Assembly: GCA_965221125.1 (NCBI GenBank)
Contig: CBDCRW010000005.1
Location: 448,001-512,000, forward strand
DNA from: Alphaproteobacteria bacterium
GTDB lineage: Bacteria > Pseudomonadota > Alphaproteobacteria > UBA828
Length of the DNA: 64,000 nucleotides
Direction of reading: 5' to 3'
Position 1 is the stretch's first letter. Each line of letters starts with the position of its first letter. The notes below the pieces were generated by a model that saw nothing but the letters and a program-made list of their open reading frames with translations, was not told where the DNA came from and did no database searches. The position numbers and the translations under genes were made by a program. This document shows, piece by piece, positions 1 to 64,000 of the stretch.

Positions 1-1
1 C

Positions 2-412
2 GACCAGCTGGTCTGGGAGAAGCTCATCTGCAACGTCTGCTACAGCGGCACGGCGACGCTCACGGGGCTCACCGTCGGCGAGATCATGGCGGATGCCGAC
101 GCCTGGTCCATCGCCTCCGGCTGCGCCGCCGAAGCCTACCGCGTCGCCCGCGCCAAGGGCATCCGCCTCGATTTCGAGGACCCCGTGGCCTACGTGCGGG
201 ACTTCGGCGCCAAGATCCCGGGCGCCCGCCCGTCCATGCTGCTCGACCACCTCGCCGGCCGCCGCTCGGAGATCGACGCGATCAACGGCGCGATCCCGCC
301 CGAGGCTCTGGCGCTCGGCCTGGAAGCGCCCTACAACACGCTCGTCTCGGCACTGGTCCGGGCCAGGGAGACGGCCTTCGAGGCGGCGCAACAGCAGCGG
401 GAGCAACAATGA
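2..412 (+). CDS. Ketopantoate reductase family protein (PanE/ApbA), 5'-truncated by the window edge
   Basis: Frame open from base 2: 'LVWEKLICN...RPSMLLDHLAGRRSEIDAINGAI...APYN' matches the ApbA C-terminal motifs (WxKL..N, SMLxD, EIDxING). Confidence 0.85.
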   Translation, partial: DQLVWEKLICNVCYSGTATLTGLTVGEIMADADAWSIASGCAAEAYRVARAKGIRLDFEDPVAYVRDFGAKIPGARPSMLLDHLAGRRSEIDAINGAIPPEALALGLEAPYNTLVSALVRARETAFEAAQQQREQQ

Positions 413-1095
413 CCGACTCCGATCTCAAGGAGCTGATCGAAGGCTACCGCCGGCTCTCCACCGCCAACGTCTCGGACGGCCTCGACCGGGCCGGGATCGC
501 CGGCGCGCCGCACGGCATCGGCCCGCTGTGGGACAGCTGCCGCAAGATCGTGGGCCCCGCCGCGACGCTGAAGCTGGTGCCGGTGGGCGAGGCGGACGAA
601 TCCCCCGTGCTCGGCACGCTGGAGGCGGTCAAGCGGGGCAATCCCGGCGACGTGCTGGTGATCGACCAGGGCGGGCGGATGGACGTGAACAGCTACGGCG
701 GCGTGGCCGGCTTCACGACGCGGCACTTCGGCCTCGTCGGCACCGTGATCGACGGCGTCACCCGCGACATCGACGAGTACAAGGAGCTCAACCTCCCGGT
801 CTACGGCCGGGGCTTCATTCAGCAGTCGATCCGCAACCGCTGCGCCTGCGCCGGCTACGGCATCCCCGTGGCGCTCGGCGGCGTGACGGTGGCCCCCGGC
901 GACATCATCGTCGCCGACGAGAACGGCGTCTGCGTCGTCCCCCGCGCCAGGGCGGCCGAGGTGCTGGGGCACGCCACCCTCTTCAAGAACATCGAGGAAG
1001 GCATCATCGAGGCGGTGCGCCAGGGCGTCGACCCGGTCGAGGCCCATGACCGGGTGCGCTACGACATGATGACCAGGGCAGGCGCCGGCGCATGA
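409..1095 (+). CDS. RraA family / HMG-CHA aldolase-like protein
   Basis: 'STANVSDGLD', 'GDVLVID', 'GTVIDGVTRDIDE', 'VAPGDIIVADENGVCVVP'; ATGA overlap with the upstream gene. Confidence 0.85.
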   Translation: MTDSDLKELIEGYRRLSTANVSDGLDRAGIAGAPHGIGPLWDSCRKIVGPAATLKLVPVGEADESPVLGTLEAVKRGNPGDVLVIDQGGRMDVNSYGGVAGFTTRHFGLVGTVIDGVTRDIDEYKELNLPVYGRGFIQQSIRNRCACAGYGIPVALGGVTVAPGDIIVADENGVCVVPRARAAEVLGHATLFKNIEEGIIEAVRQGVDPVEAHDRVRYDMMTRAGAGA

Positions 1096-2195
1096 GGGTC
1101 GACGGCCAGCCCTACCGCAGCATCTGGCTGGACGAGGACGGCCGCACGGTCGTCGTCATCGACCAGACGCGGCTCCCCCACAGCTTCGCGATCCGCAAGC
1201 TCCACACGGTCGAGGATGCGGCGGACGCCATCAGGATCATGGTGGTCCGCGGCGCCCCGCTGATCGGCGCCACTGCGGCTTACGGCCTGGCGCTGGCGCT
1301 GGCCCGCGACCCGAGCGATGCGAACCTGGAGAGCGCCATCGCGCTCCTCGCCGCGACCCGGCCGACGGCGGTCAACCTGCGCTGGGCGCTGGAGGATCTC
1401 GGCCACAGGCTCCGCCCCCTGGCCGCCGAGGATCGCGCCGCCGCCGCCTACAGCCGCGCCGGCGAGATCTGCGACGAGGACGTCGCCATCAACCGCGCCA
1501 TCGGGGAGAACGGGCTCGCCTTGATCGAGCAGGCGGCCAAGGGCAAGACGGGCCCGGTCAACGTGCTGACCCACTGCAACGCCGGCTGGCTTGCCGCGGT
1601 CGACTGGGGCACGGCGCTGGCACCCCTCTACATGGCCCACGACAAGGGCATCCCGATCCATGTCTGGGTCGACGAAACCAGGCCGCGCAACCAGGGCGCC
1701 GCGCTCACCGCGTGGGAGCTTGCCCGCCACGGCGTGCCGCATACCGTGATCGTGGACAACGCGGGCGGCCACCTGATGCAGCGCGGCATGGTCGACCTCT
1801 GCATCACCGGCACCGACCGCACGACCGCCCACGGCGACGTCTGCAACAAGATCGGCACGTACTTGAAGGCGCTCGCCGCCAGCGACAACGACATCCCGTT
1901 CTACGTGGCCCTCCCCCATCCCACCATCGACTGGTCATTGGCCGACGGGGCGGAGACCCCCATCGAGCAGCGGGACGAGGACGAGGTGCTGACCATCACC
2001 GGCCGCGACGAGGCCGGGCAGGAGACCAAGGTGGCGCTCACGCCCGCCGGCAGCCGTGCCGCCAACTACGCCTTCGACGTGACGCCGGCGCGGCTCGTCA
2101 CCGCGCTCATCACCGACCGCGGCGTGTGCGAAGCCTCCGAAGAAGGGCTGCAGACCCTGTTTGCCGACCGCGCCGCCGAGGCGCCCTCGTCATAA
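1092..2195 (+). CDS. mtnA: S-methyl-5-thioribose-1-phosphate isomerase
   Basis: 'IDQTRLP', 'MVVRGAPLIG', 'TRPTAVNL', 'LTHCNAG', 'VDETRPRNQGA', 'NKIGTY', 'NYAFDVTP'. Confidence 0.95.
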   Translation: MRVDGQPYRSIWLDEDGRTVVVIDQTRLPHSFAIRKLHTVEDAADAIRIMVVRGAPLIGATAAYGLALALARDPSDANLESAIALLAATRPTAVNLRWALEDLGHRLRPLAAEDRAAAAYSRAGEICDEDVAINRAIGENGLALIEQAAKGKTGPVNVLTHCNAGWLAAVDWGTALAPLYMAHDKGIPIHVWVDETRPRNQGAALTAWELARHGVPHTVIVDNAGGHLMQRGMVDLCITGTDRTTAHGDVCNKIGTYLKALAASDNDIPFYVALPHPTIDWSLADGAETPIEQRDEDEVLTITGRDEAGQETKVALTPAGSRAANYAFDVTPARLVTALITDRGVCEASEEGLQTLFADRAAEAPSS

Positions 2196-3128
2196 CGCCA
2201 CAGGCTGCGCCGGCGAGAGCTCGCCGAGGCGCGCCTCGATCTCGGCTGCCGACGGCATCGCCGGCGCCGCCCCCTCGACCAGACAGGCGAGGCCGCCGAT
2301 GACGCTCGCCCGCCGCAGCATCGCGGGCAGCGGCGCCCCCTCCGCAAGCCCGAGGGCCAGGCCCGCGACGAAGGCGTCGCCTGCGCCGACCGTGTCCACG
2401 GGCTCGATCGCGAGCGCGCCGCAGCGCCAGGCCTCACCGGCTGCGAAGGCGGCGGCGCCGGCGCTGCCCAGGCTCACCACCGTGGTCACGCCGAAGCGGG
2501 CGGCGATGGCGCGGCCGGCCTCCTCGCCCGATACCGCGCCCAGCCCCTGCGCGCCGGCCAGCATCCCGGCCTCGATCTCGTTCAGCACGATGAGATCGAA
2601 CGAGGGCAGCACCTCGGCCGGCGCCGGCTTGGCAGGCGCCAGGTTGAGCACGACGCGCGCACCCCGCGCCTTGGCCCGGCGCGCGACCGCCCAGTTGGAC
2701 TCGAGCGGCACCTCCATCTGCAGCAGGAGCACCGTCTCCGGCCCGAGCCAGTCGTCGGGCAGCGCCTCCGGCGCCAGGTCCGTGTTGGCGCCGCTCGCCA
2801 CGGTGATCTGGTTCTCGCCCGCGCGGTCCACGATCACCGCGGCGCAGCCGGTGGGGAGCGCGCTCTCCGTGACCGCTTCGGTGCCCACGCCCGCGTCCTT
2901 CAGGGCCTGCAACGCGAGCGGGGCGAAGCCGTCGGGGCCGACACGGCCCACCATCTGCACCGATGAGGCCGGGTCCGTGTTGGCCCGGGCTGCGGCGACC
3001 GCCTGATTGAGGCCCTTGCCGCCGGCGACCGCCTGATGGCCGGGGCAGAGCACGGTCTCGCCCGCGCGCGGCAGGGCATCCACGCTGAATACGAGATCGG
3101 CGTTCATCGAGCCGAAGACGACGATCAT
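2190..3128 (-). CDS. rbsK: Ribokinase (PfkB family)
   Basis: 'VVFGSMNADL', 'GGKGLNQAVAAAR', 'LNEIEA', 'DTVGAGDAF'; ATG at 3128 with GGAGG upstream. The longer ORF merely reads through the repeat element. Confidence 0.9.
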   Translation of the reverse strand: MIVVFGSMNADLVFSVDALPRAGETVLCPGHQAVAGGKGLNQAVAAARANTDPASSVQMVGRVGPDGFAPLALQALKDAGVGTEAVTESALPTGCAAVIVDRAGENQITVASGANTDLAPEALPDDWLGPETVLLLQMEVPLESNWAVARRAKARGARVVLNLAPAKPAPAEVLPSFDLIVLNEIEAGMLAGAQGLGAVSGEEAGRAIAARFGVTTVVSLGSAGAAAFAAGEAWRCGALAIEPVDTVGAGDAFVAGLALGLAEGAPLPAMLRRASVIGGLACLVEGAAPAMPSAAEIEARLGELSPAQPVAL

Positions 3129-3142
3129 CGCAGCCTCCACCT

Positions 3143-3289
3143 GGAGCGCGTCCGACTTTGTCGGAAGCGCGACAGGCCGCGACAGCGGCCCGCCGCGTAT
3201 GCGGCGCGCTCGCGCAGGCGTTGGCCGTAGGCCAACTGCCGTGAGCGATAAAGGCATAGAGCGTTTCCGTGCAAAACGGAAACGCTCTA
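3143..3289 (-). repeat. Multi-hairpin interspersed repeat, copy 1 (147 bp)
   Basis: Terminal hairpin TAGAGCGTTTCCGT-gcaaa-ACGGAAACGCTCTA plus internal stems; similar to 11766-11912, 23850-24027, 50408-50555; contains the purH TAG stop. Confidence 0.92.
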
Positions 3290-4876
3290 GTGCCGGAAGT
3301 GACGGATGCCGGTGAAGACCATGGCGAGGCCCTGCTCGTCGGCCGCGGCGATGACCTCCGCGTCCCGCTTCGACCCGCCCGGCTGGATCACTGCGGTGGC
3401 CCCGGCCGCGGCGGCGGCCAGGAGCCCGTCGGCGAAGGGAAAGAACGCGTCGGACGCCACCACGCAGCCCTCCGCGCGCGAGCGTTCCTCCCCGGCGGCG
3501 GCGGACGCGTCGGCGGCCTTCTGCGCCGCGATCCTGGACGAGTCGACCCGGCTCATCTGGCCCGCGCCGATGCCGACCGTGGCGCCGTCCTTCGCGTAGA
3601 CGATGGCGTTTGACTTCACGTGCTTGGCCACGGTGAAGGCGAACAGGAGGTCCGCGCGCTCCTGCTCCGTCGGCGGGCGCCTGGTCACGGTCTCGAGCGC
3701 GTCCGCCGTCACCCTTGCCGCGTCCTGCGTCTGCACCAGGAATCCGTCCTCCAGCGTGCGGACCACGAGCCGTTCCGTGCCCGCGTCACCGATCGCGCCG
3801 GTGAGCAGGAGACGCAGGTCGCCCTTCGCGGCGAGCGCGGCGCGGGCCTCCTCGTCCGCCTCGGGCGCCACCACGACCTCGGTGAAGAGACCCGCGATGG
3901 CCCGCGCGGTGGCACCGTCGAGCGGGCGGTTGGCCGCGACCACGCCGCCGAAGGCGCTTACCGGATCGCAGGCCCGTGCCTTCTCGTAAGCCCCGGCGAG
4001 GGTGCCGCCCAGGCCCACGCCGCAGGGATTGCCGTGCTTGATGATGGCGATGGCGGGCGGGCCGAACTCGCGCACCAGCCCGTGGGCCGCATCGGCGTCC
4101 GCCAGGTTGTTGTAGCTCGGCTCCTTGCCCTGGATCAGCGCGGCCTGCGCCACGCCGGGGGCCGCCGTGGGATCGACGTAGAGAGCCGCGACCTGATGCG
4201 GGTTCTCCCCGTAGCGCAGGACCTGGCGGCGGGCGCCACCGAAGGCGAAGCGGGCAGGCAGGCGGCTCTCGCCCCCGTCGGCACCGAGACGGCGGGCGAT
4301 GGCGGCGTCGTAGGCGGCGGTGCGCGCGAACGCCGTCGCCGCGAGCCGGCGGCGGAGCGCGAGGCTGGTGGCGCCGCCCAGCGCCTCCATGTCGTCGATC
4401 ACGACCTGGTAGTCGCAAGGCTGCACCACCACGGTCACGTCCTCGTGGTTCTTGGCCGCGGCCCGGATCATGGCGGGCCCGCCGATGTCGATGGTCTCGA
4501 TGCAGGTGTCGAGCGCGGCACCCTCCCGCACCGCCTCCTCGAAGGGGTAGAGGTTGACCGCGACCAGGTCGATCCCGGCGATTCCGTGTTCTTCCATCGC
4601 CGCGCGGTGGTCGGCGTCGTCTCTCCGGCCGAGAATCCCGCCGTGGATCGCCGGATGCAGGGTCTTCACCCGGCCGTCCATGATCTCGGGGAAGCCCGTG
4701 TGGTCGGAGACATCGGTGACCGCGACGCCGGCATCGCGGAGCGCCCGCGCGGTGCCGCCGGTCGACAGGATCGCGACGCCCCGCCGTGCCAGCGCCGATG
4801 CGAACGCCGCGAGACCTGTCTTGTCCGACACCGAGATGAGCGCGCGTGCAATGGGCCGGCCTTGGCTGTCGGGCAT
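3287..4876 (-). CDS. purH: Bifunctional AICAR transformylase/IMP cyclohydrolase
   Basis: '[10 protein letters not shown]', 'GRVKTLHP', 'IDIGGP', 'LRYGENPHQ', 'KHVKSNAIV', 'ASDAFFPF', ends 'RHFRH'. Confidence 0.97.
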
Positions 4877-4901
4877 CGGGCTACTCCGTGGTCCGGCGCC
4901 G

Positions 4902-6851
4902 TCAGCGCCCAAGCGCCATTCCGGTGTCCGCCGGGGCGGCGGAAAGAGCCGCGTCGCTCGGCTGGTATTCCGGCACCATCGCCGCCAGCAGCGCCAGCGC
5001 GTCCTCCGTGCGCCGGTCCTGCGCGGCGGTCGCGAGCTGCTCGAGCCGGCGGCGCATGAGCGCGAAGTCGGCGGTGCGCGACCGCGCCCTCAGGATACCC
5101 GGCGTCTCGGTCGCGATCATCGGCTCGGCCGGGTGGAACAGGCTCTCGTCCTTCTTCTCGCCGGGGCGCAGTCCGGTGAACACGATCTCGATGTCCTCGC
5201 CGGGCCTGCGCCCGGCGAGGCGGATCATCTGCCGTGCGAGATCGACGATCTTGATGGGCTTGCCCATGTCGAGCACGTAGATGCCGCCGCCCTCTTCCCC
5301 TGCACCGAGCGCCGAGGCCTGAAGCACGAGCTGCACCGCCTCCCGCGTCGTCATGAAATGGCGCGCGACGTCGGGGTCACTCACGGTCACCGGCCCGCCG
5401 TCGGCGATCTGGCGCTGGAAGAGCGGCACCACCGAGCCCGAGGAGCCGATCACGTTGCCGAAACGCACCGTCACCAGCCGCAGTCCGCCCGCCGCCGGCG
5501 AGTCCGCGAGCGCCTGGCAGTAGCTCTCCGCAATGCGCTTGGTCGCCCCCATGACGCTCGCCGGGTTGACCGCCTTGTCGGTCGAGACCAGGATCATGGT
5601 CCGCGTGCCGGCCGCGACGCAGGCATCGGCGACGTTGCGTGTGCCCACGGCATTGGTGAGCACGCCCTCGTTGGGGTTGGTCTCGACCATGTGCACGTGC
5701 TTGAGCGCCGCCGCATGGAATACCAGCTCCGGCTCCGCGCGGGCGAAGGTCGAGGCGAGGCCGCCGGGGTCGCGCACGTCGCCGAGCACCACGCTCCGCG
5801 AAAGGCCCGGATGCGCCCCCTGCAGCTCCTGATCGATCCGGTAGAGGTTGTACTCGCCGTTGTCGATGAGGGTGAGGTGCGCCGGGCCGTCGTCGGCGAT
5901 CTGCCGTGCAAGCTCGGCCCCGATGGTGCCGCCCGCGCCGGTGATGCACACCCGCCGGCCGTTGACCAGGGCACGCATGGCCGCACGGTCGGGCGCTGCC
6001 TGCGGGCGGCCGAGCAGGTCTTCGAGGCGGATCGGCCGCACGTCGATGTCGGGTTCGTCACCGGGGCGGAAATCGGTCAGCGCCGGCAGGCGGGAGAGCG
6101 GCAGCCCGACCGCCTCGCAGTCCGCGAGCAAGGCGCGCAGGCGGTCCGGATCCGGGCTGGATTCCGTGAGCACCGCGCGCTGCGGCCCCGCCCCGCGGGC
6201 GCGGAGCCCGCGCACGATCTCCGGCAGCTCGGCCGTCGTCCCGAGAATCCGGATGCCGTGGATGTGACGCTTCGCCTGGCGCGCGTCGTCGTCGACGATG
6301 CCGACGACGCGGTAGTTCGACGACGAGCCCCGCGTTGCGGCGCTGATGAAGAGCTCGGCATTGTCGCCGACGCCTAACAGCAGCACCGGCACGCGCTGCG
6401 CGGCGCTGCCGCCCCGCCGCAGCACGCCGGCAAGACTGCCGTCCAGCACCGCCCGGTAGATGACGCGTGGCCCGACCAGGAGCGCGATCAGGATGAACCA
6501 GTTGATGAGGAAGGCCGAGCGGGGATAGCCCTCCAGCCGCGTCAGCGCGAAGAGGATCGGCACGAAGATCAGCACCGCAAGGCTCACGGCCTGCACGACC
6601 CCCACGACGTCGCGCAGCGCCGTGTAGCGCCAGACCCCGCGGTAGATGCGCATGCGCCAGAAGACGAGCGCCGAGACCGCCGCGAAGAGCAGCATCCCCT
6701 CGACGATGAAGCCGCTCGAGAGCTCCCAGAACGAGCCGAACCCGTAGCGGAGAAGCAGCGCAAGCGCGAACGACGCGCCCGCCATGGCGACGTCGTGGGC
6801 CGCCACCAGATGCGTGCGGCGGACGATCAAGCCTCTCCCGATGCGCCGCAT
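4902..6851 (-). CDS. Membrane-bound nucleoside-diphosphate sugar 4,6-dehydratase (CapD/PglF/WbpM family)
   Basis: N-terminal TM segments, 'ITGAGGTIG', 'HAAALKHV', 'STDKAVNP', 'MGATKR', 'VRFGNV', 'GLRPGEK'. Confidence 0.92.
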
Positions 6852-6852
6852 G

Positions 6853-7899
6853 TCAACCCTGTTCCGACGCGCCGCATGATGCCCGAGCGGCAGCGTGAAG
6901 ATACCACAGGAGCGCGGCGACGAGCACCGCGCCTGCCGCGAGCGCCGCACCCGCCGCGACGGGGCCCTGCTGCGCGGCGAGCGCCAGCCCCACCAGCAGC
7001 AGATTGTGGCCGGCGATCAGCGCGGCCGTGCGGCCGTGGCTCCAGCCCGCCGCGACGACGCGCTGATAGAAGTGCTCGCGGTGCGCCTGCCATATCCGGC
7101 GGCCGCGCAGGAGCCGGCGAAACAGCGTGAACGTCGCATCCGCGAGATAGTAGGCCGGCAGCAGCAGCGCCGCCTGCCACGCGCCCGCTGCGGCGAGCGC
7201 GAGCAGGAGCCACCCCGCCAGGTAGCCGAGCGGAACGCTGCCGACGTCGCCGAGAAAGATCCTGGCGGGATTCCAATTCCAGAGGAGAAATCCGAGCGAG
7301 ACCCCGGCGAGAGTCAGCCCGAGCGGCCCGAGCCCCGCCGGCACCATGCCGAGCAGGGCCAGCAAGAAGGCGCCGAGACCCAAGCTCGCGCCCTCGACGC
7401 CGCTGATCCCGTCGATCCCGTCCATGAAGTTGAAGAGGTTCACGAACCAGAGCCACGCGGCAGCGGCCAGCGCGTGATCCACGAGGGCTGGAACCGCGCC
7501 CTGGAAGAGGAGGCCCTCGCCGGGGAGAGACGCGATTCCGGCGCCGACCGCGGCGATCTGGGCCAGGAAGCGCAGCAGGGCCGAGAGGCCGCCCCGCACA
7601 TCGTCGAGCCAGGACACCGCGGCGAGCCCCAGCCCGCCCGCGAGAGCGACCCAGAAGAGCGACCCGCAGTCTTCGCAGGCATCCCACAGCCACAGCGCGA
7701 GCCAGGCCGTGAGCAGGACGCCCACGACAGCGATGCCGCCGCCGCGGGGCACCGCGCGGATGTGGCTCGAGCGCTCGTTGGGGCGGTCCATGACGCCGTG
7801 GCGCTGCAGCGCGGCCCGCACGAGGCCAGTCAGCGCCGCCGCACCCGCGAAGCTCGCCCCGCCGGCGGCGAGAGAGGCCGCGAGGCTCACCGCGCCCAA
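6853..7899 (-). CDS. Glycosyltransferase family 4 (WecA/WbpL-like polyprenyl-phosphate sugar-1-P transferase)
   Basis: 'DRPNERSSH..VPRGGG', 'WLDD', 'NLFNFMDGIDG', 'IFLGDVGS', 'AHREHFYQ'; multiple TM segments. Confidence 0.92.
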   Translation of the reverse strand: MGAVSLAASLAAGGASFAGAAALTGLVRAALQRHGVMDRPNERSSHIRAVPRGGGIAVVGVLLTAWLALWLWDACEDCGSLFWVALAGGLGLAAVSWLDDVRGGLSALLRFLAQIAAVGAGIASLPGEGLLFQGAVPALVDHALAAAAWLWFVNLFNFMDGIDGISGVEGASLGLGAFLLALLGMVPAGLGPLGLTLAGVSLGFLLWNWNPARIFLGDVGSVPLGYLAGWLLLALAAAGAWQAALLLPAYYLADATFTLFRRLLRGRRIWQAHREHFYQRVVAAGWSHGRTAALIAGHNLLLVGLALAAQQGPVAAGAALAAGAVLVAALLWYLHAAARASCGASEQG

Positions 7900-8230
7900 T
7901 GGGATGCTGCTTGCGGGGGCTCCCTGCCATCACTCATGCCATATGCCCCTGCGTTCCGCCGCATGGCGCTCCAATTGCACCCTGTGTTGCGCGGCGCTCC
8001 ACGCTCCCGCTCTGGCACCCGAGTTCCTTTCGCCCATAGCGGAATTCAGCGTAATTTCCGACGATTGTGAACGTCGAAGGATCATGTCCGATCCGCCATG
8101 GCGTGCAAACGCGATCGAGCGTGGCGGTCGTGCGTGCGATATGACATACTGACACCGAAATTGAGGAGGCTGTCCGGTACGACCCGTAGAATGCTCGCAT
8201 CGAGAACGTGCCAGTGAGAATCACCAACTG

Positions 8231-8479
8231 ATGTATTCGCGGATCGACCCTCTTGTTCTGACCTTCGAGGTCGGGGTCGACGACTATCTCGCGACACTTG
8301 CCGCGAAGCATGCTGGACTCGAACGGGCCATTCAGGAAGAAGCCGGAAGACCGGCACCTGACGGACTATCTCTTACCGATCTGAAGCGTCGCAAACTCAA
8401 GGTAAAGGACGAAATAGCAAGACTGCGAACGGAGGCGGCGAGCGCGAACCGTCGTTCAGGCGTTCAAAGTCGGCGTTGA
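8231..8479 (+). CDS. Small coiled-coil protein, DUF465/YdcH family
   Basis: 'LAAKHAGLERAIQEEAGRPAPD...LKRRKLKVKDEIARL' is the DUF465 pattern; start codon uncertain. Confidence 0.75.
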   Translation: MYSRIDPLVLTFEVGVDDYLATLAAKHAGLERAIQEEAGRPAPDGLSLTDLKRRKLKVKDEIARLRTEAASANRRSGVQSRR

Positions 8480-8639
8480 CCGCCCGGTCGGCGGCCCGCG
8501 CTGAGCGAGCATCCCCATGCCGGAATGGAGAGCATTTCCGGAAGGGGGATGCTGTCGCCTCGATTGACAGGGAGTGGTCGCGCCTCCAGTGTCGGCAACC
8601 GTTCGCCGCTGTTGCGCTGACGAAACGACGAACGCGTGT

Positions 8640-11600
8640 ATGGTGCAGAGACCTATTCGGGGTAGCAATCGCCAGCCTGGCCGCTGGATCGGCCGGATTG
8701 CGGCGCTCGCGCTGATCGCCCTGTTTGCGGCCAGCTTGCCCGCGCCGGTGCAGACCGCCCTCGCGGCGACGGCGGTCGAGGCCGAGACGGAGCTGGAGAC
8801 CCTGCGCTTCGGTCGCGGCGACAGCCTCTCACTCCTGCTGAGCAGGGCCGGCGTGCGCGCCGTGGACGCCGACAGGATCAGCAAGGCCATCCAGAAGAGG
8901 ACGAACCTGCGGCGCATCGGCATAGGCCGCGAGGTGCGGCTGCTGTTCCGCGCCGACGGCGAGGGCCGGCGCATCCCGGTCGCGGTCAGCGTCGAGACCG
9001 GGAAGGACCGCTACGTCGAGGCGACGCGCGGTGCGAAGGGTCGTTACGCGGCGCACCGCACGGGCGTCCCCCTCACCCGGCCGGTGCCGCTCAGCGAGGT
9101 GGTGCTCGGCCAGGACGGCCTGAAGGTGAAGGTGCGGCGCAACGATACGCTGGGCGGCATTCTCGGCCGCCACGGCGTCGACGGTCCCACGGTCGATGCC
9201 GTCGCACGGGCGCTGCGCGGCAGTTTCGACCCGCGCGACCTCATGCCGGGCCACGCCGTCACGATCGTCGCCGGGCGCGACGCCGGCGGCGCACCCGTTC
9301 TCAACGCCATCGCGCTCCACCTCGACGACGACAAGGCCGTGGCCGTCGTTCGGGGCGAGTCCGGGCGCTTCGCCGCACAGCGCACCACCAGCACGGCGCT
9401 CCGCACCGTGGCGCTCGCGCCCGCCTCCAAGCCGACGTCGGGAGACACCGTAACGCCACCCCGAAAACCGGAGGCCAAGGTTGCCGAGGCCGCCCCTGCC
9501 GACGCCGACCAGCCTCCCGCCGCGGTTGCCACGGCCGCCCCTGCGGACGCCGATCAGCCTCCCGCCGCCGACGAGGCCTACGAAGGCCCGGAGCACCCGG
9601 TAGAGCCCGCGTTGGTGGAGCTTCGCCGCACCTTGCGCACGGGCAGCACCCTGATGGACCTGCTCCTCGGCGCCGACGTGCGGAGACCGGAGGCGGATGC
9701 CCTGGTGCAGAGCCTGCGCCGCGTGTTCAACCCGCGCCGGCTCCCCGCCGGGATCACCGTGCGCGTCATGAAACGGCCGGTGCCGGGTTTCGAGCCGCGC
9801 ATCGTCTGGCTCGACATCGAGCTGCCGAAGGGGCGGCGCATCCTCGTGGAGCGGGGGGAAAAAGGGCGTTTTTCCAGCCGCATCACGAACCAGCCGCCGC
9901 CGCAGCCGCCGGCTCAGCCGCGCGCGGTGGCCGACGCAGCCGCGGCGGACCCCGCCGTCGACGATCCCGCAGCGAGCGCCGAGCCGGTTGCGGCGGAGGC
10001 TCTGCCGCCGTCGGCCACACGCGTCACGGTGCGCTCGGGCGATACCCTGATGGCCATCCTGAGACGCCACGGGATCGACCGCGTGGAGGCGGATCGCGCC
10101 ATTCAGGCGGCCCGCAGCCTGTTCAACCTGAGGCGGCTCAGGATCGGACAGGAAGTCACGCTGGTGACCGGCACCGACGAGACGGGCGCGGACACCCTCA
10201 AGGCGATCGCGTTGCACATCGGCGACGACCGCTACGTCAAGGTTTCGCGCGCTGCCGACAACCACTTCGAAGCCGAGCAGGTGGACCGGCTCGCGTTCGT
10301 GGCGGCCCCGCTCGAGCGGAATGCTGCGGCGAGCACCACGCCGGATGTCGTGAAGCGCCCCGACCGGACCGCCGCCGCGGACCGCGGGCACGTGATGAGC
10401 GCCGCCTTCGTCGCCGCTGCTGCACCGTTCACGGCAGTTCTCCCGGGGCTCGAGCCCCAGGGCGCGGCGGACCCCCACAACGGAGCCGTCAACGGCGTCG
10501 CCACAAGCACCGTCAACGGCGCTTCCATCGGCACTCTCGACGGCATCGCCGGCGCTGCCCTCGAACCCGACGACGGCCTTGTGCGCAAGACCGTGGTCAT
10601 CGGCAGGGGGGACACCCTGTCGGTGGCGTTGACGCGGGCGGGCGGCACGCGCGCGGAGTCGGAGGCGGCAATCGTCGCCTTCCGCAAGGTCCACAATCCA
10701 CGCCGCCTGCGGGTCGGCCAGACGCTCTCCCTCGCGTTCGATCCGGCCGACGAGTCCAACGGCGCTGCGCGTCTGGCCTCGCTCGCCCTCGACGTGGCGG
10801 CGGATCGCGATGTCGTCGTGACGCGCGGCGATGACGGCATTTTCGTGCCGAGCGTGGTCGACCGGCCGCTCGAGCGCATCCTGCGACGGACGGTCGGCAT
10901 GATCGATTCCAATCTCTACGACGCCGCGATCGCCGCGGGCATGCCGAACCAGGTCCTCATGGAGATGGTGCACATCTTCAGCTTCGACGTGGACTTCCAG
11001 CGCGAAATTCAGCACGGCGACCGCTTCGAGGTCCTCTACGAAGCGGTGTTCAACAAGGCCGGCGAGTTCGTGGAGAACGGCCCGATCCTCTACGCCCACC
11101 TCGAGGTCGGCGGGCGCGACGTCGAGCTGTTCCGCTTCCAGCCCGACGAGGGGCCGGCGGACTATCTCGACGCAAAGGGCGCGAGCGTACGCAAGGCCCT
11201 CATGCGCACGCCGATCAACGGCGCCCGGCTCTCATCGGGCTACGGCATGCGCAGGCATCCGATCCTGGGCTACAACAAGAAGCACCTGGGCGTCGATTTC
11301 GCAGCGCCAACGGGCACGCCCATCTACGCCGGGGGCGACGGGACGATCACCATGATCGGCCGTCATGGCAATTACGGAAAATACATCCGCATCCGGCACA
11401 ACGGCACGTACAGCACCGGCTATGCCCACCTCAGCGGCTATGCGAAGGGCATGAAGAAGGGCAAGCGGGTGCGCCAGGGGCAAGTCATCGGCTATGTAGG
11501 CTCCACCGGGATGTCGACCGGGCCGCACCTCCACTACGAGGTGATGCAGGGCAACAAGCGAATCAACCCGATGACGCTCAAGCTCCCCTCCGGCCGCAAG

Positions 11601-11699
11601 CTGAAGGGTCGGGAGCTTGCCGCGTTCCAGCAGCAGGTGCAGAAGATCACGGTGCTGCTCGCCGAGGTGCCGGCCGTCACGCGCGTCGCCCAGCGCTGA
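8640..11699 (+). CDS. Peptidoglycan DD-metalloendopeptidase (M23/MepM-like) with five LysM/OapA-like modules
   Basis: N-terminal signal/TM segment; C-terminal 'HLGVDFAAP', 'YAHLS', 'GPHLHYEV'; five 'GDTL..IL...G...L..G' modules. Confidence 0.9.
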   Translation: MVQRPIRGSNRQPGRWIGRIAALALIALFAASLPAPVQTALAATAVEAETELETLRFGRGDSLSLLLSRAGVRAVDADRISKAIQKRTNLRRIGIGREVRLLFRADGEGRRIPVAVSVETGKDRYVEATRGAKGRYAAHRTGVPLTRPVPLSEVVLGQDGLKVKVRRNDTLGGILGRHGVDGPTVDAVARALRGSFDPRDLMPGHAVTIVAGRDAGGAPVLNAIALHLDDDKAVAVVRGESGRFAAQRTTSTALRTVALAPASKPTSGDTVTPPRKPEAKVAEAAPADADQPPAAVATAAPADADQPPAADEAYEGPEHPVEPALVELRRTLRTGSTLMDLLLGADVRRPEADALVQSLRRVFNPRRLPAGITVRVMKRPVPGFEPRIVWLDIELPKGRRILVERGEKGRFSSRITNQPPPQPPAQPRAVADAAAADPAVDDPAASAEPVAAEALPPSATRVTVRSGDTLMAILRRHGIDRVEADRAIQAARSLFNLRRLRIGQEVTLVTGTDETGADTLKAIALHIGDDRYVKVSRAADNHFEAEQVDRLAFVAAPLERNAAASTTPDVVKRPDRTAAADRGHVMSAAFVAAAAPFTAVLPGLEPQGAADPHNGAVNGVATSTVNGASIGTLDGIAGAALEPDDGLVRKTVVIGRGDTLSVALTRAGGTRAESEAAIVAFRKVHNPRRLRVGQTLSLAFDPADESNGAARLASLALDVAADRDVVVTRGDDGIFVPSVVDRPLERILRRTVGMIDSNLYDAAIAAGMPNQVLMEMVHIFSFDVDFQREIQHGDRFEVLYEAVFNKAGEFVENGPILYAHLEVGGRDVELFRFQPDEGPADYLDAKGASVRKALMRTPINGARLSSGYGMRRHPILGYNKKHLGVDFAAPTGTPIYAGGDGTITMIGRHGNYGKYIRIRHNGTYSTGYAHLSGYAKGMKKGKRVRQGQVIGYVGSTGMSTGPHLHYEVMQGNKRINPMTLKLPSGRKLKGRELAAFQQQVQKITVLLAEVPAVTRVAQR
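9488..9568 (+). repeat. Direct repeat (2 x 36 bp, 45-bp period) encoding AAPADADQPPAA in the M23 linker
   Basis: ggccgcccctgc(c/g)gacgccga(c/t)cagcctcccgccgc at 9488 and 9533. Confidence 0.85.
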
Positions 11700-11765
11700 C
11701 CGAATCCTACCGAAGACCGCCCGCCCTCCGCTTTCGCAAGGACTTCGCGCCGCTCCCGTAACCAC

Positions 11766-11912
11766 GGAGCGCGTCCGTCATTGACGGGCGCGCGACAGGC
11801 CGCGACCGCGGCCCGCCGCGTATGCGGCGCCCTCGCGGAGGCGCTGGCCGCAGGCCAGCTGCCGTGAGCGAAAAATGCGTAGAGCGTTTCCGTTCTACAC
11901 GGAAACGCCCTA
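11766..11912 (-). repeat. Multi-hairpin interspersed repeat, copy 2 (147 bp)
   Basis: Same layout as copy 1; includes the clpB TAG; lies between the convergent M23 and clpB genes. Confidence 0.92.
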
Positions 11913-14513
11913 CGCCGCGCTGGCGAGGGCGCCGGCGTCCTGCCCGTCGATGACAAGGCCGTCCGTGCCGGCCGAAATGCGCACCGTCTCGCCGTCGCCG
12001 AGCCGGCCGGCGATGATGAGCTGGGCCAGCGGGTTCTGCAGGCTGCGCTGGATGACGCGCTTGAGCGGCCGCGCGCCGTACGCCGGGTCGTAGCCCGCCT
12101 CGCCGAGCCAGGCGCGCGCGGCGTCGTCGAGTTCGAGCGTGATCTTGCGCTCGCTCAACCGCTCTGCCAGGCCCGCGATCTGAATGTCGACGATGGCGCC
12201 CATGTGCGCACGGTCCAGCCGGTGGAACAGGATCGTCTCGTCCAGCCGGTTGAGGAACTCCGGCCTGAAGCTTGCCCGCACCAGCTCCATGACGGGCTCG
12301 CGCACCGCGCTTGAGGGCTCGCCCTCGGGCTGCGCCGCCATGATCTCGCCGCCCAGGTTGGACGTCATGATGATCACGCTGTTGCGGAAATCGACCGTCC
12401 GCCCGTGCCCGTCGGTCAGCCGCCCGTCGTCGAGCACCTGCAGCAGCAGGTTGAAGACGTCGCCGTGCGCCTTCTCGATCTCGTCGAACAGGATCACCTG
12501 ATAGGGGCGGCGGCGCACCGCCTCGGTGAGCGTTCCGCCCTCCTCGTAGCCGACGTAGCCGGGCGGCGCACCGATCAGCCGGGCGACGGCGTGCTTTTCC
12601 GTGAACTCCGACATGTCGATGCGGATCATCGCCGCCTCGTCGTCGAAGAGGAACGCCGCCAGCGTCTTGGCAAGCTCGGTCTTGCCGACCCCCGTAGGCC
12701 CGAGGAAGAGGAACGAGCCCGTCGGGCGGTCCGCGTCCTGCAGGCCGGCGCGGGCGCGGCGAACGGCGTTACTCACGGCGACCACCGCCTCCTCCTGCCC
12801 CACCACGCGCTCGCGCAATGAGCGCTCCATGTGCAGCAGCTTCTCGCGCTCGCCCTCCAGCATCTTGTCCACCGGAATGCCGGTCCAGCGCGAGACGACG
12901 CCCGCGATGTGCGACGACCTCACCGCCTCGTCGAGCAGCGGCTCGTGGGCCGCGCTCTCGAGCGCGCCCAGCTCCCGCTCGAGGTCGGGAATGACCCCGT
13001 AGGCGAGCTCGCCCGCCCGCGCGAGGTCGCCGTTCCGCTGCGCGATCTCGAGCGCGCTCCGCGCGGAATCGAGCTTCTCCTTGATCCGCTGTCCGCCGGC
13101 GAGGCGCTCCTTCTCGGCACGCCAGACCGCCGTCTGGTCGGCCGAGCGCTTCTCCAGCGCCGCGAGCTCCTCGCCCAGCCCCTGCAGCCGGTCGCGCGAG
13201 CGCTCGTCGGTCTCCTTCCTCAGCGCCTCCCTCTCGATCTTGAGCTGGATGATGCGCCGGTCGAGCTCGTCGAGTTCTTCGGGCTTGGAATCGATCTCCA
13301 TCCTGAGCCTGCTCGCCGCCTCGTCGACCAGGTCGATCGCCTTGTCGGGCAGGAAGCGATCGGTGATGTAGCGGTTGGAGAGCGCTGCTGCCGAGACGAT
13401 CGCGTTGTCGGTGATGGCAACGCCGTGATGCACTTCGTACTTCTCCTTCAGCCCGCGCAGGATGGACACCGTGTCCTCGACCGTGGGCTCGGACACGTAG
13501 ACCGGCTGGAAGCGCCGCGCCAGCGCCGCGTCCTTCTCCACGTGTTTGCGGTACTCGTCGAGGGTCGTGGCGCCGACGCAGTGCAGCTCGCCCCGGGCAA
13601 GCGCCGGCTTCAGCAGGTTGGAGGCGTCCATCGCGCCCTCGGCCGCGCCGGCGCCGACGAGTGTGTGCAGCTCGTCGATGAACATGACGATCTCGCCCGC
13701 CGCCGCGTTGACCTCGGTCAGCACGGCCTTCAGGCGCTCCTCGAACTCGCCGCGGAACTTGGCGCCGGCCACCATGGCGCCGAGGTCGAGCGCCAGCAGC
13801 CGCTTGTCCCGCAGCGATTCCGGCACGTCGCCGTTGACGATGCGCTGGGCGAGGCCCTCGACGATCGCCGTCTTGCCGACGCCGGGCTCGCCGATGATGA
13901 CCGGGTTGTTCTTCGTCCGCCGCGAGAGCACCTGCATGATGCGGCGGATCTCCTCGTCCCGGCCGATCACCGGGTCCACGGTGCCGCCGCGCGCCGCCTC
14001 CGTCAGGTCGCGCGCATACTTCTTGAGCGCGCCGTAGCCGGATTCGGCGGAGGCGCTGTCCGCCGTCCGTCCCTTGCGCAGGTCGTTGATCGCGGCATTC
14101 AGCGTCTGCGGGCTGACGCCGGCATCGGCCAGGATGCGGGCGGCGGGCGTCCCCTTGGCGAGCGCCAGCGCCAGCAGCAGGCGCTCGGCGGTGACGTAGC
14201 TGTCGCCGGCCTTCTTCGCTATGTCCCCGGCGGAATCGAACAGCCTCGCCGTCTCGGGCGCGAGGTAGATCTGGCCCGCGCCGTCTCCCTCCACCCTCGG
14301 CAGCGCGTCGAGCGCGGCTTCGGTCTTCTCCAGCGCGTCCTCCGGCCGCCCGCCGGCAGCGCGGATGAGATTGGCGGCGAGGCCGTCTGCGTCGTCGAGC
14401 AGGACCTTGAGCAGGTGTTCCGGCGCGAAGCGCTGGTGGCCGCGCCCGAGCGCGAGCCCTTGCGCTGCCTGCACGAGGCCGCGCGAGCGCTCGGTAAACT
14501 TGTCGAAGTCCAT
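11910..14513 (-). CDS. clpB: ATP-dependent chaperone ClpB
   Basis: '[12 protein letters not shown]', 'GEPGVGKT', coiled-coil M domain, 'GPTGVGKTE', '[13 protein letters not shown]', 'YGARPLKR'. Confidence 0.97.
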
Positions 14514-14620
14514 GTGCCCTCCCTCGCTGGCCATCCGCCGCCGAGAGCCGAACGCGGTCGCGCTCTCATGGCCTCAAGCGAGGCCCGCTTGCGGATGCCG
14601 GGTCTGCGAGCAACCGCACC

Positions 14621-14650
14621 CTATATGGGGTCGTGCGGCAGCCCGGCAAG
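14621..14650 (-). promoter_or_regulatory. Putative RpoH (sigma32) heat-shock promoter of clpB
   Basis: Minus strand reads CTTG-N17-CCCATATAG about 110 bp upstream of the clpB ATG, matching the alphaproteobacterial RpoH consensus. Confidence 0.7.
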
Positions 14651-14713
14651 GGCGCGGCGCCCGCAAGCGCCGCTCGGAGGACTGGGATAAGGCCGCGTCG
14701 GCGACACCCCCTC

Positions 14714-15148
14714 TCAGGAGGGCTGGGGCGCGCGCTGCTCTGCCGGCGCCGGCGCGTCTTCGCTCGCCACCGCCTGGGGCTTGGGCTCGGCGGCCGCGGC
14801 TTGCGGCTGCTCTCCGCCCGGCTGCTGCTCGGGCTCGACCCGCGGTTGCGATTGCTGCTGCTGGGGCTGTTGATTCTGCGGGCGCTGGCCCCGCTGATCC
14901 CAGCCGTTGGCGGCAACCACGCGGTAATAATGCTCGGCGTGCTGGAAGAAGTTTTCGGCGCCGATACGGTCTCCCGCCGACAGCGCGTCCTGCGCTAGGG
15001 CCTGGTATTTCTCGATCACCTGGAAGGCGGTTCCGCGGATCTTTCCCTCCGGCCCATTGCTCTCGAAGGTCGAGCCGCGCCCGTGAAAACCGGGGCGCCG
15101 TCCGTTGCCTCTATACCCGCGTGGGCGTTTGTTGTTTGGACCCTTCAT
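14714..15148 (-). CDS. DUF4167 domain-containing protein
   Basis: 'FESNGPEGKIRGTAFQVIEKYQALAQDALSAGDRIGAENFFQHAEHYYR'; usual position between prmC and clpB. Confidence 0.9.
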   Translation of the reverse strand: MKGPNNKRPRGYRGNGRRPGFHGRGSTFESNGPEGKIRGTAFQVIEKYQALAQDALSAGDRIGAENFFQHAEHYYRVVAANGWDQRGQRPQNQQPQQQQSQPRVEPEQQPGGEQPQAAAAEPKPQAVASEDAPAPAEQRAPQPS

Positions 15149-15364
15149 ACCGCGCACCTTCCGACCTAACTTGCGTCCACGCGCCGCGTTCCGACTGCGT
15201 TGCGTCCGGAAACGCCTGCCAGCTTCTATCGCTGAGGAACTCTGCGAGACCGTCTAACCGGTCAAGTATCGCGAGTCCCGCCGACCCTAACCATGATCGC
15301 GGAGTTTGCAACCTCTTTTTTGCATACCGGCATGTTTCGGCAGCAGAAAAACATGCCTCTCGAA

Positions 15365-16236
15365 TCATAACGCGGCACAGGCTGCGCGGGCGAACAATGC
15401 GCAGCGATCGATGTCCGCTAGATCGCGGCGACGCTCGATCTCCGCGAGTCCCTCCGCAGCAAACAATGAAGCGACTTCATCCGCCATCCCGGCGCCGACT
15501 TCGATTGCAGCCAGCCCCGCCGGCGCCAGCAGGCGCGCAACTTGCGGCGCGAGCCGACGGTAGCACGCGTATCCGTCCGCCCCGCCGGCAAGCGCCGTCT
15601 GCGGCTCGTGAGAGACGATCTCAGGCGCTAGCGATGCCAGCGCCTCGGCCGCCACGTAGGGCGGATTACTGACCACGACGTCGAAGCGCGCGGCGAGCGG
15701 CGCGCCCCAGTCGGCGACGATGAACGAGGCACGCCCGTCGAGGCCGTGGCGGGCCGCGTTGGCCCGCGCCAGGGAGACGGCGGCGGCGCTGATATCGATG
15801 CCGAGCCCGGTCGCACTGTGAAGCTCGCTCAGGAGGGCGACCAGCAGGCAGCCCGAGCCGGTGCCGAGATCCAGCAGGCGCGGGCGGGGCGGGAGGTGCG
15901 CCGCCCGTGCCAGCACCGCCTCGACCACGGTCTCGGTCTCGGGCCGCGGCACCAGCGCAGAGCGGTCGACGGCGAACGCGAGGCTCCAGAATTCGCGAAC
16001 GCCCGTGACGTAGGCGAGCGGCTCGCGCCCGGCCCGGCGGCGGACGAGCGCCGCGAGCCGCCTAGCCTCGGCGTCGTCGAGCGGGCGGTCGTCGCCGGCG
16101 AGAAGGGCCTCGGGCCGGAGCCCGAGCGCATGCTGCATCAGCAGGCGTGCCTCGCGCCGGGGCGCGTCGATGCCGGCCGCGCGCAGCGTCGCCGCCGCAG
16201 AACCGAGCGCCGCGGCCACGCGCGCAGCGCCACCGC

Positions 16237-16240
<4 letters not shown>
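15365..16240 (-). CDS. prmC: Release factor glutamine methyltransferase
   Basis: '[13 protein letters not shown]', 'VPRPETE', 'LDLGTGSG', 'VSNPPY'; follows prfA. Confidence 0.95.
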
Positions 16241-17318
<1,078 letters not shown>

Positions 17319-17322
<4 letters not shown>

Positions 17323-18581
17323 CGAGGGGGCGCGTAGCGGGCGAGGTGTTCGCTGAGCGCGTCCTCCGCCGTCTCGACCTGTTCGCCGCTGTCGAGATCG
17401 CGGACCGTCGCCGTCCCGCGCTCCATTTCGTCATCGCCCAGGATGATCGCCGCCGCCGCGCCCGCCTGGTTGGCCCGCTTCATGCGCTTGGACAACGTGC
17501 CGCGATAGGTGAGGTCCACCGTGAAGCCCTCGTGCCGCAACCGCTGCGCAAGCCCGAGCGCCGCGGCCTCCGCCCGCGCGCCAAGCGGCACGATGGCGAT
17601 GGGGCGAGGCGCAGCCTCCACCGCGCCCCCTTCGGCCACCAGCGCGGCCAGGCGCTCGATCCCGCCAGCCCAGCCGACACCGGGTGTCGCCGGCCCGCCC
17701 ATGGTCTCGATCAGGCCGTCGTAGCGGCCACCGGCCAGCACGGCGCCCTGGGCGCCAAGCGCCTCGGTCGTGAACTCGAATGCCGTGTGGCAGTAGTAAT
17801 CGAGGCCGCGCACGAGGCGCGCGTTGCGGGTGAAGGCGACGCCGATCCCGGCCAGCCCGTCGCACACCGCATCGAAGAAGGCCGCGGCATCCGGGCTCAG
17901 GTGGGCATCGATCACGGGCGCGTCGGCCAGCACCGCGCGGTCGCCCTCGTCCTTGGAATCGAGAACGCGCAGAGGATTGCGCCGGAGCCGCTCCCTGCTC
18001 TCCTCCGAGAGCGCATCCTCGTTGGCCTCGAGGTGGGCGACGAGCGCAGAGCGGTAGGCGCGCCGGCTCGCCTCGTCGGCCAGCGTGTTGATCTCGAGCG
18101 TGACCCGGTCGAGCACGCCGAGCGCATCCAGCAGGTGCGCGCCGAGCGCGATCACCTCGATGTCCGCCAGCGGCTCAGGAGCGCCGATCAGCTCGACGCC
18201 GATCTGGTGGAACTGGCGGAGTCTGCCCTTCTGCGGCCGCTCGTAGCGGAACATCGGCCCTGCGTAGAAGCACTTGAAGGGCCGGCGCTCGCCCAGGGTG
18301 CCGCCGATCACCGCGCGCGCCACGCCCGCCGTGTTCTCCGGCCGGAGCGTGAGCTCCGAGCCGCCGCGGTCGGCAAAGGTGTACATCTCCTTGGTCACGA
18401 TGTCCGAGGTGTCGCCCAGCGTGCGACGGAACACGTCGCTGAACTCGAAGATCGGCGTCGCTACCTCGGCGAAGCCGTAGCGGGCGGCGAGCGTGCGCGC
18501 GTGCTCGACCACGTGACGGTGGCGGCGCATTTCGTCTGCCGCGAGGTCGTGCGTTCCACGAACCGGCTGGATCTTGCGCAC
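17319..18581 (-). CDS. hisS: Histidine--tRNA ligase
   Basis: 'VRGTHD', 'LRPENTAG', '[16 protein letters not shown]', 'LVRGLDYY', 'GGRYDGL'; GTG start at 18581 assumed (ATG at 18611 possible). Confidence 0.96.
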
Positions 18582-18686
18582 TGTTCGGGTTCCCGAGCGG
18601 TGCCGGCCCATGTGCCGGCGTGACGGCGGCGGGTTTAGTGACTCAATTCGGCGGCCCCCGCAAGCGGCGGCGGACGCCGCGCGCGC

Positions 18687-20294
18687 CTACCCGCTGGTGG
18701 CGGTCCCGGCCAGGAGGCGATCGGGGTCGAGCGCGATATTCCGCAAGACCACGCCGAGCGGCCCGAGGGTGGGCGCGATCGCGTCATCGACCGTGACTTC
18801 GAGCCCGCCGGCATTGCCGGTCACCATGAGGAGACCGGGCCGGTCGGGCACCCGGTAGGAATCGCCCGCGTGCAGGATCCGGGTCAGCAGCAGCTCGTTG
18901 TCCGGGCCCATGATCTGAACCCAGCTGTCGTCGACCGCGGTGATGACCACGCGGGCATCCAGATTGGTCCGCCCGTAGACCTTGGGAACATAGTCGGCTT
19001 CCACCGCCGGCAGGGTCGGCTCTTCCGTCGCGGCCGATGACGACGCGCCGGCGGGCACGGACGCGACCTCTTCCACGACGGCGGTATCGGTGGTTGCGGT
19101 CTCGGTGACGGCGGCGGGGTCCGTGGACCCGCCAGGCTCGGAAACGGCGGCTGCGGCCGTCTCCTCGGCGCTGCTCGTGCTGCCGGTCGAACTGCTCGCT
19201 CCCCCGACCTCCGCAACCGCAAAATCGAGCGGCGATGCGATCTCCGGGCTCGCATCCGAAATTTCCACTTCTGCGACTTGCGGCTCGCTCGGCGGGGCCT
19301 CCACGGCCACATCGGCCGGCTGTGCGGTCTCGGCCGGCGCGTCGGCAATATCGGTCGCGGCCTCGACACTGGCGGGCGGCGCATCGAGCGCGGCGACGTC
19401 CGTCGCCCCCTCCGGCCCCGCCTCATCCCACACCTCGGCCGCCGGTATGAGGCCTTCCTCCGCGTCGTCGGTCGGGGCGGAGGCCACGTCCGCGGTGACC
19501 GCCGGTGCCGGTTCTTCCTGCCGCGGCGCCGCCGGCGCTGGGGCGGTCTCCGCCTGATCCTGCGCCCCGGACGCAAGCTCCGGCTCCACCGGGCCCGGCA
19601 CGTCCGCCACGATTGGCGCGGTGGCCGTCTCCGCCACGGTCTCCTCCGCGGGAGCAGCGGCGGTCTCTTCGGTCGCCACGACCGCGCCCTGCGTGGCGCT
19701 TGTAGCGGCAGCCGCCTCAGGCGCTGCGCCTTCGCCCGCAGCACCCCCCACTGCCACGTCCGTCTCGCCCAGGCCGACCGCCTCGGTCAGCCGGGTGGAG
19801 ACATCGTCGACCAGGTCCGTCGCGATCTGGCCGCCGGTCGACTGGTACTGCCAGCCGCCGTAGGCGAGGCCCGTAAGCACGAGGACGAGGAGGATCAGCC
19901 AGAACTTCGGCTTGGGGCTTGAATCGCTCGGCGACGGGAAGGCAAGACGATGTTCCTTCGTGTCGAGGCCCTGCTCGCGCTTGAAGGCCTCGACCATCTC
20001 GTCCGGGTCGAGCCCGAGAAAGCCCGCGTAGCTCCGCAGGAAGCCGATCGTGTAGGTGGTGCCGGGAATCCGGTCGAAGCGCCCCAGCTCCAGCGCCTCG
20101 AGGTAGTGCTCCTGAATGCGCAGCACGTGGGCGGCGTCGGCCACGCTGTAGCCGCCCCGCTGCCTCGCTTCGCGTAACTCGTCGCAGAAGCTCGGGACGG
20201 CGCGCTGGTCGCCGCCGCCCGTCTCGTGAACGAGCCGCGGCCCTGCCAGATCAGGCTCGGCTGCCTCTAGCGGCATCCGTAGAGGTTCCTTCAT
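18687..20294 (-). CDS. rodZ: RodZ-like cytoskeletal protein (HTH, TM, long acidic linker, DUF4115)
   Basis: N-terminal 'LRIQEHYLEALE.G......GFLRSYA.FLGLD', one TM helix, C-terminal 'DSWVQI...L.AGDSYRVP...TGNAGGL'; start uncertain. Confidence 0.85.
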   Translation of the reverse strand: MKEPLRMPLEAAEPDLAGPRLVHETGGGDQRAVPSFCDELREARQRGGYSVADAAHVLRIQEHYLEALELGRFDRIPGTTYTIGFLRSYAGFLGLDPDEMVEAFKREQGLDTKEHRLAFPSPSDSSPKPKFWLILLVLVLTGLAYGGWQYQSTGGQIATDLVDDVSTRLTEAVGLGETDVAVGGAAGEGAAPEAAAATSATQGAVVATEETAAAPAEETVAETATAPIVADVPGPVEPELASGAQDQAETAPAPAAPRQEEPAPAVTADVASAPTDDAEEGLIPAAEVWDEAGPEGATDVAALDAPPASVEAATDIADAPAETAQPADVAVEAPPSEPQVAEVEISDASPEIASPLDFAVAEVGGASSSTGSTSSAEETAAAAVSEPGGSTDPAAVTETATTDTAVVEEVASVPAGASSSAATEEPTLPAVEADYVPKVYGRTNLDARVVITAVDDSWVQIMGPDNELLLTRILHAGDSYRVPDRPGLLMVTGNAGGLEVTVDDAIAPTLGPLGVVLRNIALDPDRLLAGTATSG

Positions 20295-20547
20295 GACTCG
20301 CGTCCTGCAACCGCGAGCCCGCACGCCACCCTCCCTGCCGGCGTTGCGCGCTCAGGCACCCAATTGCGATCCTCAGACTCGCTCCACTGTGTACACGTGC
20401 CGCCTCCTCACTTCGCCAGTTATGAGACCGGCGTTTCAAAGACCGCGACCCGATCAGCCGTCCCCCGATGCTAACAGTTAGGAACAGTTACTTTATCATC
20501 GGCTGCCAGCGCACGCAAACGTTCACTTATGAAGACTGTGACTGTCG

Positions 20548-21639
20548 TCAAACGCCGGCAGGCAGAGGGCGATTCGTCGAGGAACCCGGACCGTCAATGT
20601 TTGCGGAACCCCGTTCGGCACTGGCCGCGAGCGCGGTCACGGCCTGATCGATGAGGTCGGCAATGATCTCGCCCGTCGGCTGCTCCGCCCTCACCATACC
20701 GACGCTCTGACCCGCCATCAGGGAGCCGTTCTCGATATCGCCCTCGATGGCGGCACGCCTGAGCGCGCCGGCCCAGAAGTGCTCTATGGCGAGGCGCGCG
20801 TCCGCCAGCTCGACCTCTCCCTGGCGATAGCGCGCGATGGTCTCCCGCTGAAACGCCTCGAAGCGCTCGGACGCCCTGTTGGCCACGGCGCGCACCGGGA
20901 TGACGGGAAAATCGGGGTCGATCTGCACCGAGAGCCGCGCATCGCGCGCATTCGCCCGGATCATCGCCTGCTTGAACTTCGGATGGGCGATCGATTCCGT
21001 CGCGCAGACGAAGCGCGTTCCCAGCTGGCAGCCGGCGGCCCCCATGGCCAGGTAGAGGGCCATCGCGTCGCCCCGCCCGATCCCGCCGCCGACGAAGACC
21101 GGCACCTCGTCGAAATGAGGCAGCACCTCCTGGGCGAGTACGTTGGTGGACACGGGCCCGATGTGCCCGCCCGCCTCCATGCCCTCGATGATGAGCGCGT
21201 CGATGCCCTGCTTCGCGAGCCTGCGGGCGAGCGGCAGCGTCGGCGCGAAGGCGACGACGCGGGTGCCGGCCTCCTTCAGGGTCTCGACCGTGCGCTTGGG
21301 CGGCATCCCGCCGGCCAGCACCACGTGGCCGACGCGGCGCTCGACGCAGGTCGCAACGAGGGCATCCAGCTCCGGGTGCATGACGATGATGTTGACGCCA
21401 AAGGGCTTGTCGCAACGCTCGTAGACGCCGTCGATCTCTGCCGCGAGCTGGTCGGGCGCGAGCGAGCCGCAGGCGACGACGCCGAAGCCGCCTGCGTTGG
21501 AGATGGCGGCCACCAGGTTCCGCTCGGAAACCCACGACATGGCGCCGCCCATGATCGCGTAGCGCGTGCCGAGGAAGGCCCGCCCCCGCGCCCAGTAGGC
21601 ATCGAGCCGGCGCCGCGCGCTTTCATGCGCCTCAGTCAT
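20548..21639 (-). CDS. NAD(P)H-dependent flavin oxidoreductase (nitronate monooxygenase/FabK family)
   Basis: 'GGAMSWVS', 'AISNAGGFG', 'PFGVN', 'EGMEAGGHIG', 'GCQLGTRF', 'MAGQSVG'. Confidence 0.9.
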   Translation of the reverse strand: MTEAHESARRRLDAYWARGRAFLGTRYAIMGGAMSWVSERNLVAAISNAGGFGVVACGSLAPDQLAAEIDGVYERCDKPFGVNIIVMHPELDALVATCVERRVGHVVLAGGMPPKRTVETLKEAGTRVVAFAPTLPLARRLAKQGIDALIIEGMEAGGHIGPVSTNVLAQEVLPHFDEVPVFVGGGIGRGDAMALYLAMGAAGCQLGTRFVCATESIAHPKFKQAMIRANARDARLSVQIDPDFPVIPVRAVANRASERFEAFQRETIARYRQGEVELADARLAIEHFWAGALRRAAIEGDIENGSLMAGQSVGMVRAEQPTGEIIADLIDQAVTALAASAERGSANIDGPGSSTNRPLPAGV

Positions 21640-21660
21640 TTGCCGGGCCCGCAACGGGGC

Positions 21661-22878
21661 TCAAGGGTCGTCGAGCCCGTAGGCCGCGTGAAGGGCGCGG
21701 ACGGCGAGCTCGGTATAGTCTTCCGCAACCAGCACGCTGATCTTGATCTCCGACGTCGAGATTACCTGGATGTTGATGCCCTTGCCGGCGAGCGCGGCGA
21801 ACATGGTCTGCGCCACACCGGCGTGGCTGCGCATGCCGACGCCGATCACCGAGACCTTGACCACGCCCCGATCCGCCACCAGCCGCTCGTATGCGACGGC
21901 GCTCCGCGCCTCTTCGAGGATGGCGATGGAGCGGTCGAGGTCGGCCTCCGTCACCGTAAACGTGAGGTCGGTCGTGCCGTCGGCGGAGATGTTCTGCACG
22001 ATCATGTCGACGTTGACGTTGCCGTCCGCCAGGGGCCCGAAGATGCGCGCCGCGACGCCGGGGCGGTCGGCCACGCCCATCACCGTGATCTTCGCCTCGT
22101 CCCTGCTGTAGGCGATCCCGCTGACTCGCTCCTGTTCCACGATGTCGTCCTCATCGACCACGAATGTTCCGGGGGCATCGGTAAAGCTGGACGCGACCTG
22201 AAGCGGCACCTGGTGCTTCATCGCCATTTCGACGGCGCGAATCTGCAAGACCTTGGCGCCGAGGGAGGCGAGTTCCAGCATTTCCTCGTAGGTGATCTTA
22301 TTCAGCTTGCGCGCCGTCGCAACGATGCGCGGATCGGCGGTGAACACGCCTTCCACGTCGGTGAAGATGTCGCAGCGGTCGGCGCCCAGCGCTGCGGCCA
22401 GCGCCACCGCCGAGGTATCGGTGCCGCCCCGGCCGAGCGTCGTGATCCGGCCGAGGGGGCCTAAGCCCTGAAAGCCGGCGACGACCGGCACCTCGCGCCG
22501 CTCGATGCGCCGCTGCAGCTCTTCCGTCTCGATGCTCTCGATCCTGGCGCGGCCGTGGCCGCCGTCCGTGCGGATCGGGATCTGCCACCCGAGCCAGGAG
22601 CGCGCCGTGACGCCCCGGCTTTGCAGCGCCAGCGCCAGCAGGCCGGATGTGATCTGCTCGCCCGCCGCCGCCACGGTGTCGTATTCCCGCGCATCGTGGA
22701 GCGCCGCCGCCGCCCGCACCCACTTGACCAGCTGGTCGGTCGTCCCGGCCATGGCGGAGACCACGACGGCGACGCTGTCCCCGGCATCGCTCGCCGCCTT
22801 CACGCGGTCGGCAACGACGTTGATGCGGTCGAGGTCGGCCAGCGACGTGCCGCCGTATTTGTGGACGATGAGAGCCAT
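21661..22878 (-). CDS. lysC: Aspartate kinase
   Basis: 'KYGGTS', 'VVSAMAG', 'TTLGRGGTD', 'TDVEGVFTADP', two ACT domains, 'STSEIKIS'. Confidence 0.96.
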   Translation of the reverse strand: MALIVHKYGGTSLADLDRINVVADRVKAASDAGDSVAVVVSAMAGTTDQLVKWVRAAAALHDAREYDTVAAAGEQITSGLLALALQSRGVTARSWLGWQIPIRTDGGHGRARIESIETEELQRRIERREVPVVAGFQGLGPLGRITTLGRGGTDTSAVALAAALGADRCDIFTDVEGVFTADPRIVATARKLNKITYEEMLELASLGAKVLQIRAVEMAMKHQVPLQVASSFTDAPGTFVVDEDDIVEQERVSGIAYSRDEAKITVMGVADRPGVAARIFGPLADGNVNVDMIVQNISADGTTDLTFTVTEADLDRSIAILEEARSAVAYERLVADRGVVKVSVIGVGMRSHAGVAQTMFAALAGKGINIQVISTSEIKISVLVAEDYTELAVRALHAAYGLDDP

Positions 22879-22994
22879 CGGGTGGGGTGCGCCCGCGCCG
22901 GAGAGGCGACGCTTGCCGGTCGTGGAGACGCCCCTACATACTGGCTGCACCCCGGCCGCGCAAGCAGGCGGCCGGGCTAACGGAGAGCGCGCCC

Positions 22995-23816
22995 ATGGCC
23001 GCAGACGAGCAAGAGCGGCAATCGCCCGAGGCCGCGGCGCCCGACGGGGCGGCTGGCGCCGGCACCGACCCCAGCGTGGATCCGGCGGAGGTCGCGCGCT
23101 TCGCCGCCCTCGCCGAGCGCTGGTGGGACCGCCACGGCGCCTTCCGCGCGCTGCATGCGCTGAACCCGGTCCGCATCGCCTACGTGCGGGATGCGCTCGT
23201 GGCCGGGAGAGAGCCTGCTCCGTCCTCCGACGGTTCTGCGGCGCTGAAGCCGCTTGCCGGCCTCCGGCTGCTCGACGTCGGCTGCGGCGGCGGCCTGATG
23301 GCCGAGCCGCTCTGCCGTCTGGGCGCGGACGTGGTCGCCATCGACGCGGCGGAGGCCAACGTCCGCGCGGCCCGCCTGCACGCCGAGGAGCAGGGGCTCG
23401 CCGTCGACTACCGCCACGCCACGGCGGAGGCGCTGGCCGCCGCCGGCGAGCGCTTCGATGCGGTTCTGGCCCTCGAAATCGTCGAGCACGTGGCCGATCT
23501 CGACGCCTTCGCCGGCGCGTGTGCGGATCTCGTGAAACCGGGCGGCACGTTCGTCGTGGCGACGCTCAACCGCACGCTCGCGGCCTATGCATTGGCCATC
23601 GTCGCGGGGGAGCGGATTCTCGGCTGGTTGCCCGCCGGCACCCATGACTGGTCGCGCTTCGTCCGCCCGGCGGAGATGGTGCGCCTGCTGCGCCGCCACG
23701 GTCTCGCCGTCGCCGACATGCAGGGCATGGTCTTCAACCCGCTCGCCGGCGGCTGGACCACGAGCCCCAACCTCGCCGTGAACTACATCGTGCACGCGAG
23801 GAAGCCTCCCGCCTGA
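22995..23816 (+). CDS. ubiG: Ubiquinone biosynthesis O-methyltransferase
   Basis: 'EVARF..LA..WWD..G.F..LH.LNP.R', 'LDVGCGGG', 'LEIVEHV', 'GTHDW..F..P'. Confidence 0.95.
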   Translation: MAADEQERQSPEAAAPDGAAGAGTDPSVDPAEVARFAALAERWWDRHGAFRALHALNPVRIAYVRDALVAGREPAPSSDGSAALKPLAGLRLLDVGCGGGLMAEPLCRLGADVVAIDAAEANVRAARLHAEEQGLAVDYRHATAEALAAAGERFDAVLALEIVEHVADLDAFAGACADLVKPGGTFVVATLNRTLAAYALAIVAGERILGWLPAGTHDWSRFVRPAEMVRLLRRHGLAVADMQGMVFNPLAGGWTTSPNLAVNYIVHARKPPA

Positions 23817-23849
23817 GCAGGGTGGCTACACCGGGGCGGCTTGAGAACT

Positions 23850-24027
23850 CGAGCGCGTCCGTCTTTGACGGGCGCGCGACAGGCCGCGACCGCGGCCCGC
23901 CGCGAATGCGGCGCGCCCGCGCAGGCACCGGCCGGTCGCGCCGGTAGGCGCGCGCAAGCGCAGAACGGCCGGCTGCCGTGAGCGATAAAGGCATAGAGCG
24001 TTTCCGCGCAAAAGCGGAAACGCTCTA
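23850..24027 (-). repeat. Multi-hairpin interspersed repeat, copy 3 (178 bp, about 30-bp insertion in one loop)
   Basis: Same stems; TAGAGCGTTTCCGC-gcaaaa-GCGGAAACGCTCTA; includes the DUF1178 gene TAG. Confidence 0.92.
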
Positions 24028-24474
24028 TGCGTCGTGGCGGGGGACCCAGGGGACCTCGCCGACCTCGATCCCCTCGTCGGCGAGATCGCTGACCTCTTCC
24101 TTGGTCGCGTCGCCGTAGATGCTGCGCTTCTCGGTCTCGCCGTAGTGGATCTTGCGCGCCTCCTCGGGGAAGCGCCCGCCCACGTGGTCGAAGTTCTGCT
24201 CGATGTAGCTCCGCATCCGCCGCAGCGTGCCGATGGCGCGCGCCATCTCCGGCGGTGTCGGCTTGCGCGCGGGCGCCGGCGCAGGCTCGGGCTCGCCCCG
24301 CGCCTTGTTGCCCACCGCGATGTTGGGCGCCATCGGCGCCTTGGCGATCTTGGCGTCGCCGCAGTAGGGGCATTCGATCTCGCGCGCCTTCGCCTGCCGC
24401 TCGTAGGTCGCGGAATCGGCGAAGTAGCCCTCGAACACGTGGTCCTTGCCGCACTTGAGGTCGAAGACGATCAT
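24025..24474 (-). CDS. DUF1178 family protein
   Basis: 'MIVFDLKC..DHVFEGYF', 'CPYCG...IAKAPMAP', 'VGGRFPEEARKIHYGE...RSIYG'. Confidence 0.92.
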   Translation of the reverse strand: MIVFDLKCGKDHVFEGYFADSATYERQAKAREIECPYCGDAKIAKAPMAPNIAVGNKARGEPEPAPAPARKPTPPEMARAIGTLRRMRSYIEQNFDHVGGRFPEEARKIHYGETEKRSIYGDATKEEVSDLADEGIEVGEVPWVPRHDA

Positions 24475-24571
24475 GGGAACTGCGCCCGGCGCGCTGTCAC
24501 GGTCACCGCAATCTAGCATAGAAGCCCGGAATCCATACGCAAACTCCCTTCGCTTCCCAGCCGGCTCCGCC

Positions 24572-25102
24572 ATGCACCGTCATCGCTCACGCGTCCCCTC
24601 TCCCTGGATCACCCGCCATGCCGGGCTGATCGCCGCCGGCGCCCGTGTCCTCGACCTCGCCTGCGGCGGCGGCAGGCACACCCGCTACCTGCGGGGCCGG
24701 GGCCTCAGGGTGACGGCCATCGACATCGACACGTCGGGCCTTGCCGATCTCGCGGGCGATCCCTTGGTCGAGATCGTCGAGACGGACCTGGAGCGGCCCG
24801 GCACGGCGCCGCTCGCAGGGCGCCGCTTCGATGCGGTGGTGGTGACGGACTACCTGTTCCGCCCGCTGCTGGTCCCGCTCGTCGACTGCCTGGAGCCGGG
24901 CGGGATCCTCCTCTACGAGACCTTCGCGCGCGGCAACGAGCGCTTCGGCCGCCCCCGCAACCCGGACTTTCTGCTACGGCGCGGCGAGCTGCTGGCGCTC
25001 GCCGAAGGCCGGCTCACGGTCATCGCCTACGAGCACCGCGCCATTCCGCCGCCTGCGCCGAAGATCGTCCAGCGCCTCTGCGCCCGGAAGCCCGCGGAGT
25101 AG
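24572..25102 (+). CDS. Class I SAM-dependent methyltransferase (TehB-like)
   Basis: 'PSPWI', 'VLDLACGGGRH', 'YLFRPL', 'LLYETF..GNERFGRP.NPDFLL'. Confidence 0.85.
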   Translation: MHRHRSRVPSPWITRHAGLIAAGARVLDLACGGGRHTRYLRGRGLRVTAIDIDTSGLADLAGDPLVEIVETDLERPGTAPLAGRRFDAVVVTDYLFRPLLVPLVDCLEPGGILLYETFARGNERFGRPRNPDFLLRRGELLALAEGRLTVIAYEHRAIPPPAPKIVQRLCARKPAE

Positions 25103-25165
25103 CGGACGGGAAAAGACCCGGATCGCGCGCCCGCCGTCTGAGGAATCAGAAAAAGTTCGCCGGCT

Positions 25166-26020
25166 TCAACCCGCAGCGCGGCGCGGCTCCTCCTCGGCGG
25201 GTGGCAGGAAGGCGCGGTCGTGCGCCAGCGCCGGGATCGCGGCGCGGGCCTTGTCGATGCGCGATAGCTCCAGATCGGCCACTGCGATGCCCACGCCCTC
25301 GCCGCCGTCGGCCAGCACCTCGCCCCAGGGATCGACGATGAGCGAGTGACCGTAGGTCTTGCGATCGCCCGAGTGGCTGCCCCACATGCAGGGCGCGATG
25401 ACGAAGCAGCCGGTCTCGATGGCGCGCGCACGCATCAGCACGTGCCAGTGCGCCTCGCCGGTGTGCTTGGTGAAGGCCGCCGGCACCGCGATCAGCCGCG
25501 CGCCCGCGTGCGCCAGCGCCCGGTAGAGCTGGGGGAAGCGCAGGTCGTAGCAGACGGTCATGCCGAGGCCGCCCCAGGGCGTCTCCGCCACCACGGCCTG
25601 GCCGCCGGGGCGGAAGGCCTCGCTCTCGCGGTAGCGCTCGCCCGTGGGCAGGTCCACGTCGAACATGTGGATCTTGTCGTAGGTCGCGACGATCCGGCCC
25701 GCCGGGTCGATCAGGACCGAGCGATTGGCGATGCGCCCGCCGCCGGCATCTGCCGCCATCGAGCCCGCAAGCAGCCAGACCTGCGTCTCTTCCGCGAGCG
25801 CGCTGAAGAAGCGGGCCGCCGGGTGGGCGTCGAGCGCGGCTGCGCTCGCCTGCACCAGCGCCGTGCGGTGCTCCATGAGCGCGACGTTCTCAGGCAGCGC
25901 CACCAGCTCCGCGCCGGCGGCGCAGGCCTCGCGCACGAGCGCGGCGGCAGCCTCGAGGTTGGCCTGCTGGTCCTGGCCGCTCGAGGGCTGAACGCAGGCG
26001 GCACGAAGGGTCTCGGTCAT
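25166..26020 (-). CDS. Carbon-nitrogen hydrolase (Nit1-like deaminated glutathione amidase)
   Basis: Catalytic triad context 'LPE', 'YDKIHMFDV', 'VCYDLRFP'; 'HWHVLMRARAIE', 'YGHSLIVDPWG'. Confidence 0.92.
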   Translation of the reverse strand: MTETLRAACVQPSSGQDQQANLEAAAALVREACAAGAELVALPENVALMEHRTALVQASAAALDAHPAARFFSALAEETQVWLLAGSMAADAGGGRIANRSVLIDPAGRIVATYDKIHMFDVDLPTGERYRESEAFRPGGQAVVAETPWGGLGMTVCYDLRFPQLYRALAHAGARLIAVPAAFTKHTGEAHWHVLMRARAIETGCFVIAPCMWGSHSGDRKTYGHSLIVDPWGEVLADGGEGVGIAVADLELSRIDKARAAIPALAHDRAFLPPAEEEPRRAAG

Positions 26021-26051
26021 GGCTTCCCCCAAGGCTCGGTGCAGGCCGGCA

Positions 26052-26810
26052 TCATGGACGGCCCGGCACGACGCGCGCAAGCGTCGCGACGTCGACCCGC
26101 GCGGCGCCCGCCTTGCGCAGCGCACGCGCGCAGGCCGAGACGGTGGCCCCGGTCGTCAGCACGTCATCCACCAGCAGGACGCTGCGCCCGGCCACGAGAT
26201 GCGCGCGAGAGGGCCGCACCGCGAACGCGCCCCGCACGTTGCGCCGCCGGGCGGCTCCGGAGAGCCGGGTCTGGGGCGGCGTGCGACGGGTCCGCACCAG
26301 CAGGTCCGGCACCGCCACGGCATTCGCCTCGCGCGCCATGAGCCCGGCGAGCACAGCCGCCTGGTTGAAGCGACGTGCGAGCAGCCGCCAGCGATGGAGC
26401 GGCACCGGCACCACCAGATCGGCATCCGGCAGGAGCGGCGCTGCCGCGCGGTGCAGCCACGCCGCGAGCCTGGGTGCCACCCACGAGCGGTCGGCCATCT
26501 TGAAGGCGAGGATCAGCTCGCGCCCCGCTCCCTCGTAGAGGAACGCCGCGCGCGCCCGGTCGTAGGCCGGCGGCGTCCGGGCGCAATCGCCGCAGACCGC
26601 GTCGGGAGCCGCCTCGATGGCGAAAGGAAGGCCGCAGCGGGCGCAGCAGGGCCGGCCGATGAAGGAGACCCGGTTCCAGCAGTCGGGGCAGAGCGCGCCG
26701 GAATCGCCCACGGGCGCATTGCATACGAGGCAGGAGGGCGGCAGCACGACATCGACGGCACCCACCGCAGCCGCGCGCCCCATCGCCGCCATTCGTGCTC
26801 CACTTGCCAT
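26052..26810 (-). CDS. comF: ComF family protein (double zinc ribbon plus PRTase)
   Basis: CxxC pairs, 'VPVPLH..R...R.FNQA', 'LLVDDVLTTGAT'; start uncertain. Confidence 0.9.
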   Translation of the reverse strand: MASGARMAAMGRAAAVGAVDVVLPPSCLVCNAPVGDSGALCPDCWNRVSFIGRPCCARCGLPFAIEAAPDAVCGDCARTPPAYDRARAAFLYEGAGRELILAFKMADRSWVAPRLAAWLHRAAAPLLPDADLVVPVPLHRWRLLARRFNQAAVLAGLMAREANAVAVPDLLVRTRRTPPQTRLSGAARRRNVRGAFAVRPSRAHLVAGRSVLLVDDVLTTGATVSACARALRKAGAARVDVATLARVVPGRP

Positions 26811-26872
26811 GCTCTGCATATCGCGCGCGCCCGTGCTTCCCGCTTCCCCGCCATCATGCCATAACCGCCGCC

Positions 26873-27778
26873 ATGGCCCAGCGCCCGCCCATGCCCGACG
26901 GCGCCGCGGTCTTCGACCGCAGAGCCGTGCGCCTGCACCGCGACCGTGCCGCCGCCGGCTTCGCGGGGCGCGGGGACTTCCTGGTCCGCGAGGTGGGCGA
27001 GCGGCTGGTGGGCCGGCTCGACGACGTGAAGCGGCGCTTCGCCCGCGTGCTCGACCTCGGCTGCCACGGCGGCCAGCTCGGGCCGACGCTGCGCGAACGG
27101 ACGACACCTGAGCTGCTGGTCGAAGCCGATCTTTCGCAGGCCATGGTGCAGCGGGCCGGGGGTCCGTCGCGTCTCGTCGCCGACGAGGAGTGGTTGCCGC
27201 TCCGCCCCGCCTCGCTCGATCTCGTGGTGAGCGCGCTCAGCCTGCACTGGGTGAACGACCTGCCGGGCGCGCTCGTGCAGATCAGGCAGGCGCTAAGGCC
27301 CGACGGGCTGCTGCTCGCGGCGATGCTGGGCGGCGAGACCCTGTTCGAGCTGCGCGAGGCGTTCCTGCAGGCGGAAGCGGGCCACGAGGGCGGCGTGCGC
27401 CCCCACGTCTCGCCCTTTCCCGACGTTCAGACGCTGGGCGCCCTGCTGCAGCGCACGGGCTTCGCGCTGCCGGTGGTCGACAGCGACCGCATCACGGTCA
27501 TCTACGAGAGCGCGGACGCGCTCATGCACGATCTGCGCGCCATGGGCGAAGCCAACGCCACCCGGGGGCGCGCCCGGCACTTCGCCCGACGCGAGACGCT
27601 CCGCGCGCTGGAAGCCCGCTACCGGGAGAGCTTCGGCCACGCGGACGGGCGTATCCCGGCGACCTTCCAGGTGCTCTACCTCACCGGCTGGAAGCCGCAC
27701 GACTCCCAGCAGCAGCCCGCGCGCCGCGGCAGCGGGACCGTGCGCCTGTCGGACGTACTCGAGTCCGACCCGTCCTAG
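26873..27778 (+). CDS. SAM-dependent methyltransferase (BioC/NDUFAF5-like)
   Basis: 'VFDRR..RLHRDRAA', 'VADEEWLP', 'SLHWVNDLPG', 'GGETLFELR', 'GFALPVVD', 'QQPARRGS'. Confidence 0.9.
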   Translation: MAQRPPMPDGAAVFDRRAVRLHRDRAAAGFAGRGDFLVREVGERLVGRLDDVKRRFARVLDLGCHGGQLGPTLRERTTPELLVEADLSQAMVQRAGGPSRLVADEEWLPLRPASLDLVVSALSLHWVNDLPGALVQIRQALRPDGLLLAAMLGGETLFELREAFLQAEAGHEGGVRPHVSPFPDVQTLGALLQRTGFALPVVDSDRITVIYESADALMHDLRAMGEANATRGRARHFARRETLRALEARYRESFGHADGRIPATFQVLYLTGWKPHDSQQQPARRGSGTVRLSDVLESDPS

Positions 27779-28437
27779 CCCGTCTGGTCGATGGGGCCGA
27801 TCACGCGCTCGATCGCATCGGCCGTCACGACGCCGGCGCGGAGCAGGCGAGGGGTCGCCCCGGTGAGGTCGAGCAGTGTCGAGGCGAGGCTGCCGTCGGC
27901 CCGCCCGCCGTCGATCACCAGTGCCACGTGCGCCCCGAGGCCCGCCACGACCTCGGCCGCCGTCAGGGGGCTCGGCGCGCCCGAGGGGTTCGCGCTCGGC
28001 GCCGTCAGCGGCCGCTGGGCAGCCTCCACCACCGCGCGCGCGGTCTCGTTGCCGGGGATGCGGAGCGACACGCCCGGCGCCCCCTGGTGGACCAGCGGCG
28101 AGAGCGGGGAGGTCGCGGCGCGGGGCAGCACGAGGGTCAGCGGGCCGGGCCAAAAGGCTTGGGCAAGCGCGCGGGCGGGCGCGGAGAAGTCCGCGCAGCC
28201 TTCCGCCATCGCTTGTGTCGCCACCAGGGCGATGAGCGGCTTGTCCGGCGGGCGCCCCTTGGCGCGAAAGACGCCGGCCACGGCGTCGTCACGGGTCGCA
28301 TCGGCGGCGAGGCCGTAGACCGTATCCGTGGGCAGGCCGACCAGCTCGCCCTCGCGGATCACCTGCGCGGCCTGCGCGATGGTCTCCGGGGTCGGCGCCA
28401 GACAGGGCGGCACGCCCGGAGTGCCGAAGTCCGCCAC
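27775..28437 (-). CDS. tsaC: L-threonylcarbamoyladenylate synthase (TsaC/YrdC domain only)
   Basis: 'PTDTVYGL', 'KGRP', 'FWPGPLT', 'APSANPSG', 'STLLD...LLRAG'; GTG start at 28437 assumed. Confidence 0.9.
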   Translation of the reverse strand: MADFGTPGVPPCLAPTPETIAQAAQVIREGELVGLPTDTVYGLAADATRDDAVAGVFRAKGRPPDKPLIALVATQAMAEGCADFSAPARALAQAFWPGPLTLVLPRAATSPLSPLVHQGAPGVSLRIPGNETARAVVEAAQRPLTAPSANPSGAPSPLTAAEVVAGLGAHVALVIDGGRADGSLASTLLDLTGATPRLLRAGVVTADAIERVIGPIDQTG

Positions 28438-28442
28438 GTGCC

Positions 28443-29225
28443 CTAGTCCGCCCCGCAGGCGACGAAGGGCGGGTTGACGAACCCCGCCTTGCCGTAGCGA
28501 AGCGCGCGCCCATCCAGATCGCGCACGTGGCCGCCTGCTGCCTCCAAGATCGCCTGACCCGCCGCCGTGTCCCACTCCATGGTCCGGCCGAAACGCGGGT
28601 AGAGATCGGCCTCGCCCCGCGCGAGCAGGCCGAACTTGAGGGCGCTGCCGGCGCTTGCGGTCCGCGACGGCCGCAGCGCCGCGATATAGGCATCGGTCTC
28701 GGCGTCGCGGTGCGAGCGACTGGCGATCACGGCAGGGCGCGCCGCCGGCACCTGCCCCGCGCGCATCGGCTGCGGCGGCCCATCGCCCACGAAGCGCACC
28801 GCGCCCCCCTGCCCGTCGGCAACGTAGGTCTCGTCCTCGGCCGGCGCGTGGAGCACGCCCAGCACCGGGCGGCCCGCCTCGATCAACGCGATATTGACCG
28901 TGAACTCGCCGGTGCGTCCTATGAACTCCCTGGTCCCGTCGAGGGGGTCCACCAGCCAGAAGCGCAGCCCGGCCGGCGGCGCGGTGTTTCGGGCGTCCGT
29001 GCTCTCCTCCGAGACGACGGGGATGCGCGGGTCGGCGGCTTGCAGGCCGGCGACGATGAGCCGGTCTGCCGCCCGGTCCGCCTCGGTCACGGGCGAGCGG
29101 TCCTCCTTCGTCTCCACCGCCGTGCCGTCGCGGTAGAAGGCCATGATGGTCCACCCGGCCTCCTGCGCGAGACGCCGGGCCGCAGCCGCCAACTGCGCCA
29201 ATTCCTCTCTGCTGGTGCCGCTCAT
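28443..29225 (-). CDS. cysQ: 3'(2'),5'-bisphosphate nucleotidase
   Basis: 'K.D.SPVTEAD', 'SEE', 'FWLVDPLDGTREF', 'ASRSH', 'GSALKF', 'TMEWDTAAG'. Confidence 0.94.
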   Translation of the reverse strand: MSGTSREELAQLAAAARRLAQEAGWTIMAFYRDGTAVETKEDRSPVTEADRAADRLIVAGLQAADPRIPVVSEESTDARNTAPPAGLRFWLVDPLDGTREFIGRTGEFTVNIALIEAGRPVLGVLHAPAEDETYVADGQGGAVRFVGDGPPQPMRAGQVPAARPAVIASRSHRDAETDAYIAALRPSRTASAGSALKFGLLARGEADLYPRFGRTMEWDTAAGQAILEAAGGHVRDLDGRALRYGKAGFVNPPFVACGAD

Positions 29226-29396
29226 CGACCGTCCCGCGTGTTCAAATTACCGTCAACGAGGCGAAATCGCTTTGCCGCGCTGCGGATATACACCAGAATG
29301 ACCTAGGTTTCGCGGAGCGCGATCCACCGAGACGGTGGTGCGAAACCCCTATTCCAAGCAACTCAAGAACGCGCCTGCGAGGAGGAGATACCGAGG

Positions 29397-29630
29397 ATGA
29401 TTAAGGAAACTGTGGTCGCCGTGAGTATCGTCACCATGGCGGCCGGCGCCGCACTTGCGCCGTCGGCCGTATCCGCCGACGATCAGCCGATCGTCGTCGC
29501 CGATTCTCACGATGATCCGTGCAACCCGTGCGCGGCCTGCAACCCGTGTGCCGCGGATGAAGAAGATCCGTGCAACCCCTGCGCCGCCTGCAATCCCTGC
29601 GGCGCCTGCAACCCCTGCGCTGCCGAGTAA
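29397..29630 (+). CDS. Small exported Cys-rich peptide with CNPC repeats (10 Cys)
   Basis: GAGGAGGAG and GAGG upstream, Sec-type signal ending 'AVSA', core [39 protein letters not shown], downstream terminator; repeat shared with 31617..32714. Confidence 0.9.
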
Positions 29631-29661
29631 GCTCGGAAGTAGCTGCGACCTTACCCGAGGG

Positions 29662-29689
29662 CGCCGCCTCAGGAGAGGCGGCGTTCTTG
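29662..29689 (+). terminator. Intrinsic terminator-like hairpin after the CNPC peptide gene
   Basis: CGCCGCCTC-agga-GAGGCGGCG followed by TTCTT; lies between convergent genes. Confidence 0.65.
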
Positions 29690-29738
29690 CATCGGGAATC
29701 GGTGCTGTACGGGCCGGCCGGGCGTCGGCGGGCGTCCC

Positions 29739-30515
29739 TCACTCGGCGGCCTTGGCCTCCCGCGCATCGAGGGCAGCCCTGACCGCCGCCATCTGACCCT
29801 CGATGTCGACCTCGGCCTGCGAGACCACCTCCAGACCGCGATCCTCCAGCGTATCCTTGCCCCCGTTCCGAGGGGTCCAGCTCTCGATCACCTGATCCCG
29901 CGCCTTGAGCAGCAGGATGATCTGCGGCCAGAACAGCCGCACCATGGCGCCGACCCAGCGGTTGGTCGGCCAGGAGGGGCGCGCGTGGTCGATGCCGAAG
30001 AGGCCGATCACCTTGGCGACGTCGTCGGCGCGATACCAGGTCTCGCCGGTGACCCAGCGGTTGGTGGTGAACAGCCTGAGCGGCTGACCCTTCGAGCCCA
30101 TCGAGATGGCGATGATGTGGGTGAGCGCGTCGTCGCCCTTAGGCCACTTGTCGCGGCTCTTGCGGCGCGCGGGCTTCATCCCACGCGGCAGCCCCTTGGC
30201 GCGCACGAAGGTATGAAAGTGCCCGTGCTCCGAATCCCTGAAGCCGCCGGGATGGGCGTGATAGAAGTACTGGGAGCTGCTCTGGCCGTCGAAGACGTCG
30301 CCCTTCGGGTAGTGATCCCACTCGTAGAAGGTCTCGTGCCCGCGCAGCAACTCGCTCACCACGTTGTCGCCGGTCCGGCCGAGCACCCGCTCGACCTCAA
30401 GCACCTCCTCGCCGGCGGCGAGCATCATGCGCAGCCGCTTCGCCGGCTGCGTCGCCATGTCGAGGTGGCGGGTCTCCTCCTGCCGCTCGTTCTTCTTCGC
30501 CGTGGCCTGGGCCAT
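29739..30515 (-). CDS. Uncharacterised His-rich protein (DUF6969-like)
   Basis: 'WDHYPKGDVFD...QYFYHAH...EHGHFHTF...THIIAIS...LFTTNRWVTGETW'; no signal peptide; ATG at 30515. DUF number from recollection. Confidence 0.75.
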   Translation of the reverse strand: MAQATAKKNERQEETRHLDMATQPAKRLRMMLAAGEEVLEVERVLGRTGDNVVSELLRGHETFYEWDHYPKGDVFDGQSSSQYFYHAHPGGFRDSEHGHFHTFVRAKGLPRGMKPARRKSRDKWPKGDDALTHIIAISMGSKGQPLRLFTTNRWVTGETWYRADDVAKVIGLFGIDHARPSWPTNRWVGAMVRLFWPQIILLLKARDQVIESWTPRNGGKDTLEDRGLEVVSQAEVDIEGQMAAVRAALDAREAKAAE

Positions 30516-30616
30516 GCTGCCGCCCTTACGCTCGTTCGCCGGCCATGCCGCTGGTGAAGGATAGTGCCGCGGCCCGGCTCTTGCCAGACCGCCAGCCGTT
30601 CGCGCTCCTCCGCCGG

Positions 30617-31492
30617 CTACTCCCCTTCGCCCGGATCGACGACGAGGCGGAAGCCCACGAGGATGTGCTTGATGTCTGCCGGCCGGCCGTGGCGCGCGGC
30701 AGGGCGGCAAACGCCGCAGCCGCTGTCGTCCCACGAGCCGCCCTTGACGAGGAAGCGCCCCGGATTGCCCGGCGAGGCGGTCCACTCGAAGACCTGGCCC
30801 GCCGCGTCGAGCATGCCGTAAGGGCTCGCGCCGGCGGGGAAACTGCCTACCGGCAGCGTATCGAAGGGCCCGGCGTCGTGGCTGTTGAGCAGCGCCGCGT
30901 CGTACGTGTCGCCCCAGGGGAAGATGAGGCCGTCCGACCCCCGCGCGGCCTTCTCCCATTCGAGCGCGGTGGGGAGCCGCCAGGCGCGCCCGGTCTCGGC
31001 CGAGAGCCAGGCGGCAAAGGCATTGGCGTCGTCGTGGGAGACCATCACCACCGGATGGTCGTCGCGCCCGGCGGGCGGCTTTCCATCCACCCACGCGTGG
31101 CGGCGGGTGCGCTCGTAGGGGTGGATCAGCCGGTAGCCGCGCCAGGTCTCGGGGTCGACGTCGGGCACGCGATGGCCGGTGGCGTTCACGAACGCCTGGT
31201 ACTGGGCGTTGGTGATCAGCGAGCGCGTGATGAAGAAGCGCTCCAGCGACTTCGGCCCGCGCGGGCGCTCGCGGTCGTACCAGCCGCGCTCGCGCGTGAC
31301 GGAGTGGCCGTAGGCGGCCTCGTCGAGCCGGTAGCCGTACTCCCGCTCGGCCGCGTCGGAGCCCGCGATGAAGGGGCCGGCGGGAACCTCGACCACATCC
31401 GGTGGTGCTACGCTGCCGGCGTGAGCCGCGCCCGCGAGGGCCGCGCCGGAAAGCGCGAAACAGAGTGCGAGCAAGGCGCGGGCGAGGATCAT
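30617..31492 (-). CDS. Exported formylglycine-generating-enzyme (SUMF1/FGE-sulfatase) family protein
   Basis: Signal peptide ending 'AAHA'; 'ITNAQY..FV', '[16 protein letters not shown]', '[12 protein letters not shown]', '[14 protein letters not shown]', 'KGGSW', 'GFRLV'. Confidence 0.9.
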
Positions 31493-31616
31493 CCCTGGAA
31501 TCTATTCACGAGCCGCCCGGCGGGGGAATCACAAAAATTTGAGCGGAAGGCATTTGCCCGGCACCATGCGCTCGCCGACAATTCGCAACGAAAACGGTCA
31601 TCAAGGGAGGCCCGAC

Positions 31617-32714
31617 ATGCCACGCTCGAAACCCCTGCTTGCCGGAACGGTGGTCCCCGTGGTCATCGGGCTCGCGGTCGCCACCGGCGGCCACGCCACG
31701 GCCGACTCATCGTCCGGCGAGAGCCCGGCCGCGACCCCGCAGCAACAGGATCCGGGCGTGTTGCTCTTCGCCTCGTGCAACCCGTGCGGGCCGTGCAATC
31801 CCTGCGACCTGTGTGCGGCGGCATGCGGGCCTTGCAGTCCATGCAACCCCTGTGCCGGCGCATGCGGCGCCTGTGGACCGTGCAACCCCTGCAATCCCTG
31901 TGCTGCCGGATGCGGTCCCTGCGGGCCGTGCAACCCGTGCGCGGCCGGTGCTGCGGCCGCCTCCGACTGCGTCGTTCCGCGCCTCGCCGCAGCGTGCAAT
32001 CCCTGCAACCCCTGCGGGCCATGCAATCCCTGCGCGGCGGCGAACCCGTGCAACCCGTGTGCGCCCTGCAATCCGTGCGCGGCTGCCTGTGCGCCCTGCA
32101 ATCCCTGTGGGCCGTGCAATCCTTGCAATCCGTGCGCGGCAGCAAACCCGTGCGCCCCGTGCAATCCCTGCGGCGCCTGCAACCCGTGCAACCCATGCGC
32201 GGCCGCCGAGGAGGTCGAGCTGACCGCCGACGAGGCGAGAGACGCCTACGCCTGCATCAGTGCGACCATGGCCGAGGGCTACGCCAAGTCGGGCAACCAA
32301 TGGGCCGCGTCCTACCGGAACTGGAGGAACGTCGCAGCCCAGCCCTACGTCTCCGACACCCACGGCGCGCGCTACGTCAACAACTACGCCAACGACATCG
32401 GCGCCGACAACTACAGCCTCTTCGAGGACGCGGGGCCGTCTCCTGCCGGAACCGTGCTCGCGAAGGACAGCTTCGTGGTGAGGCCGAACGGCAACGTGGG
32501 CGCCGGGCCGCTCTTCCTGATGGAGAAGATGGAAGCCGGCTTCGACGCCGACACCGGGGACTGGCGCTACACGCTGATCATGCCCAACGGCAAGCTGATC
32601 GGCACCACCGGCGGCAAGGGCGCGAAGAACGTCGTCTTCTGCGCCGAGTGCCACCTCGGCGTCGCGGAATATGACAGCCGCTTCTTCCTCGACGAGGAGT
32701 ACCGGGTCCAGTAA
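31617..32714 (+). CDS. Cytochrome P460 family protein with a 40-Cys CNPC-repeat N-terminal tract
   Basis: GGGAGG RBS; signal peptide; Cys tract; C-terminal domain '[11 protein letters not shown]', 'GTVLAKDSF', 'LFLMEK...GDWRY', single C-terminal CAECH heme motif. Confidence 0.85.
31776..32198 (+). repeat. Coding tandem repeat of roughly 9-bp units (TGC-AAC-CCG) encoding CxP triplets
   Basis: 141 codons with 40 Cys by hand count; synonymous variation among units (TGC/TGT, AAC/AAT, CCG/CCC/CCA/CCT). Confidence 0.95.
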
Positions 32715-32721
32715 GCACCCA

Positions 32722-32765
32722 CCGGCGGCGCGCCGCCCCCCGGCACAGCGCGCCGCCGGCTTTAT
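32722..32765 (+). terminator. Terminator-like hairpin after the P460 gene
   Basis: 12-bp stem CCGGCGGCGCGC...GCGCGCCGCCGG followed by CTTTAT. Confidence 0.55.
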
Positions 32766-32847
32766 CGCCTTCTTGATCGCGGGAGCGAACCCGGCCTATG
32801 TTCGCGCCTGTACCGCCTCGGCGGTGACCAGACCCAAGGAGATACCC

Positions 32848-33237
32848 GTGCGCGCACGACACGTTCTCGCCATCGCCCTCGCCACCGCCATGATGGCGGC
32901 GAGCGCCTCCGCCATTGCCGCCGATGCGAAGAAGGGCAAGAAGGTCTTCAAGAAGTGCAAGGTCTGCCACACCGTCAAGGAAGGCGGCAAGCACAAGGTC
33001 GGCCCCAACCTCTACGGCGTCTTCGGCCGCGCGTCTGGCACCGCCGAGGGCTTCAAGAAGTATTCGAGCGCGATGAAGGACGCGGCGATCGTCTGGGACG
33101 AAGAGACCATCGACGCCTACATCGCCGACCCCAAGGGCTACATCCCGAAGAACAAGATGGCGTTCAAGGGAGTCCGGAAAGAGAAGGACCGGGAGAACCT
33201 GATCGCCTATCTCAAGGAAGCCACCGGCACCGAGTGA
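32848..33237 (+). CDS. Class I cytochrome c (c2/c550-like)
   Basis: AAGGAG RBS with GTG start, signal peptide, '[12 protein letters not shown]', '[11 protein letters not shown]', 'P.NKMAF.G'. Confidence 0.95.
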
Positions 33238-33278
33238 CCCCGGTGGACGAAGCCGCCCTGCGCTGACCGGGGGCAGCC

Positions 33279-33803
33279 ATGTCCGCCATCGACCTGCGTG
33301 ACCACATTCGCGCGATTCCCGACTTCCCCAAGCCCGGCATCCTCTTCTACGACCTCTCGACCCTGCTTGCCCACGGGCCGGCATGGAGCGAAACCGTGCA
33401 CCGCCTCGCCGACGTGGTGCACGAGCACAAGCCCGATTTGCTCGCCGGGATAGAATCGCGGGGCTTCCTGGTGGCCGCACCCCTTGCGCACGCGCTCGGC
33501 TGCGGCTTCATCATGGTGCGCAAGAAGGGCAAGCTGCCGGGCGAGACCGTGGCGCACGAGTATGCGCTTGAGTACGGCACTGATCAGGTCGAGGTGCAGG
33601 CCGACGCCGTGGCTCCCGGCCAGCGGGTCGTCCTCCTCGACGACCTGCTTGCGACCGGCGGCACGGCGGCCGCGGCGCATGCGCTGCTCCGCCAGGTGGG
33701 CGCCGAGGTGGTGGCGGCGGCCTTCATCATCGAGCTGACCTTCCTCGGCGGGCGCTCTCGCCTCGACCTGCCGATCACGTCCCTCGTCGCCTACGACGCA
33801 TAG
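33279..33803 (+). CDS. apt: Adenine phosphoribosyltransferase
   Basis: '[12 protein letters not shown]', 'GIESRGF', 'VRKKGKLPG', 'YALEYG', '[11 protein letters not shown]'. Confidence 0.96.
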
Positions 33804-33835
33804 CGGCGGCACCGGGACAAGCGGGAGAGTTTTTC

Positions 33836-34504
33836 GTGGCAATCGCCTTGATCGGAGGCACCGGCCCGCAAGGGCGGGGCCTGGCGCAGCGCTGCGCGCT
33901 CGCCGGCATCGACGTCGTCGTGGGCTCACGCGATGCCGCCCGCGCGGCGGACATCGCAGCCGATCTGCGGGCCGGCGTGCCCGGCGCGCCGGGCGCGATC
34001 GAAGGCGCCGCCAACGCCGATGCAGTGGCGCAGGCCGAACGCATCGTGGTGCTCGCGGTGCCGTGGGGGGCGCACCAGGTGACGCTGGCCTCGCTCACGC
34101 AAGCGCTGCAGGGAAAGATCCTGGTCGACATGGCCGTGCCGCTCGCGGAGGGCAACCCCCGCAAGGCCGCCATGCCGCCGGAAGGCTCGGCGACCGAAGC
34201 GGCGCAGGCCATGCTGGGCCAGAGCGTCGCCGTGGTGGGCGCGCTCCACAACGTCTCCGCCCATGTGCTGGCCGCGCTCGATCAGCCGATCAACTGCGAC
34301 ATCCTCGTCTGCGGCAACGACCTGGAGGCGAAGCGCGCGGTCATGGAACTGATCGAGACGATCGGCGCCCGCGCCTACAACTGCGGCCCGGCCGAGAGCG
34401 CGCGCTGCATCGAGGCGCTCACCCCGCTGCTCATCCGCCTCAACATGTCGAAGGCGATGGGCTTCAAGCACGCGGGCGTGAAGATCTGGCCGGAAGCCGA
34501 GTGA
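33836..34504 (+). CDS. npdG: NADPH-dependent F420 reductase (Fno/NpdG)
   Basis: '[12 protein letters not shown]', 'VGSRD..RA', 'EGSATE', 'ALHNVSA', '[11 protein letters not shown]'. Confidence 0.85.
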
Positions 34505-34515
34505 GGGAGACGACC

Positions 34516-35535
34516 ATGGAATTCGCGATTACCTTCCGCGGCGATCTCGAAAAGGATCGCGTCGTCGCCATCTGCCGGCAGGCCGAGGCGGCCGGCTTCG
34601 ACTACGCCTGGTTCTTCGACAGCCACGCGCTGTGGCGCGACCTCTACCCGCAGATGGCCGTCGCCATCGACCACACGCGGCGCTTGCGCGTCGGCCCCTG
34701 CGTCACCAACCCGATGACCCGCGAGTGGTCGGTGGCGGCGAGCCTCTTCGCGGCGATGGCGGTGCAGTCCGACGGCCGCTTCGACATGGGCGTCGGGCGC
34801 GGCGACAGCGCCGTGCGGGCAATCGGCAAGCGGCCGGCGACGGTAGCGCGCCTGGAAGAGTTCTGCCGCGCCATGAAGGCGCTGGTCCGCGGCGAGGCGG
34901 TGCGCTACGAGGGCGTGCCGGAGCCGGTGCAGTTCGACTGGACCGGCGGCTACGAGATGCCGGTCTGGGTCGCGGCCTACGGGCCGAGGGCGCTGGCGGC
35001 GGCGGGCCGCGTCGGCGACGGGCTCATCGTGCAGCTCGCCGATGTCGGGCTCTGCCAGTGGATGGGGGACCAGGCGCGGGCTGCCGGCAGTGCGGCGGGG
35101 CGCGACATGGCGGGCTATCGCGTCATGGCCTGCGCGCCCGTCTGGGTCGGCGACCGCGAGACCGGGATCGCGCAGACCAAGTGGTTCCCGGCGCTGGTGG
35201 GCAACCACGTGGCCGACATCGTCAAGCATCACGGCGCCGGCACTGACCTCGTGCCTCAGAGCCTCACCGCCTACATCGCCCGGCGCGAGGGCGTCGGCGC
35301 CGACGAAGGCTATGACTACCGCCAGCACACCGCGCTGGAGTCAGACAACAGCGCCTACGTCACGCCCGCGATCACCGACGATTTCTGCGTGATCGGACCG
35401 GCCGAGGCCCACGTCGAGAAGATCCGTGCGCTGGAAGCCGCCGGCGTCACCCAGTTCAACATCTACCTCACCAACGGCGGCGAGGAGCAGATCGTCGCGG
35501 CTTACGCCGACCAAGTCCTCCCGCACTTCCGGTAG
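34516..35535 (+). CDS. LLM-class F420-dependent oxidoreductase (TIGR03842-like)
   Basis: 'AEAAGFDYAWFFDSH.LW', 'GPCVTNP.TR', 'GRGDSA', 'VAAYGP', 'WFPALVGNHVAD', 'GVTQFNIYL'; 11 bp downstream of npdG. Confidence 0.85.
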   Translation: MEFAITFRGDLEKDRVVAICRQAEAAGFDYAWFFDSHALWRDLYPQMAVAIDHTRRLRVGPCVTNPMTREWSVAASLFAAMAVQSDGRFDMGVGRGDSAVRAIGKRPATVARLEEFCRAMKALVRGEAVRYEGVPEPVQFDWTGGYEMPVWVAAYGPRALAAAGRVGDGLIVQLADVGLCQWMGDQARAAGSAAGRDMAGYRVMACAPVWVGDRETGIAQTKWFPALVGNHVADIVKHHGAGTDLVPQSLTAYIARREGVGADEGYDYRQHTALESDNSAYVTPAITDDFCVIGPAEAHVEKIRALEAAGVTQFNIYLTNGGEEQIVAAYADQVLPHFR

Positions 35536-35561
35536 ACGCCGGCAGGACCGCGCCTGCCCGC

Positions 35562-36911
35562 TCAGTACAGCTCGATGTATTCGTCGCGCTCCCACTGGGT
35601 GACGTAGGCGTTGAAGCGGGCGAGCTCCGCGCGCTTCATCGTGGTGAAGACGGCCACGAACTCCTCGCCCAGCAGATCGACCATCGCTTCATCTGCCTCG
35701 AGTGCCGCCAGCGCCGCCTCCAGGTTGGCGGGGAAGGGCGGCAGGCTCGGGTCATCCTCGCTGGGCCCGTCCGACTGCGAGACGAGGTCGCGCTTCTCGC
35801 TCATCCCCAGCAGGCCGCAGGCGAGCGTGCCGGCGGCGCAAAGATAGGGATTGCTGATCGCCGACGACGCCCGCATCTCCACGTGCATCCCCGGCGCGCC
35901 CGGCTGCTTGATGCGCACCATCGCGCTCCGGTCCTCCTCGCCCCAGCTCACGTTCGACGGCGCGAAGGTGTGGGGCGTGAGCCGGCGGTAGCAGTTGGGC
36001 GTCGGGTTGAAGAGCGCCATGCAGGCGGCGCCGTGGTCGATGATGCCTTGTACGAAGTGCCGGAGCGTCGCCGTCATTTCTCGTGGATTATCCGGGTCGT
36101 AGAAGGCGCTCCGCCCGCTCTCCCGCTCGAACAGGCTGATGTGGTAGTGGCAGCCGGAGCCCGCCGAGTCCGCCGACGGCTTGCCCATGAAGGTCGCGGT
36201 CAGCCCCGCGTGCTGCACGATCTCCTTCACCCCGTTCTTGAAGGTGAACGCGTTGTCGATTCCGGCCATGCCCTCGGCGTGGCTGTAGACCAACTCGTAC
36301 TGGGAGGGCGCGTATTCGGCGTTCGCCGTCAGCATGGGAATGCCGGCCGCGCGCAGGCCGTCGACCACGTCCCGGATCGCGGGAATGTGGTCGTTGCGCA
36401 GGTTGTTGAAGATGTGGACGCCGCCGAAGAGCGGCTGATGCGTCTCGCTGTCGAGCACGTAGAACTCGTACTCGTGGGCGCTCTGGATGCCGAAGCCGAG
36501 CGCTGCAGTCCTCTCCAGCAGGCGGCGGGCGACATTGCGGGGCGCCGCGTGCAGCGGCGTGCCGTCCTCCCACTCGGTATCGCAGATGACCTTCGCCATG
36601 CCATCCAGCCACGGCACTGCTGCGAGGGTCGAAAGGTCGGGGCGCAGGGTCTGGTCCTTGTACTTGACCTCCTCGTTGTAGCGGGTCCCCGGAATCACGT
36701 GGGAGGCGCTGTCGAGGGCGACGATGCCGCCGTACATGTTGACGCCGTCCCGGGCGAAGGCCCCGAACTGCTCGATCGGCACCTGCTTGGAGCGGGCGGA
36801 GCCGTGCATGTCCGGCAGCTCGAACCGGACGTGCTGGATGCCGTCGCGCTCGAGCCTTGCCAGCGCTTCGTCTACCTGATCGCGGGCGCCTTGCCCTCCG
36901 TTGTCGGCCAC
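35562..36911 (-). CDS. Glutamine synthetase-like protein (possible gamma-glutamyl-amine ligase)
   Basis: 'DMHG.ARSK', 'EYEFY', 'EYAPSQYE', 'TFMGKP....GSGCHYH.SL', 'N.YRR', 'WG..DRS..VR', 'EMR.....NPY'. Confidence 0.88.
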   Translation of the reverse strand: MADNGGQGARDQVDEALARLERDGIQHVRFELPDMHGSARSKQVPIEQFGAFARDGVNMYGGIVALDSASHVIPGTRYNEEVKYKDQTLRPDLSTLAAVPWLDGMAKVICDTEWEDGTPLHAAPRNVARRLLERTAALGFGIQSAHEYEFYVLDSETHQPLFGGVHIFNNLRNDHIPAIRDVVDGLRAAGIPMLTANAEYAPSQYELVYSHAEGMAGIDNAFTFKNGVKEIVQHAGLTATFMGKPSADSAGSGCHYHISLFERESGRSAFYDPDNPREMTATLRHFVQGIIDHGAACMALFNPTPNCYRRLTPHTFAPSNVSWGEEDRSAMVRIKQPGAPGMHVEMRASSAISNPYLCAAGTLACGLLGMSEKRDLVSQSDGPSEDDPSLPPFPANLEAALAALEADEAMVDLLGEEFVAVFTTMKRAELARFNAYVTQWERDEYIELY

Positions 36912-37008
36912 GGCTGCCTCCTCTCGCCAACGCTGCCCTCGCCCGCCTTGCGGGCGGCCTGAATTCGCGGCGTCGAGCGCCGCGAGTCAAGGGCGGATGG
37001 TATACCCG

Positions 37009-38025
37009 CTATCCTGCGGCCGCCTTCGCGTCTTCGAGAAGCGGGCGGCGGCTGAGATCGACCTTGCGCGCGACGTGGGCGCCAGACGTGATGGTCCCGT
37101 AGCGGGGCGGGTTGGCTGCGTCGGTGCAGCTCGGCAGGCACTCGATCACGGCGTCGTAGTTGGGCTGGTGGAAGAAGAGGAGCGAGAGCCGGCTGCTGTC
37201 GGCCTCCTCGCGGGGCGGGTTGACCACGCGGTGGAGCGTCGAGCACCAGCGGTCGTTGGTCCACTCCGCCATCAGGTCGCCGAGATTGATGACGAAGGTG
37301 CCGGGGATGCAGGGCACGTCGGACCAGGCGCCGTCCTTGGCCAGAACCTGCAGGCCGCCCACGGGCGTATCGGACGAGACGATCGTGAGGCTGCCGTAGT
37401 CCGCGTGCGCGCCGCAGCGGAGCTGGCCGGGGAGTGGTGGCGTCGTCTGCGGCGGGTAGTAGGAGGCGATGAAGTTGGTGATGTGCCGGTCGATCTTGTC
37501 GGCGAAGAAGGTCTCGGGCAGGCCGAGAGCGCAGGCGAAGATCCGCATCAGGTCGCCCGCCAGGCGTTCCATCTCCCGGTAGTAGGCCTCCCACAGCGGG
37601 CGCATCCCCGCCGGCCGGTCGGGCCAGAGATTGGCGGCGAAGAAGCGCCAGCCAGCGGGGCCGTAGTGATACTCGTCGTAGTCGTGGTCGTGCGGACCGA
37701 TGACGAAGCTCTCGCGCCAGTCGGGCGCGTTCTCTTCCTCGTCCATGCTGTAGGCCGTGTCCTCGCTGCCGACGGTCATCAGCCCGCGGTAGCGGTCGGG
37801 CGGCATCTTGACCCGGAGCTTCTCCCAGTGCGGCAGCTCGAAGAAGGCACGGGTCACGCGGCGCATCTCGTCGATCTGCGCCTGGGCCACGCCGTGGCCC
37901 GCGATCACGAGGAAGCCGATCTCGCGGCAGGCGGCGTCCACCTCGGCGGCGATGCGCGCCTTGTCTTCAGCATCGCCCGCGAGAAACGGCGCGATGTCGA
38001 CGACCGGGACCAGGGACTGTGCCAT
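37009..38025 (-). CDS. 2OG-Fe(II) oxygenase, isopenicillin N synthase family
   Basis: 'VPVVDIAP', 'ACREIGF', 'HADYGSLT', 'INLGDL', 'STLHRV', 'RLS..FF'. Confidence 0.92.
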   Translation of the reverse strand: MAQSLVPVVDIAPFLAGDAEDKARIAAEVDAACREIGFLVIAGHGVAQAQIDEMRRVTRAFFELPHWEKLRVKMPPDRYRGLMTVGSEDTAYSMDEEENAPDWRESFVIGPHDHDYDEYHYGPAGWRFFAANLWPDRPAGMRPLWEAYYREMERLAGDLMRIFACALGLPETFFADKIDRHITNFIASYYPPQTTPPLPGQLRCGAHADYGSLTIVSSDTPVGGLQVLAKDGAWSDVPCIPGTFVINLGDLMAEWTNDRWCSTLHRVVNPPREEADSSRLSLLFFHQPNYDAVIECLPSCTDAANPPRYGTITSGAHVARKVDLSRRPLLEDAKAAAG

Positions 38026-38211
38026 CGTCAGCGCTCCACCAAGTGGCCCTTCGGCGCGCGACTTTAGCAGCCGCAGCGCCAGCCACGCGAGTGGACCGGT
38101 TGACGCGGCCGGGATCGCGCCCAGATTCTCCGGGAGAATTCGGGCGCCCTCGCGTAATATGCGGCGTGGCGTGCGGCTCTGGAGCCGCCGCGCGCCCGCG
38201 GAGTGGAAACC

Positions 38212-39204
38212 ATGCTGATCGACCCGTTCGAGCGCCACGTCACCTATCTGCGCGTCTCCGTCACCGACCGCTGCGACTTCCGCTGCGTCTATTGCATGTC
38301 GGAGCACATGAGCTTCCTGCCCAAGGCGGAGCTGCTGACGCTGGAGGAGCTGGATCGCCTGTGCAGCGCCTTCGTGGGGCTCGGCGTGCGCAAGCTCCGC
38401 ATCACCGGCGGCGAGCCGCTGGTGCGCAAGGGCGTCATCGGCCTCTTCGAGAGCCTGGGCCGCCACCTGAGGAGCGGCGCGCTCGACGAGCTCACGCTCA
38501 CCACCAACGGCAGCCAGCTGCCGCGCCATGCGGAGCGGCTCTATGCCGCGGGCGTGCGCCGGGTGAACATCTCCCTCGACACGCGCGACCCTGACAAGTT
38601 CACCGAGATCACCCGCTGGGGCCGGCTAAGCCAGGTGATGGCGGGCATCGACGCGGCCCGCGCCGCCGGCCTCAAGATCAAGATCAACACCGTGGCGCTG
38701 CGCGGCGTCAACGAGGACGAGATCGAAGACCTCGTCGCCTGGTGCGCCGCCGAAGGCCACGACCTCACCTTCATCGAGACCATGCCGCTCGGCGAGATCG
38801 ACGGCGACCGCACCGATCAGTACCTGCCGCTCTCCCTGGTGCGCGCGAAGCTCCGCAAGCGCTGGGCCCTGGACGAGAGCGACCACCGCACGGGCGGGCC
38901 GGCGCGCTACGTCACGGTGCGCGAGACTGGCCAGCGCCTGGGTTTCATCACGCCGCTCACCCACAACTTCTGCGAATCCTGCAACCGGGTGCGGCTCACC
39001 TGCACCGGCACGCTCTACATGTGCTTGGGCCAGGAGGACGCGGCCGACCTGCGCACGCCGCTCCGCCGCAGCGAGAGCGACGAGGCCCTGGTCGCGGCGA
39101 TCCACGAGGCGATCGGGCGCAAGCCCAAGGGCCACGACTTCATCATCGACCGCCGCCACACGCGCCCTGCGGTCGGCCGCCACATGAGCGTGACCGGCGG
39201 CTGA
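38212..39204 (+). CDS. moaA: GTP 3',8-cyclase
   Basis: '[18 protein letters not shown]', 'TGGEPL', '[10 protein letters not shown]', C-terminal 'MSVTGG'. Confidence 0.97.
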
Positions 39205-39264
39205 GCCGCCGCCCGGCCCGCTTTCCGTATCGCGCCGCGCCGGCGCAGCCCATCGGGGGATTTC

Positions 39265-40032
39265 ATGCGCTACCGGAGGATGGCCGCCGTCGCCTCGACC
39301 GCCGCCGAGGCGCAGGCCGCGCTCGCCGACGTCGCCGCCCGCTATCCCCTGGTCGAGCCGGACGAGGCCGACGTCATCATCGCGCTCGGCGGCGACGGCT
39401 TCATGCTGGAGACGCAGCACCGCCTGCTCCGCCAGGGCAAGCCGATCTACGGCATGAGCCGGGGCACGGTCGGCTTCCTGATGAACGAGTTCTCCTTGGA
39501 CGACCTGCCCGCGCGGCTTGAGCAGGCCCATGCCACGACCCTGCACCCGCTCAGCATGCGGGCGGAGACGATCCACGGGGCAACGCAGGAGGCGCTCGCC
39601 ATCAACGAGGTCTCGATGCTGCGCGAGACCCGCCAGGCCGCCAAGGTCAGGATCAGCGTGGACGGCGTCGTGCGCGTGCCGGAGCTCATCTGCGACGGCG
39701 TGCTGGTGGCGACGCCCGCCGGCAGCACCGCCTACAACCTCTCCGCCCACGGCCCGATCATCCCGCTCGGTGCCAACATCCTGGCGCTCACGCCGATCAG
39801 CGCCTTCAGGCCGCGCCGCTGGCGCGGCGCCCTGCTGCTGCACGAGGCGACCGTGCGGTTGGACGTGCTCGAGCACGACAAGCGCCCGGTCAGCGCGGTC
39901 GCCGACTACACCGAGGTGCGCGACGTGGCGTCGGTCGAGGTCGCAGTCGATCACGCGACCGCGATCCGCCTCCTTTTCGACCCTGAGCACAGCCTGACCG
40001 AGCGCATCCTCACCGAGCAGTTCACCCCTTGA
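39265..40032 (+). CDS. nadK: NAD kinase
   Basis: 'LGGDGFML', 'G.VGFLMN', 'AINEV', '[21 protein letters not shown]'. Confidence 0.95.
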
Positions 40033-40099
40033 GGGGGCGCGGCCAGCGCACCGCGGGTCTCGCGTGCCGGGCCGGCCGCCTCCCGCGCCGGCCTGGCCG

Positions 40100-41197
40100 A
40101 TGAAACGCCCGGCAGCACTGTTCGTCGACGGATTCCGCGCGGCGCGGCTCCGCGTCGGCGCGCTCCGGTTCGCCCTCTCGATCGGGCTCGGCGCCGTGGG
40201 CGGGGCGGTCTTCTTCGCGCTCGCCCTGCCGCTCCCCTGGATGCTTGGCGCCATGACGGTGGCGACGGGAGCAGCGCTCGCCGGTGCGCCGCTCGCGGTC
40301 CCGGCCCAGATCCGCAACGCCATGATCGCGATCCTCGGCGTGCTGCTCGGCAGCCAGTTCACCATCGACCTCTTCGACCGGATCGCGGAGTGGTACGTCG
40401 GCCTCTCGGGCGTGGTTCTCTCCACGGCGGCGGCGGCGGGCATGGCCTACGTCGCCTTCCGCAGGCTCGGCGGCTACGACCGGGTGACCGCCTACTTCGC
40501 GTCCATGCCGGGGGGCTTGAGCGAGATGATGGTGCTGGGCGAGACCTTGGGCGGCAACGGGCGCACCATCTCGCTCACCCACGGCACGCGCATCCTCGTC
40601 GCCGTCTTCCTCATCGCGTTCTACTTCCGGCTGGTGGAGGGGGTGGCCCCGGTCGGCCTGCCGGTCCCGGCCGGCCCGGCGGCGGCGTCCTGGATCGATC
40701 TCATGGCGCTGGTCGCCTGCGCGCTCGTGGGCTACCCGGCGGCCAAGGCGCTCCGCGTGCCGGCGGCACAGCTCGTGGGCCCCCTGGCGCTGAGCGCGGC
40801 GCTGCACCTGAGCGGGGTCGTCGCCGCGCACCCGCCGGGCGAGCTGATCGCCGCCGCCCAGGTCGTGCTCGGCGCCGCTATCGGGGCGCGGTTCGTCGGC
40901 ATGGCGTTCAGCGAGCTGCGGCGCATCGTCCTGCTGGCGGCCCTGGTCGCGGTGTTGATGGTGCTGGTGACAGCCGGCGCGGCCTACGGCCTTTCCGCCG
41001 CGACCGACCAGTCCGGCCCGGTCCTGTTCCTTGCGTTCGCACCCGGCGGGCTCGCGGAAATGAGCTTGATCGCGCTCACGATGGGCAGCGCCGCCGCCTT
41101 CGTCTCCACCCATCACATCGCGCGGATCATATTGATCGTGATTGCGGCACCCCTGCTTTTTCGTCTCGCCCGGGGGCGGCGGCACTCGCTAAGTTAG
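40100..41197 (+). CDS. AbrB (AidB regulator / putative ammonia monooxygenase) family membrane protein
   Basis: Internal duplication 'PLPWMLGAM'/'PAAQLVGPL' and 'MPGGLSEM'/'APGGLAEM'; 'HHIAR'; polytopic. Confidence 0.85.
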
Positions 41198-41204
41198 GCG
41201 GGCC

Positions 41205-42344
41205 ATGGATTTCACCCTCTCGGAAGAGCAACAGGCGTTCCGCGAGCTGGCTGAGAGCTTCGCCGAGAACGAGCTTGCGCCCTATGCCGCGGCATGGGAC
41301 CGGGACTGCACCTTCCCGGTGGACACCCTGCGCAAGGCCGCGGCATTGGGCTTCGGCGGCATCTATGTGGGTGACGACGTCGGCGGATCGAACCTGACGC
41401 GCCTCGACGCCGCCCTGATCTTCGAGGGGCTGGCGCGGGGCTGCGCCTCGACCGCGGCCTACATCTCGATCCACAACATGGCGTCCTGGATGATCGACCG
41501 CTTCGGCGGGGACACCCAGCGCAGGCGCTTTCTGCCCCGGCTCGCGAGCATGGAGTACTTCGCGAGCTACTGCCTGACCGAGCCGGGCGCGGGCTCCGAC
41601 GCCGCCTCGCTCAAGACCAGCGCGCGGCTGGAGGGCGAGCGCTACGTGCTGAACGGCACCAAGGCCTTCATCTCCGGCGGCGGCTTCGCGGATGTCTACG
41701 TCTGCATGGTGCGGACCGGCGGACCGGGACCGAGCGGAATCTCGTGCATCGCGGTGGAGCGCGACACGCCGGGTCTCAGCTTCGGCGCACAGGAGAAGAA
41801 GCTCGGCTGGCACAGTCAGCCGACCGCGATGGTGATCTTCGAGGACTGCCGCGTGCCGGCAGAAAACCTCATCGGCGCGGAAGGGCAGGGCTTCAGGATC
41901 GCCATGGCGGGCCTCGACGGTGGGCGCATCAACATCGGCGCCTGCTCGCTCGGCGCCGCCCAGGCGAGCCTTGAGATCGCCCGCGATCACCTGCTCCAGC
42001 GCCAGCAGTTCGGCCGCAAGCTCGCGGACTTCCAGGCGCTGCAATTCACGCTCGCCGACATGGCGACGAACCTCGAGGCCGCCCGCCTGATGATCCACCG
42101 TGCCGCCGCCGCGCTGGACGCGCACCAAGACGGCGCCACCGCCACCATCGCCATGGCCAAGCGCTTCGCCACCGACGCGGGCTTCGAGGTCTGCAACCAG
42201 GCGCTCCAGCTCCTCGGCGGCTACGGCTACCTGATGGATTTCCCCGTCGAGCGTCACCTGAGAGACCTGCGCGTTCACCAGATCCTCGAAGGCACCAACG
42301 AGATCATGCGCCTCATCATCGCCCGCCGTCTTCTTGCTGAATGA
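41205..42344 (+). CDS. Acyl-CoA dehydrogenase (isobutyryl-CoA dehydrogenase-like)
   Basis: 'SIHNM', '[13 protein letters not shown]', 'KAFISG', 'GW.SQPT', 'LDGGRINIG', '[14 protein letters not shown]'. Confidence 0.92.
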
Positions 42345-42422
42345 GGCTGGCGCGGCCCGCCAGCTATTTCCCCGCCGGGGGCTAGTCCTTAGGATGCGCC
42401 GGCACGATCTGGAGGGCGTGGC

Positions 42423-43967
42423 ATGAGAATTGGCGTCGATGTCGGCGGGACCAATACGGATGCGGTGCTGATGGACGGCGCCATTGTCGTGGCGTCCATC
42501 AAGGCGCCGACCACCGCCGACGTGGGCGCAGGCGTGGTGGCCGCCATCGAAGGCGTGCTCAAGCAGTCGGCGGTGGCGCCGGAGACCATCACCGGCGTGA
42601 TGATCGGCACCACCCAGTTCACCAACGCGATCGTCGAGCGCAGGCGGCTCGTGCCGGTGGCCATCGTGCGCCTCGCGCTGCCGGCGACCGAGAGCCTTAA
42701 CCCCCTGATCGACTGGCCGCGCGACCTGGTGGATGCCATCGGCCGCAACGTCTACATGGCGAAGGGCGGCTACGAGGTGGACGGGCGCGAGATCTCGCCG
42801 CTCGACGAGGCCGAGGTCGCCCGCATCGCCCGCGACATCGCGGTCAAGGGCCTCGAATCCATCGCCATCTCCTCGGTCTTCGCGCCGCTCAACAGCACGC
42901 AGGAGGACCGGGCCGCCGAGATCATCCGCGCCGAGCACCCGGAGGCCCAGATCACGCTCTCCAACGAGATCGGCCGCGTCGGGCTGATCGAGCGCGAGAA
43001 CGCGGCGGTGATGAACGCAGCCCTGGTTCAGCTTTCCGCACGTGTCGTGGGCGCATTCCGCGACTCGTTGAAGGCGCTCAAGATCGACGCGCCCTTCTTC
43101 ATCAGCCAGAACGACGGCACGCTGATGAGCGCGGCTTATGTCGAGCGCTATCCGGTGCTGACATTCGCCTCCGGCCCCACCAACAGCATGCGCGGCGCGG
43201 CCTTCCTCTCCGACCAGGAGAACGCCGTGGTGGTGGACATCGGCGGCACCACCACCGATGTGGGCGTGCTGGCCCGGGGCTTCCCACGGGAATCGGCGGT
43301 CGCCGTCGATGTCGGCGGGGTGCGCACCAACTTCCGCATGCCGGACGTGCTGGCGATCGGGCTCGGCGGCGGCAGCCTGGTGCGGGGCGACGAGGTGGTG
43401 ACCGTCGGCCCCGATTCCGTCGGCTTCGAGCTGACGGAGAAGGCGCTGGTCTTCGGCGGCGACACGCTGACCGCCACCGATGTCGCCGTCGCCGCGGGCC
43501 TCGCCGATATCGGCGACCGCGGGGCCGTGGCCGGGCTCGACGGCGCCGCCGTGAAGCGCGGGCTCGATACCATCCACACCATGGTCGAAGACGCCATCGA
43601 CCGCATGAAGACCAGCGCGGAGCCCGTGCCCGCGATCCTGGTGGGCGGCGGCAGCATCCTGGTCGAGCGCGATCTGGCCGGCGTCTCGAGCTTGAGCATC
43701 CCCGACCACTCGGCCGTCGCCAACGCCATCGGCGCCGCCATCGCCCAGGTGGGCGGCGAGGTCGACCGCGTGTTCTCCTACGAGCAGGAGGGCCGCGAGA
43801 ACGCGATTCAGCAGGCCAAGGACGAAGCAAAGGCTAAGGCGGTCGACGCCGGCGCCGAGGCCTCCAGCATCGAGATCATCGAGGTCGAGGAGATCCCGTT
43901 GGCCTACCTGCCGGGCGCCGCCTGCCGGGTGCGGGTGAAGGCGGTGGGCGATCTCGCCGAAGGCTGA
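42423..43967 (+). CDS. Hydantoinase/oxoprolinase A family protein
   Basis: 'IGVDVGGTNTD', 'IGTTQFTNA', 'ERENA', 'SGPTNSMRGA', 'DIGGTTTD', 'IGLGGGS', 'ANAIGAA'. Confidence 0.92.
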   Translation: MRIGVDVGGTNTDAVLMDGAIVVASIKAPTTADVGAGVVAAIEGVLKQSAVAPETITGVMIGTTQFTNAIVERRRLVPVAIVRLALPATESLNPLIDWPRDLVDAIGRNVYMAKGGYEVDGREISPLDEAEVARIARDIAVKGLESIAISSVFAPLNSTQEDRAAEIIRAEHPEAQITLSNEIGRVGLIERENAAVMNAALVQLSARVVGAFRDSLKALKIDAPFFISQNDGTLMSAAYVERYPVLTFASGPTNSMRGAAFLSDQENAVVVDIGGTTTDVGVLARGFPRESAVAVDVGGVRTNFRMPDVLAIGLGGGSLVRGDEVVTVGPDSVGFELTEKALVFGGDTLTATDVAVAAGLADIGDRGAVAGLDGAAVKRGLDTIHTMVEDAIDRMKTSAEPVPAILVGGGSILVERDLAGVSSLSIPDHSAVANAIGAAIAQVGGEVDRVFSYEQEGRENAIQQAKDEAKAKAVDAGAEASSIEIIEVEEIPLAYLPGAACRVRVKAVGDLAEG

Positions 43968-43999
43968 GCGGGACGCGAGCGGGAAGGGAAGCCAAGGAC

Positions 44000-45103
44000 A
44001 TGCCGACGATGAAGATGCACCTCGACCTGCTGCCGGATTTCCTGCGCGGCACGGCCTTTCTCGGCACCGGCGGTGGCGGCGATCCCTATGTCGGCGGGCT
44101 TATCCTCAGGCAGAAGCTGGAGGAAGGCGCCGACATCACGATCATGGACCCGATGGAATTGGACGACGACGACTTCGTCGTCTCGGTCGCCAACATGGGC
44201 GCGCCGACGGTGATGGTGGAGAAGATCCCGAGCGCGCTCTCCATGGTGAAATGCCTGCGCTCGCTGGAGCGCGAGAAGGGGCGCAAGGCGGACGCGCTCA
44301 TCGCCGCCGAGGCCGGCGGCATCAACGGCACGCTGCCCATGGTGATCGGCGCCTTGACCGGGCTTCCCGTGGTGGATGGCGACGGCATGGGCCGCGCCTT
44401 CCCGGAGCTGCAGATGTGCACCTTCGGCGTCTACGGCGTGCCCGCGTCGCCCATCGTGCTCCGCGACGAGCACGACAACGAGGTCATCGTCCGCGCCCGC
44501 AGCAATCTCGAATCCGAGTGGTTCGCGCGCGTGGTGTGCACCCGCATGGGCACCAAGTCGGAGATCGCGCTCTATTCCATGTCCGGCAAGCAGGCAAAGG
44601 AGACCGGCGTGCTCTACACCACCACCCTCGCCATGGAGATCGGCCGCTCGATCCGCGAGGCGCGGGAGACCCAGAGCGACCCCTTCGCCGGCCTCCAGCG
44701 CTACTTCGCGACCTCGCGGGACAAGCGCTTCTGCAAGGTGCTGTTCGAAGGCAAGGTGGTGGACCTGTTGCGCGAGACCACGCGCGGCTGGGCCATCGGC
44801 CGGGTGAAGTTCGAGGGGATCGGCACGAGCACCGGGGAACAGCTGGAGGTGCGCTTCCAGAACGAGTTCCTGGTGGCGCAACAGGGCGAGCGCATGCTCG
44901 GCATGGTGCCGGACCTCATCTGCATCCTCGATCAGGAGAACGCCGAGCCCATCACCACGGAGGGTCTCAAGTACGGCCAGCGCGTGCGCGTGGTCGGCGT
45001 CAGCGTGCCGCCTGTCATGCGCACGCCCGAGGCGATCGAGGTCTTCGGCCCCAAGTATTTTGGCATCTCGGACGTCTACACGCCGATCGAGGAGCTGGTC
45101 TGA
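44000..45103 (+). CDS. DUF917 family protein
   Basis: 'G.AFLGTGGGGDPY', 'MGAPTV', 'EAGGING', 'VDGDGMGRAFPELQM', 'FQNE', 'VPDLI', 'GPKYFG'. Confidence 0.9.
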   Translation: MPTMKMHLDLLPDFLRGTAFLGTGGGGDPYVGGLILRQKLEEGADITIMDPMELDDDDFVVSVANMGAPTVMVEKIPSALSMVKCLRSLEREKGRKADALIAAEAGGINGTLPMVIGALTGLPVVDGDGMGRAFPELQMCTFGVYGVPASPIVLRDEHDNEVIVRARSNLESEWFARVVCTRMGTKSEIALYSMSGKQAKETGVLYTTTLAMEIGRSIREARETQSDPFAGLQRYFATSRDKRFCKVLFEGKVVDLLRETTRGWAIGRVKFEGIGTSTGEQLEVRFQNEFLVAQQGERMLGMVPDLICILDQENAEPITTEGLKYGQRVRVVGVSVPPVMRTPEAIEVFGPKYFGISDVYTPIEELV

Positions 45104-45127
45104 GGGTTCGGCCGCAGCCGACCCTGA

Positions 45128-46198
45128 TCAGTCGACGAGCAGCTCGCTGCTCGCCACGGTCCAGCCGATTATGGCCTCTGCGCCGTCGGCGAGAACCGGC
45201 TGATCCGGCCGGTTGGGCACTTCCGCCACGATCTCCTGGCCTTCGAGCTGCAGCCGGTAGCGGATGATCGCGCCCTGGTAGCTGCGATCGACCACGGTCG
45301 CGGTAGCCTTGGGGCCGTCGACGGCCTCTGCGTCGGGGCCGATCAGCACGCGCTCCGGCCGCACCACGAAGCCGACCGCTTGGCCGGTCTCGATCCCGTC
45401 CCGCCTGGGCGCTGCGAACTCGACACGGCCGACGGCGACGCGGCACTCATCCCTGCTCACCGCCGCGACGCGCGCCTCGAGGATGTTGGATTCGCCGATG
45501 AAGTCGGTGACGAAGCGATCGGCCGGATGCTCGTAGATCGTGTCAGGCGCGCCGATCTGCACCACCTTGGCCCGGTTCATCACCGCGATCCGGTCCGACA
45601 TGGTGAGCGCCTCGCCCTGGTCATGGGTGACGTACACCGTGGTGATGCGCAGCGAGTGTTGCAGCCCCTTGATCCAGTACTTCATCTCCTCCCGGAGCTT
45701 CTTGTCGAGCGCGCTCAAGGGCTCGTCGAGGAGCAGGATCTTGGGTTCGGTGATGAGCACGCGGGCGAGCGCCACGCGCTGCTGCTCGCCGCCCGACAGT
45801 TCGCGCTGGTAACGGCGTTCGTAGCCGTCGAGATTGACCTGTTCCAGCGCCTTGCCGACGCGGCCGCGGATCTCCCGCTTCGGCACCTTCCGCATCCTCA
45901 GGCCGAAGGCGATGTTGTCGAACACCGTCATGTGCGGAAAGATCGCGTAGTTCTGGAAGACGATGCCGATGCCGCGCCTCTCCGGCGGCAGCAGGGTCAT
46001 GTCGTCGCCGCCGATGAAGACCTGGCCCTCGTTGGGCCTGACGAAGCCCGCGATCATGCGGAGCGTCGTCGTCTTGCCGCAGCCGGACGGGCCGAGGAGG
46101 GAGAAGAACTCCCCCTCCTCGACCCGGAGCGACACGTCGTCGACCGCGAGCGTCTCGCCGTAGCGCTTCGTCAGGCTCGAAAGCTCGACGTCAGACAC
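45128..46198 (-). CDS. ABC transporter ATP-binding protein (PotA-like)
   Basis: 'GPSGCGKTT', 'VFQNYAIFPHM', 'LSGGEQQR', 'LLDEPLSALD', TOBE tail; GTG start. Confidence 0.95.
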   Translation of the reverse strand: MSDVELSSLTKRYGETLAVDDVSLRVEEGEFFSLLGPSGCGKTTTLRMIAGFVRPNEGQVFIGGDDMTLLPPERRGIGIVFQNYAIFPHMTVFDNIAFGLRMRKVPKREIRGRVGKALEQVNLDGYERRYQRELSGGEQQRVALARVLITEPKILLLDEPLSALDKKLREEMKYWIKGLQHSLRITTVYVTHDQGEALTMSDRIAVMNRAKVVQIGAPDTIYEHPADRFVTDFIGESNILEARVAAVSRDECRVAVGRVEFAAPRRDGIETGQAVGFVVRPERVLIGPDAEAVDGPKATATVVDRSYQGAIIRYRLQLEGQEIVAEVPNRPDQPVLADGAEAIIGWTVASSELLVD

Positions 46199-46237
46199 GC
46201 GCGGTCTCCCTCAGGCGCCCGGCCCGGCGACGATGGA

Positions 46238-47359
46238 TCAGGACGCGAAGATCTCGTTGGTGATCTCGACGATGTCGTCCTCGTTGTCGACATACCAGTT
46301 CCAATCCGGGATCCAGAGCCCGTCCATGGCATTGGCCGTGTTGACCACACCCTTGCTAGCCACGTTTTCCGACACCTCCGCCTTGCTGTTGGTCGGGCGC
46401 AGATAGAATATCGAGCCGGCCTTCGACTGGTAGCCGGGGTCGAGCGCCTCGTTCATCAGCGCATAGCCGAGCTTCTTCTGCATCGGCTCGGAATAGCGGC
46501 TGATGGTCTTGGTCTGGGTCAGGATCGGCTTGGCGTCCCAGATGACGGGAGCGACGGAAATCCCCTTGTCCATCTGCAGGTAGACCTCGCCTTCCCACTG
46601 GACGCCGATGTGCACCTCGCCGCGCTCCACCAGGGTCTGCATGTTGCCGGTGAAGTCGCTGATCTTCATAGGCATGGCGCGGCGCATGGCGTCGAAGCCC
46701 GCCTCCATGTCCTTCGGCCCCTCGCCCCAGGCGGCGCTGGCGGTCATGAAGAAGACCATCTGCAGGGAGTTGACGGTGATGTAGGTCGCCCGGTTGCCGG
46801 CGAAGCGGTCCTCCCAGAACGACTTGAAGTCGGTGGGCGCCGGATCGACCAGGTCGGTCCGGTAGACGTAAGCGTACTGGCCGAAGGCCCAGGTCACGCC
46901 GATGCCGTTGCCGAAGGCGAAGTCCCAGCAGTCGGCTGCGTTCGGCACGTTGGCCCTGATGTCGTCGATCGGCAGGAAGTAATCGCCCGCCCGCGCGGTC
47001 TTCGTCATCTCGGACAGGTTCCAGTTGCACATGTCGAAGGCCGGATCCTGCGGCCCGCTGGCGACGTATTTCGGGAACCACGGCCACGACCCGTCGTAGG
47101 CGATCTTGCAGTTGTAGGTCTTCTCGAACTCGTTCAACTGCGCTTCGCGGACGAACTCCTCCCAGAAGCCGGGCCACTCGCCGAGGGTGAAGGTGGCGCC
47201 GCCCGCATCGAAGGGCTCGCCGTCCCAGTGCACGTCCTGCGACCAGGAATGGTTGATGTTGAAGAGGCCGAACTTGGTGGACGCCGCTGCAGCGCCGCCC
47301 GCCGCAAGACCCTTGAGGACGGTGCGCCGCGAGGGCTTGGAAATGCGCTTATCGGTCAT
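46238..47359 (-). CDS. ABC transporter substrate-binding protein with Tat signal
   Basis: 'SRRTVLKG' twin-arginine motif; PotD-like position and size; aromatic-rich. Confidence 0.88.
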   Translation of the reverse strand: MTDKRISKPSRRTVLKGLAAGGAAAASTKFGLFNINHSWSQDVHWDGEPFDAGGATFTLGEWPGFWEEFVREAQLNEFEKTYNCKIAYDGSWPWFPKYVASGPQDPAFDMCNWNLSEMTKTARAGDYFLPIDDIRANVPNAADCWDFAFGNGIGVTWAFGQYAYVYRTDLVDPAPTDFKSFWEDRFAGNRATYITVNSLQMVFFMTASAAWGEGPKDMEAGFDAMRRAMPMKISDFTGNMQTLVERGEVHIGVQWEGEVYLQMDKGISVAPVIWDAKPILTQTKTISRYSEPMQKKLGYALMNEALDPGYQSKAGSIFYLRPTNSKAEVSENVASKGVVNTANAMDGLWIPDWNWYVDNEDDIVEITNEIFAS

Positions 47360-47380
47360 CGTTCATTCTCCCTGTGTCGA

Positions 47381-48268
47381 TTACGAGAACTTGATTCCGG
47401 CGAAGCGCCGGATGTTGATGAGCCGCGAAGTCAGCAGCATCGAGACCACGACCAGCGCGATCGCGAAGATGCCCGCCGCCGCCGCCGTCGGCTCGAACGT
47501 GTACCTGAGCGAAATATAGAGGGCGATCGGCAGCGGCGTATAGTTCGGCGTGCTCAGGAAGAGCGAGACGTCGAACTGCCCGAAGGACACGATGAAGGCG
47601 AAGATCGCACCGGCGGCGACGCCCGGCCCGATGATCGGCAGCGTCACCTTGCGGAACGCCGTGAACGGGCCGGCGCCGAGGCTGCGGGCGGCCTCCTCCA
47701 GCGCGATGTCGAAGTTGAAGAGCGCCGCTGAGACCGTGCCGATCACGTAGGGCGCCGTCACCAGCACGTGGCCGATAATGAGCCCCGGCAGGGTACGCGA
47801 CAGCCCGATGCCGCTAGAGACGTAGAAGACGTAGAGCGCGAGCCCCAGCACGATCCCCGGCAGGATCAGGGGCGAGAGGAAGTAGGCCCGGAGCAGGTTG
47901 CGGCCGGGGAAGGTCATGCGCGTGAGGAAGATCGCCGCCATGGTGCCGAGCGTGGTCGAGATCACCATGACCACCACGGCCAGCCAAAGGCTGAACACGT
48001 AGGCGTCGAGGAACTCGCTCGCCTCGAAGAACGCGAAGATCCAGCGGGGCGAGAGCCCCTCCGGCGGCCAGGTCAGGTGATCGCCGGAGTTGAGCCCGGC
48101 CAGCACCACGATGACCAGCGGCAGCAGCAGCACCACGAAGGCGATCCAGGCGCCGATCTGCAGCGGCAGCGCGACCGCCGGCTCCTCCCTGGGTCCGTTC
48201 CGTTTATGGAAGGGCCTCCAGCCGCCGTTGCGCGGCTCCGGCGCGGCATCCGTCACCATCTCCGCCAT
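47381..48268 (-). CDS. ABC transporter permease (PotC-like)
   Basis: 'SPLILPGIVLG', EAA loop 'LEEAARSLGA', 'FIVSF'. Confidence 0.93.
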   Translation of the reverse strand: MAEMVTDAAPEPRNGGWRPFHKRNGPREEPAVALPLQIGAWIAFVVLLLPLVIVVLAGLNSGDHLTWPPEGLSPRWIFAFFEASEFLDAYVFSLWLAVVVMVISTTLGTMAAIFLTRMTFPGRNLLRAYFLSPLILPGIVLGLALYVFYVSSGIGLSRTLPGLIIGHVLVTAPYVIGTVSAALFNFDIALEEAARSLGAGPFTAFRKVTLPIIGPGVAAGAIFAFIVSFGQFDVSLFLSTPNYTPLPIALYISLRYTFEPTAAAAGIFAIALVVVSMLLTSRLINIRRFAGIKFS

Positions 48269-48269
48269 C

Positions 48270-49184
48270 TCAGGCCCGCCCGCCTGCGGTCCGCGCCGCG
48301 AAGCGCTGATAGACGTAGACCGCGATTATGCTGGTGACGAAGAGCACCACCGCGATGGTTGCGCCGAACTGCCACTTACCCATCTCGGCGATCTGCTGAT
48401 AGATGTGAAGCGGCATCACGATCACCTTCCAGCCGCCCATCAGCGCCGGCACGACGTAGGACGAGATCGAGAGCGCGAAGACCAGCAGCGTGCCGGCGAG
48501 GATGCCCGGCATGCTGAGCGGGAAGGTGATGCGCCAGAAGGTGGTCCAGCGGTTGGCGCCGAGGCTTCGCGCCGCCTCCTCCAGCGACGGGTGGATGCTT
48601 CGGATGATGCCGATCAGCGAGAGCACCATGAAGGGCAGCGTGAACTGCACCAACCCCACCACCGAGCCGAAGAAGTTGTACATCAGCGGCAGCGGATCGC
48701 GGATCGCGCCGATGTCGCGCAGGACGCCGTTGATGATCCCGTTGTCGCCCATCAGCACCATCAGGCCGAAGAGGCGGATCACCATGTCGAGCTGCATCGC
48801 GCTCAGCACGAGGATCATGTAGAAGGTGTTGCGCCCGGGATGCTTGGTCTTGGCGACGAAGTAGGCCAGCGGGTAGCCCAGCGCCAACGTGACGACCGAG
48901 ACGATCGCCGCCAGCCCGATCGAGCGTATCGCCGCCTCGTAGTAGAGCGAGCGGTTGAAGAAGCGGATGTAGTTCTTGAGCGTGAAGTCCCACTGGATGT
49001 CGACCACGCCCGCGACAGATTTGTCGAAGGAGATCAGGAACAGCGAGACGGTCGGGATGACGAAGAAGATCAGGAAGAAGACGAAGGCCGGCAGGACCAG
49101 CCAGTAGAGCTTGGAATCGGCCATGATGCGCCTGAGGTCGGGCAGCTGGGGCGTGCGCGCCGCCTGGGCCTCGGCAAGTGCCAT
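48270..49184 (-). CDS. ABC transporter permease (PotB-like)
   Basis: 'LGYPLAY', 'G.IN..L', 'LPFMVL', 'LEEAARSLGA', 'PLSMPG'. Confidence 0.93.
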   Translation of the reverse strand: MALAEAQAARTPQLPDLRRIMADSKLYWLVLPAFVFFLIFFVIPTVSLFLISFDKSVAGVVDIQWDFTLKNYIRFFNRSLYYEAAIRSIGLAAIVSVVTLALGYPLAYFVAKTKHPGRNTFYMILVLSAMQLDMVIRLFGLMVLMGDNGIINGVLRDIGAIRDPLPLMYNFFGSVVGLVQFTLPFMVLSLIGIIRSIHPSLEEAARSLGANRWTTFWRITFPLSMPGILAGTLLVFALSISSYVVPALMGGWKVIVMPLHIYQQIAEMGKWQFGATIAVVLFVTSIIAVYVYQRFAARTAGGRA

Positions 49185-49272
49185 CTATCCGTCCGATCCC
49201 TGATCTCTTGAAGAGCCGATGTTGCCCTAACGCCCGCCTCGCGCCAACCCGGCGCGCGCCGGCCAGCAAGAA

Positions 49273-50295
49273 TCAGGTGGTGACGACGACCTTCCCCCGC
49301 TGCACGTTGGACTCCATGTAGCGGTGCGCGTCGACGATCTCCTCGAGCGGGAAGGTCCGGTCGACGATCACCTTGAGCGCGCCGGACGCCACCTGGTCAT
49401 GCACGAAGGCGAAGCAGGCGGCGCGCTTCTCCGGCAGGCGCATCGTGTCGTAGAGGCTGTGGAACTTGAAGAAGAGCCGCTTGGCCAGCATCGGCAGGAC
49501 CGGGATGTCGATGGGCTCGGTGCGGAGGTTGCCGTAGTTGACGATGAGCCCGTAGGGCTGCGCCGCGGCAACGAGGTCGCCGATAAATTCGCCGCCCACC
49601 GGGTCGTAGGCGATGGTGAAGCCCTGGCCGCCGGTGATCGCCTTCACGCGTGTCTCGAGATCCTCCTCCTCGGTGGCGACCACGTGATCGGCGCCGGCGC
49701 CAAGCAGAAAATCCGCCTTGTCCGACCTGCGCGTCGCGGCGATCACCATGGCGCCGGCGTTCTTCGCGATCTGCAGCCCGGCGAGCGCGGCGCTGCTGCT
49801 CGCCGCCGTGACCAGCACGATGTCGTCGGACGAGACGTTAGCGTGGTCCACCAGCCCGCCCCACGCGGTGCCGTACTGGCACCAGATCGCGCCGGCGTCG
49901 ACCGCCGATATGTTGGCGGGATTGCGGGCGACGGCGAACGCGGGCACCACCGCGCTCTCGCCATACATGCCGTACTTGGTGACCGAATCGCTGGTCCAGT
50001 TGCCCCACTGGTCCCACGAGTTGAAGGGAACCGCGCCGGCGCGCTCGCCGATGGAGAAGCCGGAGACGCCCGGCCCCACCGCATCGATCGTGCCGCTCGC
50101 CTCGATCCCGATGCGCGACGGGAAGGTGGGGTTCGCGATGTAGGCGCCGCTCCGGAACATGATCTCGGCCCGGTTGAGGCCGATCGCCTCGATCCTGAGG
50201 CGGACCTCGCCCTCCCCCGGCTCCTGCAGCGGCTCGTCGCGAACTTCGAGAACCTCCGGGCCGCCGTGTCTGGCGAAGCGTACGATGCGTGGCAT
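49273..50295 (-). CDS. Medium-chain dehydrogenase/reductase (quinone oxidoreductase-like)
   Basis: 'GGPEVL', 'IGLNRAE.MFR.G.Y', 'TAASSS', 'DPVGG', 'AHRYMESN...GKVV'. Confidence 0.9.
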   Translation of the reverse strand: MPRIVRFARHGGPEVLEVRDEPLQEPGEGEVRLRIEAIGLNRAEIMFRSGAYIANPTFPSRIGIEASGTIDAVGPGVSGFSIGERAGAVPFNSWDQWGNWTSDSVTKYGMYGESAVVPAFAVARNPANISAVDAGAIWCQYGTAWGGLVDHANVSSDDIVLVTAASSSAALAGLQIAKNAGAMVIAATRRSDKADFLLGAGADHVVATEEEDLETRVKAITGGQGFTIAYDPVGGEFIGDLVAAAQPYGLIVNYGNLRTEPIDIPVLPMLAKRLFFKFHSLYDTMRLPEKRAACFAFVHDQVASGALKVIVDRTFPLEEIVDAHRYMESNVQRGKVVVTT

Positions 50296-50407
50296 GGTGG
50301 TGACCTTTCCCGTTCCTGGAGCCGAGCCGATCGAGCGTTTCCGGTCTCGATCTTTACCCGGAAATCTCGGCGCGGTCATGGGCCGCGCGCTGCGGCTTCT
50401 GGAGCTT

Positions 50408-50555
50408 GGAGCGCGGCCGTGGTTGACGGACGCGCGACAGGCCGCGACCGCGGCCCGCCGCGAATGCGGCGCGCCCGCGCAGGCGCCGGCCAACGGCCGG
50501 CTGCCGTGAGCGACAAAGAGTCAGAGCGTTTCCGGTGCAAACCGGAAACGCTCTA
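50408..50555 (-). repeat. Multi-hairpin interspersed repeat, copy 4 (148 bp)
   Basis: AGAGCGTTTCCGGT-gcaa-ACCGGAAACGCTCTA plus internal stems; includes the regulator gene's TAG; a degenerate terminal-hairpin-like sequence also at 50332-50369. Confidence 0.92.
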
Positions 50556-51410
50556 TGCGCCCTTGTTCAGTTCCCGCCGCAGATCGCGCAGAAAGTCGCC
50601 CGCCGCATGGGCCGGGACCGTCGAGGCCCGCACCAGGGCGTCGAAATGCCGCGTGAGCACGCGGATGTGCTGCAACGTGTTGAAGGCGAAGAACATCTGG
50701 CCGACGTAGACCGCCGCCCGCTGCGGCCCGAACACCGTGTAGGGCACAGAGAAGTGGGTGAGGCCGTCGAAGAAGAACATGCGGAGCGTCGGGTAGAGCT
50801 CGTCGATCAGCCCGATCATGTGATCGAGCTGCGCGCGCCTGGCCGGCAGCGACAGATCGCGCCAGATGCTCTCGCCGCGCGCGAACGTTTCCAGGGACTG
50901 GCGCGACTGGCAGATCTCGATGTCCGTCTCCGGCAGCCGCACGTAGGCGAGGCGGCCGTGGGAGGCGGCAATGGCCCGGTCGGCGGACCGGGCGGCGAAA
51001 TCGCGATACTCGTGGTCCAGCACCTCTTCGGTCTTCATGAGGTCCGGCAGGGTCGCCGGCACGTGGCGGATCTTGTAGCCCGCCGCCTCTGCGTACCAGG
51101 CGGCGAGGCTCTCATCCGCCGGCTCGTCGGCGCTCTCCCGCACCTCCACCGATTCCAGCAGGATGTCGGCGCCGACTTTCTGCTGCTGGCTGAGACCGAG
51201 CAGCCAGTCGAGGCTCACGTGGAGAGCGGACGCGATTGCCGCAACGGTGTCGGCGCGCGGCAGGCGGTCGGCCTCCGGCGTCAGAAGCTGCGAGAGGGTG
51301 GAGCGGTCGACGCCGATCTGCGCCGCGAGGGTCGAGCGGTTGACCCGCGCGGTCGCCATGGCCTCGGCCAGCCGCTCGCGAAAGCGTTGCGCCGTATCGC
51401 GCCTGTCCAT
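50553..51410 (-). CDS. XRE-family HTH transcriptional regulator with a C-terminal sensor-like domain
   Basis: 'NRSTLAAQIGVDRSTLSQLL...RLPR...VSLDWLLGL'; divergent from the desaturase. Confidence 0.88.
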   Translation of the reverse strand: MDRRDTAQRFRERLAEAMATARVNRSTLAAQIGVDRSTLSQLLTPEADRLPRADTVAAIASALHVSLDWLLGLSQQQKVGADILLESVEVRESADEPADESLAAWYAEAAGYKIRHVPATLPDLMKTEEVLDHEYRDFAARSADRAIAASHGRLAYVRLPETDIEICQSRQSLETFARGESIWRDLSLPARRAQLDHMIGLIDELYPTLRMFFFDGLTHFSVPYTVFGPQRAAVYVGQMFFAFNTLQHIRVLTRHFDALVRASTVPAHAAGDFLRDLRRELNKGA

Positions 51411-51606
51411 GCACCTTCTCCCGCGGATGCGAGGCGTACTCAACTAAATGCGTACTACATCACCAAACGCGGAACTATTGCGGACATTATGACCTAGCGC
51501 GCGAATTCGCACGTTGTTTCATCGGTTGGCGGGTCGCAGTGTGGACTCTCGCTGCCGTCACAGCCGGGTCAATTCGTTGCAGAGCACCGATAACTCCCTC
51601 GCACGA

Positions 51607-52521
51607 GTGGACCTCCCTGCCCTCTGGCGACGTGCCGAGGGGCCGACCTGGCTCGTGGCGGCAGCGGTCTACGGCGGATGGTTCGTGCTCACCTGGTACC
51701 ACCATGCCCTGCCGTGGTGGCTGGTCCTGCCGCTCGGCGGTTGGCTGATCGGCTGGCACGGCGGCCTGCAGCACGAGGTGATCCACGGGCACCCGACGCG
51801 CCGGCCTGCGGTCAACACGGCGCTCGCCATGGCCCCGGTCGCGCTGTGGCTGCCCTATCCCCTCTACCGCAGCCGCCACCTCAGCCACCACGCCACGCCG
51901 CACCTCACCGACCCGCTGGCCGATACCGAGAGTTTTTACGTCGAACCGCGGCGGTGGCGGCGGCTGGGGCCGGTCCGGCGGGCTCTGCTGCGAGTCCACA
52001 ACACGCTGGCAGGCCGGCTGCTGCTCGGACCGGCGCTCACGATCCTCGCCTTCTGGCGGGAGGAGGGCGCCCGGCTGCTGCGCAACGAGCCAGGGTGCGT
52101 GCGCATATGGACGGAGCACGCGGTGCTGACGGCTGCGGTGCTGATCTGGGTGCTCTGGGTCTGCGGCATCCCGCTCTGGGCCTACGTGATGCTCTACGTC
52201 TATCCGGGCGTCGCGCTCATCCTGCTGCGCTCCTACACCGAGCACCGCCCGGCGGCGGACCAAGCCGGGCGCACCGTCATCGTGGAGGCCGGGCCGCTGA
52301 TGAGGCTGCTCTTCCTCGGCAACAACTTCCACGCCCTCCACCACGAGCGGCCCGGCATCGCGTGGTATGACCTGCCCCACGTCTACCGCGCCGAACGGCA
52401 GCGGGTGCTCGCCGACAATGGCGGCTTCCTGTTCACCGGCTACGGCGATATCGTGCGGCGGTTCCTGTGGCGGGTGAAGGATTCGCCGCTGCACCCCGGC
52501 CCGGCCGGCCAGGAGACATAG
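51607..52521 (+). CDS. Membrane fatty acid desaturase-family di-iron protein
   Basis: His boxes 'QHEVIHGH', 'HLSHH', 'EH', 'FHALHH'; TM helices; GTG start at 51607 assumed. Confidence 0.9.
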   Translation: MDLPALWRRAEGPTWLVAAAVYGGWFVLTWYHHALPWWLVLPLGGWLIGWHGGLQHEVIHGHPTRRPAVNTALAMAPVALWLPYPLYRSRHLSHHATPHLTDPLADTESFYVEPRRWRRLGPVRRALLRVHNTLAGRLLLGPALTILAFWREEGARLLRNEPGCVRIWTEHAVLTAAVLIWVLWVCGIPLWAYVMLYVYPGVALILLRSYTEHRPAADQAGRTVIVEAGPLMRLLFLGNNFHALHHERPGIAWYDLPHVYRAERQRVLADNGGFLFTGYGDIVRRFLWRVKDSPLHPGPAGQET

Positions 52522-52534
52522 GGAGGGCTGCCTC

Positions 52535-53593
52535 ATGACCGACGCCACCGTGGCTGGCGGACCGGGCCTGCTCGAACGGCTCGACACGGGGCCGGTCATC
52601 TGCGCCGAGGGCTATCTGTTCGAGATCGAGCGCCGGGGCTACCTCTCCGCCGGCGCCTACGTGCCGGAAGCCGTGCTCGAGCACCCCGACGCGGTGGCGC
52701 GGCTGCACCGCGACTTCCTGCACGCGGGCTCCGAGGTCATGCTCGCCTTCACCTACTATGCCCACCGGGAAAAGCTCCGCCTGATCGGCAAGGAGGGCGC
52801 GCTGGAGGAGATCAACCGCACCGCGCTCCGCCTTGCGCGCGAGGCGGCGTTGGAAGGCGATGCGTTGGTCGCCGGAAATGTGTGTAATTCCAATATTTTC
52901 GTCCATGGCGACCCTGAATCTGCGCGGACGGTCCGCGCCATGTTCGACGAGCAGGTGGGCTGGGCCGTCGACGAGGGCGTGGACTTCATTGTCGCCGAGA
53001 CCATCTCGTTCGCGAGCGAGGCCCGGCTCGCGCTGGACGCGATCAAGGCGGCCGGGGTGCCGGCGGTCATCAACATCGCCATCCACCGCGAGCCGCACAC
53101 GCGGGACGGGCTGACCCCGGCCGAAGCGGCGAAACGCCTGGAAGACGCGGGCGCCGACGTGGTCGGGCTCAACTGCGCGCGCGGGCCGGCCTCCATGCTA
53201 CCGCTGCTGGGCCCCATCTGCGAGGCGGTGAGCTGCCATGTCTCGGCACTCCCGGTGGCCTACCGGACGAGCGCGGACGAGCCCACCTTCCAGTCGCTCA
53301 GCGATCCCAATTGCGGCTGCCTGCCCGACGGGCGCCCCTTCCCGGTCGCCCTCGACCCCTTCACGGTCAATCGCTACGAGATCGAGGAATTCACCCGAGA
53401 TGCGCACGCGCTCGGCGTGAACTACCTCGGCGTCTGCTGCGGCGCCGGGCCCCACCACGTCCGCGCCGTGGCCGAGGCGCTCGGCCGCCGCCCGCCCGCA
53501 AGCAAGTACTCGCCCGACATGTCGCGCCACGCCTTCTACGGCACGTCCGACCAGGTCCCGTCCGCATACAAGGACTTCTCGAAGAACCTGTAG
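52535..53593 (+). CDS. Homocysteine S-methyltransferase, BHMT-like (copy A)
   Basis: 'EHPDAV..LHRDFL.AGS.V', Zn ligands 'GLNC' and 'GVCCG', 'HHVRA.AE'; 352 aa. Confidence 0.92.
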   Translation: MTDATVAGGPGLLERLDTGPVICAEGYLFEIERRGYLSAGAYVPEAVLEHPDAVARLHRDFLHAGSEVMLAFTYYAHREKLRLIGKEGALEEINRTALRLAREAALEGDALVAGNVCNSNIFVHGDPESARTVRAMFDEQVGWAVDEGVDFIVAETISFASEARLALDAIKAAGVPAVINIAIHREPHTRDGLTPAEAAKRLEDAGADVVGLNCARGPASMLPLLGPICEAVSCHVSALPVAYRTSADEPTFQSLSDPNCGCLPDGRPFPVALDPFTVNRYEIEEFTRDAHALGVNYLGVCCGAGPHHVRAVAEALGRRPPASKYSPDMSRHAFYGTSDQVPSAYKDFSKNL

Positions 53594-53665
53594 CGCGGGT
53601 CTCACCCGCAAATTGTGGCGAGCCTCGCCGACCCGAGAGGCCGGCGCGAGCGAGGAGAATTCTCG

Positions 53666-54724
53666 ATGGACGACCCTTCAGCGACCGACGTGCCGGGGCT
53701 TCTCGAACGGCTCGAAGCGGGGCCGGTCATCTGCGCCGAGGGCTACCTGTTCGAGCTCGAGCGCGCCGGCTACGTCACCGCCGGCCCCTACGTGCCCGAA
53801 GCGGTGCTCGAACACCCCGATGCGGTGGTACGCCTGCACCGCGACTTCCTGCGCGCGGGCTCCGACGTCATGCTGGCGTTCACCTACTACGCCCATCGGG
53901 AGAAGCTAAGGCTGGTCGGCAAAGAGGATGCGCTGGAGGAGATGAACCGCACCGCGATCCGCCTTGCGCGCGTGGTGGCGCAGGAGGGCGGCGCGCTGGT
54001 CGCGGGCAACGTGTGCAACTCGAACATCTACGTGGACGGCGAGCCCGAGTCCGCGCGGACGGTGCGCGCCATGTTCGACGAGCAGGTGGGCTGGGCCGTC
54101 GACGAAGGCGTGGACTTCATCGTCGCCGAAACCATCGGGTATGCCAGCGAGGCGCTGCTCGCGCTCGACGCGATCAAGGAATCCGGCCTGCCGGCGGTGA
54201 TCAATCTCGCCATCTTCCGGGATCCGCTGACACGGGAGGGGCTGACCCCGGCGGAGGCCTGCAAGCGGCTCGAGGATGCGGGCGCCGACGTGGTCGGGCT
54301 CAACTGCGCGCGCGGGCCGGCGACCATGCTGCCGCTGCTGCGCTCCATCCGCGAGGCGGTGAGCTGCCACGTCGCGGCGCTGCCCGTGGCCTACCGCACC
54401 AGCGCAAACGAGCCGACCTTTCTCTCCATGAGCGATGCGGACTGCGGCTGCCTGCCGGAGGGGCGCGCCTTCCCCACCGCGCTCGACAACCTCGCCTGCA
54501 ACCGCTACGAGATCGCGGAGTTCACCAAGGCAGCGCGGGAACTGGGGGTGAACTACCTCGGGGTCTGCTGCGGCGCGGCTCCCCACCACATCCGCAGCAT
54601 GGCGGAGGCGCTCGGCCGCCGCCCGCCGGCGAGCAAGTACTCGCCCGACATGTCGCGCCACGCCTATCTCGGCACCGTCCCCGAGATTCCGGCGGCCAAC
54701 AAGGCGTTCGTGAAGGGCATGTAG
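53666..54724 (+). CDS. Homocysteine S-methyltransferase, BHMT-like (copy B)
   Basis: GAGGAG RBS; 352 aa, aligns without gaps to copy A, same Zn motifs. Confidence 0.92.
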   Translation: MDDPSATDVPGLLERLEAGPVICAEGYLFELERAGYVTAGPYVPEAVLEHPDAVVRLHRDFLRAGSDVMLAFTYYAHREKLRLVGKEDALEEMNRTAIRLARVVAQEGGALVAGNVCNSNIYVDGEPESARTVRAMFDEQVGWAVDEGVDFIVAETIGYASEALLALDAIKESGLPAVINLAIFRDPLTREGLTPAEACKRLEDAGADVVGLNCARGPATMLPLLRSIREAVSCHVAALPVAYRTSANEPTFLSMSDADCGCLPEGRAFPTALDNLACNRYEIAEFTKAARELGVNYLGVCCGAAPHHIRSMAEALGRRPPASKYSPDMSRHAYLGTVPEIPAANKAFVKGM

Positions 54725-54746
54725 CCCGCGCCGGCGCGGGCCTCTC

Positions 54747-56357
54747 TCAGCCGCCCACCCCGCCGTAGGCGACGCCGGAGAGGCGCGCCATGTCCTCCTT
54801 CCAGGTCACGAGGTCGTCGAGCGCGAATTCGCCGAGGTGCGTGTGCCCGCAGGCGCGCGCCATGATCTTCATCAGCTCGACGCTCGCCTCGAAGAAGCTC
54901 GCGAGCCGCCGCGCCGACTTCTCCACCTCGATCCGCGCGGCAAGATGAGGCTTCTGCGTCGCGATGCCGACCGGGCAGTTGTTGGTGTGGCAGGCGCGCA
55001 TGCCGAGGCAGCCGATGGCCTGAATCGCGGCATTGGAAACCGCGACCGCATCGGCGCCGAGCGCCAGCGCCTTGGCGAAATCGGCGGGCTTGCGAAGGCC
55101 GCCCGTGATCACCAGCGTCACGTCCCGGCGCCCGGACGCGTCGAGATGGCGGCGGGCGCGCGCCAGCGCCGGGATCGTCGGCACCGAGATGTTGTCGCGG
55201 AAGATGAGCGGCGCCGCCCCGGTGCCGCCGCCGCGGCCATCCAGGATGACGTAGTCGACGCCCACGTCCAGCGCCGCGTCGATGTCCTTCTCGATGTGCT
55301 GGGCCGAGAGCTTGTAGCCGATGGGGATGCCGCCGGTGCGGCTGCGCACCTCGTCGGCGAAGTCCCGCACCTGGCGCCAGTCCGTCCAGTCCGGGAAGCG
55401 AGGCGGCGAGACCGCGGGCGTGCCTTCGGGCAGCCCCCGCACGTCGGCGATCTTGCCCATCACTTTGTGCCCTGGCAGGTGCCCGCCGGTGCCTGTCTTG
55501 GCGCCTTGCCCGCCCTTGAAGTGGAAGGCCTGCACGTGCTCGAGCTTGTCCCACGAGAAGCCGAAGCGGCCGGAGGCATACTCGTAGAAGTAGCGGCTGC
55601 AGGCCTGCTGCTCCTCCGGCAGCATGCCGCCCTCGCCCGAGCAGATGCCGGTGCCGGAAAGCTCCGCGCCGCGCGCGAGCGAAACCTTGGCGGGCTCCGA
55701 GAGCGCCCCAAAACTCATGTCGGAGACGAGGAGCGGAATCTCCAGCGTGAGCGGCTTCTGCGCATTGGGCCCGATCACCACCTCGGTGCCGACCGGCTCG
55801 TCGTCCAGGTGCGGCATGCGGTGAAGCTGCGCCGTGATGAACTGGATGTCGTCCCAGCTCGGCAGGTCCTGGCGCGGCACGCCCATGGCCACGACCACGC
55901 CGTGGTGGCCGGTCTTGGCAAGCCCGTCCTTCGCGTAGCCCTGGATGAGGCCCACATGGGGCTCCTCGGCTGCCGGGTGCGTGTCGGCGTAGAGGCCGAG
56001 ATACTCGTCCCGCTTGAAGGGCTGCGGGTGCTCCTCCTCCCAGGTGCCGATCTCGTCGGCGTCCACCAGAATCTGCCCGTCCTCGATCCACGAGGCGAAC
56101 CTGGGCAGGACCTCCGCGTTGTTGTACTCGCTGACGCCGGTATCGAGGCGGTAGTCCCAGTCGTGCACGCCGCAGATCAGGTTCTCGCCGTCGACGTAGC
56201 CGTCGGACATGAGCGCGCCCCGGTGCAGGCAGCGGCCGTAGAAGACGGACACGTTGTCGTCGTAGCGCACGACGCAGAGATCGACGTCGCCGACCAGCGC
56301 GTAGGCCGGCTCGCGGTCAGCCAATTCGTCGAGCGTCTTGATCGCGATCTTGTTCAT
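54747..56357 (-). CDS. Rieske domain fused to an FMN-binding glutamate synthase-like domain
   Basis: N-terminal 'CLHRG...LICGVH'; 'MSFGALS', 'SGEGG', 'GQGAK.G.GGHLP', 'DG.GGGTGAAP', 3Fe-4S motif 'CLGMRACHTNNCPVG'. Confidence 0.9.
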   Translation of the reverse strand: MNKIAIKTLDELADREPAYALVGDVDLCVVRYDDNVSVFYGRCLHRGALMSDGYVDGENLICGVHDWDYRLDTGVSEYNNAEVLPRFASWIEDGQILVDADEIGTWEEEHPQPFKRDEYLGLYADTHPAAEEPHVGLIQGYAKDGLAKTGHHGVVVAMGVPRQDLPSWDDIQFITAQLHRMPHLDDEPVGTEVVIGPNAQKPLTLEIPLLVSDMSFGALSEPAKVSLARGAELSGTGICSGEGGMLPEEQQACSRYFYEYASGRFGFSWDKLEHVQAFHFKGGQGAKTGTGGHLPGHKVMGKIADVRGLPEGTPAVSPPRFPDWTDWRQVRDFADEVRSRTGGIPIGYKLSAQHIEKDIDAALDVGVDYVILDGRGGGTGAAPLIFRDNISVPTIPALARARRHLDASGRRDVTLVITGGLRKPADFAKALALGADAVAVSNAAIQAIGCLGMRACHTNNCPVGIATQKPHLAARIEVEKSARRLASFFEASVELMKIMARACGHTHLGEFALDDLVTWKEDMARLSGVAYGGVGG

Positions 56358-56421
56358 CGGCTTGTGCCTTTCGCCGCCGCGCGCGGCCCGCACGGCGCCC
56401 TGTCGATGCTCAGGCGCCGCC

Positions 56422-56661
56422 TCAATCGCCTGGGTCGGCGAGGGAAACGCCGCGTCTGCGCAGCAGGAGTTCGGCTCGCCTGAAGACGATGTGGGCGACG
56501 CACAGCAGGGCGAAGGCGCCCATGACGCCGGCGAAGATGCCGAAGCCGGAGATGAGCGTGCCGCGAATCTGCTGCTGCACCTCCAGATAGACCCAGTAGG
56601 AGGCGTAGCCCAGGCCGGCGGTCACGATTGCGCCGATAACGATCCAGGCGGCGTTGCGCAT
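56422..56661 (-). CDS. Small two-TM hypothetical protein
   Basis: Starts 3 bp after the upstream gene's stop; two hydrophobic helices. Confidence 0.65.
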   Translation of the reverse strand: MRNAAWIVIGAIVTAGLGYASYWVYLEVQQQIRGTLISGFGIFAGVMGAFALLCVAHIVFRRAELLLRRRGVSLADPGD

Positions 56662-56664
56662 GGC

Positions 56665-57453
56665 TCAGAGCACCTTGGCCTTGTCGATGTCGACCTTGAA
56701 GACGAGCAAGTCGTCGAGGCGCTCGACCTCGCCTTCGAGCTGGACGAGGACCGCCACGTAGTCGCCGAAGTTGTCGGGGAGCGGCCCGCCGTCCTCATCG
56801 GCCATCAGCAGGAAGGTCTCGCCGGCGACCGCGCCTTCCTCTTGCGTGACGAAAATCGGCGGCGCGCCGGAGGAGATGCAGAGGTTGGCGCAGGCCTTGT
56901 GCGCGAGCCCGTCGCCCGGCCGCATCGCGCCGAGATGGCACTTGCTGTCGCAGATCTCGCCGATCAACCGCCAGCGCCCGAGGGGCTCGGCCGGGGCCGG
57001 GGTGAACGTCGGCGGCGGCTCGCCCTCGCCCGCCTCGGTCGCCTTGAGGGACTTCTTGCCCTGGACCTGCAGCATGTCGATGTCGCCGCGCTGAAACATG
57101 AAGCCCTTCACGTCGACGAGCTGGCCGAAAAGTTTTCTGCCGCGGCGCTTGACGCTGCGCTTGCCGGGCACCGTGAGCATGACCGTCCGGGCTTCGGGAT
57201 TCTTGGCGTCCGGGCGCACGCGCAGGATCGGATAGGGCTTCTCCAACAGCACCCCCGTCATCTCCTGCTTGCCGAGCTTGCGCGCGAACGCGCCGTCGCC
57301 GGGGTCGTTCGCGTTGGTGCCGAGCGCGTAGCCGAGGCCCGCCATGCTGCCCACGAGCAGGGCGGCGACCGCCACGAGGAAGATCGCGAGCGGGCGCGGC
57401 ACCGTGTTCAGGTAGCCGATGAAGAAGCCGGAATCGGGTGCGCGGCCTGCCAT
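56665..57453 (-). CDS. Membrane-anchored hypothetical protein with a Cys/His cluster
   Basis: 'FFIGY', TM helix, 'GEICDSKCHLGAMRPG.G..HKACANLCISSG'; tightly packed in the operon. Confidence 0.8.
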   Translation of the reverse strand: MAGRAPDSGFFIGYLNTVPRPLAIFLVAVAALLVGSMAGLGYALGTNANDPGDGAFARKLGKQEMTGVLLEKPYPILRVRPDAKNPEARTVMLTVPGKRSVKRRGRKLFGQLVDVKGFMFQRGDIDMLQVQGKKSLKATEAGEGEPPPTFTPAPAEPLGRWRLIGEICDSKCHLGAMRPGDGLAHKACANLCISSGAPPIFVTQEEGAVAGETFLLMADEDGGPLPDNFGDYVAVLVQLEGEVERLDDLLVFKVDIDKAKVL

Positions 57454-57454
57454 G

Positions 57455-58525
57455 TTACGCCTCCGTCACGTCTGCGGGAGCGATGCGCACCGGCTCGACA
57501 CGGGTGCCGGGCTCGTTGGCCCGCGGGTCGAGCAGGATGCGCCGGCCGTCGAGCTTGAGCCGGTAAGTCGCGACCTTCTCGGTAAACGGCGGCGGCGCGC
57601 GGCCGTCCTCCGGCCGGTACTGGAAGCCGTGCCACGGGCAGGTCACGCAACCGTCCATGATGCGCCCCTCGCCGAGCGGCCCGTTCTGATGGGCGCAGAC
57701 GTTGGCGAGCGCCGACAGCTTGTCGTCGTAGCGGAAGATCGCGACCCGCTCGTCCCCGTCCAGCGGCACGACGATTCCGCGCCCGTCCGGCACCTGCTCC
57801 ACATAGCCGGCGACGACCCAGGGCGCCTCCTCGGCGTCCTCGGCCGCGTTCCGGTCCTTCTGCCGCTCGATGCGCCCCGCGACGAGGTGCAGGCCGGTGA
57901 CCAGCACCACGCTGAGCCCCACGATGGCGGCGAGGATCGGGCTCTGCTTCGACTGCAGGGAGCCGAGCACGATATGGCAGACGATCGCCGCATAGGCGAC
58001 GTAGACCGAGATGTGAATCGCCTTCCAGATCGACGGAGTCAGGAACCTGAGCCAGAAGTCGTGGCTCGTCGCCGCGAGCACCAGCAGCAGGAAGAGCGCG
58101 AAGATGCCGAAGGTCTCGAAGGGGAAGCCGAGGAAGCGATCGTAGCTCGTGTTGCTTGCCAGCACGGCGACGTACTTGTTGAGCGGGCTGAACGAGTAAT
58201 AGATGCTGACGATGCTGGCCGCGTGGGTGAACGCCACCGCGCAGGTGATCACGCCGAAATGCCGGCGGTTGTAGAGCAGCGGCAGGAAGCGCGTATCCAG
58301 CCGCGCGAGCGGCCCGATACAGAGGACGAACGTCAGCATCAGGAAGGCGCAGGTGCCGAAGGCCTGCGACCTGAGGATGACTCCGGTGGTGGGCTTGGTG
58401 ACGTCCTGAAAGCTTGGCGCGATCTTGATGTAGAGCAGAATGAATGCGACGACGGCCGCCAGCAGCACGACGTCGTAGATGATCTTGTTGCGGTTCCAGC
58501 CGACCGGCGCGTAGCGCACGCTCAT
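57455..58525 (-). CDS. Ferric reductase-like (MsrQ-like) TM domain fused to a Rieske [2Fe-2S] domain
   Basis: 'YNRRHFGV', 'LAATSHD', 'WKAIH..VY', 'CH' heme-b His pattern; Rieske 'CAHQNGPL...CPWHG'. Confidence 0.9.
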   Translation of the reverse strand: MSVRYAPVGWNRNKIIYDVVLLAAVVAFILLYIKIAPSFQDVTKPTTGVILRSQAFGTCAFLMLTFVLCIGPLARLDTRFLPLLYNRRHFGVITCAVAFTHAASIVSIYYSFSPLNKYVAVLASNTSYDRFLGFPFETFGIFALFLLLVLAATSHDFWLRFLTPSIWKAIHISVYVAYAAIVCHIVLGSLQSKQSPILAAIVGLSVVLVTGLHLVAGRIERQKDRNAAEDAEEAPWVVAGYVEQVPDGRGIVVPLDGDERVAIFRYDDKLSALANVCAHQNGPLGEGRIMDGCVTCPWHGFQYRPEDGRAPPPFTEKVATYRLKLDGRRILLDPRANEPGTRVEPVRIAPADVTEA

Positions 58526-58540
58526 CGCTCCAGCGCCCCC

Positions 58541-58720
58541 TTACTCGTCCGCCGTGGCGGCGGGCGCGGCGGCCTCGGCCGCGGGCTTCTCGATCTGGAC
58601 CGCGGATTTCTCCGTCGGCCCGTGCTGGCGAATGGCGAGCGCCGCGATCAGCATCGCGGGCAGGAAGATGGCGAGCACCTTCCACATGTAGGCGTGGGTC
58701 TTGCGGTGGCGGCGCAGCAT
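58541..58720 (-). CDS. 59-aa single-TM protein, absent from the ORF track
   Basis: Hand translation MLRRHRKTHAYMWKVLAIFLPAMLIAALAIRQHGPTEKSAVQIEKPAAEAAAPAATADE*; fills the operon gap with 10- and 15-bp spacers; GC3-rich. Confidence 0.75.
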   Translation of the reverse strand: MLRRHRKTHAYMWKVLAIFLPAMLIAALAIRQHGPTEKSAVQIEKPAAEAAAPAATADE

Positions 58721-58730
58721 GGCGAAGCCG

Positions 58731-58943
58731 TCAGCCGCGCTGCCGCTCGACCGCGACCCAGCGGGCGATCACCAGCGGCCAGAGCACGATGCAGCCGGGG
58801 ATCAGCAGTGGGCGGAAGGCATAGGTGCGGCGCGCGCGCGGGTCCACCCGCTCGATGCCGTAGAGCAGGAACGCGGCGGCAACGGCGAGCCCGATGTAGC
58901 CGTAGTACTGCAGAATTTCGATGACGATGCGTGCCGCGTCCAC
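58731..58943 (-). CDS. Small membrane protein
   Basis: 'Y..IG..VA..FL..GI.RVDP.A......FRPLLIPG...LWP'; GTG start; first gene of the operon. Confidence 0.75.
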   Translation of the reverse strand: MDAARIVIEILQYYGYIGLAVAAAFLLYGIERVDPRARRTYAFRPLLIPGCIVLWPLVIARWVAVERQRG

Positions 58944-59132
58944 GCTTCACCCCCCTGAAGAGCGGGCGCCGCCCATGGCCCCCGCCGGAGATCGTGTCCC
59001 GTCGCCCACCCCTGTCCTCGGCGCGGCTGAACGATACGAACGTTCGCGGCCCGTGCCAACCCAAAGTGCGATCAACAATGCGCGAGGCGCATATCAGGAG
59101 GGCCGGGCTTCGCGTAACCGGGAGCCGGCGTG

Positions 59133-59471
59133 TCAGCCGGCGAGGACCTCGAGCGCGGCGGCCCTGGTCGGGTGGACCGCGATGAGCCTGTCCGCGCCGC
59201 TCCCCGCGAAGACCGCGGCGACGACCCCCTGCGGCGCGCAGATGGCCAGGCTCACGTCGCGGTCCCGCAGGATCCGGGCGGTGATCCGAAGCGCGCGCAG
59301 GCCGACGTTGCCGATGTAGGCGAGCTGCTCGAAGTCCAGGACCACGGCGCGGTCGCCTCCCTGAAGCGCCCCGGTAATCGCTGTCTGGAGCGCGCTGGCG
59401 CTCTTCGGATCGATCCGCCCGCTCACCGCCGCGATCAGGACATCGCCGCGCCGCTCCGTGCTCACTTCCAT
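59133..59471 (-). CDS. STAS-domain protein (anti-sigma factor antagonist-like)
   Basis: 'GRID...A..L', 'VVLDFEQLAYIGNVGLR'; 112 aa; GGAGG RBS. Confidence 0.85.
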   Translation of the reverse strand: MEVSTERRGDVLIAAVSGRIDPKSASALQTAITGALQGGDRAVVLDFEQLAYIGNVGLRALRITARILRDRDVSLAICAPQGVVAAVFAGSGADRLIAVHPTRAAALEVLAG

Positions 59472-59702
59472 CGCCCGCCTCCCCGCGCAAACAGCGCGCG
59501 GCTATACCACGCGCGCAGGCTGCCCCGCCAGCCTGGGCAGCCGGCTACACGTTACCGCATGCAACTGGAGTGGAGCGGCATAGGGGAAGTGCTGGAATTC
59601 GCCCGCCATCCTCCCCATGATAGGAGCGAGCGGCGGCACCCCACGGCCCGGCCAGGGACGCGACACGAACGGGCGGGGAACCCGACCGCAGAGGGCTGGG
59701 AG

Positions 59703-61199
59703 ATGGCCACCTCGACGATACCGATGGCGCGGGGCCTGCCGGTCGTCGGCAGCGTCTTCGACTTGGCGCGGGACGTGCGCGCCTTCATGACCGACAACTA
59801 CCTGGAGCACGGGCCGGTCTACGGCATGCGCCTGTTCAACCGGCGCTTCACCGTGCTGGCCGGGATGGAGGCCAACCGCTTCCTCGCGCGCGAGGGCACG
59901 AAGCACGTTCGCTCGTTCGAGTTCTGGAGCGGCTTCAACGCCTGGTTCGGCGCGGCACGGTCGACGCTGAGCGCCGACGGGCCGGAGCATGCGGCGTTCC
60001 GGCGCACGCTGAAGCGGGGCTATTCGCGCGAGTACGCCGTGGAGCACATCGACGGCCTCGTCGACATCGCCCGCCGCGAGATCGCGGCGTGGCCAGAGGG
60101 CAAGCCGATGCCCGCGCTGCCGGCGCTGCAGCGCATCGTCACCGACCAGGTGGGCACCCTGGTGGCCGGCGTCTCGCCCCGCCCCTACAACGACGACCTC
60201 GTCCGCTACGTCCACGGGCTGCTCTCGGCCACCATGGTCCCCGGCCCCTACGTGCGCTGGTCGCCCCGCTTCCGCCGTGCGTCCGCACGCGTGGACAAGC
60301 TCTACCACGAGGTGATCGAGCGCCATTCCGGCACGATGCGGGAGCGGCACGGCGCAGAGCCCGACCTGATCGACGACCTGCTGGACATGCACGAAGCGGA
60401 CCCGAAGTTCTTCCCCGAGGCGGACCTGAAGATCGCGGCGATGGGCCCCTTCGTCGCGGCGCTCGACACGGTGGCGGGCACGACCGCCTTCATGCTCTAC
60501 GCGCTGCTGCGCAACCCGGACGTGCTGGAGCGCGTGCGCGACGAGGCCGACGCCCTGCTTGCCGGCGACGTGCCGGCGGAGCAGGCGCTGCGCGAGATGG
60601 ATGCCACCCACCGCGCGGCCATGGAAACCATGCGGATGTATCCGGTGACCCCGATGCTCATCCGCACCGCCGCCAATTCCTTCGAGTTCGCGGGCCATCG
60701 CATCCCCGCCGGCGCGCGGCTGATCGTCGCCACCGCCGTGCCGCACTACCTGCCTGAATACTTCCCCGAGCCCGAGCGCTTCGACATCGACCGCTACACG
60801 CCGGAACGGGCGGAGCACAAGCAGGCTTACGTCTATGCGCCCTTCGGCCTCGGCCCCCATCGCTGCCTCGGCAGCGGCTTCGCCGAGGTGCAGATCGCCG
60901 CGACCATGGCGACCATCCTGAACGAGGTCGACCTCGACCTCGATCGGGCCGGCTACAGCCTGAAGACCACGCAGTTCCCCGTGCCCGCGCCGGCCGAATC
61001 GTTCAAGATCCGCGTCAGGGGCCGGCGCGGGGCCGCGCAGCCGCTCGCGGAGGGCAAGCCCTGGGGCGCGACGGGCGCCGTGCTCGGCAGCGCGCTGCTC
61101 GGCGGCGCGCTCTGGGGCGCGCTCGGCGCCGAGGCTGCGCGGGAAGCCTTTCGTTCGATAACGCCGGCGCAGCTCGGCCGGCGTCCGCTCATCCGATAA
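59703..61199 (+). CDS. Cytochrome P450
   Basis: 'GLPVVG', I-helix 'FVAALDTVA', 'ETMR' (ExxR), 'PERF', heme motif 'FGLGPHRCLG'. Confidence 0.95.
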   Translation: MATSTIPMARGLPVVGSVFDLARDVRAFMTDNYLEHGPVYGMRLFNRRFTVLAGMEANRFLAREGTKHVRSFEFWSGFNAWFGAARSTLSADGPEHAAFRRTLKRGYSREYAVEHIDGLVDIARREIAAWPEGKPMPALPALQRIVTDQVGTLVAGVSPRPYNDDLVRYVHGLLSATMVPGPYVRWSPRFRRASARVDKLYHEVIERHSGTMRERHGAEPDLIDDLLDMHEADPKFFPEADLKIAAMGPFVAALDTVAGTTAFMLYALLRNPDVLERVRDEADALLAGDVPAEQALREMDATHRAAMETMRMYPVTPMLIRTAANSFEFAGHRIPAGARLIVATAVPHYLPEYFPEPERFDIDRYTPERAEHKQAYVYAPFGLGPHRCLGSGFAEVQIAATMATILNEVDLDLDRAGYSLKTTQFPVPAPAESFKIRVRGRRGAAQPLAEGKPWGATGAVLGSALLGGALWGALGAEAAREAFRSITPAQLGRRPLIR

Positions 61200-62025
61200 G
61201 GGCGGCGTAGCGGTCGAGCAGCGGCATCACCCCGTCGCGCCCTTCGGAGGGCAACAGCAGCAGGGCGCGGTCCATCCCCGCCGCACGGCAGGCGTCCAGG
61301 TAGCCGGCTTCCGCCGCCGCCCCGAAGACCGTGGCGGAGACCGTGGCCGGATCGCGCCCTGCGGCCTCGGCGGCGGCCCTGAGCCTCGCCATGCCTTCCG
61401 CCGGATCGGGCAGCAGCGCGCCGCGCGGGAACCAGCCCGAGCAGAAGTCCATCACGCGGCGCATGGTGTGCACGGTCTCACCACCCAGCAGGATCGGCGG
61501 ATGCGGCTTCTGCACCGGCTTGGGCCACGACCAGCTCGGCTCGAAGGCGGTGAACTCGCCCTCGTAGGCCGCCTCGTCCTCGGTCCAGATCGCCTGCATC
61601 GCCTTGACCCGGTCCTCCATCAGGCGGAAGCGCATCTCGAAGCGCGTGCCGTGGTGCTCCATCTCCTCGGCGTTCCAGCCGGCGCCGATCCCGAAATCGA
61701 AGCGCCCGCCGGAGACGAGGTCGAGGCTCGCCACCGCCTTGGCGGTGACGATGGGGTCGCGCTCCGTCACCAGGCAGATGCCCGTGCCGAGCCGGAGCGT
61801 GCTGGTCACCGCCGCTGCCGCAGAGAGGCTCACGAAGGGGTCGAGCGTGTGGGAGTATTCCGGCGGCAGCTCCGCCCCGCCCCGCCAGGGCGAGCGCCGG
61901 CTGGTGGGGATGTGGGTGTGCTCCGGCACGAAAAGCGCCGCGAAGCCCCGCTCCTCCAGCGCCGGCGCAAGCTCGGTGAGCGCAATGGAATAGTCGGTGG
62001 CAAAGATGGTGACGCCGATTTGCAT
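61189..62025 (-). CDS. LLM-class F420-dependent oxidoreductase (Rv2161c-like)
   Basis: 'EERGF..LFVPEHTHIP', 'DPFV.L', 'AK.VASLD.VSGGR', 'GAGWN.EE', 'PKPVQ.PHPP'. Confidence 0.88.
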   Translation of the reverse strand: MQIGVTIFATDYSIALTELAPALEERGFAALFVPEHTHIPTSRRSPWRGGAELPPEYSHTLDPFVSLSAAAAVTSTLRLGTGICLVTERDPIVTAKAVASLDLVSGGRFDFGIGAGWNAEEMEHHGTRFEMRFRLMEDRVKAMQAIWTEDEAAYEGEFTAFEPSWSWPKPVQKPHPPILLGGETVHTMRRVMDFCSGWFPRGALLPDPAEGMARLRAAAEAAGRDPATVSATVFGAAAEAGYLDACRAAGMDRALLLLPSEGRDGVMPLLDRYAALIG

Positions 62026-62163
62026 GGGTGTCTGCTCCGAATGGGGTGGCGGATCGCGGCGGGGCCGGCGCGGCGGAAGCTCTCACGCCCCGCACGCCTT
62101 GACAAGGCGCCGGGGTGCGCGGAGCCTGCCCGCGCTGTCTCCGCCACCGCCCCGAGTAGCGCC

Positions 62164-63015
62164 ATGACCGAGGACACCTCCGCCGTAACCCCGGCCCCTT
62201 GGGAAAGCCCGACGCTGAGCCTCAAGGGCAGGGTCGCCATCGTGGCCGGCGCCGGCCAGACGCCGGGGCCGGTGATCGGCAACGGCCGGGCCACGGCCAT
62301 GCTCTTCGCCCGCGCCGGCGCGCACGTGATAGCCCTCGACCGCGACCGCGCCTCCGCCGGGGAAACCGCCGCCATGATCAAGGAAGACGGCGGCAGCGCC
62401 GAGGCCATGGTCGTCGACGTGACCGAAGAGGCTGCGCTGGTCGAAGTCGTGGAGGCCGTCGTCACCCGCCACGGGCGCATCGACGTGCTGCAGAACAACG
62501 TGGGCGTCGCCTACACCGGCGGGGATTCGCCGCTGGCAGACCTCGACGAAGCGAGCTTCGACCGGGTCATGGCGATCAACCTGCGCGGCACGGTGATGGC
62601 CTGCAAGCACGTCGTCCCGGTCATGCGGAGCCAGGGCGGCGGCGTCATCACCAACATCTCGTCCATCGCGGCGGTGGTCGACTACAAGTCGGTCACCTAC
62701 AAGACGAGCAAGGCCGGCATGATCGCCTTCTCCCGCCAGCTCGCGCTCGACTGCGCGCCGGACGGCGTGCGCGTGAACGCCATCCTGCCGGGCTACATGG
62801 ACACGCCCATGGCGGTGGACACGCAGGCGCGGCGCTACGGCAAGCCGCGCGAGGAGATCGCCGCCACCCGCGACACCTGGCAGCCGCTCCGGGGCGGTAT
62901 GGGCAGCGCCTGGGACGTGGCCCAGGCCTCGCTCTTCCTCGCTTCCGACGCCGCCCGCTTCATCACCGGCATCGCCCTGCCGGTCGACGGCGGCGTCATG
63001 GCGCGGATCGGCTGA
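62164..63015 (+). CDS. SDR family oxidoreductase
   Basis: 'AGAG......GNG', 'NNVG', 'NISSIA', 'YKTSK' (YxxxK), 'VRVNAILPG', 'VDGG'. Confidence 0.92.
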   Translation: MTEDTSAVTPAPWESPTLSLKGRVAIVAGAGQTPGPVIGNGRATAMLFARAGAHVIALDRDRASAGETAAMIKEDGGSAEAMVVDVTEEAALVEVVEAVVTRHGRIDVLQNNVGVAYTGGDSPLADLDEASFDRVMAINLRGTVMACKHVVPVMRSQGGGVITNISSIAAVVDYKSVTYKTSKAGMIAFSRQLALDCAPDGVRVNAILPGYMDTPMAVDTQARRYGKPREEIAATRDTWQPLRGGMGSAWDVAQASLFLASDAARFITGIALPVDGGVMARIG

Positions 63016-63031
63016 CCGGCGCGCGCGGTAC

Positions 63032-63715
63032 TCACCCGTTCCAGATCGGGTCCTTCAGGGTGGCGACGAAGGCGGCGTGCGCCGCTGCCTCGGCCTCCGA
63101 GGGCGGCGCGGGCGGGCGCGGCGTCCTGGTGCGCCTCGGCCCAGCGCCCGGCGCCGGTGCCGCGACAGCTGCCGGCGCTGCCTGCTGCAGGCCGAGCGCC
63201 GGCTGCCGGCCGCCGGTGAGCTCCAGGTAGACGTCGGTGAGCAGCTCGGCGTCGAGCAGGGCGCCGTGCTTCTCGCGCATGGAGCGATCGATCCCGAAGC
63301 GCTTGCAGAGGGCATCCAGGCTCGCCGGCGCGCCCGGATACTTTCGGCGCGCGATGACCAGCGTGTCCACCGTCCGCTCCGGCGGGATCGGGGGCCTCTC
63401 GATGCGCTCCAGCTCGGCGTTGAGGAAGCCCAGGTCGAAGGGCGCGTTGTGCATGACGAGCTTGGCGTCGCCGATGAATTCGAGGATCGCGTCGGCCTCG
63501 TCGGCGAAGCGCTTCTGCTTCGCGAGGAAGTCGCGGGTGAGCCCGTGCACGCGCTCGGCGCCCTCCGGCATGTCGCGCTCGGGGTCGAGATAGCGCTGGA
63601 AGCGGCGGCCCGAGGGGATGTGATTGACGAGCTCCACCGCGCCGACCTCGACGATCCTGTGGCCCGCCGAGGGGTCCAGGCCGGTGGTCTCGGTATCCAG
63701 CACGACTTCACGCAT
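63032..63715 (-). CDS. dnaQ: DNA polymerase III subunit epsilon
   Basis: 'VLDTETTGL', 'HNAPFD', 'SLDALC.R', 'HGALLD..LL..VY.EL.GGRQ'. Confidence 0.96.
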
Positions 63716-64000
63716 GATCGCCCTGCCCTTCCTGCGTCAGCGCCCCGGCCCAGCACTTGGGCCAGCGCGTGCCCCGCATGGCGCCGAGCCGGGCCGCGAG
63801 CCGCCGGGCCGCGAGCCGCGAGACCCGCCTGTCGAGGCCGGTTCGGATCACGAAGTCCGCCCGCCGGCGCTTCTCGGCATCCGGCATCTGGCGCGCGAGG
63901 ATGGCGGCCAGCCGTTCCTCGCTCATCCTCGCCCGGCCCAGCACCCGCGCGCGCTGCACCGCGGCCGGGGCGGAGACCACCAGGGTGGCGTCGCAGCGGG
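63708..64000 (-). CDS. coaE: Dephospho-CoA kinase, 5'-truncated by the window edge
   Basis: 'VVSAP..VQR.RV..R..M....[20 protein letters not shown]'; usual coaE-dnaQ order. Confidence 0.9.

Follow-up and report, generated by a model that had tools for sequence, protein, structure and literature searches.

The window, the whole stretch of 64,000 nucleotides from an Alphaproteobacteria bacterium that was analysed here, contains a five-gene locus flanked by cysQ (TIGR01331, 285.3 bits against a cut-off of 228.8, NCBIfam) and apt. Its neighbours in the window are housekeeping genes, without any stress or metal island. An earlier note, made from the sequence alone, had proposed an undescribed periplasmic system at this place; the ORF list, Pfam and the sequence place all five genes, the two Cys tracts and the divergent spacer of 124 bp at the positions first given. 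The features are as follows.

29397..29630, forward strand: small exported Cys-tract peptide, 77 aa (ORF list)
29739..30515, reverse strand: DUF6969 protein, 258 aa (PF22308), probable start at ATG 30515
30617..31492, reverse strand: exported FGE-sulfatase-family protein, 291 aa, with signal peptide (PF03781)
30707-30718, reverse strand: CxxC, residues 259-262, in the conserved GGSWDDxGCG[VI]CRPAARH motif
31493-31616, no strand: divergent intergenic region of 124 bp, from the FGE-like start at 31492 to the P460 ATG at 31617
31528-31543, within the 124-bp spacer: genus-conserved element ATCACAAAAATTTGAG
31617..32714, forward strand: Cys-tract cytochrome P460-like protein, 365 aa (PF16694)
31968-31985, forward strand: putative docking motif CVVPRL, between tracts A and B
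32199-32711, forward strand: haem domain, C-terminal part of the P460-like protein
32463-32465, forward strand: Lys at the cross-link position (profile alignment)
32523-32525, forward strand: Glu at the distal-carboxylate position (profile alignment)
32640-32654, forward strand: CAECH haem motif, in the haem domain
32671..33237, forward strand: class I cytochrome c (c550/c2-like) with signal peptide (PF00034, 45.5 bits)

In the profile search of all five proteins, PF22308 matched the DUF6969 protein over profile positions 3-201 of 201 (272.3 bits, cut-off 27), PF03781 FGE-sulfatase the FGE-like protein (147.8 bits, cut-off 23.3), PF16694 Cytochrome_P460 the P460-like protein, marginally (29.7 bits, cut-off 27), and Cytochrom_C the last protein, as the earlier note had anticipated; the 77-aa peptide matched no Pfam or NCBIfam family. 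Among the NCBIfam equivalogs the FGE-like protein stayed far under every cut-off, and the cytochrome c scored 112.6 bits with NF043008 (Cyt550), under the cut-off of 240. The true start of the cytochrome c gene probably lies near 32848.

In the divergent spacer, AAGGGAGG stands directly upstream of the P460 gene ATG at 31617. The element ATCACAAAAATTTGAG is kept in the 14 same-genus rows of an alignment of 15 sequences (the window, 13 same-genus loci and L022); with up to 1 mismatch allowed, the genome contains a single copy. Downstream of it a possible -35 (TTGCCC) and -10 (GACAAT) were recognized by inspection.

The 77-aa peptide begins with a Sec-type signal (…APSAVSA), judged by eye, and its mature part is acidic and contains 12 Cys, mostly as CNPC. 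Each of the 14 same-genus loci examined has an orthologue. ORFs with at least four NPC units number just three in the entire genome of 4.58 Mb: the two described here and a small paralogue that lies on a different contig. The P460-like gene is composed in part of degenerate tandem repeats with periods divisible by 3 bases and in most cases by 9, and third-codon positions vary inside the NPC repeats, as expected for selection on the peptide. The CNPC unit, which had been taken for a conserved repeat, did not hold across families, since orthologous tracts elsewhere have NPCAAK, ANPCA, CAPCSPC or the proline-free CGACGAK. To judge from these tracts, it is the Cys density that is kept and not the unit. 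The tracts contain 19-23% Cys with a predominant Cys-to-Cys spacing of 3 (CxxC), their Cys parity is unconstrained, and stand-alone tract peptides without a haem domain are common and adjoin DUF6969 in other families.

Such a composition, together with the existence of free tract peptides, is consistent with periplasmic metal buffering or storage, in which the tracts would soak up Cu(I) or other thiophilic metals in the manner of metallothioneins, with the FGE-like CxxC protein as a copper-binding partner, the His-rich DUF6969 as a cytoplasmic metal-handling or metal-sensing partner, and the P460 and cytochrome c genes as passengers or redox helpers. The layout has a precedent in the bufferins, copper-chelating exported Cys peptides with a copper-buffering role according to PMC11626156 and PMC12452194. 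However, the composition of the tracts drifts freely without a fixed metal-site geometry, the unconstrained parity argues in the same direction, and no metal-resistance, efflux or metal-sensor gene was found at the window's locus (ORFs, Pfam, NCBIfam) or among the recurrent DUF6969 neighbours of 100 loci. We regard this explanation as rather unlikely.

The P460-like protein is built, in order, of an N-terminal hydrophobic anchor or signal, tract A, the docking motif, tract B and the haem domain. Most of its relatives bear a precomputed PF16694 match, and in public annotation they are called either "cytochrome P460 family protein" or "hypothetical protein". In the AF2 model pLDDT exceeds 90 over the haem domain and falls under 50 in tract B, the tract being modelled as disordered. 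A Foldseek search with this model gave 13 matches at E<=0.001, all of them P460 or c'-beta structures, with a TM of 0.69 to 6HIU. C148, C151 and H152 of the haem domain are invariant in the alignment. The remaining assignments come from weak profile alignments to 2JE2, 7S5O and 7EAD (E about 0.05-0.1), in which the Lys at the cross-link position aligns with Lys70 of NeP460 (2JE2), a Met of 7S5O and a Phe of 7EAD; this Lys is present in 28/28 rows of alignment A1 and 39/39 rows of A3. The Glu of MEKM aligns, across a gapped stretch, with the distal carboxylate Glu96 of NeP460, and a Glu occupies that position in 25 of 28 (A1) and 30 of 39 (A3) rows, the window's protein included. The Lys, Met and Phe of the three structures are those that Table 2 of PMC11928373 names for the cross-link position. 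By predicted fold, Lys at the cross-link position and, in most rows, a putative catalytic Glu, the haem domain is assigned to the cytochrome P460 type. Tract-less P460 paralogues have none of the module's neighbour genes.

The only conserved motif of the tract is CxVPRL, and no CxPxR substrate of the sulfatase type was recognised among the tract sequences. A likeness to CxPxR, named in the earlier note as the site on which FGE acts, was not supported: the motif is modelled by AF2 docked onto the haem domain, and its occurrence is correlated with that of a helix-1 Cys in this domain (both present in 51 rows, the motif alone in 0, the Cys alone in 6 and neither in 24). In the alignments and the model CxVPRL rather behaves as a structural docking and disulfide element.

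The closest relatives of the FGE-like protein in the PDB are ToxD and CalU17. Its CxxC lies in the loop equivalent to the catalytic-Cys loop of FGE, as deduced from an alignment to SUMF2 (1Y4J) and the SUMF1 sequence. Twelve FGE-like sequences from other families were compared: ten have the CxxC, one has CGVY, and one, a 34%-identical paralogue, lacks it, as do all five other aligned FGE-domain ORFs of the window's genome. The catalytic pair of FGE, Cys336 and Cys341 in human SUMF1, has a spacing that the CG[VI]C pair does not reproduce, and in this the protein departs from a true, canonical FGE. FGE is Cu-dependent, and a CxxC placed in its catalytic loop is compatible with the copper-binding partner required for metal buffering.

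The start of the DUF6969 gene is probably the ATG at 30515; the Pfam domain begins near 30419. With residue 1 as the Met encoded at 30425 (A2 numbering), the invariant residues are H38, H56, H58, E66, H67, H69 and H103, and alignment A2 shows in all seven His that are invariant or nearly so, besides Asp and Glu, which would also suit the metal-handling partner mentioned above. Searched at E<=0.001, the family comprises 1246 cluster representatives, nearly all single-domain proteins of 200-290 aa. The AF2 model is of high quality (pLDDT 91.3, pTM 0.90). Foldseek against the PDB gave no match at E<=0.001, the highest Z in a VIA-align comparison with 48,161 chains was 3.4, and a sequence search of the PDB gave 0 matches. 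The model may represent a confident, novel, His-rich fold, a missing PDB match alone being no proof of newness. The protein has no signal peptide, and in two fusion proteins a TM helix leaves DUF6969 facing the cytoplasm; on these sequence features it is assigned to the cytoplasm, so that the system is not wholly periplasmic. The periplasmic location proposed at the outset holds for the tract proteins and the FGE-like protein, which are exported, and fails for DUF6969.

The co-occurrence of these genes in other genomes, a point on which the earlier note had staked its case, was confirmed. Among 301 genomes of the class Alphaproteobacteria an FGE-like orthologue was found in 26, the P460-like domain in 43, DUF6969 in 67 and the NPC-tract DNA pattern in 37 (reversed control, 3). 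All but one of the 26 FGE-like genomes (25) also contain DUF6969, and 22 contain the P460-like domain (tables read by eye). Of the 37 tract genomes 32 contain DUF6969, at least three of the five exceptions being non-coding tandem repeats; once stray pattern matches are set aside, 32 tract genomes are left, every one with DUF6969. The hosts of the P460-like relatives are, by record titles, Rhodospirillales-type Alphaproteobacteria such as Azospirillum, Inquilinus and Pelagibius.

The partner genes also recur around DUF6969 homologues, where the earlier note had suggested looking for enrichment. Of the 80 top-ranked among at least 575 DUF6969 loci, 42 have an FGE-like match in the flanks, 32 a Cys-tract ORF, 25 a cytochrome c and 18 a P460 domain. 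With ORF clustering over 100 DUF6969 loci, 42 have an FGE-like gene that lies upstream and in the same orientation. The FGE-like orthologues are spread over 20 families and in 17 of these adjoin DUF6969, DUF6969 usually being the next same-strand gene about 100-250 nt on in the loci that were read; FGE-like followed by DUF6969 is the tightest pair of the module. Gene order varies among families (e.g. L024, L042, L044, L047 and L059), and the module is conserved well beyond the genus, more than genus synteny would give.

DUF6969 is more widespread than the other module genes and often stands beside unrelated-looking genes, so that a separate, general function is possible. Its other neighbours include TAXI-TRAP and Usp genes, DUF2336 in 41 of 100 loci and, from our own reading of the ORFs, an MlaD-like gene in Azospirillum. 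In the sister family f2 the FGE-like gene, P460 and tract are all missing from an otherwise retained order cysQ…DUF6969…cytochrome c-apt, so part of the layout is old synteny. This raises the question of whether there is any joint function, since the tracts could be flexible low-complexity linkers and the gene order an inherited alphaproteobacterial one. The modelled disorder of the tract and the anchor-linker-haem architecture known from cytochrome c_y agree with this. In a DUF6969 tree of 142 loci, partly fetched for holding P460 or FGE-like genes so that raw counts are biased, three adjacency traits changed 23-25 times each, and a phylogenetically independent-pairs test of FGE adjacency against tract or P460 adjacency gave no correlated change (8 supported pairs, median p = 1). 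Nevertheless, the grouping persists in about 17-20 families through changes of order and orientation, hardly any genome has the FGE-like orthologue without both DUF6969 and a tract protein, free tract peptides are common although they have no domain to tether, and 40-100 cysteines would be superfluous for a linker. The absence of a joint function is considered improbable.

Tract genes also stand directly beside DUF6969 in many families even without FGE-like and P460 genes. This proximity, the presence of DUF6969 in every tract genome above the level of stray matches, and its modelled His-rich fold are suggestive of a RiPP-like maturation, in which tract cysteines would be modified before export by DUF6969 or after export by the FGE-like protein to give a new modified Cys polymer, an explanation compatible with metal buffering as well as with a P460 and thiol module. 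A recognition leader could be provided by the N-terminal segment K/R-x-x-LL-S/A-S/T-T-V-I-P-x3-G-x-G, whose strict pattern matches 46 of 108 tract ORFs, fused and free, and which seems to be kept far beyond the needs of a generic signal peptide. Against this, the invariance in alignment A4 is partly circular, its rows having been picked by a pattern requiring these residues; the window's own 77-aa peptide lacks the segment, DUF6969 often has no tract gene nearby, and the fused substrate would be a full-size haem protein and not a short peptide. Moreover, RiPP enzymes of known type were not found, nor were a recognition element, a protease or an exporter. The earlier note had seen neither DUF692 nor its partner protein at the locus, and for the enzyme this extends to the genome, 92% complete, in which PF05114 (MNIO/DUF692) had 0 matches with a control search positive in Caulobacter. 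An MNIO-dependent RiPP of the bufferin, oxazolin or methanobactin-like type was accordingly rejected: an exported Cys-bearing precursor exists in the 77-aa peptide, and an MNIO with its partner protein was not found. Maturation of this kind appears unlikely.

The five genes, which recur together in many alphaproteobacterial families, probably mark an unstudied thiol-and-haem envelope system. No description of the five-gene module was found in the searched literature, so that it appears to be undescribed, and the interpretation given in the earlier note is on the whole partly supported. We tentatively favour, with a probability of about 0.38, a membrane-tethered P460 and thiol-tract module that passes electrons to cytochrome c, with the FGE-like protein and DUF6969 as accessories; metal buffering and RiPP-like Cys modification stay in contention. 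The favoured reading builds on gene content, domains, conserved residues, tract disorder, the docking motif, compartments and cross-family linkage, and we infer every chemical step in it. Its core would be formed by Cys-dense disordered tracts facing the periplasm. The P460-type protein would be held at the inner membrane by its conserved N-terminal hydrophobic anchor, its haem domain tethered via about 190 residues of tract, and the mid-tract CxVPRL segment would dock back onto that domain, probably via a disulfide. As the cross-link Lys is kept and the distal Glu usually so, the haem domain may oxidise hydroxylamine or otherwise handle NO or HNO, and could pass electrons to the adjacent cytochrome c. 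Fused and free tracts together might constitute a local thiol/disulfide array, which could trap NO+/HNO or different thiol-reactive species or else serve for redox buffering. The exported FGE-like CxxC protein would work on tract cysteines in the periplasm; its gene and that of DUF6969 are presumably co-transcribed, being usually on the same strand about 100-250 nt apart in the loci that were read, and DUF6969 would be a cytoplasmic metalloprotein needed for the same process.

The comparison with known systems showed that the haem domain shares its fold with cytochrome P460 (CytL of Nitrosomonas europaea, McP460 of Methylococcus capsulatus) and the c'-beta proteins (Foldseek E 2.5e-6, TM 0.68-0.71 normalised to target), at an identity of only 20-25%. 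With P460 proper the window's protein has in common a C-terminal CxxCH and, as far as the alignments indicate, Lys at the cross-link and, less certainly, Glu at the distal-carboxylate position; it adds the N-terminal anchor and a Cys tract of about 190 residues in two blocks with the docking motif. The solved P460 structures come from a nitrifier and a methanotroph, whereas the module hosts are Rhodospirillales-type Alphaproteobacteria and their P460 gene is linked to FGE-like and DUF6969 genes.

With the bufferins and other MNIO-modified peptides the module shares small Sec-signal Cys peptides beside a candidate cytoplasmic metalloenzyme, but its peptides are low-complexity repeats and not a folded core, and one putative "precursor" is a 365-aa haem protein. 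With FGE (SUMF1) and its non-FGE relatives (EgtB, OvoA, PvdO, NirV, ToxD) the exported FGE-like protein shares the FGE-sulfatase domain and a Cys pair in the catalytic loop, the spacing being CxxC here and wider in FGE. NirV shows, according to PMC4770552, that an FGE-like gene can lie next to that of a periplasmic N-oxide enzyme; the nirK of this genome is not adjacent to any FGE-like gene.

The P460-like protein also has the anchor-linker-haem architecture of cytochrome c_y, in which a membrane anchor is joined to the haem domain by a flexible linker. MrpX is a small exported Met-rich sink peptide whose gene lies beside that of MsrP, the enzyme servicing it, and an exported peptide rich in one oxidisable residue is common to that system and to the module. 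In contrast to both, the linker or sink residue is here Cys, at about 20% of the tract, and the partner enzymes are unrelated.

Between cysQ and apt, ORF and Pfam/NCBIfam profile searches recovered five genes in the order that an earlier note had read from the DNA:

28443-29225, minus strand: cysQ, flank of the five-gene locus
29397-29630, plus strand: ORF of a small Cys-rich peptide of 77 aa, its N-terminus resembling a signal peptide and its mature part acidic and Cys-rich
29739-30515, minus strand: DUF6969 (PF22308, 272 bits)
30617-31492, minus strand: FGE-sulfatase-family protein with a signal peptide (148 bits)
31617-32714, plus strand: Cys-tract P460-like protein of 365 aa, of which the C-terminal 170 residues match Cytochrome_P460 (29.7 bits, cut-off 27)
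32671-33237, plus strand: ORF of a class I cytochrome c (profile match)
33279-33803, plus strand: apt, flank of the five-gene locus

The 77-aa ORF was without match in Pfam or NCBIfam, and the FGE-like protein scored far under all NCBIfam equivalog cut-offs. The P460 gene starts at ATG 31617, preceded by AAGGGAGG, so that the divergent spacer of 124 bp formerly described between it and the FGE-like gene is retained. DUF6969 probably starts at ATG 30515, 101 nt past the FGE-like stop codon. An intergenic element was rejected as a regulon marker, its sole occurrence in the genome being at this locus. Contigs from RNA libraries (four runs, three studies, at least 90% likeness) span portions of relatives of each of the five genes, which does not show transcription, strand or level and was not taken as evidence; in one small-peptide contig the tract is replaced by other letters.

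In the 4.58-Mb genome, only three ORFs contain at least four NPC units: the pair at the locus and, on a different contig, one small paralogue. The latter (C4:999159-999662, minus strand) lies directly downstream of an MreB-like gene, with no other module genes nearby. The NPC tracts are more than chance. At the DNA level they are degenerate tandem arrays, repeating at multiples of 3 bases, mostly of 9; a degenerate pattern of three NPC units was found in 37 of 301 class genomes and its reversed control in 3, and the matches vary in the third base of codons, the pattern that selection on the peptide would leave. The CNPC unit, at first regarded as the shared feature, proved to be a local dialect, orthologous proteins elsewhere using other tract units (ACNPCAAKNPCAAK, ANPCAANPCA, KPCAPCSPCAA and the Pro- and Asn-free KCGACGAKAKCGACG). 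Pooled tracts contain 19-23% Cys, 19-25% Ala, 13-17% Pro and 10-12% Asn, with a Cys-to-Cys spacing of 3 most frequent. Cys parity, tried as a test of obligate pairing, was unconstrained (even/odd 31/21 in free peptides, 37/22 in fused tracts). Tract B was modelled by AlphaFold at pLDDT below 50, and tract lengths vary widely among 14 same-genus loci (stop-to-stop frames of 330-807 aa; about 310-460 aa when the proteins are read from likely starts). Such tracts might serve in metal buffering, close to the metal sponge first suggested, and we consider this rather unlikely. Precomputed public annotation gives the tracts (31617-32198 in the window, and relatives) the spurious Pfam labels PF02389 and PF02008, which we take to be cornifin/SPRR and zf-CXXC, and which may mislead automatic annotation.

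Two elements of the tract proteins are conserved. An N-terminal hydrophobic segment, K/R-x-x-LL-S/A-S/T-T-V-I-P-x3-G-x-G, was recovered by strict pattern from 46 of 108 tract ORFs, of both the fused and the free kind, and visual inspection added further ones; the invariant columns of its alignment are partly circular, since the rows were selected by the pattern. The signal of the window's small peptide differs from this segment. The second element, the mid-tract motif CxVPRL, accompanies a helix-1 Cys of the haem domain: of 81 distinct ORFs with a P460 domain, both were present in 51, the motif alone in none, the Cys alone in 6 (mostly variant motifs or truncated contigs) and neither in 24. 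In the AlphaFold model the motif (pLDDT 72-85) bridges to the C-terminal strand, and from this pairing and the model CxVPRL may be read as a docking and disulfide element. This reading removes the apparent resemblance of the tract to the CxPxR motif of FGE. As an FGE recognition site CxVPRL was rejected, as it co-varies with the domain Cys and is modelled docked; it also occurs in four genomes without an FGE-like orthologue (G088, G213, G217, G310).

The haem domain is a member of the P460/c'-beta superfamily, all 13 matches of its model at E<=0.001 being P460 or c'-beta structures, and in its aligned residues it looks like the P460 branch. In a profile of 28 domains, the invariant family Lys aligned to the Lys of Nitrosomonas europaea cytochrome P460 (NeP460, 2JE2), the Met of 7S5O and the Phe of 7EAD, exactly the cross-link-position residues Lys70, Met79 and Phe61 listed in Table 2 of PMC11928373; these profile alignments are weak (E 0.05-0.1), and the three are mutually consistent. 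The Glu of the MEKM motif, present in 25/28 and 30/39 rows of two P460-domain alignments, aligned across a gapped stretch to Glu96 of NeP460, given in the same table as the distal carboxylate tied to NH2OH oxidation. Public labels of the relatives are 'cytochrome P460 family protein' or 'hypothetical protein'. Tract-less, lower-scoring P460 paralogues have none of the module neighbours and were set aside as a functional clue, their surroundings being heterogeneous and without common theme. One tract-less paralogue, which retains the helix-1 Cys and a docking motif (CTVKRV), immediately precedes napD-napA, for periplasmic nitrate reductase (locus L066:7737-11882), a single hint of an N-oxide context for the P460-like family.

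The closest solved relatives of the FGE-like protein are ToxD and CalU17. The motif GGSWDDKGCG[VI]CRPAARH is kept in its orthologues; among 12 sequences from other families, one has CGVY, and another, a paralogue at 34% identity, lacks the motif. Of the genome's other FGE-domain ORFs, the 5 that were aligned all lack the Cys pair. Alignment to SUMF2, together with the SUMF1 sequence, placed the pair in the loop of the FGE catalytic cysteines. The CxxC spacing indicates that the protein is not a canonical FGE, and a thiol- or Cu-directed site is plausible. A NirV-type link was rejected, as the nirK match of the genome (copper nitrite reductase, TIGR02376) adjoins no FGE-like gene. This match, at C7:374518-377112 outside the window, is in two pieces about 1.6 kb apart, which may reflect an interrupted gene or one of fused type.

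DUF6969 comprises at least 1246 sequence clusters. Residues H38, H56, H58, E66, H67, H69 and H103, and further D43, D46, N122, R176 and D177, are invariant in its alignment (numbered from the Met at 30425). The AF2 model is confident (pLDDT 91.3, pTM 0.90); no PDB counterpart was found by sequence search, Foldseek or exhaustive VIA-align (best Z 3.4), and matches in the ESM Atlas were DUF6969 clusters only. The protein has no signal peptide. In two rare fusions (P0023, P0094 of the representative library), DUF6969 is followed by a coiled coil of about 300 aa, a TM helix and then SH3_3, a bacterial domain, which places DUF6969 in the cytoplasm; the system is therefore not, as had been claimed, wholly periplasmic. 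The fusions are also a hint of an envelope link. As a clue to function the fusions were discarded, only this form and duplications being seen, which speak for topology. A RiPP-like modification of Cys by DUF6969 and/or the FGE-like protein, which would fit with either function of the tracts, appears unlikely to us; the complex prediction of DUF6969 with the N-terminal 70 residues of tract proteins scored 0.00, was run without controls and bears neither way.

The co-occurrence of the module genes in other genomes, on which the first proposal depended, was borne out across families. DUF6969 was present in 20/20 other genomes of the genus, and all 14 fetched same-genus loci contain both Cys-tract ORFs, DUF6969, the FGE-like gene, cytochrome c and apt. 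In three same-genus genomes (L021, L025, L026) the small peptide gene and cysQ lie about 3-5.5 kb from DUF6969 with inserted or rearranged DNA between, so that adjacency of the small peptide is not strict even inside the genus. Cross-family counts come from one evenly drawn sample of 301 class genomes, queried four times. DUF6969 was found in 67 (unpublished G268 included), the P460-like domain in 43 and the FGE-like orthologue (E<=1e-40) in 26. DUF6969 accompanied the FGE-like gene in 25/26 genomes, the P460 domain in 36/43 and the tract pattern in 32/37; the five remaining tract-pattern genomes gave single matches, at least three of them plainly non-coding tandem repeats. The P460 domain was present in 22/26 FGE-like genomes. 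FGE-like orthologues span 20 family codes and adjoin DUF6969 in 17. The order of the genes varies between genomes. One genome (G035) has the FGE-like gene divergent from the tract-P460 gene and then DUF6969; two (G128, G088) have DUF6969 divergent from tract-P460 and no FGE-like gene; G289 has all five in altered order.

A scan of all species genomes gave at least 575 DUF6969 loci, mostly in Rhodospirillales-type Alphaproteobacteria, with hosts including Azospirillum, Inquilinus, Pelagibius, Kiloniellales and Terasakiella. Among the best 80 of these, 42 had an FGE-like match in their flanks, 32 a Cys-tract ORF (with no P460 domain in 14 of the 32), 25 cytochrome c and 18 a P460 domain, and 14 had none of them. 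Stand-alone exported tract peptides adjoin DUF6969 in families without a nearby FGE-like gene or P460. Two contigs from MAGs labelled Sulfuritalea and 'beta proteobacterium' (L170, L180) carry DUF6969 beside NPCAAK-type tract peptides, by either transfer beyond Alphaproteobacteria or mis-binning. Of the module members DUF6969 has the widest distribution, and other genes often adjoin it. By ORF clustering of 100 loci, an FGE-like gene lay upstream on the same strand in 42 and DUF2336 (PF10098) downstream on the same strand in 41. TAXI-TRAP and Usp genes are upstream and DUF2336 downstream of DUF6969 in Azospirillum and in Kiloniellales-type loci (loci L124, L153, L149, L167 and L171 are listed with these neighbours), and in the Kiloniellales-type loci the FGE-like-DUF6969 pair follows the TAXI-TRAP transporter and Usp gene. 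A search for DUF2336 in the window's own genome found none.

Part of the layout is inherited synteny, since the sister family retains cysQ, DUF6969 and cytochrome c-apt without the other genes. Each of three adjacency traits changes 23-25 times on a tree of 142 distinct DUF6969 sequences, with identical counts on a quick tree, in a locus set that is biased, a P460 or FGE-like gene having been the reason for fetching many of its loci; no correlated gain or loss was found by the independent-pairs test (8 supported pairs, median p = 1). That the genes have no joint function is, beside the cross-family co-occurrence, quite improbable.

The reading that we prefer, at a probability of somewhat under four in ten, combines a tethered P460, thiol tracts and cytochrome c with the FGE-like protein and DUF6969. 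A membrane-tethered cytochrome P460 would pass electrons from hydroxylamine/NO chemistry to the neighbouring cytochrome c, and the fused and free Cys tracts would form a dense periplasmic thiol/disulfide array, which could take up thiol-reactive nitrogen species as a sink or buffer the redox state. The exported CxxC FGE-like protein may work on the tract cysteines, and DUF6969, usually the next gene on the same strand and hence presumably co-transcribed with it, would be a cytoplasmic metalloprotein required in the same process. To our knowledge, cytochrome P460 has been studied nearly only in nitrifiers and methanotrophs. Rhodospirillales-type Alphaproteobacteria widely carry a P460-type protein (the 43 genomes of the sample) in which the Lys at the cross-link position and, mostly, the putative catalytic Glu are kept; if active, it would represent a hitherto neglected conversion of hydroxylamine to NO or N2O.

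In the literature searched, with supplements and subscription journals outside its range, no mention was found of DUF6969, PF22308 or CNPC/NPCAAK-type repeats, no paper on cytochrome P460 together with formylglycine, nothing relevant on P460, cysteine-rich and Alphaproteobacteria, and no account of a haem enzyme on a tether of 40-100 cysteines, or of the same tract as a free peptide; within that range the Cys-tract proteins, their DUF6969 link and a P460 with such a tether are undescribed. In the P460 review PMC11928373 the terms 'Alphaproteobacteria', 'cysteine-rich', 'N-terminal' and 'gene cluster' are absent. DUF6969, with its many clusters, a confident model without solved counterpart and invariant histidines, is yet unnamed in that literature, and the module supplies a concrete, bench-testable candidate substrate for it and for an orphan branch of the FGE family.

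In comparison with known systems, the FGE-like protein shares the FGE-sulfatase superfamily and departs from FGE in its Cys spacing. The locus is not an MNIO RiPP cluster, as no DUF692/MNIO enzyme was detected in the 92%-complete genome, which extends the absence first noticed at the locus. It is tempting to speculate, as a rather unlikely proposition, that the tracts, DUF6969 and the CxxC FGE-like protein constitute a new pathway building or servicing a poly-Cys polymer of the envelope, either free or as a fusion with a haem enzyme, in which DUF6969 would be a metalloenzyme of new fold acting on pre-export precursors, guided by the N-terminal segment, and the FGE-like protein would perform a new periplasmic Cys chemistry. 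If true, this would represent a new class of ribosomal Cys-rich material, apart from the MNIO, radical-SAM and lanthipeptide routes.
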